NCBI GenBank assembly: GCA_022566215.1
Contig: JADFJJ010000004.1
Span: forward strand, 283 to 64,282
Direction of reading: 5' to 3'
DNA from: Pseudomonadota bacterium
Lineage (GTDB): Bacteria > Pseudomonadota > Alphaproteobacteria > Sphingomonadales > SMXR01
DNA length: 64,000 nt
In this document: positions 1 through 64,000 of the stretch, one piece after another
Position numbering within the stretch: position 1 is the stretch's first letter
Layout: every line of letters begins with the position of its first letter
Notes under the pieces: generated by a model
What the model saw: only the letters and a program-made list of their open reading frames with translations
Database searches by the model: none
Told to the model about the DNA's origin: nothing
Position numbers and translations under genes: made by a program

Positions 1-373
1 CGTAGGCCGAAAGCCCGGCCTCTGTTGCGCCGGACAGAACCCGGACCTTGAAACCGCAGGCCTTTTCAATCCGCTCAACAAACGCCGGACCGTTTTCAGA
101 ATCGCGCACCGCGGCGGTCGCCACCGCCGCGATCTGGTCAACATTCATATCATCACACAGGTGGGCGAACCTTCCGAGCGCCGCCAGCGCCATTTCCATC
201 GCCTGCTCATCCATGCCGCCGGTGGCGGTCACGCCGCGCGCCAGGCCGCACAGCACCCGCTCGTTGAAAATAATGTCCGGGCTCCGCTTCAACCCCCGGT
301 AAACCACCAGGCGGACCGAGTTCGAGCCAACATCAATAACCGCAATCAGTCTTTGTTTGGGCGGGCGCGCCAT
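1..373 (-). CDS. ppx: exopolyphosphatase, Ppx/GppA family (first ~124 codons; gene continues past the left edge)
   Basis: Own reverse-strand translation from ATG at 373-371: MARPPKQRLIAVIDVGSNSVRLVVYRGLKRSPDIIFNERVLCGLARG... This contains the DVGSNSxRL motif typical of Ppx/GppA. It starts 8 nt downstream of the ppk stop. Absent from the ORF track because there is no stop in the window. Confidence 0.8.
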   Translation of the reverse strand, partial: MARPPKQRLIAVIDVGSNSVRLVVYRGLKRSPDIIFNERVLCGLARGVTATGGMDEQAMEMALAALGRFAHLCDDMNVDQIAAVATAAVRDSENGPAFVERIEKACGFKVRVLSGATEAGLSAY

Positions 374-380
374 AAATCCA

Positions 381-2519
381 TTAATCCTTTTTTGCGGCTG
401 GAGCCCGGTAGAGCTCCCGGGCCGGAGCTTTTTTCTTGAGCGCCGCGCCGCGCCCGGAAAGCGACGGGTTGGTCATGAAATACTGATGGGCGGAAAACGC
501 CTCTCCCTCGACCTTCATGCGGCGGTAGCTTTCATCCCCTTGCAATAGCCAGCTTTGCAGGTTGTCGTTCAGGTTGGCCGCCATCACCTGGCCGACCACC
601 TGTTCGTGGACGGTGGGGTTTTCAATCGGCACCATGACCTCTACCCGGTGCCTGAAATTCCGCGCCATCCAGTCGGCTGAACTGATAAAAACCAGAGCCT
701 TCTTATTGGGCAGGCTGTGGCCGTTGCCAAAACAGAATACCCGGGCATGTTCAAGAAACCTGCCGACGATGCTCTTGACCCGGATATTGTCCGACATCCC
801 CGGAATGCCGGGCCTGAGACAGCAAATGCCGCGCACTATCAGGTCGATCTGAACCCCGGCGCACGACGCCTGATACATCTTGTCTATGATTTTGCGGTCC
901 GCCAGAGAATTCATTTTCGCCCAGAAAGCACCCGGCTTGCCGTTTTTCACGTTTTCTATTTCGTTATCAATCAGCTCCGTCAGGCGGGCTTCAATGCCGT
1001 GTGGCGACATCGATATTTTTTCAAATTTTTCAGGGGTGACGTAACCGGTGAGATAATTGAACACATGGGCGGCATCGCGGGTCAGCGCCGGGTCATCGGT
1101 GAAAAAGGAAAAATCGGTATAAATTTTGGCTTTGACCGGGTGATAATTGCCGGTGCCGAAATGAACGTAAGAAACCAGTTTATCCTTTTCCCGGCGAATG
1201 ATCATGGAAACCTTGGCGTGGGTTTTCAGGTCCATAAAGCCGTACACCACCTGGACCCCTGCCCGCTCCAGGTCACGGGCCCACTTGATGTTCTGTTCTT
1301 CCTCGAAGCGGGCTCTCAGCTCGACCTGGGCGGTGACGGATTTGCCCGCTTCGGCAGCCTCGATCAAAGCCCGGATGACCGCCGATTGCGACCCGGCGCG
1401 GTAGAGCGTCTGCTTGATTGCCACCACATCCGGGTCGGCGGCGGCCTGGCTCAAAAACTTGTGGACGACATCAAAACTTTCATAAGGATGGTGAACAATA
1501 AAATCCTTGGCCCGGATGGCGGCAAAAATATCGCCGCCAAACTCCTTGATGCGCTCTGGATAGCGCGGGGTATAAGGCTTGTACAACAAATCCGGGCGGT
1601 CGCTGACGATCAACTGACTAACGTCATTGACGCCCAGGATGCCGTCCACCTCGACCACGCTTTCGGGATCGACGTTAAACTCCTTGATCACCATCCGCTT
1701 CAGGTCTTCCGGCATCCCGGCATTCAGCTTGAGGCGGATGACGTTGCCCCGGCGGCGCCGTTTCAGGGCGCTTTCAAATACCCGGACCAGGTCTTGCGCC
1801 TCTTCCTCTATTTCCAGATCACTGTCGCGGATAACCCGGAACATCCCATGGCCGACAAACCGGTAGGCGGGAAACAGCCGGTCCAGAAACAAATGGATCA
1901 GGTTCTCAAGGCTGATAAAGCGGATTTTCTTCCCCGGCAGGCGGATAAACCGCTGCACCTGGTGAGGGATCGGCAGCAGCACCGCCATGGCTGCCTTCGC
2001 CCGCTTGGGTTTCAGGCTCAGGATCAGGCAGAACCCAAGATTGGGAATAAACGGGAAGGGATGGGCGGGGTCCACCGCCAGCGGGGTCAGGACCGGGAAA
2101 ATTTCCTCGAGAAAGAAATTTTCCAGCCAGTCTTTTTCCTTAAGTGTTACCTGCCCCGGTTCCAGCACCCGGAGGCCTTCTTTTTTCATTTCTTTCAGCA
2201 GCTTCCTCCAGCACGCTTGCTGGCCGGCCATCAACTTGTCCGCCAGCGCGTTGATTTTCGAAAGCTGCTGGGCCGGGGTCAGGCCGTCGTTGCTGACCAC
2301 ATTCAGGCCCGAGGCCACCTGGCCCTTGAGCCCGGCCACCCGCACCATATAAAATTCATCCAGGTTGGAGCCGGAAATCGACAGGAAATTGACCCGGTCC
2401 AGAAGTGGATGCCTGGGGTTTCCGGCTTCCTCCAACACCCGCATGTTAAAGCGCAACCACGATAGTTCCCGGTTGATATATTTTTTTTTCGGGCTGGCGG
2501 TTTTCCAGGTTTGTTTCAT
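381..2519 (-). CDS. ppk: polyphosphate kinase 1
   Basis: 712-aa ORF. N-terminal NRELSWLRFNMRVLEEA and two PLD-like C-terminal modules (HAKVSMIIRRE, GRFLEHARVF) are typical of PPK1. The start ATG overlaps the hdaA stop (ATGA). Confidence 0.95.
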   Translation of the reverse strand: MKQTWKTASPKKKYINRELSWLRFNMRVLEEAGNPRHPLLDRVNFLSISGSNLDEFYMVRVAGLKGQVASGLNVVSNDGLTPAQQLSKINALADKLMAGQQACWRKLLKEMKKEGLRVLEPGQVTLKEKDWLENFFLEEIFPVLTPLAVDPAHPFPFIPNLGFCLILSLKPKRAKAAMAVLLPIPHQVQRFIRLPGKKIRFISLENLIHLFLDRLFPAYRFVGHGMFRVIRDSDLEIEEEAQDLVRVFESALKRRRRGNVIRLKLNAGMPEDLKRMVIKEFNVDPESVVEVDGILGVNDVSQLIVSDRPDLLYKPYTPRYPERIKEFGGDIFAAIRAKDFIVHHPYESFDVVHKFLSQAAADPDVVAIKQTLYRAGSQSAVIRALIEAAEAGKSVTAQVELRARFEEEQNIKWARDLERAGVQVVYGFMDLKTHAKVSMIIRREKDKLVSYVHFGTGNYHPVKAKIYTDFSFFTDDPALTRDAAHVFNYLTGYVTPEKFEKISMSPHGIEARLTELIDNEIENVKNGKPGAFWAKMNSLADRKIIDKMYQASCAGVQIDLIVRGICCLRPGIPGMSDNIRVKSIVGRFLEHARVFCFGNGHSLPNKKALVFISSADWMARNFRHRVEVMVPIENPTVHEQVVGQVMAANLNDNLQSWLLQGDESYRRMKVEGEAFSAHQYFMTNPSLSGRGAALKKKAPARELYRAPAAKKD

Positions 2520-3172
2520 TGCTGCTCTATAACCTTTTTGGCCAGCGGAATGGTGATCCTGGTTTTTTTCTCCAGCGCCATGCGGTCAATCCGGGAAACG
2601 ATCACCTGAACGCTCCGGAAGGAACGCTCCATCCTTTTCAGCAGGAACGAAACAACCGCCTCATCGACCATGATCTGGCGGTCGGAAAACTGTTTCATCA
2701 TCGCCGCGCCGAGGATATCCTGATCCGGATCGGTAAGCCGCACCGAGGGCGTACTTTTCAGGCGCGAGGCCAAATCCTTCAACGACAGATCCCATTTGGC
2801 CGGGTTTTCCGCTGCTGTCATCAGCAGGTAGCCCTGGTTCGCCCCGACCCAGTTATAGAGGTGCAGCAGCGCCCGCCAATCGCTGGTCCGTTCGGCATTT
2901 TCAACAATCACCGCCCGGCCAAGCTGCGGGACCATTTCCCTGGTAAGCTCCCCGGCTTCAATCTGGACCGCCCCCGCCCGCCCCTGCCAGACGTTGGCCA
3001 GATGGGTTTTGCCGCTGGCGCCAGGCCCCACCAGCAGCAGCGCGTGTGAAGGCCAATCGGGCCAGGCCTGGATATAATCCGCGGCCTCACGGTTGCAGCC
3101 GCCGATCACAAAGTCTTCCATCGAATGGGACTGCAGGACCGGGAAATCTAGGATGTATTGATTGGATTCCAT
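2516..3172 (-). CDS. hdaA: DnaA regulatory inactivator HdaA (DnaA domain III/IV-like)
   Basis: Walker A LLVGPGASGKTHLANVW in a short DnaA-like AAA+ protein. Start placed at ATG 3172 (MESNQYILDF...). The longer ORF-track start at 3247 would overlap the upstream transporter gene. Confidence 0.8.
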   Translation of the reverse strand: MESNQYILDFPVLQSHSMEDFVIGGCNREAADYIQAWPDWPSHALLLVGPGASGKTHLANVWQGRAGAVQIEAGELTREMVPQLGRAVIVENAERTSDWRALLHLYNWVGANQGYLLMTAAENPAKWDLSLKDLASRLKSTPSVRLTDPDQDILGAAMMKQFSDRQIMVDEAVVSFLLKRMERSFRSVQVIVSRIDRMALEKKTRITIPLAKKVIEQQ

Positions 3173-3185
3173 TCCTCTGGTCCGC

Positions 3186-4280
3186 TTAACCGGCCTTTTT
3201 CTTTTTATTCGTTCCCTCTTGCAGGGGGCTGGCAAGATAGCGCTCAACGGTATGACGGATCAGCACGCCAGCCACCGCCGCCGCCGGAATGGCGATCAGG
3301 ACGCCGACAAAACCCATCAGTTCACCCCCGGCGAAGATCGCGAACAGCACCCAGACCGGATGCAAGCGCACGTGCGACCCGATCAGGCGCGGGGTCAGCA
3401 CCGCCGCCTCAATCCCCTGGACAACGGCGTAAACCGCGGCAATTTTCAGCAGCGGGATCACATCAAGGCCAAACTGGCCAAGACCGATCAGCATTGCCAG
3501 CAGGAAGGTAAACAAGGCTCCGACGAAGGGAATGTAGGCCATCAGCCCGCCAATCAGGCCGAGAACCAGCGCGAACTCCAGACCGACCAGCGACCAGCCC
3601 AAGCCATATAAAACCGCCATCACCAGCGCCGACAGGGTCTGGCCGCGGACAAATCCGCCGAGCGCGGTATCGATATCCCTGCCGATCTTCCTGATCGCCG
3701 GGGCTTTGTCCCTGGGCAGCAAGGCAACCACTTTTGCCATCAGAATATCCCAGTCCCTGAGCAGGAAAAAAGCGGTCACCGGGGTGATCAGCAAAAGCAT
3801 CAAAAGATTAAACAGCGCCATGCCTCCGGACCAGAACCCGGCCAGGATCACCCCGGTCTTGTCCAGCGCGGTGCGCGCGGCACTTTCCAGGAAGCTTTCG
3901 CCGGTGATCCCGGAATCAATATTGAGCGCCCTGGTCACCTGGCTGAACATATCTTCCAGCACCGGGCGGGCGGCCGCGATATAGTCGGGAAGATTCTGGA
4001 TAAATGAGAAAACCTGGGTTTTGACCAACGGAAAAATGGCCGCCAATACCCCCCCGGCCCCAAAAAAGAATAATACCAGCGTCATCACCGTGGCGATCCA
4101 GCGGGGCAGGTGTTTGTTTTTGCCCCAGGGCAGTTTTATCAACTCAAACTTGTCGGTGACCGGGTCCAGCAGATAGGCCACCGCCAGCCCCACCAGAAAC
4201 GGAAGCAAAATTGCTTTGGTGGCATAAACAAACAACAGCAGGGCAATTACCCCGGCCCAGATATACAAACCTTTTTTCAT
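3186..4280 (-). CDS. AI-2E family transporter (PerM/UPF0118-like permease)
   Basis: 364-aa polytopic membrane protein. The C-terminal GELMGFVGVLIAIPAAAV segment is typical of the family. Confidence 0.8.
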   Translation of the reverse strand: MKKGLYIWAGVIALLLFVYATKAILLPFLVGLAVAYLLDPVTDKFELIKLPWGKNKHLPRWIATVMTLVLFFFGAGGVLAAIFPLVKTQVFSFIQNLPDYIAAARPVLEDMFSQVTRALNIDSGITGESFLESAARTALDKTGVILAGFWSGGMALFNLLMLLLITPVTAFFLLRDWDILMAKVVALLPRDKAPAIRKIGRDIDTALGGFVRGQTLSALVMAVLYGLGWSLVGLEFALVLGLIGGLMAYIPFVGALFTFLLAMLIGLGQFGLDVIPLLKIAAVYAVVQGIEAAVLTPRLIGSHVRLHPVWVLFAIFAGGELMGFVGVLIAIPAAAVAGVLIRHTVERYLASPLQEGTNKKKKAG

Positions 4281-4283
4281 GTT

Positions 4284-5429
4284 CTAGTTCCCCCTCCCGG
4301 CGATCAGGTCGTCGCGGTCCTCATTACTGATGAGCACCCAGCCGCGCTCGCTTTCCATCAGGATAAGCCCTTTTTGGGCCAGCGCAAGAGCCAGCTGGCC
4401 GGTGGTGCCGGCAAACCGGACCACCAGGTAACTTTCCGGCATCGCCATGCGGATAATTCTGACTTCCTGAACCACCGGGGTATCGGACAGTTTTTGCAGG
4501 GTCTCGGCCCAGCTCCCCTCGCCGGCGACCGGAACGATCAGGGCCAGTTCCAGCGCGCTGCCGAATTGCGTCATCGACTGGTCTTTCCAGGCCTGGTCCC
4601 GGCGCATCAGGAATTGCCCGAGGCCCCGTTCCAGCAGCGCCTCTTCGGGCTCAAGATAAGTTGGGTAAATATCGAAAGCCTCAACCGGGGCGCCGCTCAA
4701 GGGGTGATTGGCGACCAGTTCAAGTTTGTCCACCTGGCCCGCGGTATTCCTGAAAAAGCGGGCGCCAATGACTATGATCTCATTCACCCGGTAGCGTTCA
4801 GCCAGAGCTTGCAGCCGGTCTTTGCCGCGGCCCTGGATCAGCAAATCGGGGGTTATTGAGGCCCGCTCCCGGACACTGCCCTCCAGCACCCGGTAGGCCA
4901 TAATGCGGTTTTCCAGAAGCTTCCCCCGCCACAGGCCGGCAAAAGTGTTTTGCTCCTCCCACAACAGCCAGGCGCCGTCCTGCCACTCAAGCGGGATCAC
5001 CAGCGCCGGTTTCGGGGCGATCCCAACGTAGGCGATCGATTGCCGCCCCAGCAGCTGCTGGATCTTTCCGGCCTCAAAGGTAATGTTCAGGGTGGCGATA
5101 TAGCGCACCTGGGAACTGCGCTCTTCAACCACTTCGATGCCGTGTACATAATCCGACGGCTTGGCCCCTTCCGGCAGATAAAACCGGTCCAGGTCCGCTT
5201 CCCCCATCAGCCGCCGCAACAGCATGCGAAAGCCCTGCTCTTCCGCGGTGTTAATGGCAATTGTCCGGGCCTGGGCGGCGGTCCGGGAACGGATATCGAC
5301 TTCTATCCCGGTGACGGTAAAAAGACGTTCCATATCGCTGTCCTGGGCCAGTCCCCGGCCGGGTAATATGCCCAGCACAAAAACGCCCAGCAGAATAAGC
5401 AGTTTCAGGGTTTTGGGGGTGGCTTGCAT
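4284..5429 (-). CDS. secreted protein of unknown function (possibly DUF2066-like)
   Basis: 381-aa ORF with an N-terminal signal peptide (KLLILLGVFVLGILPGRGLAQD). The family assignment is from memory of alphaproteobacterial purM neighbourhoods only. Confidence 0.5.
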   Translation of the reverse strand: MQATPKTLKLLILLGVFVLGILPGRGLAQDSDMERLFTVTGIEVDIRSRTAAQARTIAINTAEEQGFRMLLRRLMGEADLDRFYLPEGAKPSDYVHGIEVVEERSSQVRYIATLNITFEAGKIQQLLGRQSIAYVGIAPKPALVIPLEWQDGAWLLWEEQNTFAGLWRGKLLENRIMAYRVLEGSVRERASITPDLLIQGRGKDRLQALAERYRVNEIIVIGARFFRNTAGQVDKLELVANHPLSGAPVEAFDIYPTYLEPEEALLERGLGQFLMRRDQAWKDQSMTQFGSALELALIVPVAGEGSWAETLQKLSDTPVVQEVRIIRMAMPESYLVVRFAGTTGQLALALAQKGLILMESERGWVLISNEDRDDLIAGRGN

Positions 5430-5642
5430 AGATGCTCCGGTTTATCGGGTTTTTCATATCAGGTCCGGCCCGGCGATGCCATAGCTATGCGCCGCGTCAG
5501 GCCAATTTTGGCCTTTTAGGGAAATTACGTGACAAGATTAAGACCAGCCGGGCTTTTGTAATGTCGTTTTTTGCGATATCCCTATTGTCCAAACACCGGA
5601 AAACAGGCTAAGAGAGCGCCAACAAGGGGTCTGGGCCAAGCA

Positions 5643-6755
5643 ATGAGCAACAAAAAACCGCTTACATACAAGGACGCCGGGGTCGATATCAGCGCCGGGG
5701 AAGCCCTGGTTGAGGCGATCAAGCCGCTGGCGGCTTCCACAGCAAGACCGGGCGCTGACGGCGCGTTGGGCGGGTTTGGCGCCTTGTTTGACCTGAAGGC
5801 CGCCGGTTTCCGGGACCCGGTGCTGGTGGCCGCCACCGACGGGGTTGGCTCCAAGCTCAAAATTGCACTGGAGACCGGAGTTCTCGACACCATCGGCATC
5901 GACCTGGTGGCGATGTGCGTCAATGACCTGATCGTTCAGGGCGCGGAACCGCTGTTTTTCCTGGATTATTACGCCACTGGCAAGCTGGAAGTGAAAAAGG
6001 GCCGCGATATCGTCGCTGGCATTGCCGCCGGATGCCGTGAAGCCGGGTGCGCGCTGATCGGCGGGGAAAGCGCGGAAATGCCCGGCCTTTACGCCGGACA
6101 GGACTTTGACCTGGCGGGGTTTGCCGTCGGCGCGGCGGAACGGGGCGCCCTGCTGGATTCCGCCAACGTCAAACCGGGCGATTCCATTTTGGGGCTGGGT
6201 TCTTCCGGGATCCACTCGAACGGCTTTTCGCTGGTCCGGAAAATAGTTGAAGAACATCAGCTAACCTATTCTAATATAAACGTTTTTGACGGTCACTTGG
6301 GAACCCTTGGCGAGGCCTTGCTGACCCCCACCCGGATTTATGTCCGGGCTCTTCTGCCGCTCTTGAGGGAGGGTAAGATCAAGGCTTTGGCGCACATCAC
6401 CGGCGGCGGTTTGGTGGAAAACATCCCGCGCACCCTGCCGCCCGGATGTCAGGCCGATATTGACGCCGGCAGCTGGACTGCCCCGCCGGTCTTCCGCTGG
6501 CTGCGCCAGGCCGCCGGGCTGTCCCCGTTTGAGCTGCTGCGCACTTTTAATTGCGGCATCGGCATGACCGTGGTGGTGAAAAAAGAGCTGGAGAATGAGG
6601 TTTTCAGCATCCTCGAGGCCGCCGGCGAGAAGGTGTACCGGATCGGCCAAGTAGTCAAAAGCGCCCATCCCGGGCCCCGGGCGGTCATCACCGGCAAAGG
6701 CGGGGCGCTCGGGTATAACCAGCCCTGGCAAGTCAAAACCGGCGAGGCTTTATAA
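5643..6755 (+). CDS. purM: phosphoribosylformylglycinamidine cyclo-ligase (AIR synthetase)
   Basis: [24 protein letters not shown]... and GGFGALFDL are PurM hallmarks. Start moved to ATG 5643 (the ORF-track start 5571 adds 24 unlikely residues). The stop overlaps the purN start (TAATG). Confidence 0.95.
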
Positions 6756-7405
6756 TGAAAAAGATGCGCGTTGCGGTCCTGATTTCCGGGCGGGGCAGCA
6801 ATATGGAAGCCCTGATAGAGGCCTGCCGCGATAAAGAATACCCGGCCGGGATTGTCCTGGTGATCTCAAGCCGGCCGGGAGCCAAGGGCCTGGAGTATGC
6901 CAAACGGGCAGGAATCCGCACCGAAGTGGTCAACCATACGGAATTTGAGAGCCGCGATGCCTTTGAGGAAGCAATCCATACGATTTTGAAAGAGACCAAG
7001 GTTGAGCTGGTTTGCCTGGCCGGCTTCATGCGGGTCCTCAACCCCTCGTTCGTCAACCGCTGGCGCGACCGGATCCTGAATATCCACCCTTCCCTGCTGC
7101 CCGCCTTCAAGGGGCTGCATACCCATGAACGGGTTCTCGATGCAGGGGTGCGCTTTACCGGCTGTACGGTGCATATTGTCCGCCCGGAAATGGACGACGG
7201 CCCGATCATCATCCAGGCGGTGGTGCCGATCACCCCCAAGGACACCCCCGGCGCCCTGGCCGCAAAGGTTCTCGAATTTGAACACAAAATCTATCCCGAG
7301 GCGCTCAGCATGATGGCCCAGGGCCGGGCCCGGGTTTCCGGCAATTTGGTCTACGTCAAGGGAAAAAAGATCAAAGCCAAGGGGCTGATCAACCCGCCGT
7401 TTTAA
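6755..7405 (+). CDS. purN: phosphoribosylglycinamide formyltransferase
   Basis: 216 aa with VLISGRGSNMEALI and NIHPSLLPAFKG motifs. Confidence 0.95.
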   Translation: MKKMRVAVLISGRGSNMEALIEACRDKEYPAGIVLVISSRPGAKGLEYAKRAGIRTEVVNHTEFESRDAFEEAIHTILKETKVELVCLAGFMRVLNPSFVNRWRDRILNIHPSLLPAFKGLHTHERVLDAGVRFTGCTVHIVRPEMDDGPIIIQAVVPITPKDTPGALAAKVLEFEHKIYPEALSMMAQGRARVSGNLVYVKGKKIKAKGLINPPF

Positions 7406-7416
7406 AACGCAAGCGG

Positions 7417-7839
7417 TCAGCCGACGATTTCGTCCTGGCTAAAGAAAAACTCGATTTCAATTTTGGCGTTGTCAGGGCTGTCCGAGCCGTGGACCGAGTT
7501 GGCTTCGATGCTCTCCGCAAAGGTTTTGCGGATGGTGCCCTCTACCGCCAATGCGGGATCGGTGGCGCCCATCACTTTCCGGTTCAGCAAAACCGCGTCT
7601 TCCCCTTCCAGAACCTGTACCACCACCGGGCCGGAAGTCATGAACTTGACCAGGTCGCTGTAAAACAGACGTTCTTTGTGGACGGCATAAAATTCTTTCG
7701 CCCGGGCTTCACTGAGGCGGAGGCGCTTCTGGGCGATAATGCGCAGCCCTGCCGCTTCCAGCAAGGCATTGATCGCGCCGGTCAGATTGCGCCGGGTGGC
7801 GTCCGGCTTGATAATCGAGAGTGTTCTTTCAAGCGCCAT
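7417..7839 (-). CDS. ndk: nucleoside-diphosphate kinase
   Basis: 140 aa: [14 protein letters not shown]... and NSVHGSDS (active-site His). Confidence 0.97.
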
Positions 7840-7910
7840 TTTGGAAAGCCCCCCTGGGCGGTTAAATTTTGCAGGCTTATAGCGGCGCTGAACCGCCCCG
7901 TAAAGCCGGT

Positions 7911-8357
7911 TTATTTTTTCTTCCAGCCGCCTTGCTCTGTCTGGCTCCAGTAGGTCAGGTCATGGTCTTCATTTTTAAGGGTTTTCCATTGCTCCCGGGC
8001 CTTCGCCACCTGGTTTTCGGAATTGCCGTCAAAGACGAAAAAGACCCTTTTGAACTTATCAAGTCCGGCGGCCGGGGCGCCTGGCAGGATAAAAAGGAAT
8101 GCCGCACCGGCGGGATTGTCTTGACCCGCGGTCAGGAAAACCGGCTGCTGCTCCGGTCTGGCTGATTTCGAGGTTCCGTGAGCCAGGAAAGAATCCGGAT
8201 CAACCGACCAAAGCGCCGTGTCCATAAGCGGGACCTCCGCTTCCTCCGCCAGCCGGACCACCGCCCGCTCCCCGGCTTGGAGCGCTTTTTCCAGCAGCCG
8301 CAGCAGCGCCCGCTCCATCGAATGGCGCTTGAGCTGATAAAAACTGACTTCGGTCAT
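7911..8357 (-). CDS. holC: DNA polymerase III subunit chi
   Basis: 148 aa. The N-terminal [22 protein letters not shown] is a chi-like pattern. Located directly downstream of pepA. Confidence 0.8.
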
Positions 8358-8369
8358 TTAGAGGTAAGC

Positions 8370-9863
8370 CTAACCTTCAAAATTATCTTTGACATAGCGG
8401 TCCAGCAGCCGCACCCCATACCCGGTGGCGCCCTTGTCCCACAAACGGCCGGGCTTGAGGGTCCAGACCATCCCGGCGACATCGATATGCGCCCACGGAA
8501 CATCGTTGGTGAAACGCTTCAGGAATTGCGCCGCGGTAATCGAGCCGGCATTGGCGCCATCCCCCACGTTCTTCATATCGGCGATCTGGCAGTTGATCAG
8601 CTTGTCATATTCATCGCTCAGCGGGAAGCGCCAGACCCTGTCCCCGCTCTCCTCACCGGCCTTGGTCAGGGCCTTGGCGATCCCTTCATCGCTGGTGAAA
8701 AAGCCTGCGTACTGGCCGCGCCCGAGGGCGACAATTATCGCCCCGGTCAGGGTCGCCAGGTCAATCATGACCTTGGGTTTAAACGTCTCCTGGCAGTACC
8801 AGAGAATATCAGCCAGCACCAGACGGCCTTCGGCGTCCGTGTTGATTACCTCGATGGTCTGGCCGGAGAGCGATTTGACCACGTCGCCGGGGCGCTGGGC
8901 CTTGCCTGAAGGCATGTTTTCCACCAGCCCGACGATGCCGATGACATTGGCCCTGGCGCCGCGCAGGGCCAGCGCCCTCATGGCGCCGGTGACAATCCCG
9001 GCGCCGCCCATGTCCCATTTCATTTCCTCCATGCCGGCGCCCGGTTTGAGGGAAATTCCGCCGGTATCAAAGGTTACCCCCTTGCCGATCAAGGCGACCG
9101 GGGCCTGACCTTTTTTGCCGCCGCTCCATTTCATGATCGCCACGTAGGATTCGCGGTCACTGCCCTGGCCAACCGCCAGCAGCGCCCCCATGCCGATTTT
9201 CTCCAGTTCTTTTTCACCGAGGATTTCTACCTCGACTCCGTCTTGCTCCAAGGACTTGATGGCCGTTGCAAAACTCTTCGGATAAACGACGTTGGCGGGC
9301 TCGCTGATCAAATCCCGGGTCATGTACACTCCGTCGATCACCAGGTCCATTTCGGCATAGAGGCCTGCCGCCGCTTGGTCAGCGGTGACAATTATGGCCT
9401 CTTCCAGGCGGGCCTTTTTGTTTTCCGGCTGTTTGGTCAGGTATTTGGAAAAATGATAGGCCCTGAGCCGCAGGCCGGCGGCGATGTGTGAAGCAAACTC
9501 ACCGGCCTTGGTTTTTACCCCGCCAGGGGTATCGGCCATAACCGTGAGGAATTTTTCGCCCGAGCGCAGCAGCTTGGCGGCAATTGCGGCGCCAACGTTT
9601 TCAGCGGAAATGGTGGTCACTTCCTTCGCCGGGCCCAGACCAAAAACCAGAAGCCTGGAGAACCCGATATTGGATGGCGCCAATACTTGCACGGCTTCCC
9701 CGCGTTTGCCTTTAAAATTTGAGGTTTTAAAGGCTTGGTCCAGCGCCCCGCCGGTGGCTTTATTATAATGCTTGCCGGTGCTGTCCAGTTTCGGGCCCTG
9801 GGCCGCCAGCAGAACCAGCGCGCCGGTTTCCTTTAGGGCTTTTTCGGAAAATTTTATTTTCAT
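8370..9863 (-). CDS. pepA: leucyl aminopeptidase (M17)
   Basis: M17 motifs NTDAEGRLVLAD and VGKGVTFDTGGISLKP. Start placed at ATG 9863 (MKIKFSEKAL...) rather than the ORF-track 9926. Confidence 0.92.
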   Translation of the reverse strand: MKIKFSEKALKETGALVLLAAQGPKLDSTGKHYNKATGGALDQAFKTSNFKGKRGEAVQVLAPSNIGFSRLLVFGLGPAKEVTTISAENVGAAIAAKLLRSGEKFLTVMADTPGGVKTKAGEFASHIAAGLRLRAYHFSKYLTKQPENKKARLEEAIIVTADQAAAGLYAEMDLVIDGVYMTRDLISEPANVVYPKSFATAIKSLEQDGVEVEILGEKELEKIGMGALLAVGQGSDRESYVAIMKWSGGKKGQAPVALIGKGVTFDTGGISLKPGAGMEEMKWDMGGAGIVTGAMRALALRGARANVIGIVGLVENMPSGKAQRPGDVVKSLSGQTIEVINTDAEGRLVLADILWYCQETFKPKVMIDLATLTGAIIVALGRGQYAGFFTSDEGIAKALTKAGEESGDRVWRFPLSDEYDKLINCQIADMKNVGDGANAGSITAAQFLKRFTNDVPWAHIDVAGMVWTLKPGRLWDKGATGYGVRLLDRYVKDNFEG

Positions 9864-10114
9864 GGTTTGCCTCATCAAAATCGGGGTGAAATTCTTAAAA
9901 AGGAAGTTTTTGGTATAGCCTCCCAATTCTCTAAAGCAAAGACGATTTTTTCGCCATTCCGGCCTTTTCAGCCCATTTGTCCCCTCCCCGCTATTTTTTT
10001 ATTTATTTGTTTTGCCGAACCTGCTTAATAAAATGCCGCCGGAATTTTAGCGAAAGGCTTGATTTTTGCGGCCCAGCTCAAAAAACGCAGACAACCAAGG
10101 CAAACCGAAACCTG

Positions 10115-12274
10115 ATGATTTTGAAAAAATTCTTATCTCTGATGCTGCTGTCCTTGCTGTTGGGGATGCCCACCCTGGCGCCCGCCGGGGAAGAGGATGA
10201 GGTTTTGCTGTTTTCCGCTGAGGAAGTGTCATTTAACCAGAACACCCGTGAGGTGATCGCCACTGGCCATGTTGAGATGTCTCACGGCGGTTATACCCTT
10301 TTGGCCGACCAAGTGACCTATAATGAGCGGACCGGTACTGTTCATGCCTTCGGCAACGTCAAGATCACCGATCCGGACGGCAATGCCCTGTATGTCGACG
10401 AGGCCGAGCTGGATGATGAACTGCGCGAGGGCTTTCTTGTCAATTTACGGTTTGTGTTCCCGGACGGTTCGCGCCTGGCGGCCCGCGACGGCGAGCGGAT
10501 CAGCGGCAACAAGACCGTCCTCAATTACGCCGTTTTCACCCCGTGCGTCATTTGTGACGATCATCCCGGCCGCCCCCCCTCCTGGCAGGTGCGGGCGGTG
10601 CGCGTCACCCACGACCAGCAAAAGAAAAGAATTTATTATAAAAACGCCACCCTTGAGGTGCTGGGCATTCCGATCATATACCTGCCTTACCTGTCGCACC
10701 CCGACCCCACGGTTGACCGCGCCAGCGGTTTTCTGGTTCCCGAAGTGGGCCTGACCCGTGAACTGGGCCTGGTTTTAAAGTTTCCCTATCATATTGTTTT
10801 CTCTCCCTCCAGTGACGCCACCATCACCCCGATCCTGACCACCAAGGAAGGCCTGGTATTGGCCGGGGAATACCGCCGCCATCTCGGCTTCGGCCAGTTT
10901 CACCTGGAAGGCAGCGTCACTTATGTCGATGAACGCGATGCCGATAACCTCAAGACCGGCGACAAGCAATTGAGGGGACATTTTTTCGCCAACAGCCAGT
11001 TCAAACACAGCGAAAACGTCAGGACCCGGGTGCGCTTCCAGCTGGCCAGTGATGATACTTATCTGCGCCGTTATGGCTTTAGTGATGTCGACACCCTGAA
11101 AAGCGAATACATTACCGAAGCCTTTATGGGGCGGTCCTACTACGCTATCCGGGCGCTCTGGTTCCAGGGTCTTCGGGTCGAGGATATTTCTGGCCTGACC
11201 GGGTTTGCCCTGCCTTTGGTCCAGCTCAACCACGTCGCCCAGCCGGACCGGATTGGCGGGGTCTGGCGCATTAATTTCAACGGCCTGGCGCTGCACCGGA
11301 GCGATGGCATGGATACCCGCCGCCTTTCCTTGAGGGGGTCTTATGAAATTCCCTATACCACCCGGGTCGGCCAGATCTTGAGGCTGGGGATATATCTGCG
11401 CGGAGATCTTTACAACATCAGCAACGCCGAACGCCCGGATTCCCCTTTCTTTGCCGGCCAGAACGGGACCGAAGGGCGGTTCCTGCCTGAGTTGAGCGCC
11501 AGTTTTGAATGGCCGTTTATCAAGACCAGCGGCTCTTCCCAGCAAATTATAACTCCGGTGATTACCCTTATCGTTGCGCCCACCGGCGGTAACCCGGCGG
11601 CATTGTCCAATGAAGACAGCCGCACCTTTGAATTGACCGACACCAATATCCTTTCGATTGACCGGCTGCCGGGCCTGGACCAGTGGGAAGGCGGCACCCG
11701 GACGAACTTTGGCCTCAAATGGATGCTGAATTCAAAAAACCTGAACATCGAAGCCTTTATCGGCGAAAGCTACCGCTTTACCATCGCCGGCGATGACCCG
11801 GAGGATATTTTCTTTTCCCAAGGCTCGGGTCTGTCCGGCCACCTCAGCGATCTGGTCACCCGCTTCATCATCACCTTTGATGACAAGCTCACGATCTCCA
11901 GCCGGATGCGGCTGGATAATGATGACCTGACGGTGCGCCGCAACGAAATTGACGCCACTCTCTATTTCAAAAACACCCGGGTCGGAATCGGCTATTTCAA
12001 ACTGAACCGCAACCGTCAGCTGGAGGAACTGGAGGACCACGAGGAAATCCGTCTTCATGGCACCTGGTCATTCAAAACCAACTGGCAGTTTTTCGGTCAC
12101 CTGACCCGCAACCTCACCACCACCGGCAGCACCATCAGCCAGGGGCTGGGTGTTATGTATGTGGATGATTGTGTCGAGTTGAGCATTTCATGGCGCAAGT
12201 CTTTCACCAGCGACCGCGATATTGTTCCCGGAAGCTCGCTGCACTTCAGGATCAGGTTGAAACATTTGGGCTAA
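10115..12274 (+). CDS. lptD: LPS-assembly outer-membrane protein LptD
   Basis: Signal peptide MILKKFLSLMLLSLLLGMPTLAPA, an OstA-like N-terminal domain (VTYNERTGTVHAFGNVKITDPDG) and a large beta-barrel. It heads the conserved lptD-surA-pdxA-rsmA run. The ORF-track start 9977 is a TTG extension. Confidence 0.9.
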   Translation: MILKKFLSLMLLSLLLGMPTLAPAGEEDEVLLFSAEEVSFNQNTREVIATGHVEMSHGGYTLLADQVTYNERTGTVHAFGNVKITDPDGNALYVDEAELDDELREGFLVNLRFVFPDGSRLAARDGERISGNKTVLNYAVFTPCVICDDHPGRPPSWQVRAVRVTHDQQKKRIYYKNATLEVLGIPIIYLPYLSHPDPTVDRASGFLVPEVGLTRELGLVLKFPYHIVFSPSSDATITPILTTKEGLVLAGEYRRHLGFGQFHLEGSVTYVDERDADNLKTGDKQLRGHFFANSQFKHSENVRTRVRFQLASDDTYLRRYGFSDVDTLKSEYITEAFMGRSYYAIRALWFQGLRVEDISGLTGFALPLVQLNHVAQPDRIGGVWRINFNGLALHRSDGMDTRRLSLRGSYEIPYTTRVGQILRLGIYLRGDLYNISNAERPDSPFFAGQNGTEGRFLPELSASFEWPFIKTSGSSQQIITPVITLIVAPTGGNPAALSNEDSRTFELTDTNILSIDRLPGLDQWEGGTRTNFGLKWMLNSKNLNIEAFIGESYRFTIAGDDPEDIFFSQGSGLSGHLSDLVTRFIITFDDKLTISSRMRLDNDDLTVRRNEIDATLYFKNTRVGIGYFKLNRNRQLEELEDHEEIRLHGTWSFKTNWQFFGHLTRNLTTTGSTISQGLGVMYVDDCVELSISWRKSFTSDRDIVPGSSLHFRIRLKHLG

Positions 12275-12375
12275 AAGCCTTTAAAAATTCATAATCTTAA
12301 TTTATAAAACCATATCCAAGCGGGCAAAAAACAGTTAAGAACCGAAACGGATTTTCACAGCGGAGCAAGGCAAAT

Positions 12376-13680
12376 ATGAAAATGTGCTTTCCCAGTAAGT
12401 TTTTGAGCCCGAGGGCGGGGTTGTTTTTGGCCTTGGCAATGACGTTTTCAATCACCCTGTTCAGCGAGGAAGCCTACAGCCAACAGCAGGTTATCCAGAA
12501 AATCGAGGTGCTGGTGAACGACGAAGTGATTTCCGCTTATGACGTCGGCCAGCGCATGGGCCTGGTGCTGCTGGCGACCGGCCAGACCGTCACTTCTGAA
12601 CAGCAATTAATGCAACTCAGGGACCAGGTTCTGGGCTCGCTTGTTGATGAGCTGCTGCAAGTTCAGGAAGCCCGGGAGTACGAGGTTCCAATCCCCGATG
12701 ACGAAATTTTTGAGACCTACGCCCGGGTCGCCCAAGGGTACAACCGGACCCCTGAGGGTTTTGGTGATTTGCTGGGTGATTACGGATCCAGCCCCGAGGC
12801 GATTATCACCCAGATCAGGGCTGAGTTTGCCTGGCAAAGTTTGGTTAACGGCCGCTACGGCTCGCAAGCTGAGGCAACCGATGAGGAAATCGAAGGCATT
12901 CTGCAGGAAATGGTGGCCAATGCCGGCCTCCGGGAGTACCGGCTGTCGGAAATATACTTGATTATCGACGACCCCAGCCAGACAGCCAGGGTGGCTGAGA
13001 ACGCCCGGCAGATCCGCGGCCGGATCAAGGATTATGTTCAGTTTTCACAGGTTGCGCGCCAGGTTTCACAATCGACCACCGCCGCCCAGGGTGGTGAATT
13101 GGGCTGGATTTCTGAAAACCAGCTGGCCCCGGAAATCCTGGCGGTGGTCAAGGATATGGATATTCTGGACATTTCCCAGCCAATCAAATCGGCCGCTGGA
13201 TATTATATTGTCGCCCTCACCGACCGGCGCAAAATTTTAAGCACCGAGCCAATGGATGAACTTCTTGACCTGAAGCAGCTGGGCTATTTCTTCACCAATG
13301 AAACCACCCAGGAACAGGCCCTGGCCTGGTTCGAAAATGCGACAATCAGGGCGGCTGAATTAAAATCCTGCGCCAATCTGCCGGGCCTGGTGGAAGAATT
13401 GGGCGAAGTCCTTTTCCGCGACCTGGGTGAAATTTCCCTGAAGCAGCTTAACCCGGATTTACGCGCCATTTTGATGCCGGTTCCGGTCGGCCAGGCAACC
13501 GATCCGATCAACACCCCGGACGGATTTATCATTTTTGCCATTTGCAACCGGCGGATGCCGGAAGCCAAACTGCCCAGCAACGATGAAATCCGCAACCAGA
13601 TCGAAACCCAGCGCATCGCCATGATGGGCAGGCGCTATTTGCGCGACCTCAGGCGCGATGCCATTATCGACTACAGGTAA
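12376..13680 (+). CDS. surA: periplasmic chaperone / peptidyl-prolyl isomerase SurA
   Basis: 434 aa with a signal peptide, a SurA N-domain and a parvulin-like segment (GGELGWISENQL...AGYYIVAL). Position between lptD and pdxA. Confidence 0.85.
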   Translation: MKMCFPSKFLSPRAGLFLALAMTFSITLFSEEAYSQQQVIQKIEVLVNDEVISAYDVGQRMGLVLLATGQTVTSEQQLMQLRDQVLGSLVDELLQVQEAREYEVPIPDDEIFETYARVAQGYNRTPEGFGDLLGDYGSSPEAIITQIRAEFAWQSLVNGRYGSQAEATDEEIEGILQEMVANAGLREYRLSEIYLIIDDPSQTARVAENARQIRGRIKDYVQFSQVARQVSQSTTAAQGGELGWISENQLAPEILAVVKDMDILDISQPIKSAAGYYIVALTDRRKILSTEPMDELLDLKQLGYFFTNETTQEQALAWFENATIRAAELKSCANLPGLVEELGEVLFRDLGEISLKQLNPDLRAILMPVPVGQATDPINTPDGFIIFAICNRRMPEAKLPSNDEIRNQIETQRIAMMGRRYLRDLRRDAIIDYR

Positions 13681-14653
13681 GGCCCCTGCCCCGATCGCCC
13701 TGACGATGGGGGATCCGGCGGGGATCGGCCCGCTGACCACTATCCAGGCCTGGCGCGCCCGGCGCCAACGGTCTCTCCCGCCCTTTGTTTTTATCGGCTC
13801 ATCGTCAGCCCTACGGGCTCACGACCCGGATCTCCCGGTGGAGGAAATTTCAGATTTCAACCATGCAGCCAGGATTTTTAACAAGGCTTTGCCGGTCTTT
13901 TCCTTCCCCTTGAAGGCCGCAGTGGTTCCCGGCCATCCCGACCGCCACAACACCGGCGCTGTAATCCACGCGCTTGACCTGGCGGTAAAAGAGGCGATCG
14001 CCGGGAATGTTTCAGCTATTGTCACCAACCCGGTTCATAAGGCGAGCCTTCTGGAAGCCGGCTTTTCCCATCCCGGCCATACCGGTTATCTGGGCGCGGT
14101 GACGGGCCGGGTTGCGGTCATGATGCTGGTCAATCCGGAACTGCGGGTGGTCCCGGTGACCGGTCATATTCCGCTCCGGGATGTGTCCAAATCCCTGACC
14201 AGAAAACATCTGGTTGAGGTTGCCGGAATTGTCATTGGCGAGCTCAAGGAACGGTTCGGGATCGCCAACCCGAGGATTGCCTTCACTGGCCTCAATCCCC
14301 ACGCCGGCGAGGGCGGGGCGCTCGGCCAGGAGGAGATTAAAACCATCATTCCGGCGATCAGGGAACTCTACGACTTGGGCCATCAGGTGGCCGGGCCGTT
14401 CCCCGCCGATACCGCCTTTGCTCCATCCATGCGCGGGGCCTATGATGCTTTCCTCGCGATGACCCATGACCAGGCCCTGATCCCGATCAAGACCCTGGAT
14501 TTCCGGTCATCTGTCAATATCACCCTCGGGCTTCCCTTTGTGCGGACCTCACCGGCGCACGGCACCGCTTTTAATATCCTGAAAGAAGGGCGCAGCCCGG
14601 ATCCCGAAAGCCTGATCCAGGCGCTGTTGATGGCGGCGAGGCTGAGCGGATGA
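13658..14653 (+). CDS. pdxA: 4-hydroxythreonine-4-phosphate dehydrogenase
   Basis: IALTMGDPAGIGP, HPGHTGYL and TSPAHGTAF motifs. Overlaps the surA 3' end by 23 nt, so the start is uncertain by a few codons. Confidence 0.9.
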   Translation: MPLSTTGKAPAPIALTMGDPAGIGPLTTIQAWRARRQRSLPPFVFIGSSSALRAHDPDLPVEEISDFNHAARIFNKALPVFSFPLKAAVVPGHPDRHNTGAVIHALDLAVKEAIAGNVSAIVTNPVHKASLLEAGFSHPGHTGYLGAVTGRVAVMMLVNPELRVVPVTGHIPLRDVSKSLTRKHLVEVAGIVIGELKERFGIANPRIAFTGLNPHAGEGGALGQEEIKTIIPAIRELYDLGHQVAGPFPADTAFAPSMRGAYDAFLAMTHDQALIPIKTLDFRSSVNITLGLPFVRTSPAHGTAFNILKEGRSPDPESLIQALLMAARLSG

Positions 14654-15495
14654 GCGCCGATCCCCTGCCCCCCTTGCGCGAGGTAATTGCCGCCTCGGGC
14701 CTGAGCGCAAAAAAAAGCCTCGGCCAGAATTTCCTCCTCGATTTGAATATCACCCGCAAGATCGCCCGCGCGGTGCCAAACCTTGAGACCGCCCACGTCC
14801 TTGAGGTCGGCCCCGGTCCCGGCGGCCTGACCCGGGGGCTGTTGCTGGAAGGGGCGGCGAAAGTCACCGCGATCGAAAAAGATGCCCGCTGCATTCCCGC
14901 TCTGGAGCAAATTCAGGAGCATTATCCCGAGCGCTTTTGCTTTCATATCGGCGATGCGCTGGAGGCCGATGAAAAGGATTTGCTGGGGGAGGGAAATCTT
15001 AAACCCCAGATCGCCGCCAATCTTCCCTACAACATCGCCAGCGCGTTCCTGGTCAAGTGGCTTGAGGGTGAGCCGTGGCCGCCGTTCTGGCATTCTCTGA
15101 CGGTGATGCTGCAAAAGGAAGTGGCGCTGCGCCTGGTGGCCGGCCCGGGCGTCAAGACCTACGGGCGCCTGTCGGTTCTGGCCCAGTGGCGTTCAATTCC
15201 TAAGATCCTGTTTCACATCCCGCCCGAGGCCTTTACCCCGAAACCGAAGGTCACGTCCTCGGTAATCCAGATTATCCCCTCTCACCCGGCGGTGGCGGGC
15301 CTGACTGGAAAGAAAATATCCGCTTTTACCCAAACCCTGTTCGGCCAAAGGCGCAAGATTTTGCGCAATGTGTTGAGGCCGTTCGGGGAAACAGTCGGCG
15401 ATGTTTTGGCAAATGAAGGGATTAACCCCGGCTTGAGACCCGAAAATCTGAGCGTGGAGGAAATTTGCCGCTTGGCGAAAAAATTAATAAATTAA
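14650..15495 (+). CDS. rsmA: 16S rRNA (adenine1518/1519-N6)-dimethyltransferase
   Basis: KSLGQNFL, VLEVGPGPGGLT and ANLPYNI motifs. 4-nt overlap with the pdxA stop. Confidence 0.93.
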   Translation: MSADPLPPLREVIAASGLSAKKSLGQNFLLDLNITRKIARAVPNLETAHVLEVGPGPGGLTRGLLLEGAAKVTAIEKDARCIPALEQIQEHYPERFCFHIGDALEADEKDLLGEGNLKPQIAANLPYNIASAFLVKWLEGEPWPPFWHSLTVMLQKEVALRLVAGPGVKTYGRLSVLAQWRSIPKILFHIPPEAFTPKPKVTSSVIQIIPSHPAVAGLTGKKISAFTQTLFGQRRKILRNVLRPFGETVGDVLANEGINPGLRPENLSVEEICRLAKKLIN

Positions 15496-16130
15496 ATTTC
15501 TTGCGACATTAAATTTTTGACAAAATCAACCAGCCATTTTTGACGAATTCGTTTTTTGCGTTCAACCTTCAGAATAGTCTTAATTTCTTTCAGGTATTCG
15601 TCAAAGTCCTGGTTAACCAGCACATAATTATATTCAGGCCAATGACTAAGTTCGTCGTGCGCCGTTTCCATTCTCTTTTCTATTTGTTGTTTTGTATCTT
15701 GTCCGCGGCTCATCAATCTTTCCCTTAGAGCGGAAATTGTCGGCGGAAGAATAAAAATACTCACCACATCGGAAGAGTTCTTTTGCAAAATTTGTTGCGT
15801 CCCCTGCCAGTCTATATCGAACAAGACATCTTTCCCCTCTCTCAGGGCCTCTTCCACGTCTTTTTTGGGAGTGCCGTAGGCATGATCAAAAACCGTGGCG
15901 TATTCCAGAAAGGCTTCCTCATCGACCAGCTTCTGAAAGGTCGCCTGGTCGACGAAATTGTAATCCTCGCCATCCACCTCGCCGGGGCGTTTGGGCCGGG
16001 TGGTGGTGGAAATGGAGAGAACCGTCTCGGGGTCCTGCTCGATCAGCGCGCGCGACAGCGTGGTCTTGCCGGCCCCCGAGGGAGAAGACAGAACCAGCAT
16101 CAAACCACGGCGTTTCGCCTTTTCTGTCAT
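15492..16130 (-). CDS. gmk: guanylate kinase
   Basis: P-loop LSSPSGAGKTTL and TTRPKRPGEVDGEDY. Convergent with rsmA; the two stop codons overlap. Confidence 0.95.
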   Translation of the reverse strand: MTEKAKRRGLMLVLSSPSGAGKTTLSRALIEQDPETVLSISTTTRPKRPGEVDGEDYNFVDQATFQKLVDEEAFLEYATVFDHAYGTPKKDVEEALREGKDVLFDIDWQGTQQILQKNSSDVVSIFILPPTISALRERLMSRGQDTKQQIEKRMETAHDELSHWPEYNYVLVNQDFDEYLKEIKTILKVERKKRIRQKWLVDFVKNLMSQEI

Positions 16131-16208
16131 AAGTCTTTTTTCTCAAGTTAAGGTGCGTTAAAAGCTAACCGACTATAAAAGGAACTGGAACATCATTCAA
16201 ATAGACAT

Positions 16209-16479
16209 TTAGGGTCTGGACTGAATTACCGATGAGGGCTGTGCCACAGCCAAAATCGGTCAGAACAAGGAAAAAGGGATGAAAAATAGCCATTTATTTG
16301 AAGCGCTTTTGACAAAGTTCCGCCCGATTTGGGCGTGGCCTCTCCGAGGTTGGCCTGAAAAAGCAGTAAAATGCGTCGAAAATACGCGCCGATACCCCAT
16401 ATCGCCTGTGTTTTTCTCCTCTTTTACAATTTTTTCAGGACCAACACAGTTCCACTCGGCAACCCGGTTCAGGCCCTAA
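16209..16479. repeat. expanded copy (A) of a palindromic TTAGGGTCTG...CAGRCCCTAR intergenic element
   Basis: The left arm TTAGGGTCTGGACTGAATTACCGATG (16209-16234) matches copy B at 23/26. The right arm CACAGTTCCACTCGGCAACCCGGTTCAGGCCCTAA (16445-16479) matches at 28/35. About 210 bp lies between the arms. Confidence 0.7.
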
Positions 16480-17246
16480 TGAAAAACCCGAAAAATATCC
16501 TGATCACCGGCGCCTCCAGCGGAATTGGCGAGGAAGTGGCCAAACAGTACGCGGCCCCGGGCATCACCCTGGCGATTACCGGGCGCAACAAGAAGCGCCT
16601 TGAGGCGGTCAAAAAGGCGCTCCAGGCCAAGGGCGCTGCCGTGATCGCCAAGGTACTGGATGTCACCGGCCAGAAGGCGATGGAAACCTTTATCCGTGAG
16701 GTCGATAAAACCGCCCCGTTGGATCTGGTGATCGCCAACGCCGGGGTCGGGGTCCAGGCGGGCGATTTCAAATCCGTTGATCAGGCCGCCAAGTTCACCA
16801 TCACCGTCAATGTCTTCGGGGTTTTCAACACCATCCACCCGGCGCTGGAGATTTTTGAAGCACGCGGCCGCGGCCAGATCGCGATCGTCTCATCCCTGGC
16901 CGGCTGTATCGGCCTGCCCGGCTCTCCGATCTATTCCGCCAGCAAAAACGCGGTCCGGGCTTACGGCGAGGCGCTGCGGGCGGTCTATCAGGGTAAAGGG
17001 ATCGAGATCAACGTCATCTGCCCGGGCTGGGTGCGGAGCCGGATTACCGATAGGAACGAATATTCGATGCCGTTCTTTATGGAGGTGGATAAGGCGGCCG
17101 CCATCATCATCCGCGGGTTGGCGAAAAACCAGGCGCGGATATCCTTCCCCGCCCCGATGGCGGCATTAATCAAGACCATGACCATCCTGCCGATCAGCCT
17201 GGCGCTCAAAATCCTTGGCCGCATCACCATGCGCGGCCGGGCTTGA
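16479..17246 (+). CDS. SDR family oxidoreductase
   Basis: ILITGASSGIGEE (TGxxxGxG) and YSASKNAV (YxxxK). Start placed at ATG 16479 (MKNPKN...). Confidence 0.85.
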   Translation: MKNPKNILITGASSGIGEEVAKQYAAPGITLAITGRNKKRLEAVKKALQAKGAAVIAKVLDVTGQKAMETFIREVDKTAPLDLVIANAGVGVQAGDFKSVDQAAKFTITVNVFGVFNTIHPALEIFEARGRGQIAIVSSLAGCIGLPGSPIYSASKNAVRAYGEALRAVYQGKGIEINVICPGWVRSRITDRNEYSMPFFMEVDKAAAIIIRGLAKNQARISFPAPMAALIKTMTILPISLALKILGRITMRGRA

Positions 17247-17265
17247 ACGTTTGGCTCCTGCGCGG

Positions 17266-17562
17266 TTTTGTCATACCGGCAGAGGCCAACCCCTCCCTGT
17301 CATACCCGCCGCCTGAGCGGATATCCGGGAAATTCCGATGCAATTCTCCAGCTTTTATAACAAAACCAAAACCCGGATGCCCGAATAAATCGGGCATGAC
17401 CACCACTTATTTTGTCATACCCGCCCCCGTGCGGGTATCCGGACTTTTGTTTTTGTTTAGGAGGCACTATGGATTCCCGCTTACGCGGGAATGACAACAA
17501 GTAACAAAGGGCCAGACCCCCGCATGGAGGCGGGGGTGACAAAAAAGAAGTCGGGAATGACA
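17266..17562. repeat. cluster of at least 6 short GC-stem hairpin repeats (GTCAT-stem-loop-stem-CCGG type, both orientations)
   Basis: Units at 17299-17328, 17373-17400, 17414-17442, 17471-17495 and 17517-17540, plus partial units at 17270 and 17550. Stems are 7-8 bp, for example ATACCCGC/GCGGGTAT, ATGCCCGA/TCGGGCAT and ATTCCCGC/GCGGGAAT. Confidence 0.8.
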
Positions 17563-17691
17563 GAGTGCTCTATGATATTTTTCGGACCGCGATTTCTTAC
17601 CTATGTAGCGCCACTACATAGGTGCAGTAATAGACGGGCAAAGATCGGGGAACAACCATATCGAAAATCGATAGCGGTGTCGGGCATCTGA

Positions 17692-18690
17692 CTAATTGCT
17701 GGAACCTTCCCTCTGGAACCTGCGCCATTTTCGAACGTTTTTGTTGTGCTGATCCAGGGTATCGGCAAAGACATGGCCGCCGGAGCCGTCGGCGACAAAA
17801 TAAAGCGCATCTGAGTGTGCCGGATTAAAGACCGCTTCCAGCGCGGCGCGGCCGGGATTGGCGATCGGCCCGGGCGGCAGGCCGGTGTGGATATAGGTGT
17901 TGTAGGGAGTGTCCCTTTCCAACTCCGAAAGAAGGATCGGGCGGCCCAGCGGCACGCCGCCGGTCAGCCCGTAAATCACCGTCGGGTCCGACTGCAGGCG
18001 CATGCCCCGCTTAAGCCGGTTCAGAAACACCGCGGCGATCAGCGTACGTTCTTCAGCAATGCCGGTTTCCTCTTCGACCATCGAGGCCAGGATAACCGCC
18101 TCCTCAAGGCTCATGAAGGGCAGCGAAAAATCGTAATCGGCCCACAAATCCTCAAGCAATCTGTCGCGGTTTTCGGCCATGCGGCGGAGAATATCCGGGC
18201 GGCTGTCGCCGCGCTCGAAAAGATAGGTCTCGGGCAGCAGCGTCCCCTCCCCCGGAAGCTCTTTAATCTCACCGGTCAGCTTCTCTTCCCCAAGCAGCAG
18301 AGCGGCCACCTGGGCGCTGGTCAGGCCTTCCGGGAAAGTAATCTTGTGCAGGACGGTTTTTCCCGTCAGCAGGATATTCAAAATCTCGGATTGGCTGGCG
18401 CCCGCCGGGATCAGGAACTCGCCAGCCTGCAAATCCCCGGCCGCCCCGGACAGCCGCGCGGTCCAGTAAAATGCCGCCTTTACCTCCAGCACCCCGTGGC
18501 GTTCCAAAAGCGCGGCGGCCGATTTCAGGGTCGCCCCCCTGGGGATAATGACGGTGCGGTCATCCGCCGCCGGGCCGGCGCGGTAGAAGAAATAAAAATC
18601 GCTTAAGGTCAGGGCCAGAAAGACCGCCAGCGCCACCGACGGCAGGATCATCCAGGCGGCTGGTTTGCGAATTTTCTTAAGGCTGGCCAT
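17692..18690 (-). CDS. mltG: endolytic murein transglycosylase MltG (YceG-like)
   Basis: N-terminal TM anchor, then a YceG-like domain (LQSDPTVIYG, YNTYIHTGLPPGPIANPG). ATG 18690 chosen; the ORF-track start 18732 is a TTG. Last gene of the fab cluster. Confidence 0.87.
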   Translation of the reverse strand: MASLKKIRKPAAWMILPSVALAVFLALTLSDFYFFYRAGPAADDRTVIIPRGATLKSAAALLERHGVLEVKAAFYWTARLSGAAGDLQAGEFLIPAGASQSEILNILLTGKTVLHKITFPEGLTSAQVAALLLGEEKLTGEIKELPGEGTLLPETYLFERGDSRPDILRRMAENRDRLLEDLWADYDFSLPFMSLEEAVILASMVEEETGIAEERTLIAAVFLNRLKRGMRLQSDPTVIYGLTGGVPLGRPILLSELERDTPYNTYIHTGLPPGPIANPGRAALEAVFNPAHSDALYFVADGSGGHVFADTLDQHNKNVRKWRRFQREGSSN

Positions 18691-18739
18691 CAAAGGTAAG
18701 TATAACCCCCGGCATTGCTGGAATGAAAGCAAAAGCGCC

Positions 18740-20008
18740 TTAATCGGCGAACTCTGTAAAAATCAGCGAGGCATTGGTGCCGCCAAAACCGAACGAGTTG
18801 GAGAGCACCGTCTTGATTTCCCGTTCCCGGGCTTTCAGGGGCACCAGGTCGATGCCGGTGCAATCGTCGTCGAGGTCTTCCAGGTTGAGCGTCGGCGGGG
18901 CGATATTGTTGTTCATGGCGAGGATCGAAAAGATCGATTCCACCGCCCCCGCGGCGCCCAGCAAATGCCCGATCGAGGATTTGGTCGAGGACATGGAAAG
19001 CTTGCCCGCGGCTTCGCCGAACAGGCGCTTGACCGCGGCAAATTCAATCTCATCGCCCAACGGCGTCGAGGTTCCATGAGCATTGATATAATCAATATCC
19101 GCCGGGTTCATGCCGGCGCGCTTCAGGGCCGCCTCCATCGCCCGGTAGGCGCCGCCGCCATCGGGCGCTGGCGCGGTAACGTGATAGCCGTCGCCCGACA
19201 TGCCATAGCCGACCACTTCGGCGTAAATCTTCGCCCCGCGGGCTTTGGCGTGTTCCAGCTCTTCCAGGATTAAAATGCCGGCGCCCTCGCCCATGACAAA
19301 CCCGTCACGGCCCTTGTCCCACGGGCGGGAAGCCCGTTTGGGCGTATCATTATAGTGGGTGCTGAGCGCCCGGGCCTGGCTGAACCCGGCGACAGCAACC
19401 CCGCAGATCGCGCTTTCGGCCCCGCCCGCGAGCATGATATCCGCGTCATCCAGGGCGATCATGCGGGCGGCGTCGCCAATCGCATGCGCGCCTGAAGAAC
19501 AGGCCGTCACGGTGGCGTGGTTGGGGCCCTTGAAGCCATATCTGATTGAAACATTGCCGGCCACCAGGTTGATCAGGCAGCTGGGAATAAAATGAGGGCT
19601 GACGCGCCGCGGGCCTTGTTCGTGAAGCGTAATCGAAGACGCCTCAATCCCCGGCAGGCCGCCGACCCCGGCGCCGATTGCGACCCCGGTGCGGATTTTT
19701 TCTTCCTCCGAAAGATCCCCGATGCCGGCATCTTCCACCGCCATGATCGCCGCCGCCATCCCGAGCTGGATAAAAAAGCCGACCCGGCGCTGCTCTTTCG
19801 GGGTCATCCAGTCATCGGGATTGAAAGTGCCGTTCTTGCCGTCGCCAAAAGGAACCTCGCCAATCACCTGGCAGGATATTCCGGTGGCGTCAAAGCGGGT
19901 GAAGGGGCCAAGACCCGATTCCCCTGCGATCAGGCGCTTCCAGCTTTCTTCAACCCCCGAGGCCAGTGGTGTGACCATTCCTATTCCAGTGACAACGACA
20001 CGTCTCAT
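18740..20008 (-). CDS. fabF: 3-oxoacyl-ACP synthase II
   Basis: Active-site TACSSGAHAIG, HGTSTPLGD and NSFGFGGTNASL. Confidence 0.96.
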   Translation of the reverse strand: MRRVVVTGIGMVTPLASGVEESWKRLIAGESGLGPFTRFDATGISCQVIGEVPFGDGKNGTFNPDDWMTPKEQRRVGFFIQLGMAAAIMAVEDAGIGDLSEEEKIRTGVAIGAGVGGLPGIEASSITLHEQGPRRVSPHFIPSCLINLVAGNVSIRYGFKGPNHATVTACSSGAHAIGDAARMIALDDADIMLAGGAESAICGVAVAGFSQARALSTHYNDTPKRASRPWDKGRDGFVMGEGAGILILEELEHAKARGAKIYAEVVGYGMSGDGYHVTAPAPDGGGAYRAMEAALKRAGMNPADIDYINAHGTSTPLGDEIEFAAVKRLFGEAAGKLSMSSTKSSIGHLLGAAGAVESIFSILAMNNNIAPPTLNLEDLDDDCTGIDLVPLKAREREIKTVLSNSFGFGGTNASLIFTEFAD

Positions 20009-20097
20009 AGCTTGCGGTCCCCTTCTAAGATGTTCTATATAGGCGACTTTTGCGGCTTTTCACAAAACAAATTGTCCTAGAGCACATTAACGCCAAA

Positions 20098-20140
20098 TCA
20101 AACAGACAGCCCGCCCGATAGCTGGCTGCCTGTGATAAAA
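20098..20140 (-). terminator. candidate rho-independent terminator downstream of acpP
   Basis: On the minus strand, CAGGCAGCC...GGCUGUCUG forms a 9-bp stem (one G:U) followed by UUUGAUUUGG. Confidence 0.4.
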
Positions 20141-20156
20141 AAACAGAAACCGGCTA

Positions 20157-20390
20157 TTAAGAGGCCGATTTGATAAATTCGATGGCGTCTTTAACGGTCT
20201 GGATTTTTTCTGCCGCATCATCCGGGATTTCGATACCGAATTCCTCTTCAAACGCCATCACCAGCTCAACCGTATCCAGGCTGTCGGCCCCCAAATCGTC
20301 AATAAAACTGGCGCTTTCGGTGACTTTGTCTTCGTCGACACCGAGGTGTTCCACGACAATTTTCTTAACGCTAGCTGCAATATCAGTCAT
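20157..20390 (-). CDS. acpP: acyl carrier protein
   Basis: 77 aa with [13 protein letters not shown] (phosphopantetheine Ser). Confidence 0.97.
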
Positions 20391-20547
20391 CTGTTAATCC
20401 TCGTCCTTGTTTCTGTTTTAAATCCCGCCCCTCAGGCAATTCGAATTTCGCCGCTTTCCTAGCATACAACGTGTTTGTTTGCCAAGCAGTCGAATGGTTT
20501 TTTTTAGCGCCCCCGGGCATTGACCTCAAAAGGTCTTATAACACCGC

Positions 20548-20618
20548 TTAGGGTCTGAACTCAATTACCAATGTTTTCCGCGGCACAGTCCTCATCGGCA
20601 ACCCGGTACAGACCCTAG
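20548..20618. repeat. compact 71-bp copy (B) of the TTAGGGTCTG...CAGACCCTAG palindromic element
   Basis: TTAGGGTCTGAACTCAATTACCAATG-ttttccgcgg-CACAGTCCTCATCGGCAACCCGGTACAGACCCTAG. The terminal 9-10 nt are perfect inverted repeats. The fabG stop codon (complement of CTA at 20615-20617) lies inside the right terminus. Confidence 0.75.
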
Positions 20619-21346
20619 ATCATAGCCATACCGCCGTTGATATGGAGCGTCTGGCCGGTGATATAGGAAGCCTCGTCCGATGCCAGATAAAGAACACCGG
20701 CGGCAATTTCATCAGGCGTTCCCATCCGCCCAAGCGGAATTTGGGCCACCAGTTTGGCCTTTTGGTCGTCGCTCAAGCCGTCGGTCATCGGGCTTTCGAT
20801 AAACCCGGGGGCGATGCAGTTTACCGTGATGCCGCGGCTCGCCACCTCCTGGGCCAGCGATTTGGAAAAGCCGATTAACCCGGCTTTCGAGGCGGCGTAG
20901 TTGGCCTGTCCCGGATTGCCGGTGACGCCAACAATGCTGGTGATCGAAATAATGCGCCCGAAACGCGCCTTCATCATTCCCCTCAAGCACGCTTTGGAGA
21001 GCCTGAAAGCAGCTTCCAGGTTAACTTTCAGGACATCTTGCCAGTCCTGCTCAGACATCCTGACAAGCAGGCTGTCACGGGTGATCCCGGCGTTGTTGAC
21101 CAGGATATCCAGCCCGCCTAACCTTTGTTGCGCCTCAGCCGCCAGACGGTCGACGTCTTCCATCGAAGAAAGATTTGCGGGGATGGCGATGGCGCCTATT
21201 TCTTCCGCCAGGCCCTTGAGCCGTTCAATCCGGGTGCCGGAAATGGCTACGCTCGCGCCGTTCTTTACCAGAGCCTTGGCGATCGCTTCCCCCAGAGCCC
21301 CGGTAGCGCCTGTTACAAGTGCTTTTTTGTCTTTTAAATCAAACAT
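20615..21346 (-). CDS. fabG: 3-oxoacyl-ACP reductase
   Basis: VTGATGALGEAIA and YAASKAG motifs. Position between fabD and acpP. Confidence 0.95.
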   Translation of the reverse strand: MFDLKDKKALVTGATGALGEAIAKALVKNGASVAISGTRIERLKGLAEEIGAIAIPANLSSMEDVDRLAAEAQQRLGGLDILVNNAGITRDSLLVRMSEQDWQDVLKVNLEAAFRLSKACLRGMMKARFGRIISITSIVGVTGNPGQANYAASKAGLIGFSKSLAQEVASRGITVNCIAPGFIESPMTDGLSDDQKAKLVAQIPLGRMGTPDEIAAGVLYLASDEASYITGQTLHINGGMAMI

Positions 21347-21365
21347 TTATAATAATTTCCTAAAC

Positions 21366-22304
21366 TTAGATATGGTTCTTTATAAAATAGTCCATGTCAT
21401 CTGGAGATTCGATATTGGTAATGCCCAGCGAGGGGTCGATGCGCCTTCCCAGGCCCGAGAGAACCTTGCCGGCGCCGCATTCCACCAGCTGGATAACCCC
21501 GATTTCTGAAAGCCTCAGGATCGATTCCCGCCAGCGCACAACCCCGGTGATCTGCTGGACCAGCAGGTGGCGGATTTCCTCGACATCGGTAACCGGGCAG
21601 GCGGTTACGTTGGAAATGACCGGCATGGCGGGCGCCCGCAGATCCACAACCGCCAGCGCTTTGCCCATTTCTTCCGCTGCCTGTTCCATCAGGGGACAAT
21701 GAAAGGGCGCGCTGACAGGCAGCAAAAGGCCCCGTCTTGCGCCCTTTTCCTTGGCGATCTCGATCGCCCTTATCACCGCTCCCTTATGACCGGAAACCAC
21801 CACCTGGCCCGGGGCGTTGTCGTTGGCGACGGTGCAAATCTGACCTTCGGCGGCTTCCTCGGCGACCTCCCTGGCGACCTCAAAATCAAGCCCCAGCAGC
21901 GCCGCCATCGCCCCCTCGCCGACCGGAACCGCGCGCTGCATCGCCTGGCCGCGTTTTTTCAGCAAGGTCGCGGCGTTGCTCAAGGTCAGGCTGCCGGCGG
22001 CGGTCAGGGCCGAATATTCGCCCAATGAATGTCCGGCAACATAATCCGCCAGGTCGGGCAGCATAAATCCCTTGGCTTCCAGGGTGCGGATAATTGCGAT
22101 GCTGACCGCCAGCAGCGCCGGCTGTGAATTTTCGGTCAGGATCAATTCTTCCGCCGGCCCCTCAAACATCAACTTTGAGAGATTTTGGCCAAGAACGCTG
22201 TCAACTTCCTCAAAAACCGCCCTTGCCGCGGGATAAGTCCCGGCCAGGCCCTGGCCCATTCCAACGTGTTGAGATCCCTGGCCCGGGAAAATAAATGCGC
22301 GCAT
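21366..22304 (-). CDS. fabD: malonyl-CoA:ACP transacylase
   Basis: FPGQGSQ and GHSLGEYSAL motifs. Confidence 0.95.
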   Translation of the reverse strand: MRAFIFPGQGSQHVGMGQGLAGTYPAARAVFEEVDSVLGQNLSKLMFEGPAEELILTENSQPALLAVSIAIIRTLEAKGFMLPDLADYVAGHSLGEYSALTAAGSLTLSNAATLLKKRGQAMQRAVPVGEGAMAALLGLDFEVAREVAEEAAEGQICTVANDNAPGQVVVSGHKGAVIRAIEIAKEKGARRGLLLPVSAPFHCPLMEQAAEEMGKALAVVDLRAPAMPVISNVTACPVTDVEEIRHLLVQQITGVVRWRESILRLSEIGVIQLVECGAGKVLSGLGRRIDPSLGITNIESPDDMDYFIKNHI

Positions 22305-22527
22305 AAAAATTAGCCCCTTAATTGGCGCCCCACACCGTGCGAGTTTGATATACTATGCCATAAAATCACAAACAGGAAGAGGCTTCCGCCGCGATAAATA
22401 AAAATATCCCAAAGGACGGATTTTGCTTGCGAAACGCGATCCCAGAGGGTATAGACCCCCCTGATTTTAAGCAAGCTGGAGGTTCCGCCGCTTGATATGC
22501 GGAAAGCGATCAGCACAGGAGAAAAAA

Positions 22528-23010
22528 ATGGCTTTTTATGAGCACGTTTTCATCGTGCGCCCGGATCTTACCGAAGCGCAGGTGAAGACCATGACCGGCG
22601 ATTTCGCAAAAATTCTGAAAAAAGGCGGCGGCAAGTTGGCCAAGGAAGAATACTGGGGCCTCAGAACCCTCGCCTACCAGATCAAGAAAAACAAAAAAGC
22701 ACACTATATCATGTTCAACATCGACGGCCCGCACCCTGCGATCGCCGAGATGGAGCGCCACCAGCGCCTTGACGACAATATTCTGCGCATTATGACCATC
22801 CGGGTGGATGAGCTGGAGGAAGGCCCGTCGGTAATGATGCGCGCCAAGCCGTCCGATGATTATGACGATCGCCGTCCGCGCCGTTTTGACCACAAACGGG
22901 ACGATAGAGGCGGTCACAAACGGGATGACCGGGAAGCCCACAAACGGGATGACCGGGCCGAGAACAAACCGGATGATAAAGAGTCCGGTAAAAAGGGAGA
23001 GGAAAAATGA
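22528..23010 (+). CDS. rpsF: 30S ribosomal protein S6 with a repeat-containing charged C-terminal tail
   Basis: [14 protein letters not shown]... Start at ATG 22528, preceded by AGGAGAAAAAA. The stop overlaps the rpsR start (ATGA). Confidence 0.93.
22891..22986 (+). repeat. 4 tandem 24-bp repeats inside the rpsF 3' end
   Basis: CACAAACGGGAYGAYMGRG... units at 22891, 22915, 22939 and 22963 encode HKRDDRGG / HKRDDREA / HKRDDRAE / NKPDDKES. Confidence 0.85.
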
Positions 23011-23246
23011 ACACCGGTTTTAAGAAAAAACCCTTTTTCCGGCGGCGCAGAACCTGCCCCTTTTCCGGCCAGGACGCGCTCAAGATAGATTACAAGGACG
23101 TGCGGCTTCTTTCCCGCTTCATTTCCGAGCGCGGTAAAATCGTTCCGGCGCGAATCACGTCGGTTTCGGCCAAGAAGCAGCGTGAACTGGCCAAGGCCAT
23201 CAAACGCGCCCGCACCCTTGCGCTGCTGCCGTTCATTCAGAATTAA
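23007..23246 (+). CDS. rpsR: 30S ribosomal protein S18
   Basis: 79 aa: [12 protein letters not shown]...[25 protein letters not shown]. Confidence 0.95.
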
Positions 23247-23257
23247 GGGGACCTCTC

Positions 23258-23968
23258 ATGCAAATCATTCTTCTGGAACGGGTCGGCAAACTGGGCAAGA
23301 TCGGCGACGTTGTCACCGTCAAGGACGGCTACGCCCGGAATTTCCTGCTGCCCGCGAAAAAAGCTCTCCGCGCCACCGCCGCCAACAAAAAATATTTTGA
23401 AGAACAACGCCAGCAAATCGAGGAGCGCAACAAAAAACAGATCGTCGAGGCTGAAAAACTGGCCAAGACCGCCGTCAGCGTCAAGGTCGTGCTGCTGCGC
23501 CAGGCCGGTGAGTCGGGCCAGCTGTATGGTTCCGTCACCGCCCGGGATATCGCGGCGTCCTTAAGAAAAGAGGGCATCCAGGTGCGCCGCGGCAACATCG
23601 TCATGGAAATCCCGATCAAGGAGATCGGCATCTCCAGGGTCAAGGTCAGCCTCCACGCCGAGGTGATCATTGAGGTTGATGTCAATGTCGCCCGCTCCGC
23701 CGAGGAAGCGCAGGCGCAAGTTATCGCCGTTGAAAAACTGTTCGAGACCAAGGAACTGGCCGAAGCCGCCGAGGAAGCCCTCCACCAGCAAGAGCCGGAT
23801 GAACAAGAAGCTGGCGATGAAGTCACAGAGGAAACCAAAGAGAAAACCAAAGAAGAACCCTCTAAGGAGGCGATGGAGACCTCTACAGAAAAAAAATCTG
23901 CAAAAAAGCCCACCGGGGAAAAGAGCAAGGCTAAAGCTGAATCGAGCGCCAAAAAGAAAGACAAATAA
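23258..23968 (+). CDS. rplI: 50S ribosomal protein L9 with a long Lys/Glu-rich C-terminal extension
   Basis: MQIILLERVGKLGKIGDVVTVKDGYARNFLLP is the L9 N-domain. Total 236 aa. Confidence 0.93.
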   Translation: MQIILLERVGKLGKIGDVVTVKDGYARNFLLPAKKALRATAANKKYFEEQRQQIEERNKKQIVEAEKLAKTAVSVKVVLLRQAGESGQLYGSVTARDIAASLRKEGIQVRRGNIVMEIPIKEIGISRVKVSLHAEVIIEVDVNVARSAEEAQAQVIAVEKLFETKELAEAAEEALHQQEPDEQEAGDEVTEETKEKTKEEPSKEAMETSTEKKSAKKPTGEKSKAKAESSAKKKDK

Positions 23969-23991
23969 AGAAAATAACACAAGTTGTTCAA

Positions 23992-24019
23992 GCGGCCCTC
24001 TCCGGGGGCCGTTTTTTTT
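23992..24019 (+). terminator. rho-independent terminator after rplI
   Basis: GCGGCCC-TCTCC-GGGGGCCG stem-loop followed by T8. Confidence 0.7.
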
Positions 24020-24142
24020 AAAGTTATCCCCGCTCTTTTCCCCCTGTGAAAAAAACAGCGGGGTTAATATTATGATGAGCGCGACAGCCGCCCCTTGTTA
24101 TAGTTACAAACAATCCTGAATATATTTGGGGGAAATATCAAA

Positions 24143-25654
24143 ATGGCTGTCACACTGAAAACCGGCGAAAGCGACAAACAGAGCGCCAATGATGATCTGC
24201 AGTACAAGGCCCTGCCCCATAACCTGGAGGCCGAGCAAGCGCTTCTGGGCGCCCTTTTGATCAACAACACCGCGGCCGAGAAGGTCCAGGGTTTCCTGTT
24301 TCCAGAACACTTCTTCGAGCCGGTTCACGGGCGCATCTATGAAGCGATCGTAAAGCTGGTGGAGCGCGGCCAGACCGCCGATCCGATCAAGCTTAAACCC
24401 TATTTTGAAGACGATCCGGCGCTCGAGGACGTCGGCGGCACCTCTTATATTGTCCGTCTGGCGGGCTCGGCGCCAACCATATTCAACCCGGAAGATTACG
24501 CCCGCACCATCTATGATCTGGCGCTGCGCCGCGACCTGATCGAGATTTCCGAAAAAATGATGACCACCGCCTATGACAGTCCGATCGATTCGTCCGCTTC
24601 CGAGCAAATCGAGGAAGCTGAAAAAGATCTCTTCAACCTGGCCGAACTGGGCGCCGCCCAAGGTGGTTTTTTGCGCTTCAGCGGGGCCCTGAACGAAGCG
24701 CTGGAAAATATCCGTTCGGCCAAGAGCGACCCCGATGCGCTCTCCGGGGTAACCACCGGGCTTCACAGCCTGAATGAAAAAATCGGCGGGCTGCACAAAT
24801 CCGACCTGGTGATCCTGGCCGGGCGCCCGGCGATGGGCAAAACCGCATTGGCCACCAATATCGCGTTCGCCGCCGCCAAGCGCTACCTGGAGGACAAGAA
24901 GGCCGGCAAGGACCCGGACAAATCCAAGGGCGCGGTGGTCGGGTTTTTCTCGCTCGAAATGTCCACCGACCAACTGGCCACCCGGATCCTCGCCGAACGC
25001 TCGGGGATCGCTTCCGACAAACTCCGGCGCGGCAAGATCAAGGAAAGCCAGTTCCGGGAAATCGTCCGGGCGGTCCATGAGCTGGAAGAGGTGCCGCTGT
25101 TTATCGACGACACCCCGGGCCTGACGATTGCCGCCTTGCGGACCCGGGCGCGGCGCCTGAAAAGGCTTGAGAACCTGTCCCTGATCGTGGTCGATTACCT
25201 GCAGCTGCTGCGCGGCACCGGCAGGGGCACCTCGGGCGAAAGCAGGGTTATGGAAATTTCCGAGATCACCCGCGGGCTCAAGAACCTGGCCAAGGAGCTG
25301 AACGTGCCGGTGCTGGCGCTGTCACAGCTGTCCCGCCAGGTCGAGCACCGCGACAACAAACGCCCGCACCTGGCTGACCTCAGGGAATCCGGCACGATCG
25401 AGCAGGATGCCGATATTGTTTTGTTTGTCTACCGCGAGGAATATTACAAGGAAAAGGAAAAGCCCGGCGACGAAAACTCCGAGGCCTTCATGAAATGGCA
25501 AGCCGATATGGAAAATCTCTATGGAAAAGCGGAAATAATTATCGGCAAACAACGGCACGGCCCGACCGGAACGGTGTCGTTACACTTCAATAGCGAATTG
25601 ACACGGTTTACAGATTCAAAAGACGAAGAATATCTGCCGGACAAGATTGGCTAA
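24143..25654 (+). CDS. dnaB: replicative DNA helicase
   Basis: LPHNLEAEQALLGALL N-domain and Walker A AGRPAMGKTALATN, plus later RecA-fold motifs. Confidence 0.96.
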   Translation: MAVTLKTGESDKQSANDDLQYKALPHNLEAEQALLGALLINNTAAEKVQGFLFPEHFFEPVHGRIYEAIVKLVERGQTADPIKLKPYFEDDPALEDVGGTSYIVRLAGSAPTIFNPEDYARTIYDLALRRDLIEISEKMMTTAYDSPIDSSASEQIEEAEKDLFNLAELGAAQGGFLRFSGALNEALENIRSAKSDPDALSGVTTGLHSLNEKIGGLHKSDLVILAGRPAMGKTALATNIAFAAAKRYLEDKKAGKDPDKSKGAVVGFFSLEMSTDQLATRILAERSGIASDKLRRGKIKESQFREIVRAVHELEEVPLFIDDTPGLTIAALRTRARRLKRLENLSLIVVDYLQLLRGTGRGTSGESRVMEISEITRGLKNLAKELNVPVLALSQLSRQVEHRDNKRPHLADLRESGTIEQDADIVLFVYREEYYKEKEKPGDENSEAFMKWQADMENLYGKAEIIIGKQRHGPTGTVSLHFNSELTRFTDSKDEEYLPDKIG

Positions 25655-25671
25655 AGGGACCGGTACGGATA

Positions 25672-26445
25672 ATGGAATTGCTCTCCCTCATCGGCAGGTA
25701 TTTTATCGCTGGCCTGGCGGAAATCGGCCGCCTGGTAATCTTTACCAAGGAAGTGGTGAGCCACCTCGTCCGGCCGCCCTTTTATTTCTCGATGGTCGGC
25801 CGCCAGATACTGACAATTGGCTATTTCTCCCTGCCCGTAGTGGGGCTGACCGCGATCTTCACCGGCGCCGCCCTGGCCCAGCAGATCTTTGTCGGCACCG
25901 GGCGTTTTAACGCCGAGGCGGCGGTCGCCGGGATCACCGTTATCTCGATTGTCCGCGAACTGGGCCCGGTGCTGGCCGGCCTGATGGTGGCGGGACGGGT
26001 GTCGTCCGCGATCGCCGCCGAAATTGGCACCATGCAGGTCTCGGAACAGATCGATGCGCTGGTAACGCTGTCCACCCACCCCCATAAATACCTGGTGGTC
26101 CCGAGATTGATCGCCGCTGTCCTTACCCTGCCCTTGCTGGTGATTGTCGCCAACATCATCGGCGTCTTCGGCGGGTTTTTGGTCGGCACCCAAAAGCTTG
26201 GCTTCAATGCCTCCAACTACCTGCAGGTGACGGTCGATTTCCTGGAAGCCTCGGACATTCATTCCTCGCTGGTCAAGGCCGCGGTGTTCGGCTTCATTAT
26301 CGCCCTGCTGGGCTGCTACCACGGTTTCAAGAGCCGGGGCGGCGCCGAGGGGGTCGGAGCGGCCACCACCAACGCCGTGGTCAGCGCCTTTATCCTGATC
26401 CTTTTGGCCAACCTGATTATCACCGTGAATGTGTTCGGCTCATGA
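25672..26445 (+). CDS. mlaE: MlaE-family ABC transporter permease
   Basis: 257 aa. VRELGPVLAGLMVAGRVSSAIAAEIGTMQVSEQIDAL is the family signature region. Confidence 0.87.
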   Translation: MELLSLIGRYFIAGLAEIGRLVIFTKEVVSHLVRPPFYFSMVGRQILTIGYFSLPVVGLTAIFTGAALAQQIFVGTGRFNAEAAVAGITVISIVRELGPVLAGLMVAGRVSSAIAAEIGTMQVSEQIDALVTLSTHPHKYLVVPRLIAAVLTLPLLVIVANIIGVFGGFLVGTQKLGFNASNYLQVTVDFLEASDIHSSLVKAAVFGFIIALLGCYHGFKSRGGAEGVGAATTNAVVSAFILILLANLIITVNVFGS

Positions 26446-27221
26446 AAACCAGGGTAAAAATATCAATCCGGAATTTGACCAAAAGCTTTGGCTCCAACCA
26501 GGTTCTCAAAGGGCTCGACCTCGATATCATGGAAGGCGAATCGGTGGTTGTGATCGGCGGCTCCGGCACCGGCAAGTCGGTGCTGGTCAAATGCATCCTG
26601 GGCCTGTTGGCGCCGGATAGCGGCGAGATCCTGATCGACGGCCGCGACATGACCACTGCCAGCCGCGCCGAACATGGCGAATTTATGAAAAAGGTCGGCA
26701 TGCTGTTCCAGGGGGGCGCGCTGTTTGATTCCCTCACGGTCTGGGAAAACGTCGCCTTCGGCCTGATCCGGGCGCACGGCATGAACAAGGATGAAGCCCA
26801 CGGGATTGCGATCAAAAAACTGGCCCGGGTCGGGCTCGGGGAAGACGTCAGCGGCCTGACCCCGGCGGAGCTGTCGGGCGGCATGAAAAAGCGCGTCGCG
26901 CTGGCCCGGGCGATCGCCGCCGAGCCCGAGATCATCTTCTTCGACGAGCCGACCACCGGCCTCGACCCGATCATGGCCGATGTCATCAACCGCCTGATCA
27001 CCGAATGCGTCAAGGAGCTCGGCGCCACCACCCTGACCATCACCCACGATATGTCGAGCGTCCGCAAGATCGCCGACCAGGCTGCCATGCTCCACGACGG
27101 CCGGATCATCTGGCATGGCAGCCGCCGCGCCATGGACACCACCAAAAACCCCTTCGTGCGCCAATTCACCACCGGCAGCGCCAAGGGGCCGATCAAAATG
27201 ATCACCCGAGGGCCGGAGTGA
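26442..27221 (+). CDS. mlaF: MlaF-family ABC transporter ATP-binding protein
   Basis: Walker A GGSGTGKS, signature LSGGMKKRVALARA and Walker B IIFFDEPTTGLD. 4-nt overlap with mlaE. Confidence 0.9.
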   Translation: MKTRVKISIRNLTKSFGSNQVLKGLDLDIMEGESVVVIGGSGTGKSVLVKCILGLLAPDSGEILIDGRDMTTASRAEHGEFMKKVGMLFQGGALFDSLTVWENVAFGLIRAHGMNKDEAHGIAIKKLARVGLGEDVSGLTPAELSGGMKKRVALARAIAAEPEIIFFDEPTTGLDPIMADVINRLITECVKELGATTLTITHDMSSVRKIADQAAMLHDGRIIWHGSRRAMDTTKNPFVRQFTTGSAKGPIKMITRGPE

Positions 27222-28585
27222 TGGCCAGCCTTAAGCAAACCTTCGTGTGCCAGTCGTGCGGGGCGGTCAGCAGCAAATGGCAGGGCAAATGCGATGCCTG
27301 CGGGCAATGGAATTCTTTTGTCGAGGAAGCCCCGCTGGAAGCCCCCGGCTTTGAGGGCGGCGCCAAAAAGGGCAAGGTGGTGACGTTCGCCAGTCTCGCC
27401 GCCAAGACTCAGCTGGACCCCCGCCTGATGACCGGGATCGGGGAATTCGACCGGGCGCTGGGCGGCGGAGCGGTGCCCGGCACGGCGATCCTGGTCGGCG
27501 GCGATCCCGGCATCGGCAAATCCACCCTGCTGCTGCAGGCGTTGGCCAACATGGCCAAAAGGGGCCTGAAGTGCGTTTACATTACGGGCGAAGAATCGGT
27601 CGACCAGATCAGGCTGCGGGCGGCGCGCCTTGGGCTCGGGGATGCCGACGTCAAGCTGGCCTCCGAGACCCGGGTGCGTGATATCCTGACCACTCTTTCC
27701 GGGGCTGAAAAATTTGATGTGGTGGTGATCGATTCGATCCAGACCATGTATTCGGACGCCGCCGGCGCCTCCCCCGGGTCGGTCACACAGGTCCGGCTGT
27801 CGTCCCAGAACCTGATCCACTTCGCCAAGAAATCCGGGACCGCGATCTTCCTGATCGGCCATGTCACCAAGGACGGCCAGATCGCCGGCCCCAAGACCAT
27901 GGAGCACATGGTCGACACGGTTTTGTATTTCGAAGGCGAGAAAACCCAACAGTACCGGATCCTGCGGGCGGTCAAGAACCGTTTCGGCGGGATCGATGAA
28001 ATCGGCGTGTTCGAAATGACCGGAAAGGGTCTGATGGAGGTTAAAAACCCCTCCTCGCTGTTTCTTTCCGAACACAAGGAAAACACTGAAGGGGTGGCGG
28101 TGTTCCCTTCTGTAGAGGGAACCCGTTCGCTGCTGGCGGAGATTGAGGCGCTGGTGGTCCCCTCGTCCGCCGCCAACCCGAGGCGCGCGGTGGTCGGCTG
28201 GGACGCCGGAAGGCTGGCGATGATCCTGGCGGTCCTGGATTCCCGGCTCGGCCTCGGTTTCGGGGCCTCGGACATTTACCTCAACATCGCCGGCGGCCTT
28301 CGGGTGGTGGAGCCGGCGGCGGACCTGCCGGCGGCGGCGGCGCTGATCTCGTCACTGACCAAACGCGCGCTGCCGGCCGATATGGTTATGATCGGGGAAA
28401 TTTCGCTGTCCGGGGAGATCCGCCCGGTCACGCACCTTAAAGCCAGATTGAAGGAAGCGGAAAAGCTCGGTTTCGCCCGCGCTCTGGTGCCCGCCGCTTC
28501 CAAACTGCCCAAAACCTCGCTTAACCTGATAAAAGCGGAAAAAGTGGCGGACTTACTGGATTTATTTGAAATGAAAAAAGGATAG
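27221..28585 (+). CDS. radA: DNA repair protein RadA
   Basis: Zinc ribbon CQSCGAVSSKWQGKCDACGQWNSF, Walker A GGDPGIGKSTLLLQ, KNRFG and a Lon-like C-domain. ATG 27221 overlaps the mlaF stop (TGATG). The last ~10 codons are AT-rich and contain the left island repeat. Confidence 0.95.
   Translation: MASLKQTFVCQSCGAVSSKWQGKCDACGQWNSFVEEAPLEAPGFEGGAKKGKVVTFASLAAKTQLDPRLMTGIGEFDRALGGGAVPGTAILVGGDPGIGKSTLLLQALANMAKRGLKCVYITGEESVDQIRLRAARLGLGDADVKLASETRVRDILTTLSGAEKFDVVVIDSIQTMYSDAAGASPGSVTQVRLSSQNLIHFAKKSGTAIFLIGHVTKDGQIAGPKTMEHMVDTVLYFEGEKTQQYRILRAVKNRFGGIDEIGVFEMTGKGLMEVKNPSSLFLSEHKENTEGVAVFPSVEGTRSLLAEIEALVVPSSAANPRRAVVGWDAGRLAMILAVLDSRLGLGFGASDIYLNIAGGLRVVEPAADLPAAAALISSLTKRALPADMVMIGEISLSGEIRPVTHLKARLKEAEKLGFARALVPAASKLPKTSLNLIKAEKVADLLDLFEMKKG
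28557..28569. repeat. left copy of the 13-bp direct repeat TGGATTTATTTGA (att-like)
   Basis: Exact match to 30325-30337. Lies in the final codons of radA (LDLFEMKKG*). Confidence 0.85.
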
Positions 28586-28589
28586 AGAA

Positions 28590-29393
28590 ATGGCAAAACA
28601 ACCTGAACTTCGTCAAGCCCAACTGTCCAAAGAAGAAATGGAAAGGGCAATAATAAAGATAGATCGTAGGATAGCTGAAATCAATGATTTCGATATAGAG
28701 TCCATTGCCGAAAGAAGTGATCCAAAAATTAAAGCCCTTGAGGTAAAACTTGATGCCCTTCTAATGTCAATTTTCGACGCTGATACGCATGAATATAATC
28801 GATATAGTCGCAGTGTAACCAGAATTGACAGAGCAGGCTATAGTACGCACGGCACCCCAATTGAAGAAGTGAGGGAAGGATTAAAAAATGGTCTCGGAGC
28901 TTCAAAAGCTCAACTGGAAGGAATAAAGTCTGGCTTCCTTGAGGATTTGGAGGATATGGGTTTTTCCTCAGGAGTTGCTCCTGAAACAAAGCAATCACTA
29001 TCCTCCACGCTGGAGGGTTTGCATCAAGAAATTCAAGAAAAATGTTTGCAAACTTTTGAGGCAGGGGCTTTCGCTGAGGCGGTTGAAAAAAGTTTCAAAA
29101 TTGTTCGAGACAAACTTAGAAACCTGACGGGCCACGAAACCGGCTCAGAGGCCTTTGGAAAGGGAAATCTACACATAAAGGGAGCTGCAGCCGCGAATGT
29201 CGAAGATGATTTTAACCAGGCTGTAAAATTTTTGACGATGTCCATTGATATGTTCAGAAATGAAAAAAGCCATACATCCGACGGCCAGATTGATGACCCC
29301 GTGCGAGCCCACCATTATTTAACATTGAGCAGCCTTGCCTTAAATTTACTTGAAGGGGCCGAAATTAGGCCCAAGCCTAAGATTGACAGGTGA
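28590..29393 (+). CDS. hypothetical protein: coiled-coil N-half plus TIGR02391/Hypoth_Ymh-like C-terminal domain
   Basis: 267 aa. The C-terminal ~120 aa (AFAEAVEKSFKIVRDKLRNLTG...FNQAVKFLTMSIDMFRNEKSHTSDG...AHHYLTLSSLALNLL) matches my recollection of the TIGR02391 pattern (helical, conserved RN-x3-H). AGGA lies upstream of the ATG, which is 4 nt after the radA stop. Confidence 0.6.
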   Translation: MAKQPELRQAQLSKEEMERAIIKIDRRIAEINDFDIESIAERSDPKIKALEVKLDALLMSIFDADTHEYNRYSRSVTRIDRAGYSTHGTPIEEVREGLKNGLGASKAQLEGIKSGFLEDLEDMGFSSGVAPETKQSLSSTLEGLHQEIQEKCLQTFEAGAFAEAVEKSFKIVRDKLRNLTGHETGSEAFGKGNLHIKGAAAANVEDDFNQAVKFLTMSIDMFRNEKSHTSDGQIDDPVRAHHYLTLSSLALNLLEGAEIRPKPKIDR

Positions 29394-29460
29394 TTTACCA
29401 AAACGATAGGCTCTTGCTTAAATTTACCAATTCGTCGAACCATCGGCCAGAGGGTTTAGT

Positions 29461-30312
29461 ATGAATTTTGCCGCCATAGATTTTGAAACCGCCAACTCAA
29501 AGCGAACCAGTATTTGTCAGGTTGGTCTTGCTATTTTTCAAAACGGAAAACTTAAGGAGCAATGGACCTCGTTGGTAAACCCTAAAGATTATTTTGAACC
29601 GATGAATATCTCAATTCATGGAATTGAGGAATCTGATGTGAAAAAAGCCCCTCTTTTCCCTAAAATTTATGAAGGTATTAAGGCAAGAACCAAAAATTTA
29701 GTAGTCGTGAGTCACACAACTTTTGACCTTGTCGCTTTGGAACAAGCTGTAAAATTACATAAATTGAAAGAGTTTGAATGTGATTGGTTAGATACTGCGA
29801 GCGTAGCAAGAAGGGCATGGAAAGAATTTTCCCAAACTGGTTATGGTTTAGGAAATTTAGCTTCTGAATTTGGATTTAAGTTTAATCACCACGATGCGGG
29901 TGAAGACGCCCGCGTGTGTGGCGAAATTCTAGTTAAAGCAATTAAAGACACCGGTATAAATCTCGAAGATTGGCTTGAAAGGGTACAAAAACCAATATCC
30001 CCTAGCTCTTCCTATGTCTCTCTTGAAGGAAATATACAAGGTCCGCTTCTTGGCGAAGTTGTTGTTTTTACAGGGGCGCTATCTATGTCAAGAAGAGAAG
30101 CTGCAGAAATGGCTGCTCAGGTGGGATGTGATGTAAAATCCAAGGTTACTAAAAAAACCACTCTTTTGATTTTGGGGGATCAGGACATCTCTAAACTCCA
30201 GGGCCATACTAAGAGTTCTAAACATAGAAAAGCCGAGGAATTGATTTCAAAGGGACATCAAATAAGAATTATTGGGGAAACTGACTTCATCGCCCTAACA
30301 AAGTTATATTAG
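29461..30312 (+). CDS. DEDDh 3'-5' exonuclease (DnaQ/RNase T-like) fused to a C-terminal BRCT domain
   Basis: ExoI AAIDFETAN, ExoII VVSHTTFDLVAL and ExoIII HHDAGEDARVCGEI. The C-terminal VVFTGALSMSRREAAEMAAQVGCDVKSKVTKKTTLLILGD is BRCT-like. GAGGG RBS upstream. Confidence 0.8.
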   Translation: MNFAAIDFETANSKRTSICQVGLAIFQNGKLKEQWTSLVNPKDYFEPMNISIHGIEESDVKKAPLFPKIYEGIKARTKNLVVVSHTTFDLVALEQAVKLHKLKEFECDWLDTASVARRAWKEFSQTGYGLGNLASEFGFKFNHHDAGEDARVCGEILVKAIKDTGINLEDWLERVQKPISPSSSYVSLEGNIQGPLLGEVVVFTGALSMSRREAAEMAAQVGCDVKSKVTKKTTLLILGDQDISKLQGHTKSSKHRKAEELISKGHQIRIIGETDFIALTKLY

Positions 30313-30324
30313 GCGTTTCTGCTT

Positions 30325-30337
30325 TGGATTTATTTGA
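30325..30337. repeat. right copy of the 13-bp direct repeat TGGATTTATTTGA
   Basis: Exact match to 28557-28569. In the corresponding frame it reads LDLFDIKAKA*, a plausible displaced native radA tail. Confidence 0.85.
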
Positions 30338-30382
30338 TATAAAGGCGAAGGCCTGAAAAATGAGGAGATGTGAGGATAAAAT

Positions 30383-31054
30383 ATGTTTGGTTTGAACGTC
30401 TTTGACATAATCTTGAGCATTGTGATGATTGTCTCGACCCTGGGGGGATTTTCCAAGGGGTTTACCACCGAAGTTCTGAAAGTCGTGGCCTGGGCCGGGG
30501 CGATCTTTTTGACCATCATCGCCCTGCCGATCTCAACCAGCTTCATGGCGGATTACATCTCCTCGCTTTTTCTGGCCAAGCTGGTGGGGATGGCCGTCAT
30601 CTTTGTGGTCAGTTTCTTTTTTCTCAATTTTCTCGCCAAGTTTGTCGGCGGGCGCATCCGCTCTTCCTTTATCGCCCCGATCGACCGGGGACTGGGGGCG
30701 CTGTTCGGATTCGCCCGCGGGGCGCTGATCCTGTCCGCGGTCTATCTGATGTACAGCTACCTGGCGGCCGAGAAGGACCAGCCCGCCTGGCTGATGGAAG
30801 CGCGCTTCCAGCCGCTGCTGGCTGACGGCGCCGCGGCCCTGAAGGCGATTACCCCGGAGCTGTTCGCACGCGCCGGGGAAATCACCGATGAGGCGCTGGC
30901 TGTGGATACCGATACGATCCTCCAGAATATGAAAACCAATATGCCGGACCCCGGCGGGGTCAAGGATGCGGTGGTGGATTATACCCTTGAACACCGCGAT
31001 GAACTGGAGGATTTGATCGAAGAAGTTGGCGGCGGAGAGGACCAGGAGGGGTGA
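30383..31054 (+). CDS. cvpA: CvpA family membrane protein (colicin V production protein homolog)
   Basis: 223 aa with 4 predicted TM helices at the N-terminus. Classic position immediately upstream of purF. Confidence 0.85.
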   Translation: MFGLNVFDIILSIVMIVSTLGGFSKGFTTEVLKVVAWAGAIFLTIIALPISTSFMADYISSLFLAKLVGMAVIFVVSFFFLNFLAKFVGGRIRSSFIAPIDRGLGALFGFARGALILSAVYLMYSYLAAEKDQPAWLMEARFQPLLADGAAALKAITPELFARAGEITDEALAVDTDTILQNMKTNMPDPGGVKDAVVDYTLEHRDELEDLIEEVGGGEDQEG

Positions 31055-31145
31055 TTATTTGCTTTCCTTTTGGCGGGAAACTGGTAGAAGGCGGGGCAAC
31101 AACCCTGTCCTACAGGAAAAGAGGCGTGCTGAGCCGCGATCATTG

Positions 31146-32627
31146 ATGACCGAGCGTTTAGATAAAGCCCTGCCCAGGCACCCTTTTGATGACGACAAAT
31201 TACGCGAAGAATGTGGTGTATTCGGGATTTTCGGCTCCAAGGATGCCGCCCCGCATACTGCGCTTGGCCTTCATGCCCTGCAGCACCGGGGGCAGGAATC
31301 GGCTGGTATTCTGTCCTTTGACGGCCAGACCTTCCACATCCACCGGGCGCTCGGCCTGGTCGGCGACAACTTTTCAGAAAATTCGGTTATCTCCCGGCTG
31401 AAGGGCCATGCGGCAATCGGCCACGTCCGTTATTCGACCGCCGGGGGAACTATTTTGCGCAATGTCCAGCCGCTGTTCGCCGAATTATCCTCGGGCGGGT
31501 TCGGGATTTGCCACAATGGCAACCTGACCAACGCCGGGCTGCTGCGCAAGCAACTGGTCAAGCGCGGCGCCATTTTCCAGTCGACCTCGGACACCGAGGT
31601 GATTATCCACCTGATGGCGACCTCCAGCTATTCGACCTTCCTGGACCGCTTCATTGACGCCCTCAGGCAGCTTGAAGGCGCCTATTCGCTGGTCGCCATA
31701 ACCCCCAAAGGCCTGATCGGGGTGCGTGATCCCTTAGGGGTCAGGCCGCTGGTGCTGGGGCAGCTGGAAGACGGGGTGCAGATCCTGTCGTCGGAGACCT
31801 GTGCGCTGGATATTATCGGCGCCAAGTACGTCCGTGACGTCCAGCCCGGCGAGATTGTCAACATCACCCGCAAGGGCATCACCTCGATGAGCCCGTTCCC
31901 GCGCCTGAAACCCCGGCCGTGCATTTTCGAACATGTTTATTTCTCCCGCCCCGACAGTTTTGTCGACCAGAAGAACGTCTATGGGGTCAGGAAGCGAATC
32001 GGCGCGGAACTGGCGGCGGAAGCCCCGGCCAAGGCCGACCTGGTTGTCGCGGTTCCCGATTCGGGAAACCCGGCGGCGATCGGTTATGCCCAGGCGGCAA
32101 AGCTGCCGTTTGAAATGGGAATTATCCGCAACCACTACGTAGGCCGCACCTTTATCGAACCGACCGACCATATCCGCCACCTCGGGGTCAAGCTGAAGCA
32201 CAACGCCAATGCTGGCCAACTTAAGGGCAAATCGGTGATTCTGGTCGATGACAGCATTGTCCGCGGCACCACCTCGGTCAAGATTATCGATATGGTGCGC
32301 AACGCCGGGGCCAAGGAGGTGCACATGCGCATCGCCTCGCCGGCGATCACCCACTCGTGCTTTTACGGGGTCGATACCCCGAACCGTGAGGAATTGCTGG
32401 CCTCGCGCATGGATGTCGACAAGATGGCCGGATACATCGGTGCCGACAGCCTGGCTTTTGTTTCCATGGACGGGCTGTACCGGGCGGTGGTCGGGGATGC
32501 GCGAAACAACGCCAGCCCGCAGTATTGCGACGCCTGTTTCTCGGGCGAATATCCGACCTCCCTGAGCGATCTGGCGGAAGGCGACGAACCCCGTCAGCTT
32601 TCCCTTATTTCAATTAAAATTCAATAA
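31146..32627 (+). CDS. purF: amidophosphoribosyltransferase
   Basis: Ntn-Cys CGVFGIFG after a short propeptide, PRTase loop VILVDDSIVRGTT and a C-terminal Cys cluster (CDACFSGEYP). Start at ATG 31146, not the ORF-track 31026. Confidence 0.95.
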   Translation: MTERLDKALPRHPFDDDKLREECGVFGIFGSKDAAPHTALGLHALQHRGQESAGILSFDGQTFHIHRALGLVGDNFSENSVISRLKGHAAIGHVRYSTAGGTILRNVQPLFAELSSGGFGICHNGNLTNAGLLRKQLVKRGAIFQSTSDTEVIIHLMATSSYSTFLDRFIDALRQLEGAYSLVAITPKGLIGVRDPLGVRPLVLGQLEDGVQILSSETCALDIIGAKYVRDVQPGEIVNITRKGITSMSPFPRLKPRPCIFEHVYFSRPDSFVDQKNVYGVRKRIGAELAAEAPAKADLVVAVPDSGNPAAIGYAQAAKLPFEMGIIRNHYVGRTFIEPTDHIRHLGVKLKHNANAGQLKGKSVILVDDSIVRGTTSVKIIDMVRNAGAKEVHMRIASPAITHSCFYGVDTPNREELLASRMDVDKMAGYIGADSLAFVSMDGLYRAVVGDARNNASPQYCDACFSGEYPTSLSDLAEGDEPRQLSLISIKIQ

Positions 32628-32644
32628 GTTAGCACAGGTTCTTC

Positions 32645-33361
32645 ATGTCTGAAAAAGGTTTTTCTGGACGCCTGGCGCTGGTCACCGGAGCAACCGCCGG
32701 CCTGGGCCGCGCGGTTTCCCTGGCGCTGGCTTCAGCGGGCGCCCATGTGATTGCTGTGGGCCGGAAAAAGCAGGGCCTGGAGGCGCTGGACGACGAAATT
32801 CGGGCGCTCGGCGGCGAAGCCACCCTGGCGCCGCTGGACTTAACCAAAGGCGCTGGCATTGATGAGCTGGGCGGGGTTATATTTGAACGCTGGAAAAAAC
32901 TCGATATCCTGGTCGGAAACGCCGGAATTCTGGGGCCCATGAGCCCGCTTTCACACGTCCCGCCGAAACAGTGGCAGGAAGTAATCGATATCAATCTCAC
33001 CGCCAATTTCCGGCTGATCCGCTCGATGGACACCCTGCTTCGGGCCTCAGAGGCCGGGCGGGCGGTCTTCATCACCTCGAACATCACCCGCGGAAGCCGC
33101 GCTTATTGGGGCCCGTATGCCGCCTCCAAGGCGGCGCTGGAGATGCTGGTGCTGACCTACGCCGCGGAGACCCGGCAAAGCGCCCTTAAAGTCAATCTGG
33201 TCAATCCCGGAGCGATGCGCACCAGCATGCGCGCCAAGGCCTATCCCGGCGAAGACCCCAAGACCCTTGCCACGCCCGAGCAAATTGCCCCGAAAATTCT
33301 GCCCCTGCTGAGGCCGGAATTCGACCAGACCGGGCAGCGTTTCGATGTTGCGGATATGTAA
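32645..33361 (+). CDS. SDR family oxidoreductase
   Basis: LVTGATAGLGRAV and YAASKAALE motifs. Confidence 0.85.
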   Translation: MSEKGFSGRLALVTGATAGLGRAVSLALASAGAHVIAVGRKKQGLEALDDEIRALGGEATLAPLDLTKGAGIDELGGVIFERWKKLDILVGNAGILGPMSPLSHVPPKQWQEVIDINLTANFRLIRSMDTLLRASEAGRAVFITSNITRGSRAYWGPYAASKAALEMLVLTYAAETRQSALKVNLVNPGAMRTSMRAKAYPGEDPKTLATPEQIAPKILPLLRPEFDQTGQRFDVADM

Positions 33362-33368
33362 CCCCGGG

Positions 33369-34715
33369 CTACTTCTTTTTCAGATAAGGGTTCTTTCCCC
33401 CCTTGACCTGCAGCCGCAATGGAATCCCGGGCAGCTTGAAGGTCTGGCGCAGCTCGTTTTCCAAATAGCGCAAATAGCTGGCCGGGATGTCGTCCGGCCG
33501 GTTGGCATACAGCGCAAAGGTCGGCGGCCGGGTCTTTATTTGGGAAATATAACGGATTTTCAGCACCCGGCGGGCCGCCAGCGGCAGCGGATGGCGCTCC
33601 AGGACACCGGCCAGCCAGCGGTTCAAAAGCGAGGTCGGGAGGCGTGTATTCCATATCTCATAGACCCTGAAAACCTCGGGCATCAGGGCTTTTACCCCGT
33701 CCCCCCGGAGCGCCGAAAGATACGCCACATGGACCCCCTTGGCATGGGGAAGCTGACGTTTCACCGTCTCCTTAGCCTTCCGTTTGAAAGCCGCCTTATC
33801 CTTGATCTGGTCCATTTTATTGAACGCCAGGATCAGCGCCCGGCCCTCGTCCAGCACTTCGGAAGCGATCTTGATATCCTGGTGGCTGATCGGGATTTCC
33901 GGATCGCAGATCAGAACCACGACGTGGGCGAAATCAATCGCCCTAAGGGTATCCCCGACCGAAAGGCGTTCCAGCTTGTGCTTGACCCGGGCCTGGCGGC
34001 GCAGCCCGGCGGTATCATAAAGGCACACCGGCTTGCCGCCCCATGACCAGTCAAGCGCGATTGAATCGCGGGTAATTCCCGCCTCAGGCCCGGTCAGCAT
34101 ACGCTGTTCGCCCAGCAGGCGGTTGATCAGGGTTGATTTGCCGGCGTTGGGGCGCCCGACAATCGCCAGCTTCAGGGGACCATCTTCCGGTTCCCGGGCC
34201 TCGGTTTCCTCCGGCTCTTCCGGCAGCAGCTGGGCCAGGCGCTGGATCAGCTCTCCCAGCCCATCGCCGTGTTCGGCGGAAAACGCCACCGGGTCGCCGA
34301 GCCCCAGCTTGAAAGCCTCGTAATAGCCGCCCTCCCCGGCCTTGCCCTCGCATTTGTTGGCGATCACAATCACCGGCACTTGATAGGGGCGGATCCAGCT
34401 GGCGATTTCCTCATCGTGGGGGGTCACCCCGGCCCGGGCGTCTATGACGAAAAGGGCGATATCGGCCTTTTCGCGCAACACCGCCTCGGTGCTTCTTTTC
34501 ATCCTTGTGGTGAGTGAGGTTTTGCCGTCCTCAATGAGCCCGGCGGTATCGACCAGGTCAAATTTCAGGTTGCCAAAGGAGGCCCGGACAACCTTCCAGT
34601 CGCGGGTAACCCCGGGGGTGTCATGAACCAGCGCCAGGCGCCGCCCAGCCAGGCGGTTGAACAATGTGGACTTGCCCACGTTGGGGCGTCCCAGGATGGC
34701 GACAGTGGCTGGCAT
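33369..34715 (-). CDS. der: ribosome-associated GTPase Der (EngA)
   Basis: Two GTPase domains (GRPNVGKSTLFN, GRPNAGKSTLIN) plus a KH-like C-terminus. Confidence 0.95.
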   Translation of the reverse strand: MPATVAILGRPNVGKSTLFNRLAGRRLALVHDTPGVTRDWKVVRASFGNLKFDLVDTAGLIEDGKTSLTTRMKRSTEAVLREKADIALFVIDARAGVTPHDEEIASWIRPYQVPVIVIANKCEGKAGEGGYYEAFKLGLGDPVAFSAEHGDGLGELIQRLAQLLPEEPEETEAREPEDGPLKLAIVGRPNAGKSTLINRLLGEQRMLTGPEAGITRDSIALDWSWGGKPVCLYDTAGLRRQARVKHKLERLSVGDTLRAIDFAHVVVLICDPEIPISHQDIKIASEVLDEGRALILAFNKMDQIKDKAAFKRKAKETVKRQLPHAKGVHVAYLSALRGDGVKALMPEVFRVYEIWNTRLPTSLLNRWLAGVLERHPLPLAARRVLKIRYISQIKTRPPTFALYANRPDDIPASYLRYLENELRQTFKLPGIPLRLQVKGGKNPYLKKK

Positions 34716-34730
34716 AATCGGTCCTCATTA

Positions 34731-36062
34731 TCAGCGGTAAGCGGCCAGTTCGCCCCCATCGGTCAGGACATAAACGGTCCGGTCGGCGACCACGGGCGAA
34801 ATGACGGTCCCACCGGGCAGCTTGATGCCGCTTAAAATCTCACCGGTATAGGGGGACAGGGTCAGCATATAACCGTGGGAAGAGACTACAAAAAGCCGGT
34901 CCCCGGCCAATATCGGCCCGGCCCAGCGGATCAGGTCTTTTCTTTTCTTGTGTTTTTCAAAGCGCTCCAGCTGGGTGATCCAGCGGGCCCGCCCGTCGGC
35001 AATGGAAACGGCGATCACTTCCCCCTCCAGATTCAGGATAAACATATAATCCCCGGCAATCCAGGGCGTGTACAGGGTGCCGATATTGTTTTCCCAGATG
35101 CGGTCGCCGGAGCGCATGTCGACAGCCACCAGGCGTCCTGAATGGTTGCCGGCATAAACCCTTCCGCGGTAGATAACCGGTTGGCCGTCAATATCGTTCA
35201 AGGTCGCCAGAGCGGTCAGACGGCCGGTCCGGCTCAGGGTATCCTGCCAGCTGACCTGGCCGTTCTGGACCCTTAGGGCGTAAAGCTCACCCGAAGAAAA
35301 CGCGGCAATCACGGTATCGCCCTGGACCGCGGCGCTGGCCGAGCCCAGAATTTCAGCGTTTTCAACGATCCCGAAATGCTCCCATTCGATTTCACCAGTG
35401 GCGGCGGTCATGACCACCAGTTGATTATCCTGGGTGTTGACGAACACCCTGCCGCCCGCAGCGGTCGGCGCCCCGCGCAACGGGACCCCAATAGTGGTGC
35501 GCCAGATCTCGGCCCCGGTCCGGGCATCCAGAGCGGCGATAAAGCCGTATCCGGTGGTGGCGAAAATACGTCCGCCCCAATAGGTCACTCCACCGCCATA
35601 GGCGATTTTAGTTTTTTCCTCCTCGCTCTCAAGGCGGGTGCGCCACAGGGACCGGCCATCATCAGTGCTAAAGGCGCTGACCTGGCCCTTGGTGTCCATG
35701 GTATAAACCACGCCTTCCCAGACCACCGGGCCAGCCACCAGTTTTTTGTATTTCTTGGAGCCCTCGCCGATCTTTACTTTCCATGCCAGGGTCAGGCTGT
35801 CCGCCACTGCCGGATGATGCACCAGGTTGGCGGGGTTGCCCCCCGGCTGGCCCCAGTTAGGGTTGACATAGGGAATGGGCAGGGAAATGGGCAGGCTGGC
35901 GGTGGCCTCGTCGATTGCGATATCACCCTCGGTGGTGATGATCGCGATGCGTTCCCCCTTGATCCGGCCCAGGTTCTTATCCTTGCCGCACGACGCCAGC
36001 GTCACTGCCAGCACCAGCGCCAACATCACTGCGAAGCGATTTTTATGTCCGGAAATTATCAT
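34731..36062 (-). CDS. bamB: outer-membrane assembly lipoprotein BamB-like (PQQ-like beta-propeller)
   Basis: Lipobox LASCGK and repeated beta-propeller blades. Conserved yfgM-bamB-der order. Confidence 0.8.
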   Translation of the reverse strand: MIISGHKNRFAVMLALVLAVTLASCGKDKNLGRIKGERIAIITTEGDIAIDEATASLPISLPIPYVNPNWGQPGGNPANLVHHPAVADSLTLAWKVKIGEGSKKYKKLVAGPVVWEGVVYTMDTKGQVSAFSTDDGRSLWRTRLESEEEKTKIAYGGGVTYWGGRIFATTGYGFIAALDARTGAEIWRTTIGVPLRGAPTAAGGRVFVNTQDNQLVVMTAATGEIEWEHFGIVENAEILGSASAAVQGDTVIAAFSSGELYALRVQNGQVSWQDTLSRTGRLTALATLNDIDGQPVIYRGRVYAGNHSGRLVAVDMRSGDRIWENNIGTLYTPWIAGDYMFILNLEGEVIAVSIADGRARWITQLERFEKHKKRKDLIRWAGPILAGDRLFVVSSHGYMLTLSPYTGEILSGIKLPGGTVISPVVADRTVYVLTDGGELAAYR

Positions 36063-36102
36063 CTTTTTAAACCTTCCCTTGCCGGGTTTTCTTAAGTTTG
36101 GT

Positions 36103-36846
36103 TTATTTCGTATCGGGCTCTACCCCGTCTGCCACAATTTCTTCTCCATCCGCAAGGGGATTAGTGCTCCCCCTGGCTTCAAACAAATCTTCGACCGGCT
36201 TGGCGTTCTCGATCATTTCCAGAAACTCCTGGGCCCGGTTGCGCAAATCAGGCGGCGCCCGGGTGTCCAGGGTCAGGGCGACGAAGATGTCTTCGGCCTG
36301 CTGCCAGCTTCCTTCCCGGAAATAGGACAGCCCGAGCATTTCCCGGGCTGAATATTGCCAGGCGCCCCCTTCTTCCGCCAGCACCAGGAGACGGTCATAA
36401 ATCTCCCCGCCGGCATTCTGGTCGAGCAGGATAGCCGCCGCCATGAGGCTGGCAAAATCCCGGAAACGGTCTTCCAGATCTCCATCGGCGGCGATCGCGT
36501 CGTAAGCGGCAAGGGCCTCTTCGGCCCGCCCCTGGGCGGCGTAGCTGGAGGCCGCCTGGAGACGCGCCAGCAGGCCGTAACCGTATTTTGCTTCGCCAAT
36601 CAGGGCCTCAAAGCCAGTCATCGCCGCGTCCCGGTCGCCAGCGGCTAGCGCGGTCATGGCTTGCTGGTACTGTTCGCTTTCCGCTATGCGCTGGGTGGTA
36701 ACATACTCGTCCCAGTACACCCGGCCGCCCATGGCGCCGATAAACAGCACGATCCCGCCGACCACAAAGGGGCCGTATTTTTTCCCCAATCGCTTCAGTT
36801 TATCGTGGCGGAGTTCCTCGTCCACTTCTGAAAAAGCGTCTATCAC
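36103..36846 (-). CDS. membrane-anchored TPR-like protein (YfgM-like)
   Basis: 247 aa with a single N-terminal TM (PFVVGGIVLFIGAMGG) and a helical-repeat body. Located upstream of bamB. Confidence 0.6.
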   Translation of the reverse strand: MIDAFSEVDEELRHDKLKRLGKKYGPFVVGGIVLFIGAMGGRVYWDEYVTTQRIAESEQYQQAMTALAAGDRDAAMTGFEALIGEAKYGYGLLARLQAASSYAAQGRAEEALAAYDAIAADGDLEDRFRDFASLMAAAILLDQNAGGEIYDRLLVLAEEGGAWQYSAREMLGLSYFREGSWQQAEDIFVALTLDTRAPPDLRNRAQEFLEMIENAKPVEDLFEARGSTNPLADGEEIVADGVEPDTK

Positions 36847-36942
36847 TACTGTCTCCTCGTGTATTCCGGGCCTGATCGCGGCATACCATACTCAAAGCCC
36901 GATCAAACCGCAAACATTTAGCATTGCCATGGGAATAAATTT

Positions 36943-37791
36943 TTATTTGTCCGAATAGGTGTGCTCAAGCCCCGGAAACCGCCTTGATTTGACATCTTCA
37001 GCGTAGCATTTCAGGGCCGTTTCGATCGCCTGGTTCAAATCGGCGTATTGCTTGACGAATTTCGGGGTTCTCGGGGACAGCCCGAGCAGATCCTCGGTTA
37101 CCAGCACCTGGCCGTCACAGGCGGCGGACGCGCCGATGCCGATCGTGACATTGCCGACCGCTTTGGTAATTTCCCTCGCCAGCGGCTCCGGCACCCCTTC
37201 AATCACGGTTGAAAAGACCCCGGCCCGATCCAGCGCCCTGGCGTCCCTCAACACCTGGCCGCGGCCCTTTCCCTTGCCCTGAACCTTGAAGCCGCCCATG
37301 GCGTGATAAGCCTGCGGGGTCAGGCCGATGTGGCCCATCACCGGAATTCCATGCTTGACCAGGTGCGCGGCGGTCTCCGCCATCTGTTCCCCGCCTTCCA
37401 GCTTGACCGCCTGGACGCCGGTTTTTTTCATCACCCGGGCGGCGTTCCTGAAGGCCTGTTCCGGGCCCTCTTCGTAAGAGCCAAACGGCATGTCGAAAAC
37501 ACACAGCGCCCGGCAAGAGGCATCGACCACCGCCCTGGCATGGCCGATCATGGTGAACAGCGGCATCGCCAGGGTGGTCTCCAGCCCGTACAGCACCATC
37601 CCCATGGAATCGCCGATGATGATGATATCGGCAACCTGGTCGACCAGGCGCGCCATCGGCGCGGTATAGGCGGTCAACGAGACCAGCGGCTCAGCCCCCT
37701 TGCGTTTGAGAATATCGGGGGCCTCAAGGCGCTTCCCTGTAGACTTTTTACCTGCGGATGAATAAGGGCTCGACATGCTATTCCCACTCAT
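36943..37791 (-). CDS. panB: 3-methyl-2-oxobutanoate hydroxymethyltransferase
   Basis: PanB-like throughout (IIIGDSMGMVLYG, VKLEGG). Start is ambiguous: ATG 37791 overlaps the guaA stop (TAATG), and ATG 37776 is an alternative. Confidence 0.88.
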   Translation of the reverse strand: MSGNSMSSPYSSAGKKSTGKRLEAPDILKRKGAEPLVSLTAYTAPMARLVDQVADIIIIGDSMGMVLYGLETTLAMPLFTMIGHARAVVDASCRALCVFDMPFGSYEEGPEQAFRNAARVMKKTGVQAVKLEGGEQMAETAAHLVKHGIPVMGHIGLTPQAYHAMGGFKVQGKGKGRGQVLRDARALDRAGVFSTVIEGVPEPLAREITKAVGNVTIGIGASAACDGQVLVTEDLLGLSPRTPKFVKQYADLNQAIETALKCYAEDVKSRRFPGLEHTYSDK

Positions 37792-39338
37792 TATTCCCAC
37801 TCAATGGTTCCGGGGGGTTTTGAGGTTATATCATAGACGATCCGGTTGATACCCTGAACCTCGTTGATAATGCGGGTGGCGACCCGGCCCAGAAAGTCAT
37901 GGGAAAAATCATAATAATCCGCGGTCATGCCGTCGCTGGAGGTCACCGCCCGGAGCGCGCAGACATAATCATAAGTGCGGGCATCCCCCATGACGCCAAC
38001 GGTTCTGACTGGCAGCAGCACGGCAAAGGCCTGCCAGATCTCGTTGTAAAGTCCGGCCTTGCTGATTTCTTCCAGGTAAATGGCGTCCGCTTTCCTAAGC
38101 AGGCCGCATTTCTCTCTGGTCACTTCGCCCGGGATGCGGATCGCCAGCCCCGGGCCCGGGAACGGGTGACGTTCGACCAATGCGGCCGGCAAACCCAGTT
38201 CACGGCCCAGCTCGCGAACCTCATCCTTGAACAGCTCGCGCAGGGGCTCGATCAGTTCCAGTTTCATTTTTTCAGGCAGCCCGCCGACGTTGTGGTGCGA
38301 CTTGATGGTCTGGCTGGGGCCGCCGGTGAACGAGACGCTTTCAATCACATCGGGGTACAGGGTGCCCTGGGCGAGGAAATCCGCATCCTTGATTTTTCCG
38401 GCTTCCGCTTCAAACACCTCGATGAAAGTAGCGCCGATGATTTTTCTTTTTTCCTCCGGGTCTTCGACGCCCTTGAGGCGGCTGAGGAACAGCTCAGAGG
38501 CATCGCGGTGAATCAGGTTGATGTGATAATGATCGCGGAACAGCTTTACCACCTGTTTGGCCTCGCCCTCGCGAAGCAGGCCGTGATCGACGAAAACGCA
38601 GGTCAACTGATCGCCGATCGCCTCCTGCAGCAGGACCGACACCACCGAAGAATCAACCCCGCCGGAAAGCCCGCAAATGACATGTTTCTTGCCGACCTGG
38701 TCGCGGATTGACTGGATTTTCTGGGTCTTGAAATGCTCCATCGTCCAGTCGCCGCCGCAGCCGCATATTTTGTGGACGAAATTTGCCAGGATTTCCGCCC
38801 CCTTAAGCGTGTGCACCACTTCCGGGTGAAATTGCAGGCCGTAGAAGCGGCGCTGGTCATCGGCGATCGCGGCGAACGGCGCATTTTCGCTGGCGGCGAC
38901 GATTTTAAAGCCTTCCGGGATCGCGGTCACGGTATCGCCGTGGCTCATCCACACCTGATCCTTGCCGCCTTTTTTCCAAACCCCCTCGAACAGCAGGCAA
39001 TCGTCCTTGATTTCAAGCGAAGCACGGCCAAATTCGCGGTTTTCCGCGGCCGCTACCGTGCCGCCCAGGTGGTCGACCATATCCTGCTGGCCATAGCATA
39101 TGCCAAGGATTGGGAGACCCAGTTTGAAAATTTCGTCAGGGGCTCTGGGAGTATCTGAACCGGTTACCGATGCCGGCCCGCCGGAGAGGATTATGCCTTT
39201 GGGCGCCAACCGCCTGAGCCCATCCAGCGCCCTGGTATAGGGCACGATCTCACAGTATACGCCAGCTTCGCGTACCCGCCGTGCGATCAGTTGTGTCACC
39301 TGGGATCCAAAATCGATTATCAGTATGCGCTCGGCCAT
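37791..39338 (-). CDS. guaA: GMP synthase (glutamine-hydrolysing)
   Basis: GATase ICYGQQ, PP-loop LSGGVDSSV and C-terminal PPGTIEWE. Confidence 0.96.
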
Positions 39339-39515
39339 AAAGGGCGTCCCCTGAATTTAGGATCAACAGCGTTTACCTGAAAATGGCGGATTTTAAAACA
39401 TGCAATTACAGGTTTTTCCAATTTCCCCCGGTCTGTGTGCCGGAACAGCCCAAAAAATTCGAAATTCAGGGCGTTAAATTAAGTTTAAGAAACTTTATTA
39501 AGATATTGTTATTGC

Positions 39516-40013
39516 TTAACTATTTGAGTTATCAAGTTCAGCGGAAGCCTGGTTGGTCTCAAGCGCCTGGTTGAGCCGCTCCAACTCTTCGCAAGTCCCC
39601 GCCAGACAGATGGTTTCCATCTTTTTGCGGATTTCCTCAACCTCATCCAGCGATTCTGCCGCCAGGTGGCTATAAGCGGCCAGTTCAAGGATACGCATGC
39701 TGGTCGGGTTCAGCGACAGCGCGATGTCGAAATATTTCAGGCTCAGGGAAAAGGATTTGACTTCAAAATAAAGGCTGCCCAAACCGACGTAGGCCTCAAT
39801 ATTCTGCGGGTCGGCGACCATCGATTGTTCAAACCTGGCGAGCGCGGTATTATAATCCCCGGCCGCAAGGGCGCTCCGGCCCTCGCCGCTCAGAATTGTT
39901 GATATTTTCCCGTAAGGGCTTGATTCTTGCGCGTTTGCGGGCATTGAAAACAGCGCCGCCGTGAGCATCAAGGCGCCAATTACCATAAAATACCTGGTTG
40001 TTTTGAAAATCAT
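39516..40013 (-). CDS. secreted tetratricopeptide-repeat protein
   Basis: 165 aa with a signal peptide (VIGALMLTAALFSMPANA) and TPR-like repeats (YNTALARFEQS..., AYVGLGSLYFE...). Confidence 0.6.
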   Translation of the reverse strand: MIFKTTRYFMVIGALMLTAALFSMPANAQESSPYGKISTILSGEGRSALAAGDYNTALARFEQSMVADPQNIEAYVGLGSLYFEVKSFSLSLKYFDIALSLNPTSMRILELAAYSHLAAESLDEVEEIRKKMETICLAGTCEELERLNQALETNQASAELDNSNS

Positions 40014-40057
40014 CCCTTACCTCTACTTTATTCCCCGGGGTCAGTCTAAGTGAAAGT

Positions 40058-41356
40058 TTACTTCTTTTCCAGAACGCATACGAAAAAGCCGTCACAGCCA
40101 TGTTGCACCGGGGTCAACAACAGGCAGCCGGGAAGATGCGAAGCGCTTTCCGGGATCTCCCGCAAACCACGATCCTTTAAAATCTCCCGGTAATCCAGGC
40201 ATTTCCAGCCCTCCTCCGCCCCCAGGAAGCCGGTGATCTGCGCCTCCCCTTCCGATTCCAGCAGCGAACAGGTGATATAAACCAGGCGCCCGCCACTCTT
40301 GACCAGCCCCGCCCCCTCGGCCAGCAGCGCCTTTTGCGCCTCCTGATAGCCCTTGAGCTTTTCCCCGGTCAGGCGAAAGCGGCCATCGGGGCTGCGCCGC
40401 CAGGTTCCGGTGCCGGAACAAGGCAGATCCAGGATCACCCGGTCGATCCTGCCCGAAAGCGGTTGCAACAGCGCCGCGCGGCCCTTTTCATCCGCGGGCA
40501 AAACCGCCGCCTGTACGTTTCGCACCCCGGCCCTCTGGACCCGTTTGCCGAGCTGGCTGAGGCGGCGATGGTCAATATCAAAGGCGTAAATCTGCCCCCG
40601 GTTGGCCATTTCCGCCGCCAGGCCGAGCGTTTTGCCGCCCGCGCCGGCGCACAGGTCAACCACCTGCATCCCGGGCCGGGCCCCAGCCAGCAGCATCGCC
40701 AGTTGCGATCCTTCATCCTGGACTTCTATTTTACCGTCACGAAACAGGGGGTGGTTGTGCAGCGCCAGCGGCGTTTGGGACGTGAACCCAAGCGGTGAAT
40801 ATCTGGTTGGCTGAAACCCCAGCTCCGCCAGGTCTTTTGCGCTATCCTCCAGCTTTCCTTTCAGGCTGTTGAGGCGGACCGTAAACGGCGCCCGTTGATT
40901 TAAAGATTGGAGTTCTTCCGCGGTTTTATCGCCAAACCTCTCGAGGAATTCCGGGTAAAGCCATTCCGGGCAGTTGAGTTTCGCCCACTCCGGCGCTTCG
41001 GGTTTATTTTTGGCAAGGGCTTTAATGAGCGCGCCTTCCTCTTCATTAAGGGCCTCAAGGCCATATTGATCGCCGCCAAACAAGCCCTTTTCAAACGCGT
41101 CCGTCTCCACCAGGTGCAGCAGCAGCACCGCCTTCGGCGTAGCATCAAAGCTCAAGGCCTCTACCTTCCAGGCCAGCGCCAGATAATCGCGGATGAGGAG
41201 GTAGAGCGTTTCCTGAATGGCGCGGCGGTCCTTGGCGCCGATGTAACGGTTGGCGCGGAAATGTTTTCCGGCCAGCACATCGAGCGGCTGGGAAAGTTCG
41301 GAAAAGAAGGCCTCAAGCAGCGCCAAAACCGTTCTCAGGCGGGCTGACGGCTTCAT
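40058..41356 (-). CDS. RsmB/NOP-family SAM-dependent RNA methyltransferase
   Basis: VVDLCAGAGGKT SAM motif and DRVILDLPCSGTGTWRR catalytic-Cys motif. Confidence 0.85.
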   Translation of the reverse strand: MKPSARLRTVLALLEAFFSELSQPLDVLAGKHFRANRYIGAKDRRAIQETLYLLIRDYLALAWKVEALSFDATPKAVLLLHLVETDAFEKGLFGGDQYGLEALNEEEGALIKALAKNKPEAPEWAKLNCPEWLYPEFLERFGDKTAEELQSLNQRAPFTVRLNSLKGKLEDSAKDLAELGFQPTRYSPLGFTSQTPLALHNHPLFRDGKIEVQDEGSQLAMLLAGARPGMQVVDLCAGAGGKTLGLAAEMANRGQIYAFDIDHRRLSQLGKRVQRAGVRNVQAAVLPADEKGRAALLQPLSGRIDRVILDLPCSGTGTWRRSPDGRFRLTGEKLKGYQEAQKALLAEGAGLVKSGGRLVYITCSLLESEGEAQITGFLGAEEGWKCLDYREILKDRGLREIPESASHLPGCLLLTPVQHGCDGFFVCVLEKK

Positions 41357-41362
41357 CGCCCT

Positions 41363-42901
<1,539 letters not shown>

Positions 42902-43582
42902 TCACTTGCCCCGATAACCGGTGGCCAGCACAAAAAGCTCGCGCGAATCGGAACGTGATGAGGGCGGTTTAATGTGGCGGACCTTGTCGAAGTTCTGTTT
43001 CATGGCGTCCAGAAGCTCGCCCTCGCTTCCGCCGCGCAGCACTTTGGTGAGAAACAGGCCGCCCGGCTTCAGGACCTCGATGGCGAAATCGAGCCCGGCT
43101 TCGGCCAGCGCCATGGTGCGGATATGATCGGTGGCGCGGTGGCCGGTGGCGGCGCTGGCCATATCACTGATCACCGCATCCGCCCCGCCGGCGCATTTTT
43201 CAAGGATCGTTTTCCGGACCTGGTCATCAAGCAAGTCGCCCGCGATGAAGTCCACCCCCGCGATCGGTTCCATTTTCTGTAAATCGACAGCGATGATCCG
43301 CGCTCCCGGTGCGATCTGGCGCAAAACCTGGCACCAGCCGCCGGGCGCGGCCCCCAGGTCGACAATTATCCCGGCCCCCTTAAAGAGGTGATATTTTTCA
43401 TCGATCTCGATCAGCTTGAAAGCGGCCCGGGTGCGGTAGCCGAGCCGCCGGGCCTCGGCCACGTAGGGGTCGTTCAGCTGGCGCCGCAGCCAGCGGGTGG
43501 AGGAAATCTTCCTGCCCCGGGCGGTCTTGACGTTTACTTTCTTGCCTCTGGAGCGGCTTTTGGGATCTGAGGTTTTGGCCAT
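42902..43582 (-). CDS. rlmE: 23S rRNA 2'-O-ribose U2552 methyltransferase
   Basis: FtsJ fold: YRTRAAFKL, VDLGAAPGGW and ISDMA motifs. Confidence 0.93.
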   Translation of the reverse strand: MAKTSDPKSRSRGKKVNVKTARGRKISSTRWLRRQLNDPYVAEARRLGYRTRAAFKLIEIDEKYHLFKGAGIIVDLGAAPGGWCQVLRQIAPGARIIAVDLQKMEPIAGVDFIAGDLLDDQVRKTILEKCAGGADAVISDMASAATGHRATDHIRTMALAEAGLDFAIEVLKPGGLFLTKVLRGGSEGELLDAMKQNFDKVRHIKPPSSRSDSRELFVLATGYRGK

Positions 43583-43626
43583 ACCCCCTCCTTACCCCAT
43601 TCCCGGCTTTCCTGAAACACCGCCTG

Positions 43627-43654
43627 TTGACAATTGGCGGGATTAAAATATATA
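43627..43654 (+). promoter_or_regulatory. candidate sigma-70-type promoter for tRNA-Gln
   Basis: TTGACA (43627-43632), a 16-nt spacer, then TATATA (43649-43654), about 14 nt upstream of the tRNA 5' end. Confidence 0.45.
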
Positions 43655-43667
43655 GCAAACCCTCTTT

Positions 43668-43741
43668 TGCCCCGTCGTATAACGGTAATACTACGGACTC
43701 TGAATCCGTCAATCGTGGTTCGAATCCACGCGGGGCATCCA
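43668..43741 (+). tRNA. tRNA-Gln (anticodon CTG)
   Basis: Hand-folded cloverleaf: acceptor TGCCCCG/CGGGGCA, D-stem GTAT/ATAC, anticodon stem ACGGA/TCCGT with loop CTCTGAA, T-arm CGTGG-TTCGAAT-CCACG, and encoded CCA at 43739-43741. Confidence 0.93.
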
Positions 43742-43828
43742 CTCCCTCCCCTGATTTATGGTTTCCGGTTGACTTTTAACTCGAAACCGAATAGAACAAA
43801 AGAAGAACATTTACAGGCGAGGTTAGCT

Positions 43829-44011
43829 ATGGAAGCAGGATTTATCAGCATTTTCGGGATTTTAGCCTTCATTTCGCTCTGGGTAGTCGCCCTTAAGGGT
43901 CTGTTGAGTGCAATCCGCCCGATTGTCAGGTATTTAAGGGGCGTCCGCTCTCCCGCCGCCGGGCCGGCCTTTCGCCCCTATTATTCGGAAACTTTCCATC
44001 AGGTTCTTTAA
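43829..44011 (+). CDS. possible small membrane protein (60 aa)
   Basis: MEAGFISIFGILAFISLWVVALKGLL... has one hydrophobic helix and is followed 25 nt later by a strong terminator. No family recognised. This is the in-frame internal start of ORF 43634..44011, whose 5' part overlaps the tRNA. Confidence 0.3.
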   Translation: MEAGFISIFGILAFISLWVVALKGLLSAIRPIVRYLRGVRSPAAGPAFRPYYSETFHQVL

Positions 44012-44035
44012 GCTGCAAAAATATCACCTGAATTA

Positions 44036-44060
44036 AGTCCGCTTCGGCGGGCTTTTTTTT
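44036..44060 (+). terminator. rho-independent terminator
   Basis: AGTCCGC-TTCG-GCGGGCT (7-bp stem, UUCG loop) followed by T8. Confidence 0.7.
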
Positions 44061-44129
44061 GTCTTTTCCCCTTTACATTGGATATTAACACCACTATATA
44101 TATCGCATTGATACTATTGGAAAGATGAA

Positions 44130-44696
44130 ATGGATATTAAAACACTTTGTTTAGGCATACTGTCGCTTGGCGATGCGACCGGCTATGAAATCAAGAAAAT
44201 GGTCGCCGAAGGGTCGTTAAGTCTTTTTTCAGAAGCCTCTTATGGCTCGATCTACCCTGCCCTCGGCAAATTGATGGAGCAGGGCCTGGTCACCTGCCGG
44301 GCCATGGCCCAGGACAAACGGCCCGATAAAAAGGTTTACTCGCTGACCGAAGCCGGACGCGGGGAGTTGACCCGCTCGCTCAGGAAAGACCCCGACCCGG
44401 ACAAGAACCGTTCGGAATTCCTGGCCGCGATTCTGTTTTGTGAATCGGTTGCGCCGGAGCGTGTGACCACACTGATTCAGGACCGCATTGTCGAACATGA
44501 GGAAAAAATTGTCGCCCTTGAAGGGCTGCTGGCCGGTGAAATGACCCCGGCCTCCCGGTTTGTGGTTGAGTATGGTATCGCCACCCAGAAAGCTGCCTTG
44601 AAGTTTCTTCAGAGCCACCAGGGCAGCCTTGTGGGCGCGGCGGCGAAAAGCGCCGCCAATGAATTAAAGGAGGTCGACACGCCCGCCGCAAAATAA
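44130..44696 (+). CDS. PadR family transcriptional regulator
   Basis: N-terminal wHTH: GDATGYEIKKMV...SYGSIYPALGKLMEQGLV. Located upstream of the efflux genes. Confidence 0.85.
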   Translation: MDIKTLCLGILSLGDATGYEIKKMVAEGSLSLFSEASYGSIYPALGKLMEQGLVTCRAMAQDKRPDKKVYSLTEAGRGELTRSLRKDPDPDKNRSEFLAAILFCESVAPERVTTLIQDRIVEHEEKIVALEGLLAGEMTPASRFVVEYGIATQKAALKFLQSHQGSLVGAAAKSAANELKEVDTPAAK

Positions 44697-44765
44697 ATAA
44701 CAATTACATCATCCGGTTCACTTAACTGAGGGGCCCGCCCCATATAAAAAAAGGACGACAGCGAA

Positions 44766-45881
44766 ATGGAAACCGTAAAAAAAAGAAAAAGCTTCAGGCA
44801 ATTGGTAAAATCCCCGGTCGGGCTGGCGGTGGTCATTTTGGCCGTAATCGTCAGCTATGTCACGATAGGGTCAATGCTGGGCGGCGACGGCCAAGCCAAC
44901 AGCACCCCGGGCGAGGTTGAAAACCCCGCCGATGAGTTGTTCCTGGTCAGCACCCGGATGATAACCGCCATCGATTACGTTGAACAGATTCAGGTGCGCG
45001 GCCGCACCGAGGCCCTGAAAAAAGTAAGCCTCAAGGCCGAGGTTACCGGCCGGGTGATCGCCACCCCGGTTGAAAAGGGCGAGCGCGTGAAGGCCGGACA
45101 GACCATCTGCAAGATTGCCCCCAACGCCCGTGAGGCCAACCTGGCCAAGGCCGAGGCTTTGGCGGCCCAGCGGCAGCTGGAATACGACGCCTCACTGGAA
45201 TTATCGAAAAAGGGTTTTCGCTCGGAAACCCAGGTGGCCGCGGCCAAGGCCCAACTGGACGCCGCCAACGCCGAGGTTCGCCAGGCCGAAGTGGAATTGG
45301 ATAATACCTCGATCAAGGCGCCCTTCGCCGGCCTGGTTAATGAGCGTCCGGCTGAAGTGGGTGACTTCCTTCAGGTCGGCAGCACCTGCGCCATCCTTTT
45401 AAGCGATAACCCCTATCTGGTGGTCGGTGAAGTTTCAGACCGCCAGGTCAGCCGCATCAAAAAGGGCCAGCCAGCCACGGTCGAGCTTAGCGATGGTGCC
45501 ATCATTGAAGGCACGGTTCGCTATATCTCAAGCGCCGCCCGGATTGAAACCCGCACCTTCCGGGTTGAAATTGAAGTGTCGAACCCGGCCCTTGAGATGC
45601 GCGAAGGAATGACCGCAAACATCCTGATCCCGACCGCCAGCGCCAAGGCGCACTTCCTGACCCCTTCCCTTTTGACCTTGAAGGACGACGGCTCGGTGGG
45701 TATCCGGATCGTTGAGGGTGACACCGTCAGATTTTTCCCGATCACGATTGCCGGGAGCAACCCCGACGGCCTGTGGGTCAAGGGCCTGCCCGACCAGATC
45801 CAGCTCATTATTGCCGGACAGAATTTCGTTACCGAAGGCCAGCAGGTCAGGGTTTCGGTTGAGGGCGGGGGAGACCAATAA
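44766..45881 (+). CDS. RND efflux periplasmic adaptor (membrane fusion protein)
   Basis: N-terminal TM, a coiled-coil hairpin (AKAEALAAQRQLEYD...AKAQLDAANAEVRQAEVELDNTSIKAPFAG) and beta-barrel domains. Confidence 0.9.
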   Translation: METVKKRKSFRQLVKSPVGLAVVILAVIVSYVTIGSMLGGDGQANSTPGEVENPADELFLVSTRMITAIDYVEQIQVRGRTEALKKVSLKAEVTGRVIATPVEKGERVKAGQTICKIAPNAREANLAKAEALAAQRQLEYDASLELSKKGFRSETQVAAAKAQLDAANAEVRQAEVELDNTSIKAPFAGLVNERPAEVGDFLQVGSTCAILLSDNPYLVVGEVSDRQVSRIKKGQPATVELSDGAIIEGTVRYISSAARIETRTFRVEIEVSNPALEMREGMTANILIPTASAKAHFLTPSLLTLKDDGSVGIRIVEGDTVRFFPITIAGSNPDGLWVKGLPDQIQLIIAGQNFVTEGQQVRVSVEGGGDQ

Positions 45882-48800
45882 TGAATAAGATCATCCGCGC
45901 CGCGGTTGAACATAACCGGGCGACGCTTTCCGCCCTGTTCGTCATCTTTGTTCTGGGGATTGTTTCCTACAGCCTTATCACCAAAGAACAGAACCCGGAT
46001 ATTCCGATTCCCTGGTTTAATATTTTTATGATTCATGAGGGCATTTCTCCTGAGGATTCCGAGCGCCTTTTGATCAAACCGATGGAGGTTCAGCTGCGCT
46101 CCATCTCGGGCGTCAAGCAAATGATCAGTATCGCCAACGAGGGAACTGCCTCGATCTGGCTCGAGTTTTACCCGGACCAGGATCACGCCAAGGCGCTTGA
46201 TGACATCCGGGACGCGGTAAATAACGCCCAGGGCGATCTTCCGGGCGGTACCGAAAAGCCGCTGATTTTTGAAAACAACCCGGCGACACAACCCATTCTG
46301 GCCTTTGTTCTTTACGGCAACGCCAGCGAACAAACCTTTACCAACCTCGCGCAACGGGTAAAGGACGAACTTGAATCCCTGCCCAATGTGCTTGACGCTG
46401 ATATCAGCGGCACCCGCCAGGAGGTTTTGGAGATCATTATCGATCCGGCCAAGCTGGCCGCCTACAACCTTACCCCGCAAGAGCTTTTGACCACCATCAG
46501 CGCCAACAACCGGCTGGTGGCGGCAGGCTCGCTGGAGACCGGAGAGGGGCGTTTTTCGATCAAGATTCCGGGGGTTTTCGAGAACCAGATAGATATTTTG
46601 AGCCTGCCCCTCAAAACCTCCAGCGACGGGGTGGTCACGATTGGCGACCTGACCGAGGTGCGCCGGACCTTCAAGGATCCGGTCCGGCTGTCGCGCATGA
46701 ACGGCAAACCGGCGGTTACGATTGAAGTTTCCAAGCGCATCGGCACCAATGAAATTGAAACTTCCGAGCAGGTTCACGCCCTTTTGGATGCCGCTCAAAA
46801 GTCTTCCCTTTGGCCGGAGGGCATAGAGGTTGTCTATGTCTGGGATTCCGCGGATTTTACCCGGGAGTTTCTTGAAACCCTGCAAAACAGTGTGCTTTCC
46901 GCGATCTTGCTGGTGGCGGTTCTGGTGGTTGCGGTGCTTGGCATCCGCTCCGCCACGATCGTTGGCATTACCATCCCCGGTGCCTTCCTGTTTGGCATCA
47001 TGACCCTTTACCTGTTCGGTTACTCGATCAATATCGTTGTTATGTTCGGTCTTATTCTGGCGGTCGGCCTGCTGGTCGACGGAGCGATTGTAGTCAGTGA
47101 ATACGCGGACCGCAAAATGCTCGAGGGCTTGCCGAAAAAAGAAGCCTACATCGCCGCCGCCCAGCGCATGGCGTGGCCGATCACCTCGTCCACCCTGACC
47201 ACCATTGCGGCTTTTTTCCCGCTTCTCTTTTGGCCGGACATTATTGGTGAATATATGAGCTTTTTGCCCCTGACCCTGATTTTTGTTCTGGCCGGTTCAT
47301 TAATCATGGCGTTGATTTTCCTCCCGACCCTTGGCTCTCTGTTTGGCAAACCAGGAGCCGCCGACCCCAATGCCATGGCCGCGCTGGCCGCCGACCATGA
47401 AATGGATGTCGACACCATGCCCGGTTTTACCGGGAAATATGCCCGTTTCCTGTCACGGCTGGTTAACACGCCCCGGAAATGCTGGTCACTGGTTGGGATC
47501 GTCCCGGTGGTTTTTATTGCGATCAACGGGATTTATATAGCAATGGGCACCGGCACCGAATTTTTCCCGCAAGGGGAGCCCGACAACGTCCGCCTGGCTA
47601 TTCATGCACGGGGTAATTTGTCGCCGGTGGAGATGGACAAAATTTCCCATGATGTGGAAAAAACCATCGAGGATATTCCCGGCATCAAAAACATTTACAG
47701 CACCTCCGGGCAGGGGCTTAGCTCGTCGCGTGGCGCCGGCGATGTCATTTCCCGCATAAATGTCATTTTTGAGGATTGGCAAACCCGCCGTCCGGCTGAT
47801 GATATTATCGCCGAGATCAGGGAAGCCACCTCGGTTATTCCGGGGATTATCGTCGAGCCCCTGCTTGATAACAGCGGCCCGACCTCGGGCAAGGATATCC
47901 AGATCAGGATCGCTTCCGAGATTACCTCGGAAATGGATTTTGTGGTTGATGAACTGGTCACCTACATGGGCACCATGGAAAATCTTGAAGATGTCGAGGA
48001 TAACCGGCCGCTGCCCAACATCCAGTGGGTGATGGAAGTGGACCGGGCCGAGGCCAGCCGCTATGGCACCAACCTGGCGACCATCGGCAGCATCATCCAG
48101 CTGGTCACCAACGGCATCAAGGTTGGCGAATACCGCCCCGACGATGCCGAGGACGAACTGGATATCCGGGTTCGTTTCCCCATCGATGAACGGGGCATCG
48201 AGCAACTCGACAAGCTCTTGATGCCAACCCCTCAGGGGAATATTCCTATTTCAAATTTTGTCAAACGGGTTCCCAAGCAAAACGTCAGTAAAATTCGCCG
48301 CGAAAATTCCCAGCGCGTTTGGCGGATCCAGGCCAATGTTGTTCCGGATGTTAACGTCAACGCTGAAATTGACAAGGTCAGGGCCTGGGTTGCTAGCCAA
48401 AATTTCGACCAACGGGTTGACATTAACTTTGACGGCAATACCGAGCAGCAGGAATCCTCCGAAACATTTTTGTTGCAAGCCCTGTTTGGCGCCCTGTTTT
48501 TGATGGCCATGATCCTGATTACCCAGTTTAACAGCCTTTACCGGGCTTTCCTGATCCTCAGTGCGGTTATCTTGTCCACTGTCGGGGTGGTCCTTGGCCT
48601 GATTATTACCGGCTCATCTTTCGGCGTGGTTATGACCGGGGTGGGCGTGATTGCGCTGGCGGGAATTGTCGTGAACAACAATATTGTTCTGATCGACACC
48701 TACGCCCGGCTGGTGAAAAGCGGCATGGAACCCCTTAACGCAATTGTCCAGACCGGGGCGCAGCGGCTGCGTCCGGTGCTGCTGACCACCGTCACCACCG

Positions 48801-49084
48801 TAGTCGGCCTGATGCCGATGGTGTTCCAGTTCAACATCGATTTCTTCACCCCCAGTGTTGTTATTGGCTCGCCGACCTCGTTCATCTGGGTTGGCCTGGC
48901 GCAGGCGATCGTCTTCGGTCTCAGCTTCGCCACGGTCTTGACCCTGATCCTGACCCCGGTGTTCCTGGCCCTGCCGGTCCACTTCAAGAGCCGCCGTGCG
49001 CTCAAGCGCGAACAAGGCCGCCTGGCCGGCCAGCGTCTGAGGCGTCGTTTTGGCCGCAGGCGCTCGCCGGTGCTGGCTGAATAA
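45881..49084 (+). CDS. RND efflux permease (AcrB/HAE1-like)
   Basis: 1067 aa with 12-TM architecture and two large periplasmic loops. The start overlaps the adaptor stop (TAATG). Confidence 0.93.
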   Translation: MNKIIRAAVEHNRATLSALFVIFVLGIVSYSLITKEQNPDIPIPWFNIFMIHEGISPEDSERLLIKPMEVQLRSISGVKQMISIANEGTASIWLEFYPDQDHAKALDDIRDAVNNAQGDLPGGTEKPLIFENNPATQPILAFVLYGNASEQTFTNLAQRVKDELESLPNVLDADISGTRQEVLEIIIDPAKLAAYNLTPQELLTTISANNRLVAAGSLETGEGRFSIKIPGVFENQIDILSLPLKTSSDGVVTIGDLTEVRRTFKDPVRLSRMNGKPAVTIEVSKRIGTNEIETSEQVHALLDAAQKSSLWPEGIEVVYVWDSADFTREFLETLQNSVLSAILLVAVLVVAVLGIRSATIVGITIPGAFLFGIMTLYLFGYSINIVVMFGLILAVGLLVDGAIVVSEYADRKMLEGLPKKEAYIAAAQRMAWPITSSTLTTIAAFFPLLFWPDIIGEYMSFLPLTLIFVLAGSLIMALIFLPTLGSLFGKPGAADPNAMAALAADHEMDVDTMPGFTGKYARFLSRLVNTPRKCWSLVGIVPVVFIAINGIYIAMGTGTEFFPQGEPDNVRLAIHARGNLSPVEMDKISHDVEKTIEDIPGIKNIYSTSGQGLSSSRGAGDVISRINVIFEDWQTRRPADDIIAEIREATSVIPGIIVEPLLDNSGPTSGKDIQIRIASEITSEMDFVVDELVTYMGTMENLEDVEDNRPLPNIQWVMEVDRAEASRYGTNLATIGSIIQLVTNGIKVGEYRPDDAEDELDIRVRFPIDERGIEQLDKLLMPTPQGNIPISNFVKRVPKQNVSKIRRENSQRVWRIQANVVPDVNVNAEIDKVRAWVASQNFDQRVDINFDGNTEQQESSETFLLQALFGALFLMAMILITQFNSLYRAFLILSAVILSTVGVVLGLIITGSSFGVVMTGVGVIALAGIVVNNNIVLIDTYARLVKSGMEPLNAIVQTGAQRLRPVLLTTVTTVVGLMPMVFQFNIDFFTPSVVIGSPTSFIWVGLAQAIVFGLSFATVLTLILTPVFLALPVHFKSRRALKREQGRLAGQRLRRRFGRRRSPVLAE

Positions 49085-49087
49085 GGC

Positions 49088-49858
49088 TTAAGCTTTTTTG
49101 GTCAAAGCGTAAAAGCGGTAGACGCTTACCGGAACCGACAGGATATAAAACAGGCCGGCGATGATCAGCATCTGCCACCCGTAAGCGGTCACCGAGGCCG
49201 CGAACAGGCCGAACAAAAGCAGGGTGTAAACCAGATAATCTTTCCGGATCATCAGCGTCCTGAACGCGTAGGTTGGAAATTTGGAAATCATGCCGAAGCA
49301 AATCGCCGCACTGTAAAGGCCGACAAATTCAGGATTGGTATAAAACCCCTGGCCATATTCGCTGGCCGCCATCACCGGCAGCAGTGCCAATCCGGCCGCC
49401 ACCGGAGCTGGCAGCCCGGTCAGAAAACCGGCTTTTTTTCTCGGTTCGTCATCAACATCCAGGTTGGAATTATAGCGCGCCAGGCGCAATGCGCAGCAAA
49501 TGGTAAAGGCCAGCGCAATCACCCAGCCCAGGCCGCCCAGCGCCTGGATGCTCCACATGTACAAAAGAACCCCGGGCGCGACCCCGAAGGCGACCACGTC
49601 GGAGAGTGAATCCAGCTCAGCCCCGAACCGTGAGGTGCTTTTCAAAAGCCGCGCCACCGAGCCGTCCATGCCGTCCAGCACCCCGGCGATAACAATCGCC
49701 AGCACCGCGGCATCCCAGCGCTCTTCCATGGCAAACCGGATCGCGGTGGCGCCGACGCTAAGCGCCAGGATGGTGATCATGTTGGGCAGAATGCTCTTGG
49801 CGCCGAAGTGCTTCAGCTTCCGGTCCCGGTTCTTCCATTTGTTGTTCAGTGGTGTCAT
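49088..49858 (-). CDS. pssA: CDP-diacylglycerol-serine O-phosphatidyltransferase
   Basis: CDP-alcohol phosphatidyltransferase motif DGMDGSVARLLKSTSRFGAELDSLSDVV. Start at ATG 49858 (MTPLNN...), not the ORF-track 49996. Confidence 0.9.
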   Translation of the reverse strand: MTPLNNKWKNRDRKLKHFGAKSILPNMITILALSVGATAIRFAMEERWDAAVLAIVIAGVLDGMDGSVARLLKSTSRFGAELDSLSDVVAFGVAPGVLLYMWSIQALGGLGWVIALAFTICCALRLARYNSNLDVDDEPRKKAGFLTGLPAPVAAGLALLPVMAASEYGQGFYTNPEFVGLYSAAICFGMISKFPTYAFRTLMIRKDYLVYTLLLFGLFAASVTAYGWQMLIIAGLFYILSVPVSVYRFYALTKKA

Positions 49859-49871
49859 GCCCCCTGCCCTG

Positions 49872-50564
49872 TCAGGATCTCGAGCCCGGGCGGCGCGGCT
49901 CACCCGCCCGGCTGTCCGCCAGCACCGTTTCCCCGGCGATGGTGGTTTGACCGATCTCAACCAAAGGCTCCACCCCCTTCGGCAAATAGACATCAACCCG
50001 GCTGCCGAAGCGGATCAGGCCGAACCGCTCGCCCGGCGTTACCGTCTGGCCTTCGTCAAGATAGCAGACAATCCTCCTGGCGATCAAACCGGCGATCTGG
50101 ACAAAGGCGATTTCACCTCCCCTTACAGTCTTCATGGCCACCAGCTGGCGCTCGTTGTCTTCCGAAGCCTTGTCCAGGGAAGCATTAAAAAATTTTCCCG
50201 GAAGGTACGCCAGCCTGGTAATTTTACCAGCGATGGGTATGCGGTTGATGTGGACATTAAAAACGTTCATGAAAATCGAGACCCGCCACACCGCGGGACC
50301 TTTCTTTTTTAGCTGCTCCGGCCAAGGCAGTTTCTCAAGCGCACAAATGACCCCGTCGGCGGGCGCGATCACCAGCCCTTCGCGCTCCGGGGTGACCCGC
50401 CCGGGATCACGGAAAAAATATCCGCACCAGAGCGTCAGCACCACCCCGATCCAGCCGAGAATGGGAGAGAGCAGGAAAAACAGCAGGGTCGCCCCGCCAA
50501 ACATCAAAACAAAACGCCGCCCTTCCGGGTGGATCGGGGGAATATTTTTCAGAAATTCGTTCAT
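49872..50564 (-). CDS. psd: phosphatidylserine decarboxylase (short form)
   Basis: 230 aa with a [10 protein letters not shown] self-cleavage (G-S) region. Upstream of pssA. Confidence 0.9.
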
Positions 50565-50721
50565 CTTATCTTGCGCCTGTAATTTGTGAACCGTGTCATA
50601 TCAGGGGTTTTGCCCCGCGCCAAGCAATAAGCGAAGGGATTTGTCATTTTTCACTTGAGAGGGCTGGGCGCACCCTTTATGAAAGCGGACACAAATTGGT
50701 AAATCCATTCAAGGGAAGATC

Positions 50722-51933
50722 ATGTCGAAAATAACAGTGAAAAATCCGGTGGTCGAGCTCGATGGCGATGAAATGACCCGTATTATCTGGAAGTGGATCA
50801 GGGAGCGGCTGATCTTGCCCTATCTCGATATCGACCTTAAATACTACGATCTTTCGATTGAGAGCCGCGACCAGAGCGATGACCAGATCACCGTTGACGC
50901 GGCCGAGGCGATCAAAAAGTTCGGCGTCGGGATCAAGTGCGCGACCATTACTCCCGACGAGGCCCGGGTCGAGGAATTCGGCCTCAAGAAAATGTGGCGC
51001 TCGCCCAACGGCACGATCAGGAACATCCTGGGGGGAACGGTGTTCAGGGAGCCGATTATCTGCAAGAACATTCCGCGCCTGGTGCCCGGCTGGACCAAGC
51101 CGATCGTGATCGGCCGTCACGCTTTCGGCGACCAGTATCGGGCGACCGATTTTATCATCCCCGGCAAGGGCAAGCTGACCATTACCTTTGAGCCCGAGGA
51201 CGGTGGCGAGACGATCAGCCATGAGGTGTTCGATTTTCCCGGCAGCGGAGTGGCGATGGCCATGTACAATCTCGACGCCTCGATCCGCGGCTTTGCCCGC
51301 TCCTGCCTTGCTTATGGGCTGGAGCGCGGCTTACCGGTTTATCTTTCCACCAAAAACACCATCCTCAAGGCCTACGACGGGCGCTTCAAGGACCTGTTCC
51401 AGGAAATTTTTGACAAGGAATTCAAGGCCGATTTTGAAAAAGCCGGGATCGGCTACGAGCACCGCCTGATCGACGACATGGTGGCCGCCGCCATGAAATG
51501 GGAGGGCGGGTTCCTGTGGGCCTGTAAAAACTACGACGGCGACGTCCAGTCCGACACCATCGCCCAAGGGTTCGGCTCGCTCGGCCTGATGACCTCGATC
51601 CTCATGACCCCGGACGGCACAATCGAATCGGAAGCCGCCCACGGCACCGTGACCAGGCACTACCGGATGCACCAGAAGGGCCAGCCGACCTCGACCAACC
51701 CGATCGCCTCGATCTTCGCCTGGACCGGGGGAATTAAAAAGCGCGGGGTTATCGATGGAACGCCGGAGGTGACAAAATTCGCCAAGACGCTTGAAAATGT
51801 GTGCGTCGAGACGGTCGAAGGCGGGTTCATGACCAAGGACCTGGCGCTGCTGGTCGGCCCCAAGCAGAACTGGATGACCACCGAACAGTTTTTCGCAAAA
51901 ATCGTCGAAAATTTAGAGAAGGCGATGGCCTAG
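50722..51933 (+). CDS. icd: NADP-dependent isocitrate dehydrogenase (about 400-aa homodimeric type)
   Basis: 403 aa: [22 protein letters not shown]..., NYDGDVQSD. Confidence 0.95.
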
Positions 51934-51942
51934 GTTATGTTA

Positions 51943-52073
51943 CCACCCTCACCCTACCCTCTCCCGTCAAGGGAGAGGGGACTGTAGTGGGCGCTTCTTA
52001 AACTCCCTCTCCCCTTCCGCCGTCGCCGAAGGCTATGGCGGACAGGCCGAGGGAGAGGGTTGGGGTGAGGGGG
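51943..52073. repeat. 131-bp nested palindromic repeat (CCACCCTCACCC..CCCTCTCCC / GGGAGAGGG family) filling the icd/alaS convergent spacer
   Basis: The outer arms 51943-51965 and 52051-52073 are about 20/23 complementary. An inner hairpin CCCTCTCCC-GTCAA-GGGAGAGGG lies at 51957-51979, with a second CCCTCTCCCC...GGGAGAGGG unit. It ends at the alaS stop. Confidence 0.8.
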
Positions 52074-54722
52074 TTAATTCAAAAGACTTTTTAGCTGTTT
52101 TTCGATCGCCTTGAGGGCGTCATCAGCTTTGCCGCCAACGGGACCCCCGGCTTGGGCCATGTCGGGACGCCCGCCCCCGCCCTTGCCGCCCAGCACTTCC
52201 GCGCCAAGACGAACCAGATCGACCGCATTCAGTTTTTCAGTCAGGTCTTCAGTAACCGCGACCAACAGGGAAGCCTTGCCGTCATTGACCGTCACCAAAG
52301 CCACCACGCCTGACCCGATCTGTTGCTTGGCCTGATCCGCAATTGAACGAAGATCGCCGGCGGGAATATCGCTTAAGACCTCAGCGATGAAGGATACCCG
52401 GCCGATTTTCTTGATCTTCGGGGCCGCCTTAGCGCTTCCCCCCAGGGCAATTTTTTTCCTGGCATCGGCAAGGCCGTGGGCCAGATGGTTTCTCTCTTTC
52501 ACCAGACTGGCTACCCGTCCGGTCACCTCCCCCGGCGAGGATTTCAAAATTCCAGCAGTCTCCCGCAAGTTTGCCTCATACCCCAGCATAACCTGCCGCG
52601 CGGCTTCGCCGGTCAGCCCTTCGAGGCGCCTAACCCCGGCGGCGATGGCGCTCTCACCAGTAATTTTAAATAAGGCGATATCACCGGTGCGGGTCACATG
52701 GGTGCCGCCGCACAGCTCGACCGAATAGTCATCGCCGTCCTCCAGACCCATCGAGACCACCCGCACCTCTTCACCGTATTTTTCACCAAAGAGAGCCATT
52801 GCGCCCTTTTTGATGGCGTCTTCCGGGGTCATCAGGTGGGTCGCAACCGCCCCGTTCTGGCGGATCATGGCATTTACATCAGCTGCAATTTCCTTAATTT
52901 CATCTTTGGTAATTTGTTTCGGGTGCGAAATATCAAAGCGCAAATGGTGTCCGTCCACCAGCGAGCCTTTTTGTGTCACGTGATCGCCCAGGGTTTTTCT
53001 CAACGCCTTGTGCAGGAGGTGGGTGGCCGAATGGTTGGCGCGGATTTTAAGGCGCCGACCGTGATCGACACTGAGGTGAACCACCGCCCCGACAGCAAGG
53101 TCGCCGCCTTCAATTTTTCCATAATGCGCCAGCACCCCGCCGAACTTTTTCCCGGTGTCGGTGATCTTGATTTTAATCTTCCCCGAGGTCATCAAACCGG
53201 TATCGCCGACCTGCCCGCCCGACTCGCCGTAGAACGGCGACTGGTTAACAATGACCACCGTCTCGGCGCCAACTTTGGCCTTTTTTACACGCTTGCCCGC
53301 GACCACCAGGGCGACCACCCTGGCCTCGGCTTGCTCGCTCTCATAACCGAGAAATTCGCTGGCGCCGACTTGTTCATGGAGGTCGAACCAGATCTCTTCG
53401 GTTTCCTTCTCGCCCGAGCCTTTCCAGGCCGCGCGCGCCTGCGCTTTCTGCTTATCCATGGCGGCGTTGAAGGCTTTCACATCCACTTCTATGCCCTCGG
53501 GTTTCAGCGCATCCTGGGTCAGATCGAGGGGAAAGCCGAAGGTGTCATAAAGTTTGAAGGCCGCTTCGCCGGGAAAGGTTTTGGCAAGCCCCAAGCCCTT
53601 TCTTTCCTTGGCCAGCAATTTGAGGCCGCGCTCGAGCATGCTGCGGAAACGCCCCTCTTCCAGTTTCAGGGTCTCGGTAATCAGCGCCCTGGCGCGGGAA
53701 AGTTCCGGATAAGCCGGAGCCATTTCCGTGATCAGGACCGGCGCCAGCTTATAGAGCAAAAGGTCCTGGGCGCCGAGAATGCTGGCGTGGCGCATGGCCC
53801 GGCGCATGATCCGCCTCAACACATAACCGCGCCCTTCGTTGGCCGGAAGCACGCCATCGGCAATCAGGAACGAGGTGGCGCGAAGATGGTCGGCGATCAC
53901 CCGGTGCGAGGCCCGGGCTTTGCCGGTGGCCGCCACTCCGGTCTCGGCAACCGAGGCCTCGATCAGGGCGCGGAAGATATCGATCTGATAGTTGTCGTGG
54001 GTGCCCTGGAGCACCGCGGCGATCCGCTCCAGCCCCATGCCGGTGTCGATCGAAGGTTTGGGCAGGTCGTTGCGGGTCTCCTTGTCGACCTGCTCGTACT
54101 GCATAAAGACCAGGTTCCAGATCTCGACGAAGCGGTCTCCCTCCTGGTTTTTAGAGCCCGGCGGACCGCCTTCCAGCCCCTCCCCGTGGTCGTAGAAAAT
54201 TTCCGAACAGGGGCCGCACGGACCGGTCTCGCCCATCGCCCAGAAGTTGTCGTGGGTGTTGATCCTGATGATGCGCCGCTCCGGCAGCCCGGAGATTTTT
54301 TTCCACAGGGCATAAGCCTCATCGTCCTGATGGTAAACCGTTGCGGTCAGTTTTTCAGGGGCCAGGCCGAATTCTTTGGTGAGCAGCTCCCAGGCATAAA
54401 AAATCGCCTGTTCCTTGAAGTAATCGCCGAACGAGAAATTGCCCAGCATCTCAAAAAAGGTGTGGTGGCGGGCGGTGTAGCCGACGTTGTCGAGGTCGTT
54501 GTGCTTGCCCCCGGCGCGTACGCATTTTTGCGACGAGGCGGCGGTCCGGTAGCGACGCTTTTCCAGGCCGGTGAAGAGATTTTTGAATTGCACCATGCCG
54601 GCGTTGGTGAACATCAGGGTCGGGTCGCCGGCCGGGACCAGCGAGGACGAAGCCACAAGCTCGTGCCCTTTCGCCTGGAAATAGCTCAGAAACCCTTTTC
54701 GAATGTCGTTAACGCTGGTCAT
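52074..54722 (-). CDS. alaS: alanine-tRNA ligase
   Basis: 882 aa with [18 protein letters not shown], the HSATHLLH editing domain and a DHHA1-like C-terminus. Confidence 0.97.
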
Positions 54723-54854
54723 GTTTTATGGAAATCCCCCGCCGGTTTGTTATTAGCTCAACGCTGTTCCGGTTTTACAGGGGGGATATGCCGGTGTCCA
54801 GTTCTGGTGAGGCAATGTTTAAATTATTTAGGTATCGTTAAGCATCGTTTCATT

Positions 54855-55024
54855 CCACCCTCACCCCACCCCTCTCCCCTTCCTCCTTCGCACAAGGCTT
54901 CGGCGGACTACGCAAGGGAGAGGGGGCTGTAAAAAGTCCTCTCCCCTTCCGCCGCCGCTACCTGGCTCCGCCGGAGGCTACGCCGAGGCGAGTAGCTATG
55001 GCGGACAAGCAAAGGAAAGGGGGA
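54855..55024. repeat. two further units of the CCACCCTCACCC/CCTCTCCCC...GGGAGAGGG repeat family
   Basis: CCACCCTCACCCCACCCCTCTCCCC (54855-54879) is in the same orientation as 51943-51965. The shared inner segment is CCTCTCCCCTTCC...GGCGGAC...GGGAGAGGG. Confidence 0.75.
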
Positions 55025-55036
55025 TAGTTAAAGTTT

Positions 55037-55189
55037 GTCATATCCGCCCTAGTGCGGGTATCCGGCCTGACAGTAGGCAGATGCCAGTGAGCAGTTATAG
55101 GGAAAGGACAGAAATTTCAAGTTTAACTAACAACTGTGTTCTGTCCTCTGGCAGCTTAAGACCGGATGCCCGAATAAATCGGGCATGAC
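55037..55189. repeat. two GTCAT-type hairpin repeats bracketing about 96 nt of unique sequence
   Basis: 55037-55065 resembles 17414-17442. 55162-55189 (CCGGATGCCCGAATAAATCGGGCATGAC) is identical to 17373-17400. Confidence 0.8.
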
Positions 55190-55198
55190 AAATAAAAA

Positions 55199-55235
55199 TC
55201 CTCTCCCTTCCGAGGGAGAGGATTTAGGTGGGGGT
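55199..55235. repeat. short unit of the GGGAGAGG hairpin family
   Basis: TCCTCTCCC-TTCCGA-GGGAGAGGA followed by TTTAGGTGGGGGT. Confidence 0.7.
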
Positions 55236-55284
55236 AAAAACTGATACTAATTCCCCGTTTATCCAATTTTTCACCCTTAACAAG

Positions 55285-55318
55285 AAAAAAGCGGCGCCGG
55301 GGAAGGCGCCGCTTTTTG
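55285..55318 (-). terminator. rho-independent (bidirectional-looking) terminator downstream of recA
   Basis: A6-GCGGCGCC-GGGGAA-GGCGCCGC-T5. On the minus strand the stem is followed by a U-run. Confidence 0.7.
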
Positions 55319-55361
55319 GAGGGGTTAGAGAGCGGGGTATCCGGGGTTGCGATAAGCGGAT

Positions 55362-56468
55362 TTAACCCTCTTTCGCCGCCGTGGGGGTTTTTTCACTATC
55401 CTGGTTTGACGGGGCATCCTTGTCACCGGTCATCAGCGACTCGCCAACCACCCCGGCGTTCTTGCGGATCGCACTTTCAATGGTTTCGGCAATCTCGGGA
55501 TTTTCCATCAGGAATTTCTTGGCGTTCTCGCGGCCCTGACCGATCCGCTGGCTGTCGTAGGAATACCAGGAGCCGGATTTCTCGATCAGCTCGGCCTTGA
55601 CCCCGAGGTCGACCAGCTCGCCTTCCCGGGAAATGCCCTTGCCGTACATGATGTCGAACTCGACCTTCCTGAAGGGCGGCGCCAGTTTGTTCTTGACCAC
55701 CTTGACCCGGGTCGCGTTACCGACAATCTCGTCGCCCTCCTTGATCTGGCCGATGCGCCGGATATCAAGCCTGACCGAAGCATAAAACTTCAGCGCGTTG
55801 CCGCCGCTGGTGGTCTCGGGATTGCCGTACAAGACGCCGATTTTCATGCGGATCTGGTTGATGAAAATCACCATGCACCCGGATTTGGAAATATGGGCGG
55901 TCAACTTGCGCAGGGCCTGGCTCATCAGCCGCGCCTGCAGGCCGACGTGGATGTCGCCCATCTCGCCCTCAATTTCGGCTCTGGGGGTCAGCGCCGCAAC
56001 GCTGTCGATTACCAGAACGTCGACCGCGCCCGAGCGCACCAGGGTATCGGTGATCTCGAGCGCCTGTTCGCCGGTGTCGGGCTGGGAGATCAGAAGCTCG
56101 TTGACGTCAACCCCGAGCTTTTTGGCATAGATCGGGTCGAGCGCGTGTTCGGCGTCGATAAAAGCGGCGATCCCGCCCCTTTTCTGGGCTTCGGCTATGA
56201 CATGGAGCGCGAGCGTGGTCTTGCCCGAACTCTCGGAACCGTAAATCTCGACCACCCGGCCCTTGGGCAGACCGCCGATACCGAGCGCGATATCCAGGCC
56301 GAGCGATCCGGAGGGTATGGTTTCCACCTCGATGGCGGCGCCGTCCTGGCCGAGGCGCATCACCGAGCCCTTGCCGTAAGCCCGCTCAATCTGGCTGAGT
56401 GCCGCTTCAAGCGCGCGCTGTTTGTCACTGCCGGTTTCTTTCACCACTCTCAAAGGCCCCGTTGTCAT
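55362..56468 (-). CDS. recA: recombinase RecA
   Basis: 368 aa with Walker [22 protein letters not shown] and the L1/L2 regions. Confidence 0.97.
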
Positions 56469-56586
56469 TTCTGTCTCCCCTGGTTATTTCACAGGCTTCC
56501 AGCCGTTGCAATAGAATCTAGACTTCGACTGCTGACTGTTTTGTAAAACTTTTTGCCATCATCATTAATTTATTCCTGTCACGAAT

Positions 56587-56601
56587 GTACACGTTTTGTT
56601 C
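56587..56601. promoter_or_regulatory. candidate alphaproteobacterial SOS (LexA) box upstream of recA
   Basis: GTAC-ACGTTTT-GTTC matches the GTTC-N7-GTTC consensus with one mismatch, about 120 nt upstream of the recA start. Confidence 0.3.
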
Positions 56602-56659
56602 TCTTTTGCAAGCGAATTCTTCAAACGCTTGATTTTACGGTGTTTTTTATTGTTCTGAT

Positions 56660-56848
56660 CTAATATTGTCCAACCGTCAGGCGGTTTTCGACATCATAAG
56701 TGTAAGTCCATGTCTCATCACTCAGGAGATTGCCGGCATCGTCATAGGTCAGCCCGACCAGGATGCCGTCTATCGTGACGTCGGTGTACTGGTTGAGGCC
56801 GTTGGAGGAGTAGCTCTCGACTTTGCTGGCGGGAACCGAGTACTGGTA
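56660..56848 (-). pseudogene. orphan Rhs/YD-repeat protein fragment (no start codon, truncated at both ends)
   Basis: Own minus-strand translation: YQYSVPASKVESYSSNGLNQYTDVTIDGILVGLTYDDAGNLLSDETWTYTYDVENRLTVGQY*. It contains YDxxGNL and YxYDxxNRL YD-repeat signatures. The frame is open back to 56890 but has no ATG/GTG/TTG. Confidence 0.7.
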
Positions 56849-56877
56849 ATTAGAGCATATCGAGGGCGCTGTCGGCC

Positions 56878-59346
56878 TTACCCCTTCCCTTCATCGAGCA
56901 CGGTGCGGACTTTTTCGGCCAGCACCTGGAGCGAAAAGGGTTTCGGGATGAACGAAAAACGCTCGCGCTTGAGCCCCTTGTGAAAGCCAATTTCGGCATA
57001 GCCGGAGATCAGGATGATCTTGATCTCGGGGTATTTCCCGATCACTTTTCTGGCCAGCGTCGGCCCGTCCATCTGCGGCATCACCACGTCCGAGATCAAC
57101 AGGTCGATCGGCCCGGTGTAGCTTTCCAGAACCTCCAGCGCGGCCTCGCCGTTGTCCGCCTCGAGCACCTTGTAACCCTTGTTCTGGAGCGCCCGGCTGA
57201 CAAAGGTGCGGACCGGATCCTCGTCCTCGACAAACAGAATAACCTCGGTTCCGGTCAGGTCCCTGGGGACGGCGTCTTTCTCGGCCGGCTTGGTGGTTTC
57301 AACTTTTTCGGCGGGATCGAGCGCCGGAAAGAAAATATCAAAAGTCGAGCCCTCCCCTTGCTTGCTGTCGACAAAGATCGCGCCTCCGGTCTGGGTAATA
57401 ATGCCGTAGGCGGTGGACAGCCCGAGGCCGGTTCCCTTGCCCACCTCCTTGGTGGTGAAGAACGGCTCGAACACCTTGTCGAGGTGCTCTTTGGCGATCC
57501 CGGTGCCGGTATCCGAGACCATGATGCGGACGTAATCGTTTTCCTTGAGGCCGCTGCGGCCCAGTTTCGGGATGTCCCGGGCGGCGATGTTCTGGGTGGT
57601 GATGGTGAGCGTCCCGCCCTCCGGCATGGCGTCCCGGGCGTTGACCGCCAGGTTGACGATCACCTGTTCGAACTGGCTCTGGTCAGCGCGTATCTTCCTC
57701 AAATTCTTGGCGTTGGTCATACGGAGAGTAATCTTTTCCCCAATCAGGCGGCGGATCAGGTTGGTAAGGTCGGAAAGGATATCGGTCACGTCCAGCACCT
57801 TGGGGTGAAGCGCCTGGCGCCGGGAAAAGGCCAGCAGCTGGCGGATCAAATCGGCCGCCCGGTTGGCGTTCTGCTTGATCTGGATCAGGTCGGCGAACGA
57901 CTGGTCGCCAGCCTTGTGGCGCATCAAAAGAAGGTCGCAAAAACCGAGGATGGCGGTCAGCAGGTTGTTAAAGTCGTGCGCGACCCCGCCCGCCAGCTGG
58001 CCCACGGCTTGCATTTTTTGCGCCTGGACGAATTGCAGTTCAAGCCGTTTGGTCTCCGAGGTGTCGATCAGGTAAAGGATGCCGAGGCGCCGGTTGCCCC
58101 CCTTCAAGGGACTGAAAAAGGCCTGGATGACATCCTTGCCGGCGGCATCGAAGAAAAATTCCAGCGGAGTTTGCAGGTCCTTCCCCTGCTTCGCCGTCTT
58201 GACCTTTTGCTTCAGCGGCGCCTTGGTTTCCTTGGGCATAAAATCCGTCAGGATATCGCCTTTCAGAAGTGGTTTTTTGTTGTATTTGCCAAACAGGTCG
58301 ACACACGCCCGGTTGAGCTGTTCAACCCTGAAATCAAGAGTATCGACCACCGCGATGGCGATCGGCGCATCGGCGACATATTCAGCGAACTCTTTTGATC
58401 CGACCGGGGCGGCCTCGGCGCCCTCCTCGCCCAATTTCTGCACCAGGGCAAAGTAAAACTCGCTCTTCCCGTCCTCGGCCCCGGGGATATCGAGCCAGTC
58501 AACCGTCAGGTTTTTGGCGCGCAGCAGTTTGGCCGAAAAAACCTCTTCGGCGTCCTTGTTGTGGATCGCCTTGGGCTTGACCCCCAGCAACTCGGTGGCG
58601 AACGGATTGGCGTAGCGGATTCTTTTATTCTTGCCGGTAATAACCAGTCCCAGGCTGAAACGGTCAAGCAACGCCTGGAAGTGGTCTTCCATGTTGCCGA
58701 TCGCCGCCAGCGGGGTGGCCGAAACCCCGGCCTGGGCAAACGTCCACATGATAAAGGGGCCTTGCGGGCGGGCCGTGATCAGCGGGCTTGTCTGGTCTTT
58801 GCCGCCCTGCACCCTGAGGCTGGCGGAGTTACCCTCCAGGCTGGCTTTCAGAAGCATCCGGATGGTTTCCCCATAGATCCGGTCAAACAGCAGTTTCTTG
58901 ATTGAAGGGGATCTTCCCTTGAAAAAATCCTGGTATTTTTTGTTGGCCGACAGCAGCCGCCCTTCCCGGTCGCTGAGAACCGTCGCCTCGTCCATGTGGG
59001 CGAGCGCGGCAGCCATTATTTTCGGGTCCATACGGGTTACCTGGTCTTTGGCGCTGAGCATGAAAAAACCGATCGCAAGGACGGTGAAAAAGAGGATCAG
59101 CGAGACCACCGGGGTCGCCCCGGCGAGATTGCCGTCAACCAGATAAAAGCCGATCGTGGCCAGCGCCGTCAGCCCGCCGGCAAGCGCCACGCCAATGTAT
59201 TTTTCACTGCCGGTGATGGCCGTTTCAGGTTTCTGGAGGCCGCTGCCGAACCAGTATTCCCCGGCGGCGCCCATTTGCGTTTGGCCGGGGCGGCGGGCTG
59301 CCTCCGGGGGGGGTGAAATGTTTGTCTGGTCCATTGCTCGCGCCAC
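56878..59346 (-). CDS. hybrid sensor histidine kinase/response regulator (2 TM, PAS-like regions, HisKA-HATPase, C-terminal REC)
   Basis: H-box [18 protein letters not shown]-box VNARDAM, G1 DTGTGI, G2 GKGTGLGLS and [11 protein letters not shown]...[14 protein letters not shown]. The ORF-track start 59346 is GTG; ATG 59334 is an alternative. Confidence 0.9.
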
Positions 59347-59442
59347 AACCCTTTATTCCCGACCAGGCGACCGGGGGTTCGGTTCCGGGGGTTTATAGCA
59401 TGGCTGCGATGTCAGGAGAAGGCTTGTCGCTGGAAAAGGCGG

Positions 59443-59859
59443 CTAGTCGTCGCGGTGGACCTTTTCCATTTTTTCGTGCATTTCCTGGGCTTCCAGGGTC
59501 ATCGAGGCGATCGGGCGGGCGTCCAGGCGTTTCAGGTTGATGGGCTCGCCGGACACTTCACAATAGCCGTATTCGCCATTTTCCAGCTTGCCCAGCGCCG
59601 TTTCAATCTTGGTCACCAGCTTTCTTTGCCGGTCGCGGGCGCGAAGTTCGATCGACCGGTCGGTCTCCGACGAGGCGCGATCGGCGATGTCCGGCTCTTT
59701 CAGGCTTTCCGTCTGGAGTGATTCCAGAGTGCCCATGGCTTCCTTCAAAATCCGGTCTTTCCAGATCAGCAGCTTGCGGCGGAAATATTCCTTTTGCCGG
59801 GCGCTCATGAACTTTTCAGTTTCGGACGGGGAATAATCCTTGGGCAGTCGGGTGGCCAT
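59443..59859 (-). CDS. dksA: RNA polymerase-binding regulator DksA (single-Cys variant)
   Basis: 138 aa with coiled-coil tip DIADRASSETD. The C-terminal YGYCEVSGEPINLKRLDARPIASMTLEAQ aligns to the DksA zinc-finger region. Confidence 0.9.
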   Translation of the reverse strand: MATRLPKDYSPSETEKFMSARQKEYFRRKLLIWKDRILKEAMGTLESLQTESLKEPDIADRASSETDRSIELRARDRQRKLVTKIETALGKLENGEYGYCEVSGEPINLKRLDARPIASMTLEAQEMHEKMEKVHRDD

Positions 59860-60208
59860 GAAAGTCTCCTTGAATGAACTGCATTTGTCTTGTTATCGGC
59901 GCGTTAATGACGCGGAAATTTGACGCGCGGGGGTTTTATAATAACAAGTGCTTTTGATTGCAAGGGGGGTTTTGAGATTTTTTTTACAAGGCCCGGGTTA
60001 TCGGCTGCGGCCCCGGCAAGATTAAAAAAAGCACCCCAAGGCCGTACCAAGCAAACACCACCCGGAGTTATCTTTATAAACTAAAGCAACTAAGAATGAG
60101 TATTACCATTATTTGATTACATTTATTTGTGAATCAATCTGCCTGATATTTGTTTTTTTATTCATTTCACAGGTGATTAAATTAAATTACTTGCCTGAAA
60201 TTCTTTTT

Positions 60209-60255
60209 AATAATAACATAATAGATACTTTTTGATAATAATATAATAAATACTT
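60209..60255. repeat. two 22-bp near-identical direct repeats in an AT-rich tract
   Basis: AATAATAACATAATAGATACTT (60209-60230) and GATAATAATATAATAAATACTT (60234-60255) match at 19/22. Confidence 0.7.
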
Positions 60256-60750
60256 GAGCATCGGGATAATGTTATATTTTAATTTAGCAACCAAAAGAGA
60301 TTTTAAATAACTACCGCGCCAACAAAAATTGCCGAGGGGGGTATGCAAATTTCTCGAGACAACAGCACCGGACACCGGATCGCCGCGAAACTCATTCAAG
60401 CTTTTCGGGGGCGCTGCCTATCCGGGAGCGGGACCCGCCGCTTTTTTCAACGCTTGAGAGGTCATACCGGTTTCTTCTTGATGACTGTCTGGGGCAGCTG
60501 GCGGGCAAAGCGCTAAAACCCATAAGGCGAATGAAAGATGTTGTTGAAAAAATGCTAAGAATAAGCGGCGGCGGCGTGATCTTTTTGACGTTCGCCGGCG
60601 GGCGGTTACCGCCGCAGCGCACGGCACAAATAGGGCCAGAACGCTGGCTTACACGGTGGAAGGAAGGCTTTTGGCCTTGGAAATGATGGGCCTGATGGCG
60701 GATTGCTGCTATCGATTTAAGGTTCCCGGCAATTTAGAAGGAGGCTACCA

Positions 60751-61050
60751 ATGAAATACCAATTGAAGTTATATGTCACCGGGCGCACCGGACCCTCAAC
60801 GCGCGCCATCAAAAACCTTGAGCGCATCTTACAGGCGCAAACCGGTGATGATTATGATTTCAAAGTGATTGATGTTCTTAAGCATCCGCAGCTGGCGGAA
60901 GACGAAAAAATTCTTGCCACCCCGACGCTGGTAAAGACTTTTCCAGAGCCGATACGCAAAATCATAGGTGATCTCAGCCAGCTTGAAAACGTTTTGCTGG
61001 GACTGGATATAATTCCCTCCCCGGGTTCAACCAAAAAGGAAAAATCCTGA
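60751..61050 (+). CDS. kaiB: circadian clock protein KaiB
   Basis: 99 aa. [23 protein letters not shown]...[40 protein letters not shown] closely parallels cyanobacterial KaiB (LKLYVAGNTPNS...[22 protein letters not shown]...RRIIGDLS). GGAGG RBS upstream. Confidence 0.9.
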
Positions 61051-61357
61051 TGACCAAGCCGGCAAAAATAATCCCAATCAAGAAGTGCCTGCTGGGGGTT
61101 CCCGGTTTCGGCCTGATTACGGATGGAGGCGCTCCCGAGGGCCGGACAACCCTGCTGGCGGGCGCCGCCGGCAGCGGCAAGACCGCGTCCTGGCCCGGCA
61201 ATTTCCGGCCGGGGGGGCGCGGCTTTACGATGACCCGGGCGCTATGGTGAGGTTTGAGGAAAACCCCGGAGAAATGTTTACCAATGCCGCTTCGCTGGGC
61301 TGGGATTCTTGCCGGAATCCCGGTCCATGCGTTTGCAGCCGAGAAGGAGCATCTTGA
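61050..61357 (+). pseudogene. kaiC: kaiC remnant (first ~100 codons only, with a frameshift)
   Basis: Frame 1 from ATG 61050 (TGATG overlap with kaiB): IKKCLLGVPGFGLITDGGAPEGRTTLLAGAAGSGKT (KaiC CI Walker A). After about 61185 the homology continues in another frame: VLARQFPAGGARLYDDPGAMVRFEENPGEMFTNAASLGWD. Nothing KaiC-like follows, although a full kaiC is about 1.5 kb. Confidence 0.7.
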
Positions 61358-61426
61358 GCAGATGTTAGGGGGCGGCAAGTAAATAAAGGGCAAGCCGGAT
61401 TGCGCGAAACCAAGAGGAGAACCAGT

Positions 61427-62809
61427 TTGCGTGTCTTAGTCATAGAAGATGACATAAATGATGTAAAACTGGTGCGCCGTTACCTGGGAAAGGGCGCCCG
61501 GGGGGATTATGTCATATGCTTTGCCGACGCCGTTGCGGCGCTGGCGAAAAATAGTTACGATATCGCGCTTCTGGATCTCGGTCTGCCGGAATCGAGCGGC
61601 TTGAATACCCTTTCCAGGCTGCGCAAAATTGCGCCAACGCTTCCGATTGTTATTATTAGCGCACTTGAGGACGAGGCAGTGGCCCGAAAGGCAGTACAAC
61701 AAGGGGCCCAGGACTACCTGGTGAAGGGAAAGTTTGATGCCGACCTGCTGCACCACACCTTGCGTTATGGGCTGGAGCGTCAAAACGCCAGCCAGCAGTA
61801 TCTCGCCCTGCTTGAGCAGAGCCCGGATGGCGTTTTGCTGATTAGTCTTAAGGGCGAGATACTTTTCACCAATGCCGCGACTGAAGAGCTGCTCGGTAAA
61901 AAGGGAGACAAGCTTAAGGGACAGCTGTTTGGCATCCCCACCGTTAGCGAGGGAGAGACCCCTGAACTGCAGCTGCCCGGAGGCCGGACAGCAGAGTTGC
62001 GGGTGGCCGAAATTAAGTGGGAAAACAAGCCCGCCTACCTCACCATGCTGCGTGATATCACCGGGCGCAAAAATGCCCAACTGGAACTGGAACGCCAGGC
62101 AAAAGAGCTTAAAGCCAGCAATATTGACCTTGAGCGGTTTGCCCATGTGGTGAGCTATACTCTCCAGGCGCCGCTCAGGGGCATCCGCACCTATGTACAA
62201 ATATTAATTGAAGACGGGGAAGATACGCTGGATCAGGAATCGTTAAAAAACATTGCTGTAATCGACAACTGTGCGGACCACGCTCAAAACCTGGTCAAGA
62301 ATTTGATGACCTTTTCGGTTTCACAGCGCAAGCCATACATCCTCAGGCAAAATGATATCCAGGAAATACTGGAAGAAGCGATCGACGATCTTGCGCTGGA
62401 GATCAAGAAAAGCAAGGCAAAAATTACCCACGGTTGCTTGCCGAAGATTGTTGTCGATTACGGTCAGTTTTTGCATTTGATTGAAAATCTGATTGACAAC
62501 GCGATTAAATTCCGGGGGAAAAAGGCCCCGCGGGTTCATCTCTCCGCCAGGAAAAATGATACGGAATGGATTTTTTCGGTGGCCGACAACGGCATTGGCA
62601 TAGATAAAAAATATTATGAGGAAGTTTTCCAGGTTTTTGAACAACTGCACCCCCAAATGAAATATTCCGGAACCGGCATCGGCCTGGCGGTCTGCAAAAA
62701 GATTGTAAATAGACACAACGGCCGGATCTGGCTTGAATCAAAACCCGGCCAGGGGTCGACTTTTTATTTCTCCATTCCCTTCGATCCACGCATTACCCGG
62801 AACAAATAA
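61427..62809 (+). CDS. REC-PAS-histidine kinase-like protein with a degenerate H-box
   Basis: REC (VLVIEDD...DIALLDLGLPESSG...YLVKGK), PAS (LEQSPDGVLLISLKGEILFTNAA), N-box ENLIDNAIKF, G1 DNGIGI and G2 GTGIGLAV. The H-box reads FAHVVSYTLQAPLRGI. Start placed at TTG 61427, 7 nt after AGGAGA; the ORF track starts at 61400. Confidence 0.87.
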   Translation: MRVLVIEDDINDVKLVRRYLGKGARGDYVICFADAVAALAKNSYDIALLDLGLPESSGLNTLSRLRKIAPTLPIVIISALEDEAVARKAVQQGAQDYLVKGKFDADLLHHTLRYGLERQNASQQYLALLEQSPDGVLLISLKGEILFTNAATEELLGKKGDKLKGQLFGIPTVSEGETPELQLPGGRTAELRVAEIKWENKPAYLTMLRDITGRKNAQLELERQAKELKASNIDLERFAHVVSYTLQAPLRGIRTYVQILIEDGEDTLDQESLKNIAVIDNCADHAQNLVKNLMTFSVSQRKPYILRQNDIQEILEEAIDDLALEIKKSKAKITHGCLPKIVVDYGQFLHLIENLIDNAIKFRGKKAPRVHLSARKNDTEWIFSVADNGIGIDKKYYEEVFQVFEQLHPQMKYSGTGIGLAVCKKIVNRHNGRIWLESKPGQGSTFYFSIPFDPRITRNK

Positions 62810-62927
62810 GCCGGCCGTCTGCTGAAAAGTCTTTTTCTTGAAATCCCGGCGGCTTTCGGTTGCAGGTTTTTGCAAGCGTGTTATGCTACCGCTACTTAAT
62901 TTCAATGCTTGGATAGGGGCAACTCGA

Positions 62928-63023
62928 ATGGGAAAAATTCTCTCGGATATTAAACTGACCGTGATTACGGGCTTCGTGCTCACGGCCGTCATTTATTACA
63001 TTTCACCGATCATTGCCGGTTAA
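62928..63023 (+). CDS. possible 31-aa single-TM peptide
   Basis: MGKILSDIKLTVITGFVLTAVIYYISPIIAG*, 15 nt upstream of the next membrane-protein gene. No family recognised. Confidence 0.25.
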   Translation: MGKILSDIKLTVITGFVLTAVIYYISPIIAG

Positions 63024-63038
63024 GGGGGGGATAGACAA

Positions 63039-63542
63039 ATGGACTTTCCTGACATTACATTTCTGGTCCGCTGGCTGCACGTGCTGTCAGCGATCATGTG
63101 GATCGGTCTTCTATGGTATCTCAATTTCGTCCAGACGCCGCAGATGGCGAAAATCCCCGACAACCTGAAACCGGCGATCTCCGGCCATATCGCCCCGGCG
63201 GTTTTGTTCTGGTTCCGCTGGGCGGCGCTCGGCACTGTTATCTTCGGCCTGCTGTTGGCGCACCTCAACGGCTACCTTCATCAGGCCATGGCCCTGGGCT
63301 GGGGGATGGGATCGCCGGAGCTGACGCTGCTGGGCATCGGCATGTGGTTCGGCCTGGTGATGGCCGCAAACGTCTGGTTTATCATCTGGCCCAACCAGAA
63401 AAAGGTGCTGGGGCTGGTCAAGGCCACCAAGGAGGCCAAGGCGGCGGCGGCAAAAACCGCCGGGATGGCCAGCCGGATCAACACGCTGTTGTCGATCCCG
63501 ATGCTGTTCGCGATGGTCGCGTTTCAAAACAGCCCGTTCTAA
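63039..63542 (+). CDS. integral membrane protein of unknown function (possibly related to the N-terminal membrane domain of PuuD-type proteins)
   Basis: 167 aa with about 4 TM helices. The motif RWLHVLSAIMWIGLLWYLNFVQTP is present. AGGGGGGG RBS upstream. The family link is from memory only. Confidence 0.6.
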   Translation: MDFPDITFLVRWLHVLSAIMWIGLLWYLNFVQTPQMAKIPDNLKPAISGHIAPAVLFWFRWAALGTVIFGLLLAHLNGYLHQAMALGWGMGSPELTLLGIGMWFGLVMAANVWFIIWPNQKKVLGLVKATKEAKAAAAKTAGMASRINTLLSIPMLFAMVAFQNSPF

Positions 63543-63566
63543 CGGGACCTGCATAGACATTTAAAA

Positions 63567-63592
63567 GGCCGGGCCGCCCCGGCCTTTTTTTT
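63567..63592 (+). terminator. rho-independent terminator
   Basis: GGCCGGG-CCGC-CCCGGCC followed by T8. Confidence 0.7.
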
Positions 63593-63720
63593 GTTGTTTG
63601 AGGGGAATATCTCCGGGTTAAATCGCCCTCCCCGCCGAATCCGTTAAGCGCCGCCGGAAAATGTGCTATAACCCCTCTCTGAAGCCCCGCCGGGCGAAAC
63701 CGCTGTTGCATGAGGGCCAA

Positions 63721-64000
63721 GATGCCAAAACTGAAACAGTTCCGAATCTTCTATCTTTTGCTGATTGTCACCGGCCTTGCGGCATTGGTGTTGGGCGGCC
63801 CCGGGGCTCAAGAGAACGGATCAGCAGGCGTGGCTCTGGTGATCAAAGTGGAGGGCCCGATCGGCCCGGCCACCGTGCGCTATATCGAAAACGCCATTGA
63901 GGAAGCCCGCATCCAGAACGCCGAAGTCCTGATCCTGAGGCTCAACACCCCGGGCGGGCTGGTGACCAGCACGCGCGGGATCATCAGTGCGATTTTGGCC
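63721..64000 (+). CDS. NfeD-family membrane-bound serine protease (ClpP class), N-terminal part; continues past the right edge
   Basis: Own translation from ATG 63721: MPKLKQFRIFYLLLIVTGLAALVLGGPGAQENGSAGVALVIKVEGPIGPATVRYIENAIEEARIQNAEVLILRLNTPGGLVTSTRGIISAILA, matching the NfeD N-terminal ClpP-like pattern. Confidence 0.8.

Follow-up and report, generated by a model that had tools for sequence, protein, structure and literature searches.

In the 64-kb stretch of alphaproteobacterial DNA analysed here (the window), two genes of low GC content lie between radA and cvpA, and the question is how they came to be there. From the letters of the DNA alone, they had been read as a mini-island in the 3' end of radA, bounded by a 13-bp perfect direct repeat that duplicates part of the gene's tail, and representing either a decayed island or a cassette mobilised in trans. 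We followed up this sequence-only reading by comparing the locus with occupied and empty sites in related genomes and by analysing its boundaries, composition and cargo. The features are collected in Table 1.

Table 1. Features of the radA-cvpA region, with positions in the window
Feature	Position	Strand	Basis
radA (454 aa) as now read	27221..28585	+	TIGR00416 RadA equivalog, 547.7 bits (cutoff 403)
Left copy of the 13-bp direct repeat TGGATTTATTTGA (attL core), in radA codons L-D-L-F	28557..28569	+	
Surrogate radA tail AATGAAAAAAGGATAG (..E-M-K-K-G-stop), element-borne	28570..28585	+	Missing from empty-site contig L083
Insertion, 1,768 bp (equivalently 28557-30324), GC 0.41	28570..30337	+	Alignment with empty-site contig L083; composition
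ORF1, 267 aa: all-helical N-terminal domain and C-terminal Ymh-family HEPN domain	28590..29393	+	PF09509, 53.9 bits (cutoff 25); TIGR02391, 70.4 bits (cutoff 39.45)
ORF2, 283 aa: DEDDh 3'-5' exonuclease and C-terminal BRCT domain	29461..30312	+	PF00929, 62.2 bits (cutoff 24); PF00533, 25.7 bits (cutoff 21.3)
Right end of the element GCGTTTCTGCTT, 12 nt from ORF2 stop to repeat	30313..30324	+	
Right copy of the 13-bp direct repeat TGGATTTATTTGA (attR core)	30325..30337	+	
Displaced native radA tail TATAAAGGCGAAGGCCTGA (..D-I-K-A-K-A-stop), now non-coding	30338..30356	+	Functional radA end of L083
Native radA-cvpA spacer, 26 nt	30357..30382	+	Same in L083, with two SNPs (30367, 30372)
cvpA, conserved downstream neighbour of radA	30383..31054	+	PF02674, 89.4 bits; synteny

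A precise insertion in the last codons of radA

Both copies of the direct repeat were located exactly where the sequence-only reading had placed them. The 13-mer occurs exactly twice in the window, with no further site even when one mismatch was allowed (0.06 expected), and it is the longest exact direct repeat within positions 27500-31500. When the 70-nt boundary zones were shuffled, a shared 13-mer arose in 1 of 10,000 trials. The likeness between the copies stretches imperfectly to 19 nt, of which 17 match (repeat family D10). A repeat search at the island identified neither arm-type repeats nor convincing inverted core sites.

The two copies bracket the stretch of 1,768 bp with the lowest GC content in the window (mean 0.568, sd 0.034), that is, 41% against 57±3%, and the GC values that had been counted by hand on short samples were exact (0.35 at 28621-28680, 0.40 at 29701-29760 and 0.717 at 28261-28320). 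GC3 is 0.31-0.37 in the cassette versus 0.74-0.84 in the host. The drop in GC from near position 28500, ahead of the repeat, is native, and the last 100 nt of radA have a GC content of 0.48 in the empty-site genome too. Further low-GC patches are present in the window.

An empty site was found in L083, a MAG contig (GCA_022567935.1) whose flanks are 99.3% and 98.9% identical to those of the window. This contig contains one copy of the repeat, its radA ends L-D-L-F-D-I-K-A-K-A-stop, and cvpA follows after 26 nt, indicating that the window holds a precise insertion and that the right copy is the displaced native end of radA, as had been supposed. The SNPs between the window and L083 that lie nearest to the island (28441 and 30367) occur at background density. 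No imported flank came along with the island, and the flanks of the window are of the local type up to the core. The same radA ending recurs in L086 (RadA 87% identical), in which cvpA begins 25 nt on. More widely, cvpA lies downstream of radA in 58 of 80 other alphaproteobacterial loci, with a gap of typically 10-50 nt. ORF1 and ORF2 are missing from all 80 loci, so that the pair is not conserved at this position; at none of these loci does GC drop after radA to a degree comparable to the window. In composition, too, the two genes are unlike the host.

Translated in frame with radA, the left copy gives L-D-L-F-E-M-K-K-G-stop, and the right copy still reads through the native ending to a TGA at 30354-30356, 26 nt from the ATG of cvpA. 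The last five codons and the stop codon of the present radA are thus supplied by the insertion, in agreement with the proposal of a surrogate end, and the AGGA ribosome-binding site of ORF1 sits within this surrogate tail. The RadA of the window is identical to P0125, and the displaced tail is also that of P0001, P0002 and others. Among the 14 RadA C-termini of the same 90% cluster, 12 are native (DIK...) and two are occupied, and the DIK... ending is common to most RadA relatives down to 72% identity; the clade therefore natively ends like the right-hand copy and not in E-M-K-K-G. Insertion-linked RadA alleles end E(M/I/L)K.. or DKKKG. Their surrogate tails (E-M-K-K-G, E-I-K-K-G, E-L-K-G-N and D-K-K-K-G) are alike among themselves and also resemble the native D-I-K-x-x.

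A shared insertion point in related lineages

The same two genes occupy the same nucleotide in L085 (RadA 77% identical), with amino acid identities of 70-71% for ORF1 and 67-68% for ORF2, corresponding to about 30% divergence. In that lineage, the cassette is flanked by the 12-bp sequence TGATATCTTTGA, which consists of the host's own codons, and the native-like pseudo-tail is intact; L102, whose RadA is 94% identical to that of L085, has an empty site of the matching kind. The repeat is therefore the lineage-specific sequence of the host in both cases, and 3 of 13 positions differ between the lineages. The cassette copies are saturated at 4-fold sites, and each attR agrees with the attL of the same copy and with the tail native to that lineage, indicating separate insertions and not one ancient event.

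Left ends homologous to that of the window were found in L087, L085 and L084. The last of these is a third lineage (RadA 84% identical), in which a radA tail ending DKKKG-stop shares the same left end (19/24 nt) and is followed by an unrelated first gene. The right boundary of the repeat, immediately after ...TTTGA, is common to the window, L085 and L084, the repeat being 13 bp long in the window and 12 bp in L085, while the first bases of the element differ by copy (AATG, TAAA, GTTG). Identity to the native sequence stops at ..TTTGA in the window and in L085 and reaches 2-3 nt further, to ..TTTGATA, in L084. Since this endpoint differs between elements, a homologous att region fits better than a fixed cut.

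Recombination among close relatives was also apparent. The occupied contig L081 has the right-flank haplotype of the empty L083, and in L087, 26 of the 30 island mismatches fall within 30183-30318. This mosaic indicates that homologous recombination certainly shuffles these alleles and could explain part of their spread.

Predicted functions of the two cargo genes

ORF1 exceeds the curated thresholds of the Ymh HEPN family and keeps an intact Rx4H motif (R223-N-E-K-S-H228), in line with the Rx4-6H motif of that family (PMC3710099). Across 25 homologues, N224, E225, K226 and H228 are invariant and R223 is nearly so; in the ORF1 of L085, lysine replaces the catalytic arginine. The structure model of ORF1 has a pLDDT of 85.6; no solved homologue was found by sequence, and Foldseek returned no significant match. 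ORF2 has the DEDDh residues D7/E9 (DFET), D89 (TTFD) and H144...D149 (HHDAGED). It scores 214.9 bits against PRK06195, which is under the family cutoff, and matches phrog_192 over its full length (7e-42), thus sharing the exonuclease-BRCT architecture of the phage 'DNA polymerase exonuclease subunit' family. The PADLOC matches covered parts of the profiles only: PDC-S48 at 1.6e-30 (profile positions 5-179 of 411) and PDC-S35 at 5.3e-5 (positions 6-103 of 264).

Genes of the ORF1 type and of the ORF2 type were each found singly on plasmids, prophages or other islets, and the pair was seen at radA only. Homologues of the cargo adjoin a type ISP restriction enzyme, methyltransferases, a TIR gene and a prophage ImmA-like gene, and the Ymh family has been tied to restriction-modification and Abi contexts (PMC3710099). 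From these domains and neighbourhoods, we infer that the cargo is likely defence or conflict equipment, with ORF1 a predicted HEPN RNase. The islet resembles the defence islets at core-gene hotspots of E. coli and Pseudomonas (PMC10121019, PMC10250203) in being variable, low in GC, of conflict type and polymorphic between close strains, and in lying between conserved core genes; it differs from them in that its junctions are defined to the nucleotide and that it has no integrase. The pairing of ORF1 with ORF2 is not a described system, and this combination of a Ymh HEPN protein and a DEDDh-BRCT protein adds one more candidate to the list of putative conflict or defence genes.

How the islet may have reached radA

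Neither island gene has an integrase, transposase or excisionase domain, as had been noted at the outset. No recombinase was found in the island, and a test of 20 further large ORFs elsewhere in the window found none either. Patterns of the attP type, expected at a circle junction (...GCGTTTCTGCTT-TGGATTTATTTGA-AATGAAAAAAGG...), gave 0 matches in IMG/VR, and no copy of the cassette was seen beside an integrase. The footprint of site-specific integration into the 3' end of radA is supported by the genome comparisons above, and recombination between att sites by an integrase-type enzyme is what we infer from it. Of the two alternatives first offered, a decayed island and a cassette mobilised in trans, the evidence leans towards the latter, because an integrase-less two-gene unit recurs at saturated divergence at the same nucleotide, in a second lineage's own native site. 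We put the probability at roughly one half that the islet belongs to a family of integrase-less cassettes that insert site-specifically and are mobilised in trans.

In this mechanism, a short core on a probably circular element would recombine with its exact counterpart in radA (here TGGATTTATTTGA), and the small integrative cassette, 1,768 bp including one copy of the repeat, would land in the last codons of the gene. With the element come five codons of replacement tail, their stop codon and a ribosome-binding site, so that RadA stays intact and the native tail lies 1.8 kb downstream; ORF1 and ORF2 are probably read through from the radA operon. The spreading unit would be the two-gene cassette itself, with a putative recombinase provided in trans by the host or by a helper element; between close strains, the cassette may also travel by homologous recombination of its flanks.

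Integrase-mediated islands at the 3' ends of protein-coding genes include SGI1 at trmE and ICESt1/3 at fda. The islet shares with them the replacement tail supplied by the element, the intact target gene and the precise empty sites, whereas such islands span tens of kb and encode their own tyrosine integrase and often an excisionase, and the islet is 1.8 kb long with two cargo genes only. Of the features by which islands of the integrase type are recognised, the repeats, the empty site and the substitute 3' end were all found, and an integrase inside the island was not. We know of no report of radA as an integration target. The Tn554 family of staphylococci is likewise site-specific, lacks inverted terminal repeats and inserts at att554 in the 3' part of radC, which also serves DNA repair (bioRxiv 10.1101/2020.09.30.320143). 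Tn554, however, carries its own transposition genes and uses a 6 bp core in radC, in contrast to the duplicated 13-bp repeat in radA.

An unlikely but credible alternative is that the islet is a strict-sense CIME: a larger element with an integrase (an island, an ICE/IME or a prophage) would once have integrated into the 3' end of radA and then decayed, leaving a remnant that is now immobile on its own. Its presence in some genomes and absence from others would then reflect deletions across the direct repeats as well as homologous recombination in the flanking DNA. A CIME keeps attL and attR and is without integration and transfer genes (PMC5704250), and the islet, with its repeats kept and its mobility genes gone, corresponds to this definition. 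Like the CIMEs of streptococcal ICE/IME systems, it lies between attL and attR and occupies a housekeeping gene's 3' end. The resemblance of ORF2 to a phage exonuclease family over its full length agrees with such a past, as do the L087 mosaic and the shuffled flank haplotypes, which reveal active homologous recombination here. CIMEs, however, are described decay products of ICEs/IMEs that move by accretion with an incoming element, whereas the islet has no known parent and its integrase-less unit apparently inserted independently in two diverged lineages. Two decays, independent of one another, would have to have ended in the same 1.8-kb gene pair, one of them in L085 at saturated divergence and in an intact site of its own, which is unlikely. 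Moreover, no larger element at radA was found in the occupied contigs with an assembled right end, and the 80 other loci show no comparable GC drop.

A further extension of mobilisation in trans, which we regard as speculative and rather doubtful, is that in this uncultured clade of alphaproteobacteria the radA tail is a dedicated docking site for recombinase-less cassettes. These would have exchangeable cargo and a conserved left end, made up of the surrogate tail and the ribosome-binding site, and a putative trans-acting enzyme of the host or of a helper element would insert and remove them. Integron gene cassettes and Xer-dependent dif modules are small, promoter-poor units of this kind, without a recombinase, using a fixed site, an enzyme encoded elsewhere and exchangeable cargo. 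The allele of L084, in which this left end precedes other cargo, fits this pattern. The islet differs in that it has no attC-like structure and that its site is inside a protein-coding gene: at its 3' end, the gap between the ORF2 stop codon and the repeat is too short for an attC site, and no suitable inverted repeat was found there. Xer-dependent elements are flanked by dif-like XerC/XerD sites of 28 bp; compared by eye with the E. coli dif site, the core showed no likeness.

It is improbable that a transposition-like or casposase-like enzyme made staggered cuts 12-13 bp apart, leaving the repeat as a target-site duplication. The repeat follows the host, being native sequence both in the window (TGGATTTATTTGA) and in L085 (TGATATCTTTGA), and for such a lineage-specific repeat a target-site duplication is simpler than co-adapted att cores, which counts against the latter; the shared right boundary and the repeat lengths of 13 and 12 bp also suit such cuts. 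However, the island has no transposase, and its ends do not form terminal inverted repeats: compared by eye, they agree at 8/12 positions in the window and at 3/12 in L085, and a search found no end-joining pair. Nor do the copies of the element share their first bases. The element end also mimics the native tail, with identity running 2-3 nt further in L084, and insertion at one exact nucleotide in each of three lineages is a behaviour more typical of a site-specific recombinase.

Quite improbable is a single ancestral illegitimate insertion at a microhomology, maintained as a long-lived polymorphism and spread only via homologous recombination of radA and cvpA/purF. Mosaic tracts are indeed present, and between the window and L085 the cassette has diverged about as far (67-70% amino acid identity) as the core proteins on either side (70-77%). 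At saturation, however, the attR core and the pseudo-tail, if neutral, would be expected to have degenerated, yet they match their own attL and the local tail; in addition, the window flanks are local up to the core, the GC3 of the cassette is unameliorated, and L084 pairs a related left end with unrelated cargo. A coincidental repeat around two ordinary resident genes was rejected, since empty sites in the near-identical L083 and in related genomes have exactly one copy of the repeat; AT-rich sequence raises the odds of short repeats, and the window has other low-GC patches, but the two boundary zones would share a 13-mer by chance with a probability of ~1e-4, and the genes are missing from the 80 other alphaproteobacterial radA loci.

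Together, these data indicate that the islet is real, although as small genomic islands go it is fairly ordinary; its main distinction is that it has no integrase and yet apparently inserted at the same nucleotide in related lineages. For annotation, it shows that the C-terminus of a gene can be derived from an element, and the RadA tail E-M-K-K-G is a marker of the insertion. If the docking-site proposal were true, an integron-like or Xer-module-like cassette system would operate within the last codons of a protein-coding gene, and the failure of the cassette to ameliorate would be explained by its being inserted anew, time after time, from a low-GC reservoir. Two lineages each provide an occupied allele and its empty counterpart, with base-exact junctions, and so offer a clean natural system for studying the movement of tiny integrase-less islets; if these are mobilised in trans, complete genomes of the clade could reveal the responsible enzyme and its 12-13-bp core and open both to direct testing.

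A precise insertion in the last codons of radA

The sequence-only reading had described a low-GC island in the 3' end of radA, bounded by a 13-bp direct repeat. The two copies of TGGATTTATTTGA were found at both ends as claimed, with no third copy in the 64-kb window when one mismatch was allowed. The repeat is the longest exact direct repeat in 27500-31500, and a 13-mer common to shuffled boundary zones arose in about 1 in 10,000 trials; similarity of the copies extends imperfectly to 19 nt (17/19). Translated in frame with radA, the left copy gives L-D-L-F-E-M-K-K-G-stop and the right copy L-D-L-F-D-I-K-A-K-A-stop, both as previously reported, and cvpA starts 26 nt further on. GC content between the repeats is 0.41, the lowest of any 1,768-bp stretch in the window (mean 0.568 ± 0.034), in agreement with the island claim, and the three earlier hand counts of GC proved exact on recomputation. 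A smaller fall in GC sets in at ~28500 and is native: in a genome lacking the islet, the final 100 nt of radA likewise have 0.48 GC. An inverted repeat at the native site (CTTT/ATTT-GATAT-AAAG) was judged too weak to count, its arms being only 3-4 bp.

Features of the radA-cvpA locus and of other AT-rich patches in the window
Feature	Position	Strand	Evidence or sequence
radA	27221-28585	+	equivalog-level RadA match
Left repeat copy (attL core)	28557-28569	+	TGGATTTATTTGA, exact match search
ORF1	28590-29393	+	HEPN domain at the C-terminus; Ymh and TIGR02391 scores exceed their curated cutoffs
ORF2	29461-30312	+	exonuclease of the DEDDh type, catalytic residues complete; BRCT domain
Right repeat copy (attR core)	30325-30337	+	TGGATTTATTTGA, exact match search
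cvpA	30383-31054	+	profile match; purF next downstream
attL junction			GACTTAC-core-AATGAAAA
attR junction			TTCTGCTT-core-TATAAAGG
attB (empty-site) junction			GACTTAC-TGGATTTATTTGA-TATAAAGG
attP junction, predicted form			TTCTGCTT-core-AATGAAAA
Left-end motif of the islet			AAAGGWTAGAGAAATGG
gmk, guanylate kinase	15492-16130	-	PF00625, 2e-51; within AT-rich 15201-16500
dksA-like gene	59443-59859	-	borders AT-rich 59860-60750
kaiB-like gene	60751-61050		borders AT-rich 59860-60750 on the other side

Elsewhere in the window, 15201-16500 is unusually AT-rich for the genome (minimum 0.39 GC in 400-nt windows), and the ORF-poor stretch 59860-60750 has the lowest GC of the window at the 400-nt scale (0.34) and no Rfam match. 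The Rfam search of the window returned tRNA-Gln only.

A RadA scan of GTDB species genomes yielded relatives of at most 60% identity among the matches listed and was used for synteny only, while a protein search with RadA gave closer relatives. One of these (P0001) equals the window RadA over the aligned part, but its C-terminus is ...LDLFDIKAKA. The contig that encodes it, L083 (GCA_022567935.1), matches the window at 99.3% identity on the upstream side and 98.9% on the downstream side; its junction reads GACTTAC-TGGATTTATTTGA-TATAAAGGCGAAGGCCTGA, then 26 nt, then cvpA, with a single repeat copy and no islet. The predicted 26-mer empty-site junction ACTTACTGGATTTATTTGATATAAAG is thus present in an NCBI MAG contig; it had 0 matches in JGI metagenome contigs, and a cvpA-pattern scan of metagenome contigs gave matches, none encoding a relative. 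The window therefore differs from L083 by a precise insertion of 1,768 bp, and the native end of radA has been displaced to the right-hand repeat copy and the 19 nt that follow it, as the sequence-only reading had proposed. The nearest SNPs between the window and L083, at 28441 and 30367, occur at background density, and local-type sequence in the window reaches the core from both sides.

The left copy had been taken for an element-borne end, and the native tails of relatives bear this out. Most RadA relatives between 87% and 72% identity end in D-I-K-x-x. Of the 14 complete C-termini in the 90%-identity cluster, 12 have the native form, DIKAKA or a single-residue variant of it; the two occupied ones end E-M-K-K-G (P0125, the window's own) and N-L-F-E-I-K-K-G (contig L087). 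The two islet genes are not conserved at radA. Among the matches listed, cvpA lies downstream of radA in 58 of 80 other alphaproteobacterial loci, with a gap typically of 10-50 nt, and ORF1 and ORF2 are missing from all 80; a comparable GC drop after radA was found in none of them (largest 0.115 vs about 0.22 in the window).

Occupied and empty sites in other lineages

Contigs L081 and L082 carry the islet as in the window, at 99.6-99.9% identity; L081 comes from sample SRR24269693, and L082 and L087 come from SAMN16252670 and SAMN16252661. L081 bears the right-flank haplotype of the empty L083, and occupancy is therefore uncoupled from the flanks. L087 is a mosaic: about 1,600 bp of its islet have 4 mismatches, while 30183-30318 (L087:5134-5286) alone has 26. 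These fall in the right core and the final ~135 nt of ORF2; elsewhere the islet is 99.7% identical. Its attR core TAGATATATTT, a third type, differs from its own attL core TTAATTTATTTGA, and the divergent tract is a recombinant one, derived from a third allele type.

A second lineage, represented by L085 (GCA_044233465.1; RadA 77%), has relatives of ORF1 (70-71% amino acid identity) and ORF2 (67-68%) between radA and cvpA. Its radA ends E-L-K-G-N, its flanking repeat TGATATCTTTGA consists of its own host's codons for D-I-F and differs from the window version at 3 of 13 positions, and its displaced native tail reads D-I-F-D-I-K-D-R-P-stop. The empty site of its relative L102 (RadA 94%) has one copy and the tail D-I-K-N-R-T, so that, as at L083, the junction check suggested earlier gave a single repeat. 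Fourfold degenerate sites are saturated between the window and L085, in cassettes and flanks alike. Since a neutral attR core and displaced tail could not have stayed equal to the attL core and the local native tail over such divergence, we infer two separate acquisitions of the cassette, one per lineage, at the same nucleotide.

In both hosts the cassette has a GC3 of 0.31-0.37, vs 0.74-0.84 in host genes of the window and 0.58-0.66 in those of L085; the cassettes (28590-30312 vs L085) show no sign of amelioration despite the saturated synonymous sites. The right-terminal ~100 nt of the islet, at the ORF2 3' end (30212-30316 vs L085 ~11000-11105), are the most conserved DNA between the two cassettes (84-89% identity vs 66% overall), many synonymous sites included; constraint on the protein at the end of the BRCT domain, or an end sequence acting in cis, could account for this.

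In a third lineage (L084:3480-3758; JGI 3300009514, Ga0129284_10015248; RadA 84%), radA ends D-K-K-K-G-stop, and the left end is identical to the window at 19 of 24 nt, TAGAGAAATGG included. Its first gene, starting MDGWLAALIIGFFGF..., is unrelated to ORF1 and probably encodes a membrane protein; the contig stops after 69 codons, and these 69 aa gave no homologue or Pfam match.

Islet genes and their relatives

ORF1 starts 4 nt past the radA stop, with an AGGA ribosome-binding site within the element-supplied tail, and the plus strand has no terminator-like site from radA to cvpA; expression of the islet genes by read-through from the radA operon is therefore plausible.

The ORF1 motif R223-N-E-K-S-H228 is conserved in an alignment of 25 homologues, in only one of which, the L085 copy (L085:9366-10160), the catalytic R of Rx4H is replaced by K (FKNEKSH). 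Ymh HEPN domains keep an Rx4-6H motif, occur solo or fused to Abi-type N-terminal domains, and often lie in R-M neighbourhoods (PMC3710099). The N-terminal half of ORF1 is modelled as helical, and structure comparison of the model did not identify its fold. ORF1 homologues (45-62% identity) were found next to an ImmA-like peptidase in a prophage, next to a DUF6119 gene, and in low-GC islets just downstream of nrdJ (class II ribonucleotide reductase). The nrdJ-linked homologues (L088:4059-4850, L089, L090 and L101:4899-5630; 56-58% identity) lie 10-96 nt past the nrdJ stop in other MAG lineages, at GC 0.48 vs 0.64. No flanking direct repeat of at least 10 bp was found in L088, and these islets were dropped as evidence on the radA mechanism.

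ORF2 has a full-length match to phrog_192 ('DNA polymerase exonuclease subunit'). Its homologues (40-52% identity) occur in three viral contigs and on plasmids, beside a type ISP restriction enzyme and methyltransferases or beside lnu(F) and a TIR gene. The closest outside the clade (52%), on plasmid pHRM2a (NC_012109.1, 59653-68489), sits in a same-strand run of small genes; among them are the TIR-domain gene and lnu(F), which is known as an integron cassette gene, and the run may thus be a cassette array. PADLOC gave partial matches to candidates PDC-S48 and PDC-S35. ORF1 and ORF2 were found together only at radA. These neighbourhoods suggest, with low-to-moderate confidence, a role in conflict or defence, and, at the same confidence, the two are probably independent cargo genes.

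Routes of entry into radA

Profile searches detected no integrase, transposase or excisionase domain in either islet gene, confirming the earlier claim, and no recombinase was found among 20 other large ORFs of the window, all housekeeping (ppk, lptD, surA, pdxA, fabF, guaA, guaB, acrB, alaS, recA and others). The locus shows a direct repeat with one copy inside radA, an element-borne substitute tail similar to the native one, precise empty sites, and recurrence at one nucleotide in three lineages. All of these fit the footprint of site-specific integration recognized in the sequence-only reading, and we put the mechanism itself at about 0.5: the element would recombine Campbell-style into the radA 3' end, with the recombinase provided in trans, as the recurring unit is an integrase-less two-gene unit. 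The main weakness of this reading is that neither a recombinase, in the islet and the 20 ORFs, nor an attP form was found; attP-type and left-end patterns had 0 matches in IMG/VR, which also held no close ORF1 relative.

Alternatively, the repeat would be a 12-13-bp target-site duplication, which accounts more simply for each repeat being made of its own host's sequence. However, there is neither a transposase nor terminal inverted repeats, the first bases of the element vary between copies, and the end of identity to native sequence differs from element to element. The islet may instead be what is left of a larger, decayed element (a CIME in the strict sense), but this sits badly with the return of an identical architecture in cassettes diverged to saturation. 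Alleles are clearly reshuffled by homologous recombination, as is evident in the L087 mosaic and the flank haplotypes, but this process cannot alone explain clean insertion into local native sites.

Compared with known systems, the islet behaves like an integrative island at a gene 3' end, except that classical islands have their own integrase; it also differs from integron cassettes in having no attC and from transposons in lacking their hallmarks. As PMC5704250 defines the term, it is, descriptively, a CIME-like element. Tn554 was dropped as a precedent for radA as a target, because it targets radC (bioRxiv 10.1101/2020.09.30.320143).

The islet is well verified and textbook-clean, and its one unexplained feature is repeated insertion of an integrase-less unit with no compositional amelioration. 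The target gene, the host clade and the cargo are new here. The islet may belong to a family of trans-mobilised cassettes that dock in the radA tail.

Follow-up and report, generated by a model that had tools for sequence, protein, structure and literature searches.

An eroded, probably acquired KaiA3-KaiB-KaiC-kinase cassette in an alphaproteobacterium keeps an intact kaiB and a His-to-Tyr kinase gene around a kaiC pseudogene

We found that kaiB of an uncultured alphaproteobacterium is under purifying selection despite having no kaiC next to it, and that it shares a strain-variable island of ~2.9 kb with the remains of a kaiC, the remains of a kaiA3-like gene and an intact gene for a sensor kinase-like protein. 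As regards structure and evolutionary history, we hold it as close to certain that the locus is an acquired, eroded KaiA3-KaiB-KaiC-kinase cassette; because kaiC and kaiA3 are both destroyed, it cannot build a timer. An earlier note on this DNA had suggested either a KaiBC hourglass module in decay or a KaiB retained for a KaiC-independent role; the module is no native hourglass, as the island is missing in close relatives, and its four-gene ancestry includes a kaiA3-like gene. The features are listed here by position in the window, by which we mean the whole stretch of 64,000 nucleotides that was analyzed:

59985 to 62877, strand not applicable: strain-variable island with the Kai remnant cassette (right edge between ~62835 and 62877)
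60060 to 60300, strand not applicable: AT-rich stretch with a GC content of 24%, at the island's left end (composition profile)
60405 to 60754, + strand: kaiA3-like pseudogene, C-terminal KaiA-like domain only, with a frameshift near 60573 (tblastx, tblastn)
60751 to 61050, + strand: kaiB, intact, 99 aa (PF07689, PRK09301)
61050 to 61306, + strand: kaiC 5' remnant, codons 1-85, the start of CI including Walker A GAAGSGKT (PRK09302, tblastn)
61184 to 61185, + strand: 2-bp insertion (GC) that frameshifts the kaiC remnant (alignments)
61302 to 61306, + strand: deletion junction, pentamer GGGAT (direct sequence reading)
61302 to 61382, + strand: kaiC 3' remnant, 26 terminal codons with their stop (GILAGIPVHAFAAEKEHLEQMLGGGK*), read in frame 0 and not in register with the 5' remnant
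61307 to 61357, + strand: out-of-frame read-through that starts at the junction, 16 missense codons and then the first stop (translation)
61427 to 62809, + strand: REC-PAS-HisKA-HATPase sensor kinase-like gene, 460 aa, TTG start, GAGGAG ribosome-binding site (Pfam)
62156 to 62158, + strand: TAT (Tyr244) at the position of the H-box phospho-acceptor His (SYTLQAPLR, compared with SHDLQEPLR in relatives)

The kaiC gene is a genuine pseudogene that was destroyed by a single old out-of-frame deletion. From 61050, frame 0 follows PRK09302 (model length 515) over positions 1-45, through the Walker A motif, and a frame-2 ORF continues over positions 46-86; tblastn with 11 full KaiCs returned the same two pieces (61071-61184 and 61187-61306, 42-58% identity), so that the KaiC-like frame through the CI Walker A and the jump of frame near 61185 described in the earlier note are both borne out. 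The same note had the homology stop near 61300, which holds for the second frame, where it ends at 61306 with a stop codon at 61355-61357, but misses the last 26 codons of kaiC and their stop further on; when this 3' peptide was searched against 165 loci in six frames, nearly all of the top matches were KaiC C-termini (GIL[SA]G.PVH..P.D.ER). The pentamer at the junction serves both readings, TGG GAT (W D) on the 5' side and GGG ATT (G I) on the 3' side. In intact KaiCs, 395-396 residues separate the two parts that remain here, in agreement with the ~1.2 kb that had been said to be missing. The deletion removed ~1,193 nt, bounded by two GGGAT pentamers, and fused codon 85 with the 26 terminal codons; since 1193 mod 3 = 2, the reading frame is not kept across the fusion. 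The frameshift at 61184, which had been taken for the kaiC lesion, is real but secondary: the insertion (ACCGCGTCC in the window, ACCGTCC in relatives) is private to clade A, composed of the window and contigs L166-L171. Of what makes a functional KaiC, two RecA-like domains (CI and CII, ~500 aa), the locus has lost CII with its phosphorylation sites, its frame is broken and no purifying selection is seen. Assignment of the fragment to another RecA-superfamily ATPase was rejected: KaiC models match best and cover contiguous positions, the fragment lies at the site expected of kaiC, and it ends in a KaiC C-terminal tail.

These lesions might in principle be produced by assembly or sequencing errors in a locus whose true sequence holds a full kaiC, and two near-identical metagenome contigs (L001 and L002) do end within the remnant, at 61085 and 61144, possibly at a graph bubble. 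However, 11 independently assembled contigs (NCBI, ENA and Logan; different samples) cross the junction into the kinase gene, and junction, tail and the secondary lesions of single lineages are distributed consistently over the phylogeny, so we consider an artifact effectively refuted. The pseudogene is real because each of the 11 related contigs that extend to the site carries the same deletion (at least 10 samples or assemblies) and the frameshifted 66-aa ORF recurs on six independent contigs or assemblies (NCBI, ENA, Logan), which also settles that the frameshift is no sequencing error.

It could also be supposed that the short ORF of the sister lineages encodes a functional mini-KaiC, in effect a Walker A peptide, of which the window carries a broken copy. 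The ORF is indeed unbroken in L003 and L004 (101 codons) and stays in frame in L005 and L172 (91 codons) after a 30-bp deletion (61299-61328) that takes out most of the read-through, and its start codon and overlap with the kaiB stop are conserved. Against this, variants in the remnant are 20 nonsynonymous to 5 synonymous (omega 0.9-4.9), the last 16 codons are only an out-of-frame read-through of the kaiC 3' end (7 nonsynonymous variants to 1 synonymous), 85 residues of a RecA-like domain would be too few to fold, and the ORF is frameshifted throughout clade A. We rejected a functional ORF on the grounds of an omega of at least 1 and the out-of-frame tail, and regard it as highly improbable. 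The 5' remnant has a pN/pS of about 1.0-1.6, and two indel events are seen in 333 bp; we thus conclude that the kaiC remnant drifts neutrally, gathering lineage-specific lesions such as the 2-bp insertion and the 30-bp deletion.

In the gene immediately upstream, kaiB, the picture is the opposite one. As the earlier note had stated, it is full length and intact, and its stop (TGA, 61048-61050) overlaps the ATG of the kaiC remnant at 61050 (TGATG); a strong ribosome-binding site, GAAGGAGG, lies 5' of its start. Its product matches Pfam PF07689 over model positions 1-82 of 82 (4e-27, 94.2 bits, cutoff 27) and NCBIfam PRK09301 at 110.9 bits (cutoff 110), and by this family test (PF07689 / NF006798) it is an ordinary member of the KaiB family. 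It had been called strongly cyanobacterial-like, but it scores below the cyanobacterial equivalog TIGR02654 (105.4 bits, cutoff 145.3) and its nearest homologues outside its own clade are non-cyanobacterial, at no more than 67% identity, and located in kaiA3-like/kaiB/kaiC cassettes. In an alignment of 117 homologues the protein keeps nearly all columns that are at least 95% conserved and every column that is 100% conserved (A19, D41, P46, A49, A56-T57-P58, P65, P67, G73-D74 and G84), along with D86 (98% conserved) and the C-terminal G-L-D region associated with fold-switching; it departs from consensus at four well-conserved columns (L27, T31, K44 and F64). The dN/dS comparison that had been proposed for kaiB gives an omega of 0.17-0.56, which is not very low for KaiB and is drawn from small counts of ~20-30 substitution events, over a sampled divergence of dS about 0.07-0.16; shared variants are 10 synonymous to 10 nonsynonymous (p about 0.006-0.009 against neutrality). 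No contig has an indel or stop in kaiB. Judging from this conservation, KaiB is probably still functional, whether it acts without KaiC or together with one encoded in another part of the genome.

On the other side of kaiB, a remnant whose TGA overlaps the kaiB ATG (ATGA) matches residues ~165-262 of comparator KaiA3-like proteins in two frames (frame 0 at 60405-60572 and frame 2 at 60569-60703, E 1e-7 to 4e-9). The queries were REC plus C-domain proteins of 278-304 aa encoded directly upstream of comparator kaiB genes. About 115 C-terminal codons are left, with the frameshift among them, and the REC domain and linker are gone: nothing matches upstream of ~60405, in the part where the comparators show Response_reg (1e-20 to 4e-22). 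Clade B carries two extra bases at 60496. The gene has thus lost its REC half and is frameshifted, and the remnant, as read from these matches, is a pseudogene and not a member of KaiA3. Of the 74 comparator loci, 26 have a kaiA3-like gene 5' of kaiB; it ends 2-104 nt before kaiB in 25 of them and 228 nt before it in the other. The relation of the C-domain to KaiA rests mainly on published work (PMC11372060): the comparator C-domain profile aligns only weakly to the Synechococcus elongatus KaiA C-domain (hhalign E = 4.5e-4, probability 33%, 69 columns), a PDB search with it brought up KaiA chains only at E 0.36-1.4, and the Pfam KaiA model matched neither the remnant nor the comparator proteins.

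The island itself most likely came by horizontal transfer into the common ancestor of the lineages sampled. In blastn against L176, a close relative (RecA 99% identical at the amino acid level, flanks at 92-96% nucleotide identity), homology ends at 59984 and restarts at 62878, and in L176 only 33 nt lie between; three more distant relatives (L173-L175) are also without the island. It is therefore dispensable, as a relative with flanks this similar does without it. GC content is 0.50 in the island and 0.575-0.58 in the flanks, and GC3 (kaiB 0.53, kinase 0.59, core genes 0.69-0.83) indicates an atypical codon composition. Direct repeats or att-like sites were sought at the island ends, and none was convincing. 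The AT-rich stretch stands where the 5' half of kaiA3 would be expected, and two + strand sigma-70-like promoter hexamer matches, which are consensus matches only, occur at 60195-60242. An Rfam search found no RNA family at or near the Kai locus, its sole match in the window being a tRNA at 43668-43738, and an antisense ORF of 139 aa (60974-61393) was rejected, as clade B shows no conservation of it.

Because close relatives lack the whole island, the proposed comparison with intact kaiBC operons of related alphaproteobacteria had no such operons to draw on. Closer relatives with an intact kaiC, which would allow the deletion to be mapped at the nucleotide level, were absent from the collections searched: among 5.8 billion proteins KaiB identity falls from 92-93% directly to at most 67%, a genome scan reached at most 65%, and with the kinase as query a metagenome scan stayed below about 50% and an exhaustive search at no more than 47%.

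The gene downstream, said in the earlier note to begin with a REC domain, does so: its product matches Response_reg (8e-18), PAS (7e-7), HisKA (3e-7; 30.9 bits, cutoff 26.9) and HATPase_c (1.5e-27; 96.7 bits), and NCBI annotates the same 460-aa gene on L166. The receiver is canonical in having the acidic pair, Asp50, Ser and Lys, and the ATP-binding motifs N, G1, F and G2, read from the translation as ENLIDNAIKF, DNGIGI, FQVFEQL and GTGIGL, look intact. Its nearest relatives are SHDLQEPLR-type REC-PAS kinases (41-47% identity). The phospho-acceptor position, however, is Tyr in all 7 clade contigs that cover it, whereas the comparator loci have His in 52 of their 53 homologues, and a search of 1.84 billion proteins gave His in 148 of its 150 best representatives; by this comparison the His-to-Tyr change is unique to the window's clade, and the kinase is presumably unable to autophosphorylate on His. 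The gene is intact and has been under purifying selection since the losses of kaiC and kaiA3, with an omega of 0.24-0.39 overall (p at most 2e-4) and of 0.06-0.3 in the PAS-DHp-CA core (0.06-0.08 between clades). Part of the population is losing it: L167 and L168, from two assemblies, carry a nonsense mutation (TAC to TAA) at REC codon 44, followed by a raised omega of 0.43, and the Logan contig L004 has a 1-bp deletion in a T5 run that may be an error. Kinase homologues of the same architecture come after kaiC in comparator cassettes; of 21 KaiA3-type cassettes, 15 have a histidine kinase homologue downstream of kaiC, 8 of them in the REC-PAS-HK layout, and where checked (L038, L059) these have His. 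The kinase REC is, by sequence identity, a close paralogue of the KaiA3-like RECs (32-44%, E down to 1e-31), to which it is as similar as it is to the RECs of orthologous kinases.

The whole island could nevertheless be functionless debris, in which kaiB and the kinase are simply not yet damaged and a low omega was inherited from an earlier host or reflects a short time. Close relatives manage without the island, two of its four genes are already dead, the His-to-Tyr change could itself inactivate the kinase, and the REC nonsense mutation and possible frameshift fit such a course; moreover, with three indels in ~680 bp of dead parts, an intact 300-bp kaiB is unsurprising (P about 0.27 by our own estimate). 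The deletion and the Tyr are, however, common to all compared lineages, so the synonymous excess in kaiB and kinase accrued afterwards, the adjacent remnants have an omega of at least 1 over the same tree, and the higher omega of the nonsense-bearing lineage is what one would expect if the others are constrained. We therefore think debris distinctly unlikely, and consider that kaiB and the kinase, from their patterns of substitution, are probably still functional.

If functional, the two genes may still serve a Kai timer whose full-length KaiC, and perhaps KaiA3, is encoded elsewhere, the local kaiC having been redundant and lost. Many bacteria have several kaiC copies, selection on kaiB would be accounted for, and the visible part of the genome is 64 kb only, so that a kaiC elsewhere could make this KaiB a normal partner. 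In the window there is no second kaiC (tblastn with 11 KaiCs matched, among RecA-superfamily genes, only recA at 55362-56468 and radA at 27005-28585); the cassette is recent and foreign, which gives no a priori reason to expect a compatible resident KaiC; and the loss of the phospho-acceptor His speaks against a classical output route still being in use. A KaiC acting in trans is accordingly a minority possibility, if a slightly better one than debris. The reading that we prefer, in which kaiC and kaiA3 are dead and kaiB and the kinase function without an adjacently encoded KaiC, we would, taken as a whole, put at even chances.

In its steps, this preferred reading runs as follows. The ancestral unit comprised a kaiA3-like gene, kaiB, kaiC and a REC-PAS histidine kinase, that is, a timer of the KaiA3B3C3 type with its output kinase. 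It was most likely taken up by the common ancestor on the island, and it then eroded, one out-of-frame deletion between GGGAT pentamers killing kaiC while kaiA3 was truncated and frameshifted. The genes for KaiB and the Tyr-substituted kinase have stayed intact under selection, and the two proteins would work as a pair without an adjacent KaiC, the kinase perhaps as a non-phosphorylating scaffold or sensor in the manner of DivL. The most likely mode would be binding of KaiB to the N-terminal receiver domain of the kinase, analogous to KaiB on the CikA pseudo-receiver. Cyanobacterial KaiB docks receiver-like domains when fold-switched on the KaiC ring, and in work of Tseng et al. from 2017 the CikA pseudo-receiver reportedly docks on fold-switched KaiB. 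The likeness is that of a KaiB beside a kinase with a receiver-fold domain, here a paralogue of the KaiA3 receiver, which may lend KaiB-REC docking a little support; in contrast, the window receiver is canonical (Asp50) and not a pseudo-receiver, and the cyanobacterial complex forms on a KaiC ring. We found no precedent for KaiC-free docking of receiver-like domains by KaiB. This specific mechanism, drawn by analogy, thus seems to us possible but doubtful, and the stronger proposal, that KaiB and a DivL-like His-to-Tyr kinase may form a self-sufficient two-protein module without any KaiC in which KaiB acts on the receiver, more doubtful still.

The nearest described system is KaiA3-KaiB3-KaiC3 of Synechocystis sp. 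PCC 6803 and other bacteria. KaiA3 is a REC plus KaiA-like protein encoded upstream of kaiB3, outside cyanobacteria as well, and kaiA3-kaiB-kaiC synteny extends to Chloroflexus, Roseiflexus, Rhodospirillum and Bradyrhizobium (PMC11372060, Koebler et al. 2024). The window shares the order kaiA3-like/kaiB/kaiC and the overlapping stop and start codons, but its kaiC is reduced to 85 + 26 codons, from which neither oscillator nor hourglass is possible. With the proteobacterial KaiBC hourglass of Rhodobacter sphaeroides and Rhodopseudomonas palustris it has in common an alphaproteobacterial host and a kaiB-kaiC pair followed by a PAS histidine kinase (a kinase has been noted in the R. sphaeroides kaiBC operon; PMC5520375); in those systems KaiC is intact and KaiA absent, whereas the window has a foreign KaiA3-type island with KaiC deleted and a kinase without its His. 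The kinase most resembles DivL of Caulobacter crescentus, a Tyr-substituted, kinase-dead yet functional histidine kinase whose N, G1, F and G2 boxes are preserved (PMC4211667, Childers et al. 2014), in that Tyr stands at the His site, the other boxes are retained and the gene is under selection. The two are not orthologous: DivL is a multi-PAS protein with no receiver that binds DivK~P and controls CckA, the window kinase has a receiver at its N terminus, its nearest kin are the REC-PAS SHDLQEPLR kinases, and no DivL model is among the best 25 of 163 NCBIfam matches. Judged by this kinship, the Tyr substitution arose independently of DivL, in a putative clock-output kinase.

A sober view is that the locus may be just a snapshot of stepwise gene decay after transfer, with the kinase too being lost in parts of the population. 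Even so, KaiB has been kept under selection through a dS of about 0.07-0.16 with the cis kaiC and kaiA3 already dead, while surveys of Kai proteins found KaiB only together with full-length KaiC (PMC5520375). The His-to-Tyr change is the one that defines DivL, described as unique in that respect, and the sensor and catalytic core of the window kinase is still strongly conserved; a histidine kinase thus seems to have turned into a non-phosphorylating signalling protein for a second time, independently of DivL. If the genome holds no other kaiC, this lineage would amount to a natural knock-out experiment and would show that KaiB can be of use without KaiC, with the neighboring kinase as its most plausible partner. 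Should the two-protein module prove true, a fold-switching clock protein would have been re-used outside any Kai oscillator.

As the earlier note had claimed, kaiB is intact: its 99-aa ORF matches the entire Pfam KaiB model, its product scores narrowly above the cutoff of the NCBIfam KaiB model PRK09301 (110.9 bits; cutoff 110), and its TGA overlaps the ATG, at 61050, of a KaiC-like reading frame. The other genes recognizable beside this frame are:

60405-60572 (frame 0) and 60569-60754 (frame 2), plus strand: kaiA3-like pseudogene, C-terminal domain only, matching residues ~165-278 of comparator proteins from other genomes (E 1e-7 to 4e-9)
60751-61050, plus strand: kaiB, 99 aa (Pfam KaiB, whole model, 4e-27)
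61427 (TTG) to 62809, plus strand: REC-PAS-HisKA-HATPase_c gene, next after the kaiC remnant and, as described before, with a REC domain

The KaiC-like frame passes through Walker A and then jumps, also as first reported: frame 0 from 61050 corresponds to positions 1-45 of the KaiC model PRK09302 (NCBIfam), including GAAGSGKT, and a frame-2 ORF continues the match through positions 46-86. For both pieces the top-scoring models are KaiC, which rules out another RecA-superfamily ATPase. Eleven full-length KaiCs from other genomes align to 61071-61184 and 61187-61306 at 42-58% identity, with no further KaiC alignment beyond 61306 in the same frame. The homology had been thought to stop near 61300 with about 1.2 kb missing; the 5' part does end at 61306 with ~1,193 nt gone, but the last part of the gene and its stop codon are kept at 61302-61382. 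There, frame 0 past the break translates to GILAGIPVHAFAAEKEHLEQMLGGGK followed by a stop, and in a six-frame search of 165 fetched loci nearly all best matches to it were the extreme C-terminus of KaiC (motif GIL[SA]G.PVH..P.D.ER), which argues that the 3' end of kaiC survives, one frame off the 5' part. The pentamer GGGAT (61302-61306) is common to both readings: the 5' frame has it as TGG GAT (W D), the 3' frame as GGG ATT (G I). Since these two motifs lie 395-396 residues apart in 11 intact KaiCs, a single deletion of ~1,193 nt is implied, which, being 2 mod 3, would have fused the two parts out of frame; past the junction the 5' ORF gains 16 missense codons before it terminates at 61355-61357. 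The 5-nt junction microhomology would be the signature of slippage or of a microhomology-mediated deletion.

Exact-match and homology look-ups in NCBI, ENA and Logan assemblies from different samples yielded 12 related contigs, 93-99% identical to the window, which split into two clades, A (the window and L166-L171) and B (including L003, L004, L005 and L172). The large kaiC deletion is present in all 11 contigs that reach the junction. A 2-bp insertion at 61184-61185 accounts for the frameshift noticed near 61185, and six independent contigs share the 66-aa ORF to which it gives rise, which rules out a sequencing error. The insertion is confined to clade A; L003 and L004 of clade B have an uninterrupted 101-codon ORF, reduced to 91 codons in the subclade of L005 and L172 by an extra in-frame 30-bp deletion. 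By this distribution the deletion is old and shared, and the frameshift, although real, is a later private lesion. Two metagenome contigs (L001 and L002, 99% identical) both end inside the kaiC remnant, at window 61085 and 61144; no match to positions 1-314 of L002 exists in the window or any fetched locus, so that this contig is either chimeric or rearranged at dksA. An antisense ORF over the GC-rich kaiC remnant (60974-61393, minus strand, 139 aa) is broken in clade B and almost certainly spurious.

The 890-bp gap 5' of kaiB matches, by tblastx against the fetched loci, the gene immediately upstream of kaiB in many genomes, the product of which comprises a receiver domain and a ~130-aa C-terminal domain ending ...GPRDVVEIH...EEGRL..LELMG.LVSYYR. 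This gene has the architecture and position of KaiA3, a chimeric REC and KaiA-like protein encoded upstream of kaiB3 in Synechocystis and also reported in Chloroflexus, Roseiflexus, Rhodospirillum and Bradyrhizobium (PMC11372060). The Pfam KaiA model matched neither the remnant nor the comparator proteins; a profile of 19 comparator C-terminal domains aligned with that of S. elongatus KaiA over 69 columns (hhalign E = 4.5e-4, probability 33%), and KaiA chains were three of its ten marginal PDB matches, a weak signal that points towards a relationship with KaiA. The window's copy carries one frameshift near 60573, its stop codon overlaps the kaiB ATG, and its receiver half is missing, with an AT-rich stretch (60060-60300, 24% GC) in its place. 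Of 74 comparator loci, 26 have a KaiA3-like gene ahead of kaiB, the best KaiB matches included, and a same-strand kinase homologue lies at most 2.5 kb from kaiC in 15 of the 21 KaiA3-type cassettes with enough downstream sequence (eight of the 15 with the full REC-PAS-HK layout, four of these directly adjoining kaiC). The ancestral unit was thus kaiA3, kaiB, kaiC and a REC-PAS kinase.

Pairwise Nei-Gojobori estimates of dN/dS were 0.17-0.56 for kaiB, 0.9-4.9 for the kaiC remnant, and 0.24-0.39 for the kinase overall, falling to 0.06-0.08 between clades in its PAS-DHp-CA part. Variable codons over all contigs, tallied as synonymous to nonsynonymous and tested against neutrality, gave 10:10 for kaiB (variants in at least two contigs; p = 0.009), 49:66 for the kinase (p = 4e-6) and 5:20, or no constraint, for the 5' part of the kaiC remnant with its read-through. 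The distribution of indels agrees: the kaiC remnant has two within 333 bp, the remnant of kaiA3 has one, kaiB has none in any compared contig, and the 1,383-bp kinase gene has one in-frame 3-bp deletion plus a doubtful 1-bp deletion, in a T5 run of the Logan contig L004 (equivalent to window 62468), which splits the gene and may be an assembly error or a genuine frameshift. Because all compared lineages carry the deletion, purifying selection on kaiB and the kinase postdates the loss of kaiC. The kinase appears to be in the course of being lost in one sub-lineage of clade A: two independent assemblies (L167 and L168) share a TAC to TAA change at REC codon 44 (equivalent to window 61556-61558), six codons before the phospho-acceptor Asp, and the remainder of their gene has a dN/dS of 0.43 versus 0.06-0.08 elsewhere. 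Divergence between the clades is mosaic over 61350-61790: 22% in the 69-nt spacer as against 4-5% in upstream non-coding DNA, and dS of 0.25-0.31 in the REC domain of the kinase as against 0.03-0.08 over the remainder of its gene, a pattern suggestive of a tract recombined in from an allele of greater divergence.

The H-box of the 460-aa kinase reads FAHVVSYTLQAPLRGI, that of its homologues FAYVASHDLQEPLR. Tyr occupies the phospho-acceptor site (TAT, 62156-62158) in all seven clade contigs covering it; His is found there in 52 of 53 homologues from the fetched loci, including kinases directly 3' of intact kaiC (L038 and L059), and in 148 of the 150 best representatives obtained by searching 1.84 billion proteins exhaustively, the closest of them being just 41-47% identical. 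Acidic residues next to the Tyr are likewise altered (D to T, E to A). The receiver domain still possesses Asp50, Ser and Lys along with the acidic pair, and motifs N, G1, F and G2 look intact. Four residues before the Tyr stands a His (FAH), but ~10% of normal homologues have it as well, and it is thus not an obvious replacement site. The kinase lacks the canonical phospho-acceptor His and so is unable to use it. DivL of Caulobacter has been described as uniquely bearing Tyr at the histidine phosphorylation site; it keeps all HK boxes, is without kinase or phosphatase activity, and acts by binding a phosphorylated response regulator (PMC4211667). The window's kinase resembles it in the Tyr and in its apparently intact N, G1, F and G2 motifs but is not its orthologue, and represents an independent DivL-type substitution in a gene with a strongly conserved sensor and catalytic core.

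RecA places the organism in unclassified Alphaproteobacteria, the nearest named RecAs (79-86% identical) being those of Sphingomonadales MAGs, Kordiimonas and Iodidimonas, and the locus lies among core-chromosome genes (acrB, pssA, psd, icd, alaS, recA, a CckA-like hybrid kinase and dksA). The same gene order is found in relatives whose RecA is 83-85% identical, but there the interval from dksA to the Urate_ox_N-like gene is free of kai genes. Closer still is MAG contig JADFOE010000025.1 (RecA 99%, flanks 92-96% identical), whose distance from the window is about that of clade B; its site is empty, with 33 nt in place of the window's 2,893 nt (59985-62877). The island's composition is atypical (GC3 0.53 in kaiB and 0.59 in the kinase, 0.69-0.83 in core genes). 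Repeated loss from relatives could also produce such a pattern, but a single acquisition by the common ancestor of the two clades is the more parsimonious account. The kaiA3 truncation lies ~0.4 kb inside the left island end, directly beside the AT-rich stretch, and one may speculate that it dates from acquisition. At the same site another relative (L175, 2446-3045) has a 2OG-Fe(II) oxygenase gene, which suggests an intergenic hot spot for variable genes. To its right, homology to relatives restarts in the ~50 nt before a small conserved ORF (62929-63023; 31 aa, predicted membrane peptide) directly upstream of the Urate_ox_N-like membrane protein gene (63039-63542, 167 aa), so this ORF is a core gene, and one likely to be overlooked by short-ORF filters. 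To its left, between recA and dksA, lies the 822-aa hybrid kinase (56878-59346, minus strand; PAS-PAS-HisKA-HATPase-REC, a CckA-like layout), kept in all relatives. Its position 1.4 kb from the Tyr-substituted kinase echoes the DivL-CckA pairing, but the foreign origin of the island makes coincidence probable. Between this hybrid kinase gene and recA is another AT-rich intergenic stretch (56400-56700, 37-46% GC); the equivalent gap in JADFOE010000025.1 holds a 136-aa ORF with no Pfam match.

As read from its sequence, this locus can make neither KaiC nor KaiA3. That the island is plain debris would fit these losses and the nonsense codon in L167 and L168, but is improbable given that kaiB and the kinase gene are intact, with good ribosome-binding sites, and have been under purifying selection since the losses; we consider that both genes probably still function. 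The receiver domain of the kinase (61427-61800) is as similar to KaiA3-like receivers (32-44% identity, E down to 1e-31; L143, L059, L012 and L021 among the loci) as to those of orthologous kinases (30-39%), and similarity to the window's other receiver domain was undetectable. It is thus a close paralogue of the KaiA3-like receiver, and in the intact system KaiA3 and the kinase probably shared a partner, to which each presented a domain of this kind. In cyanobacteria KaiB docks the CikA pseudo-receiver, and by analogy that partner may plausibly have been KaiB. Our best guess, a tentative one, is that the two survivors still act together, KaiB binding the receiver of a kinase-like protein that, like DivL, would now signal through binding in place of His phosphorylation. 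Besides debris, the main rival is a KaiC encoded elsewhere in the genome, which we regard as rather unlikely; the search for kaiC covered the 64-kb window.

Kai pseudogenes and the horizontal transfer of kai clusters are in themselves no surprise. KaiB has been reported to occur only together with full-length KaiC (PMC5520375). Although the significance of the locus is bounded by the 64-kb scope of the kaiC search, by the dispensability of the island and by the uncultured state of the organism, the conservation of KaiB after the loss of both its neighbours, against that rule, is unusual, as are the His-to-Tyr conversion in the linked output kinase and an order of decay that emerges when the contigs of a population are compared.
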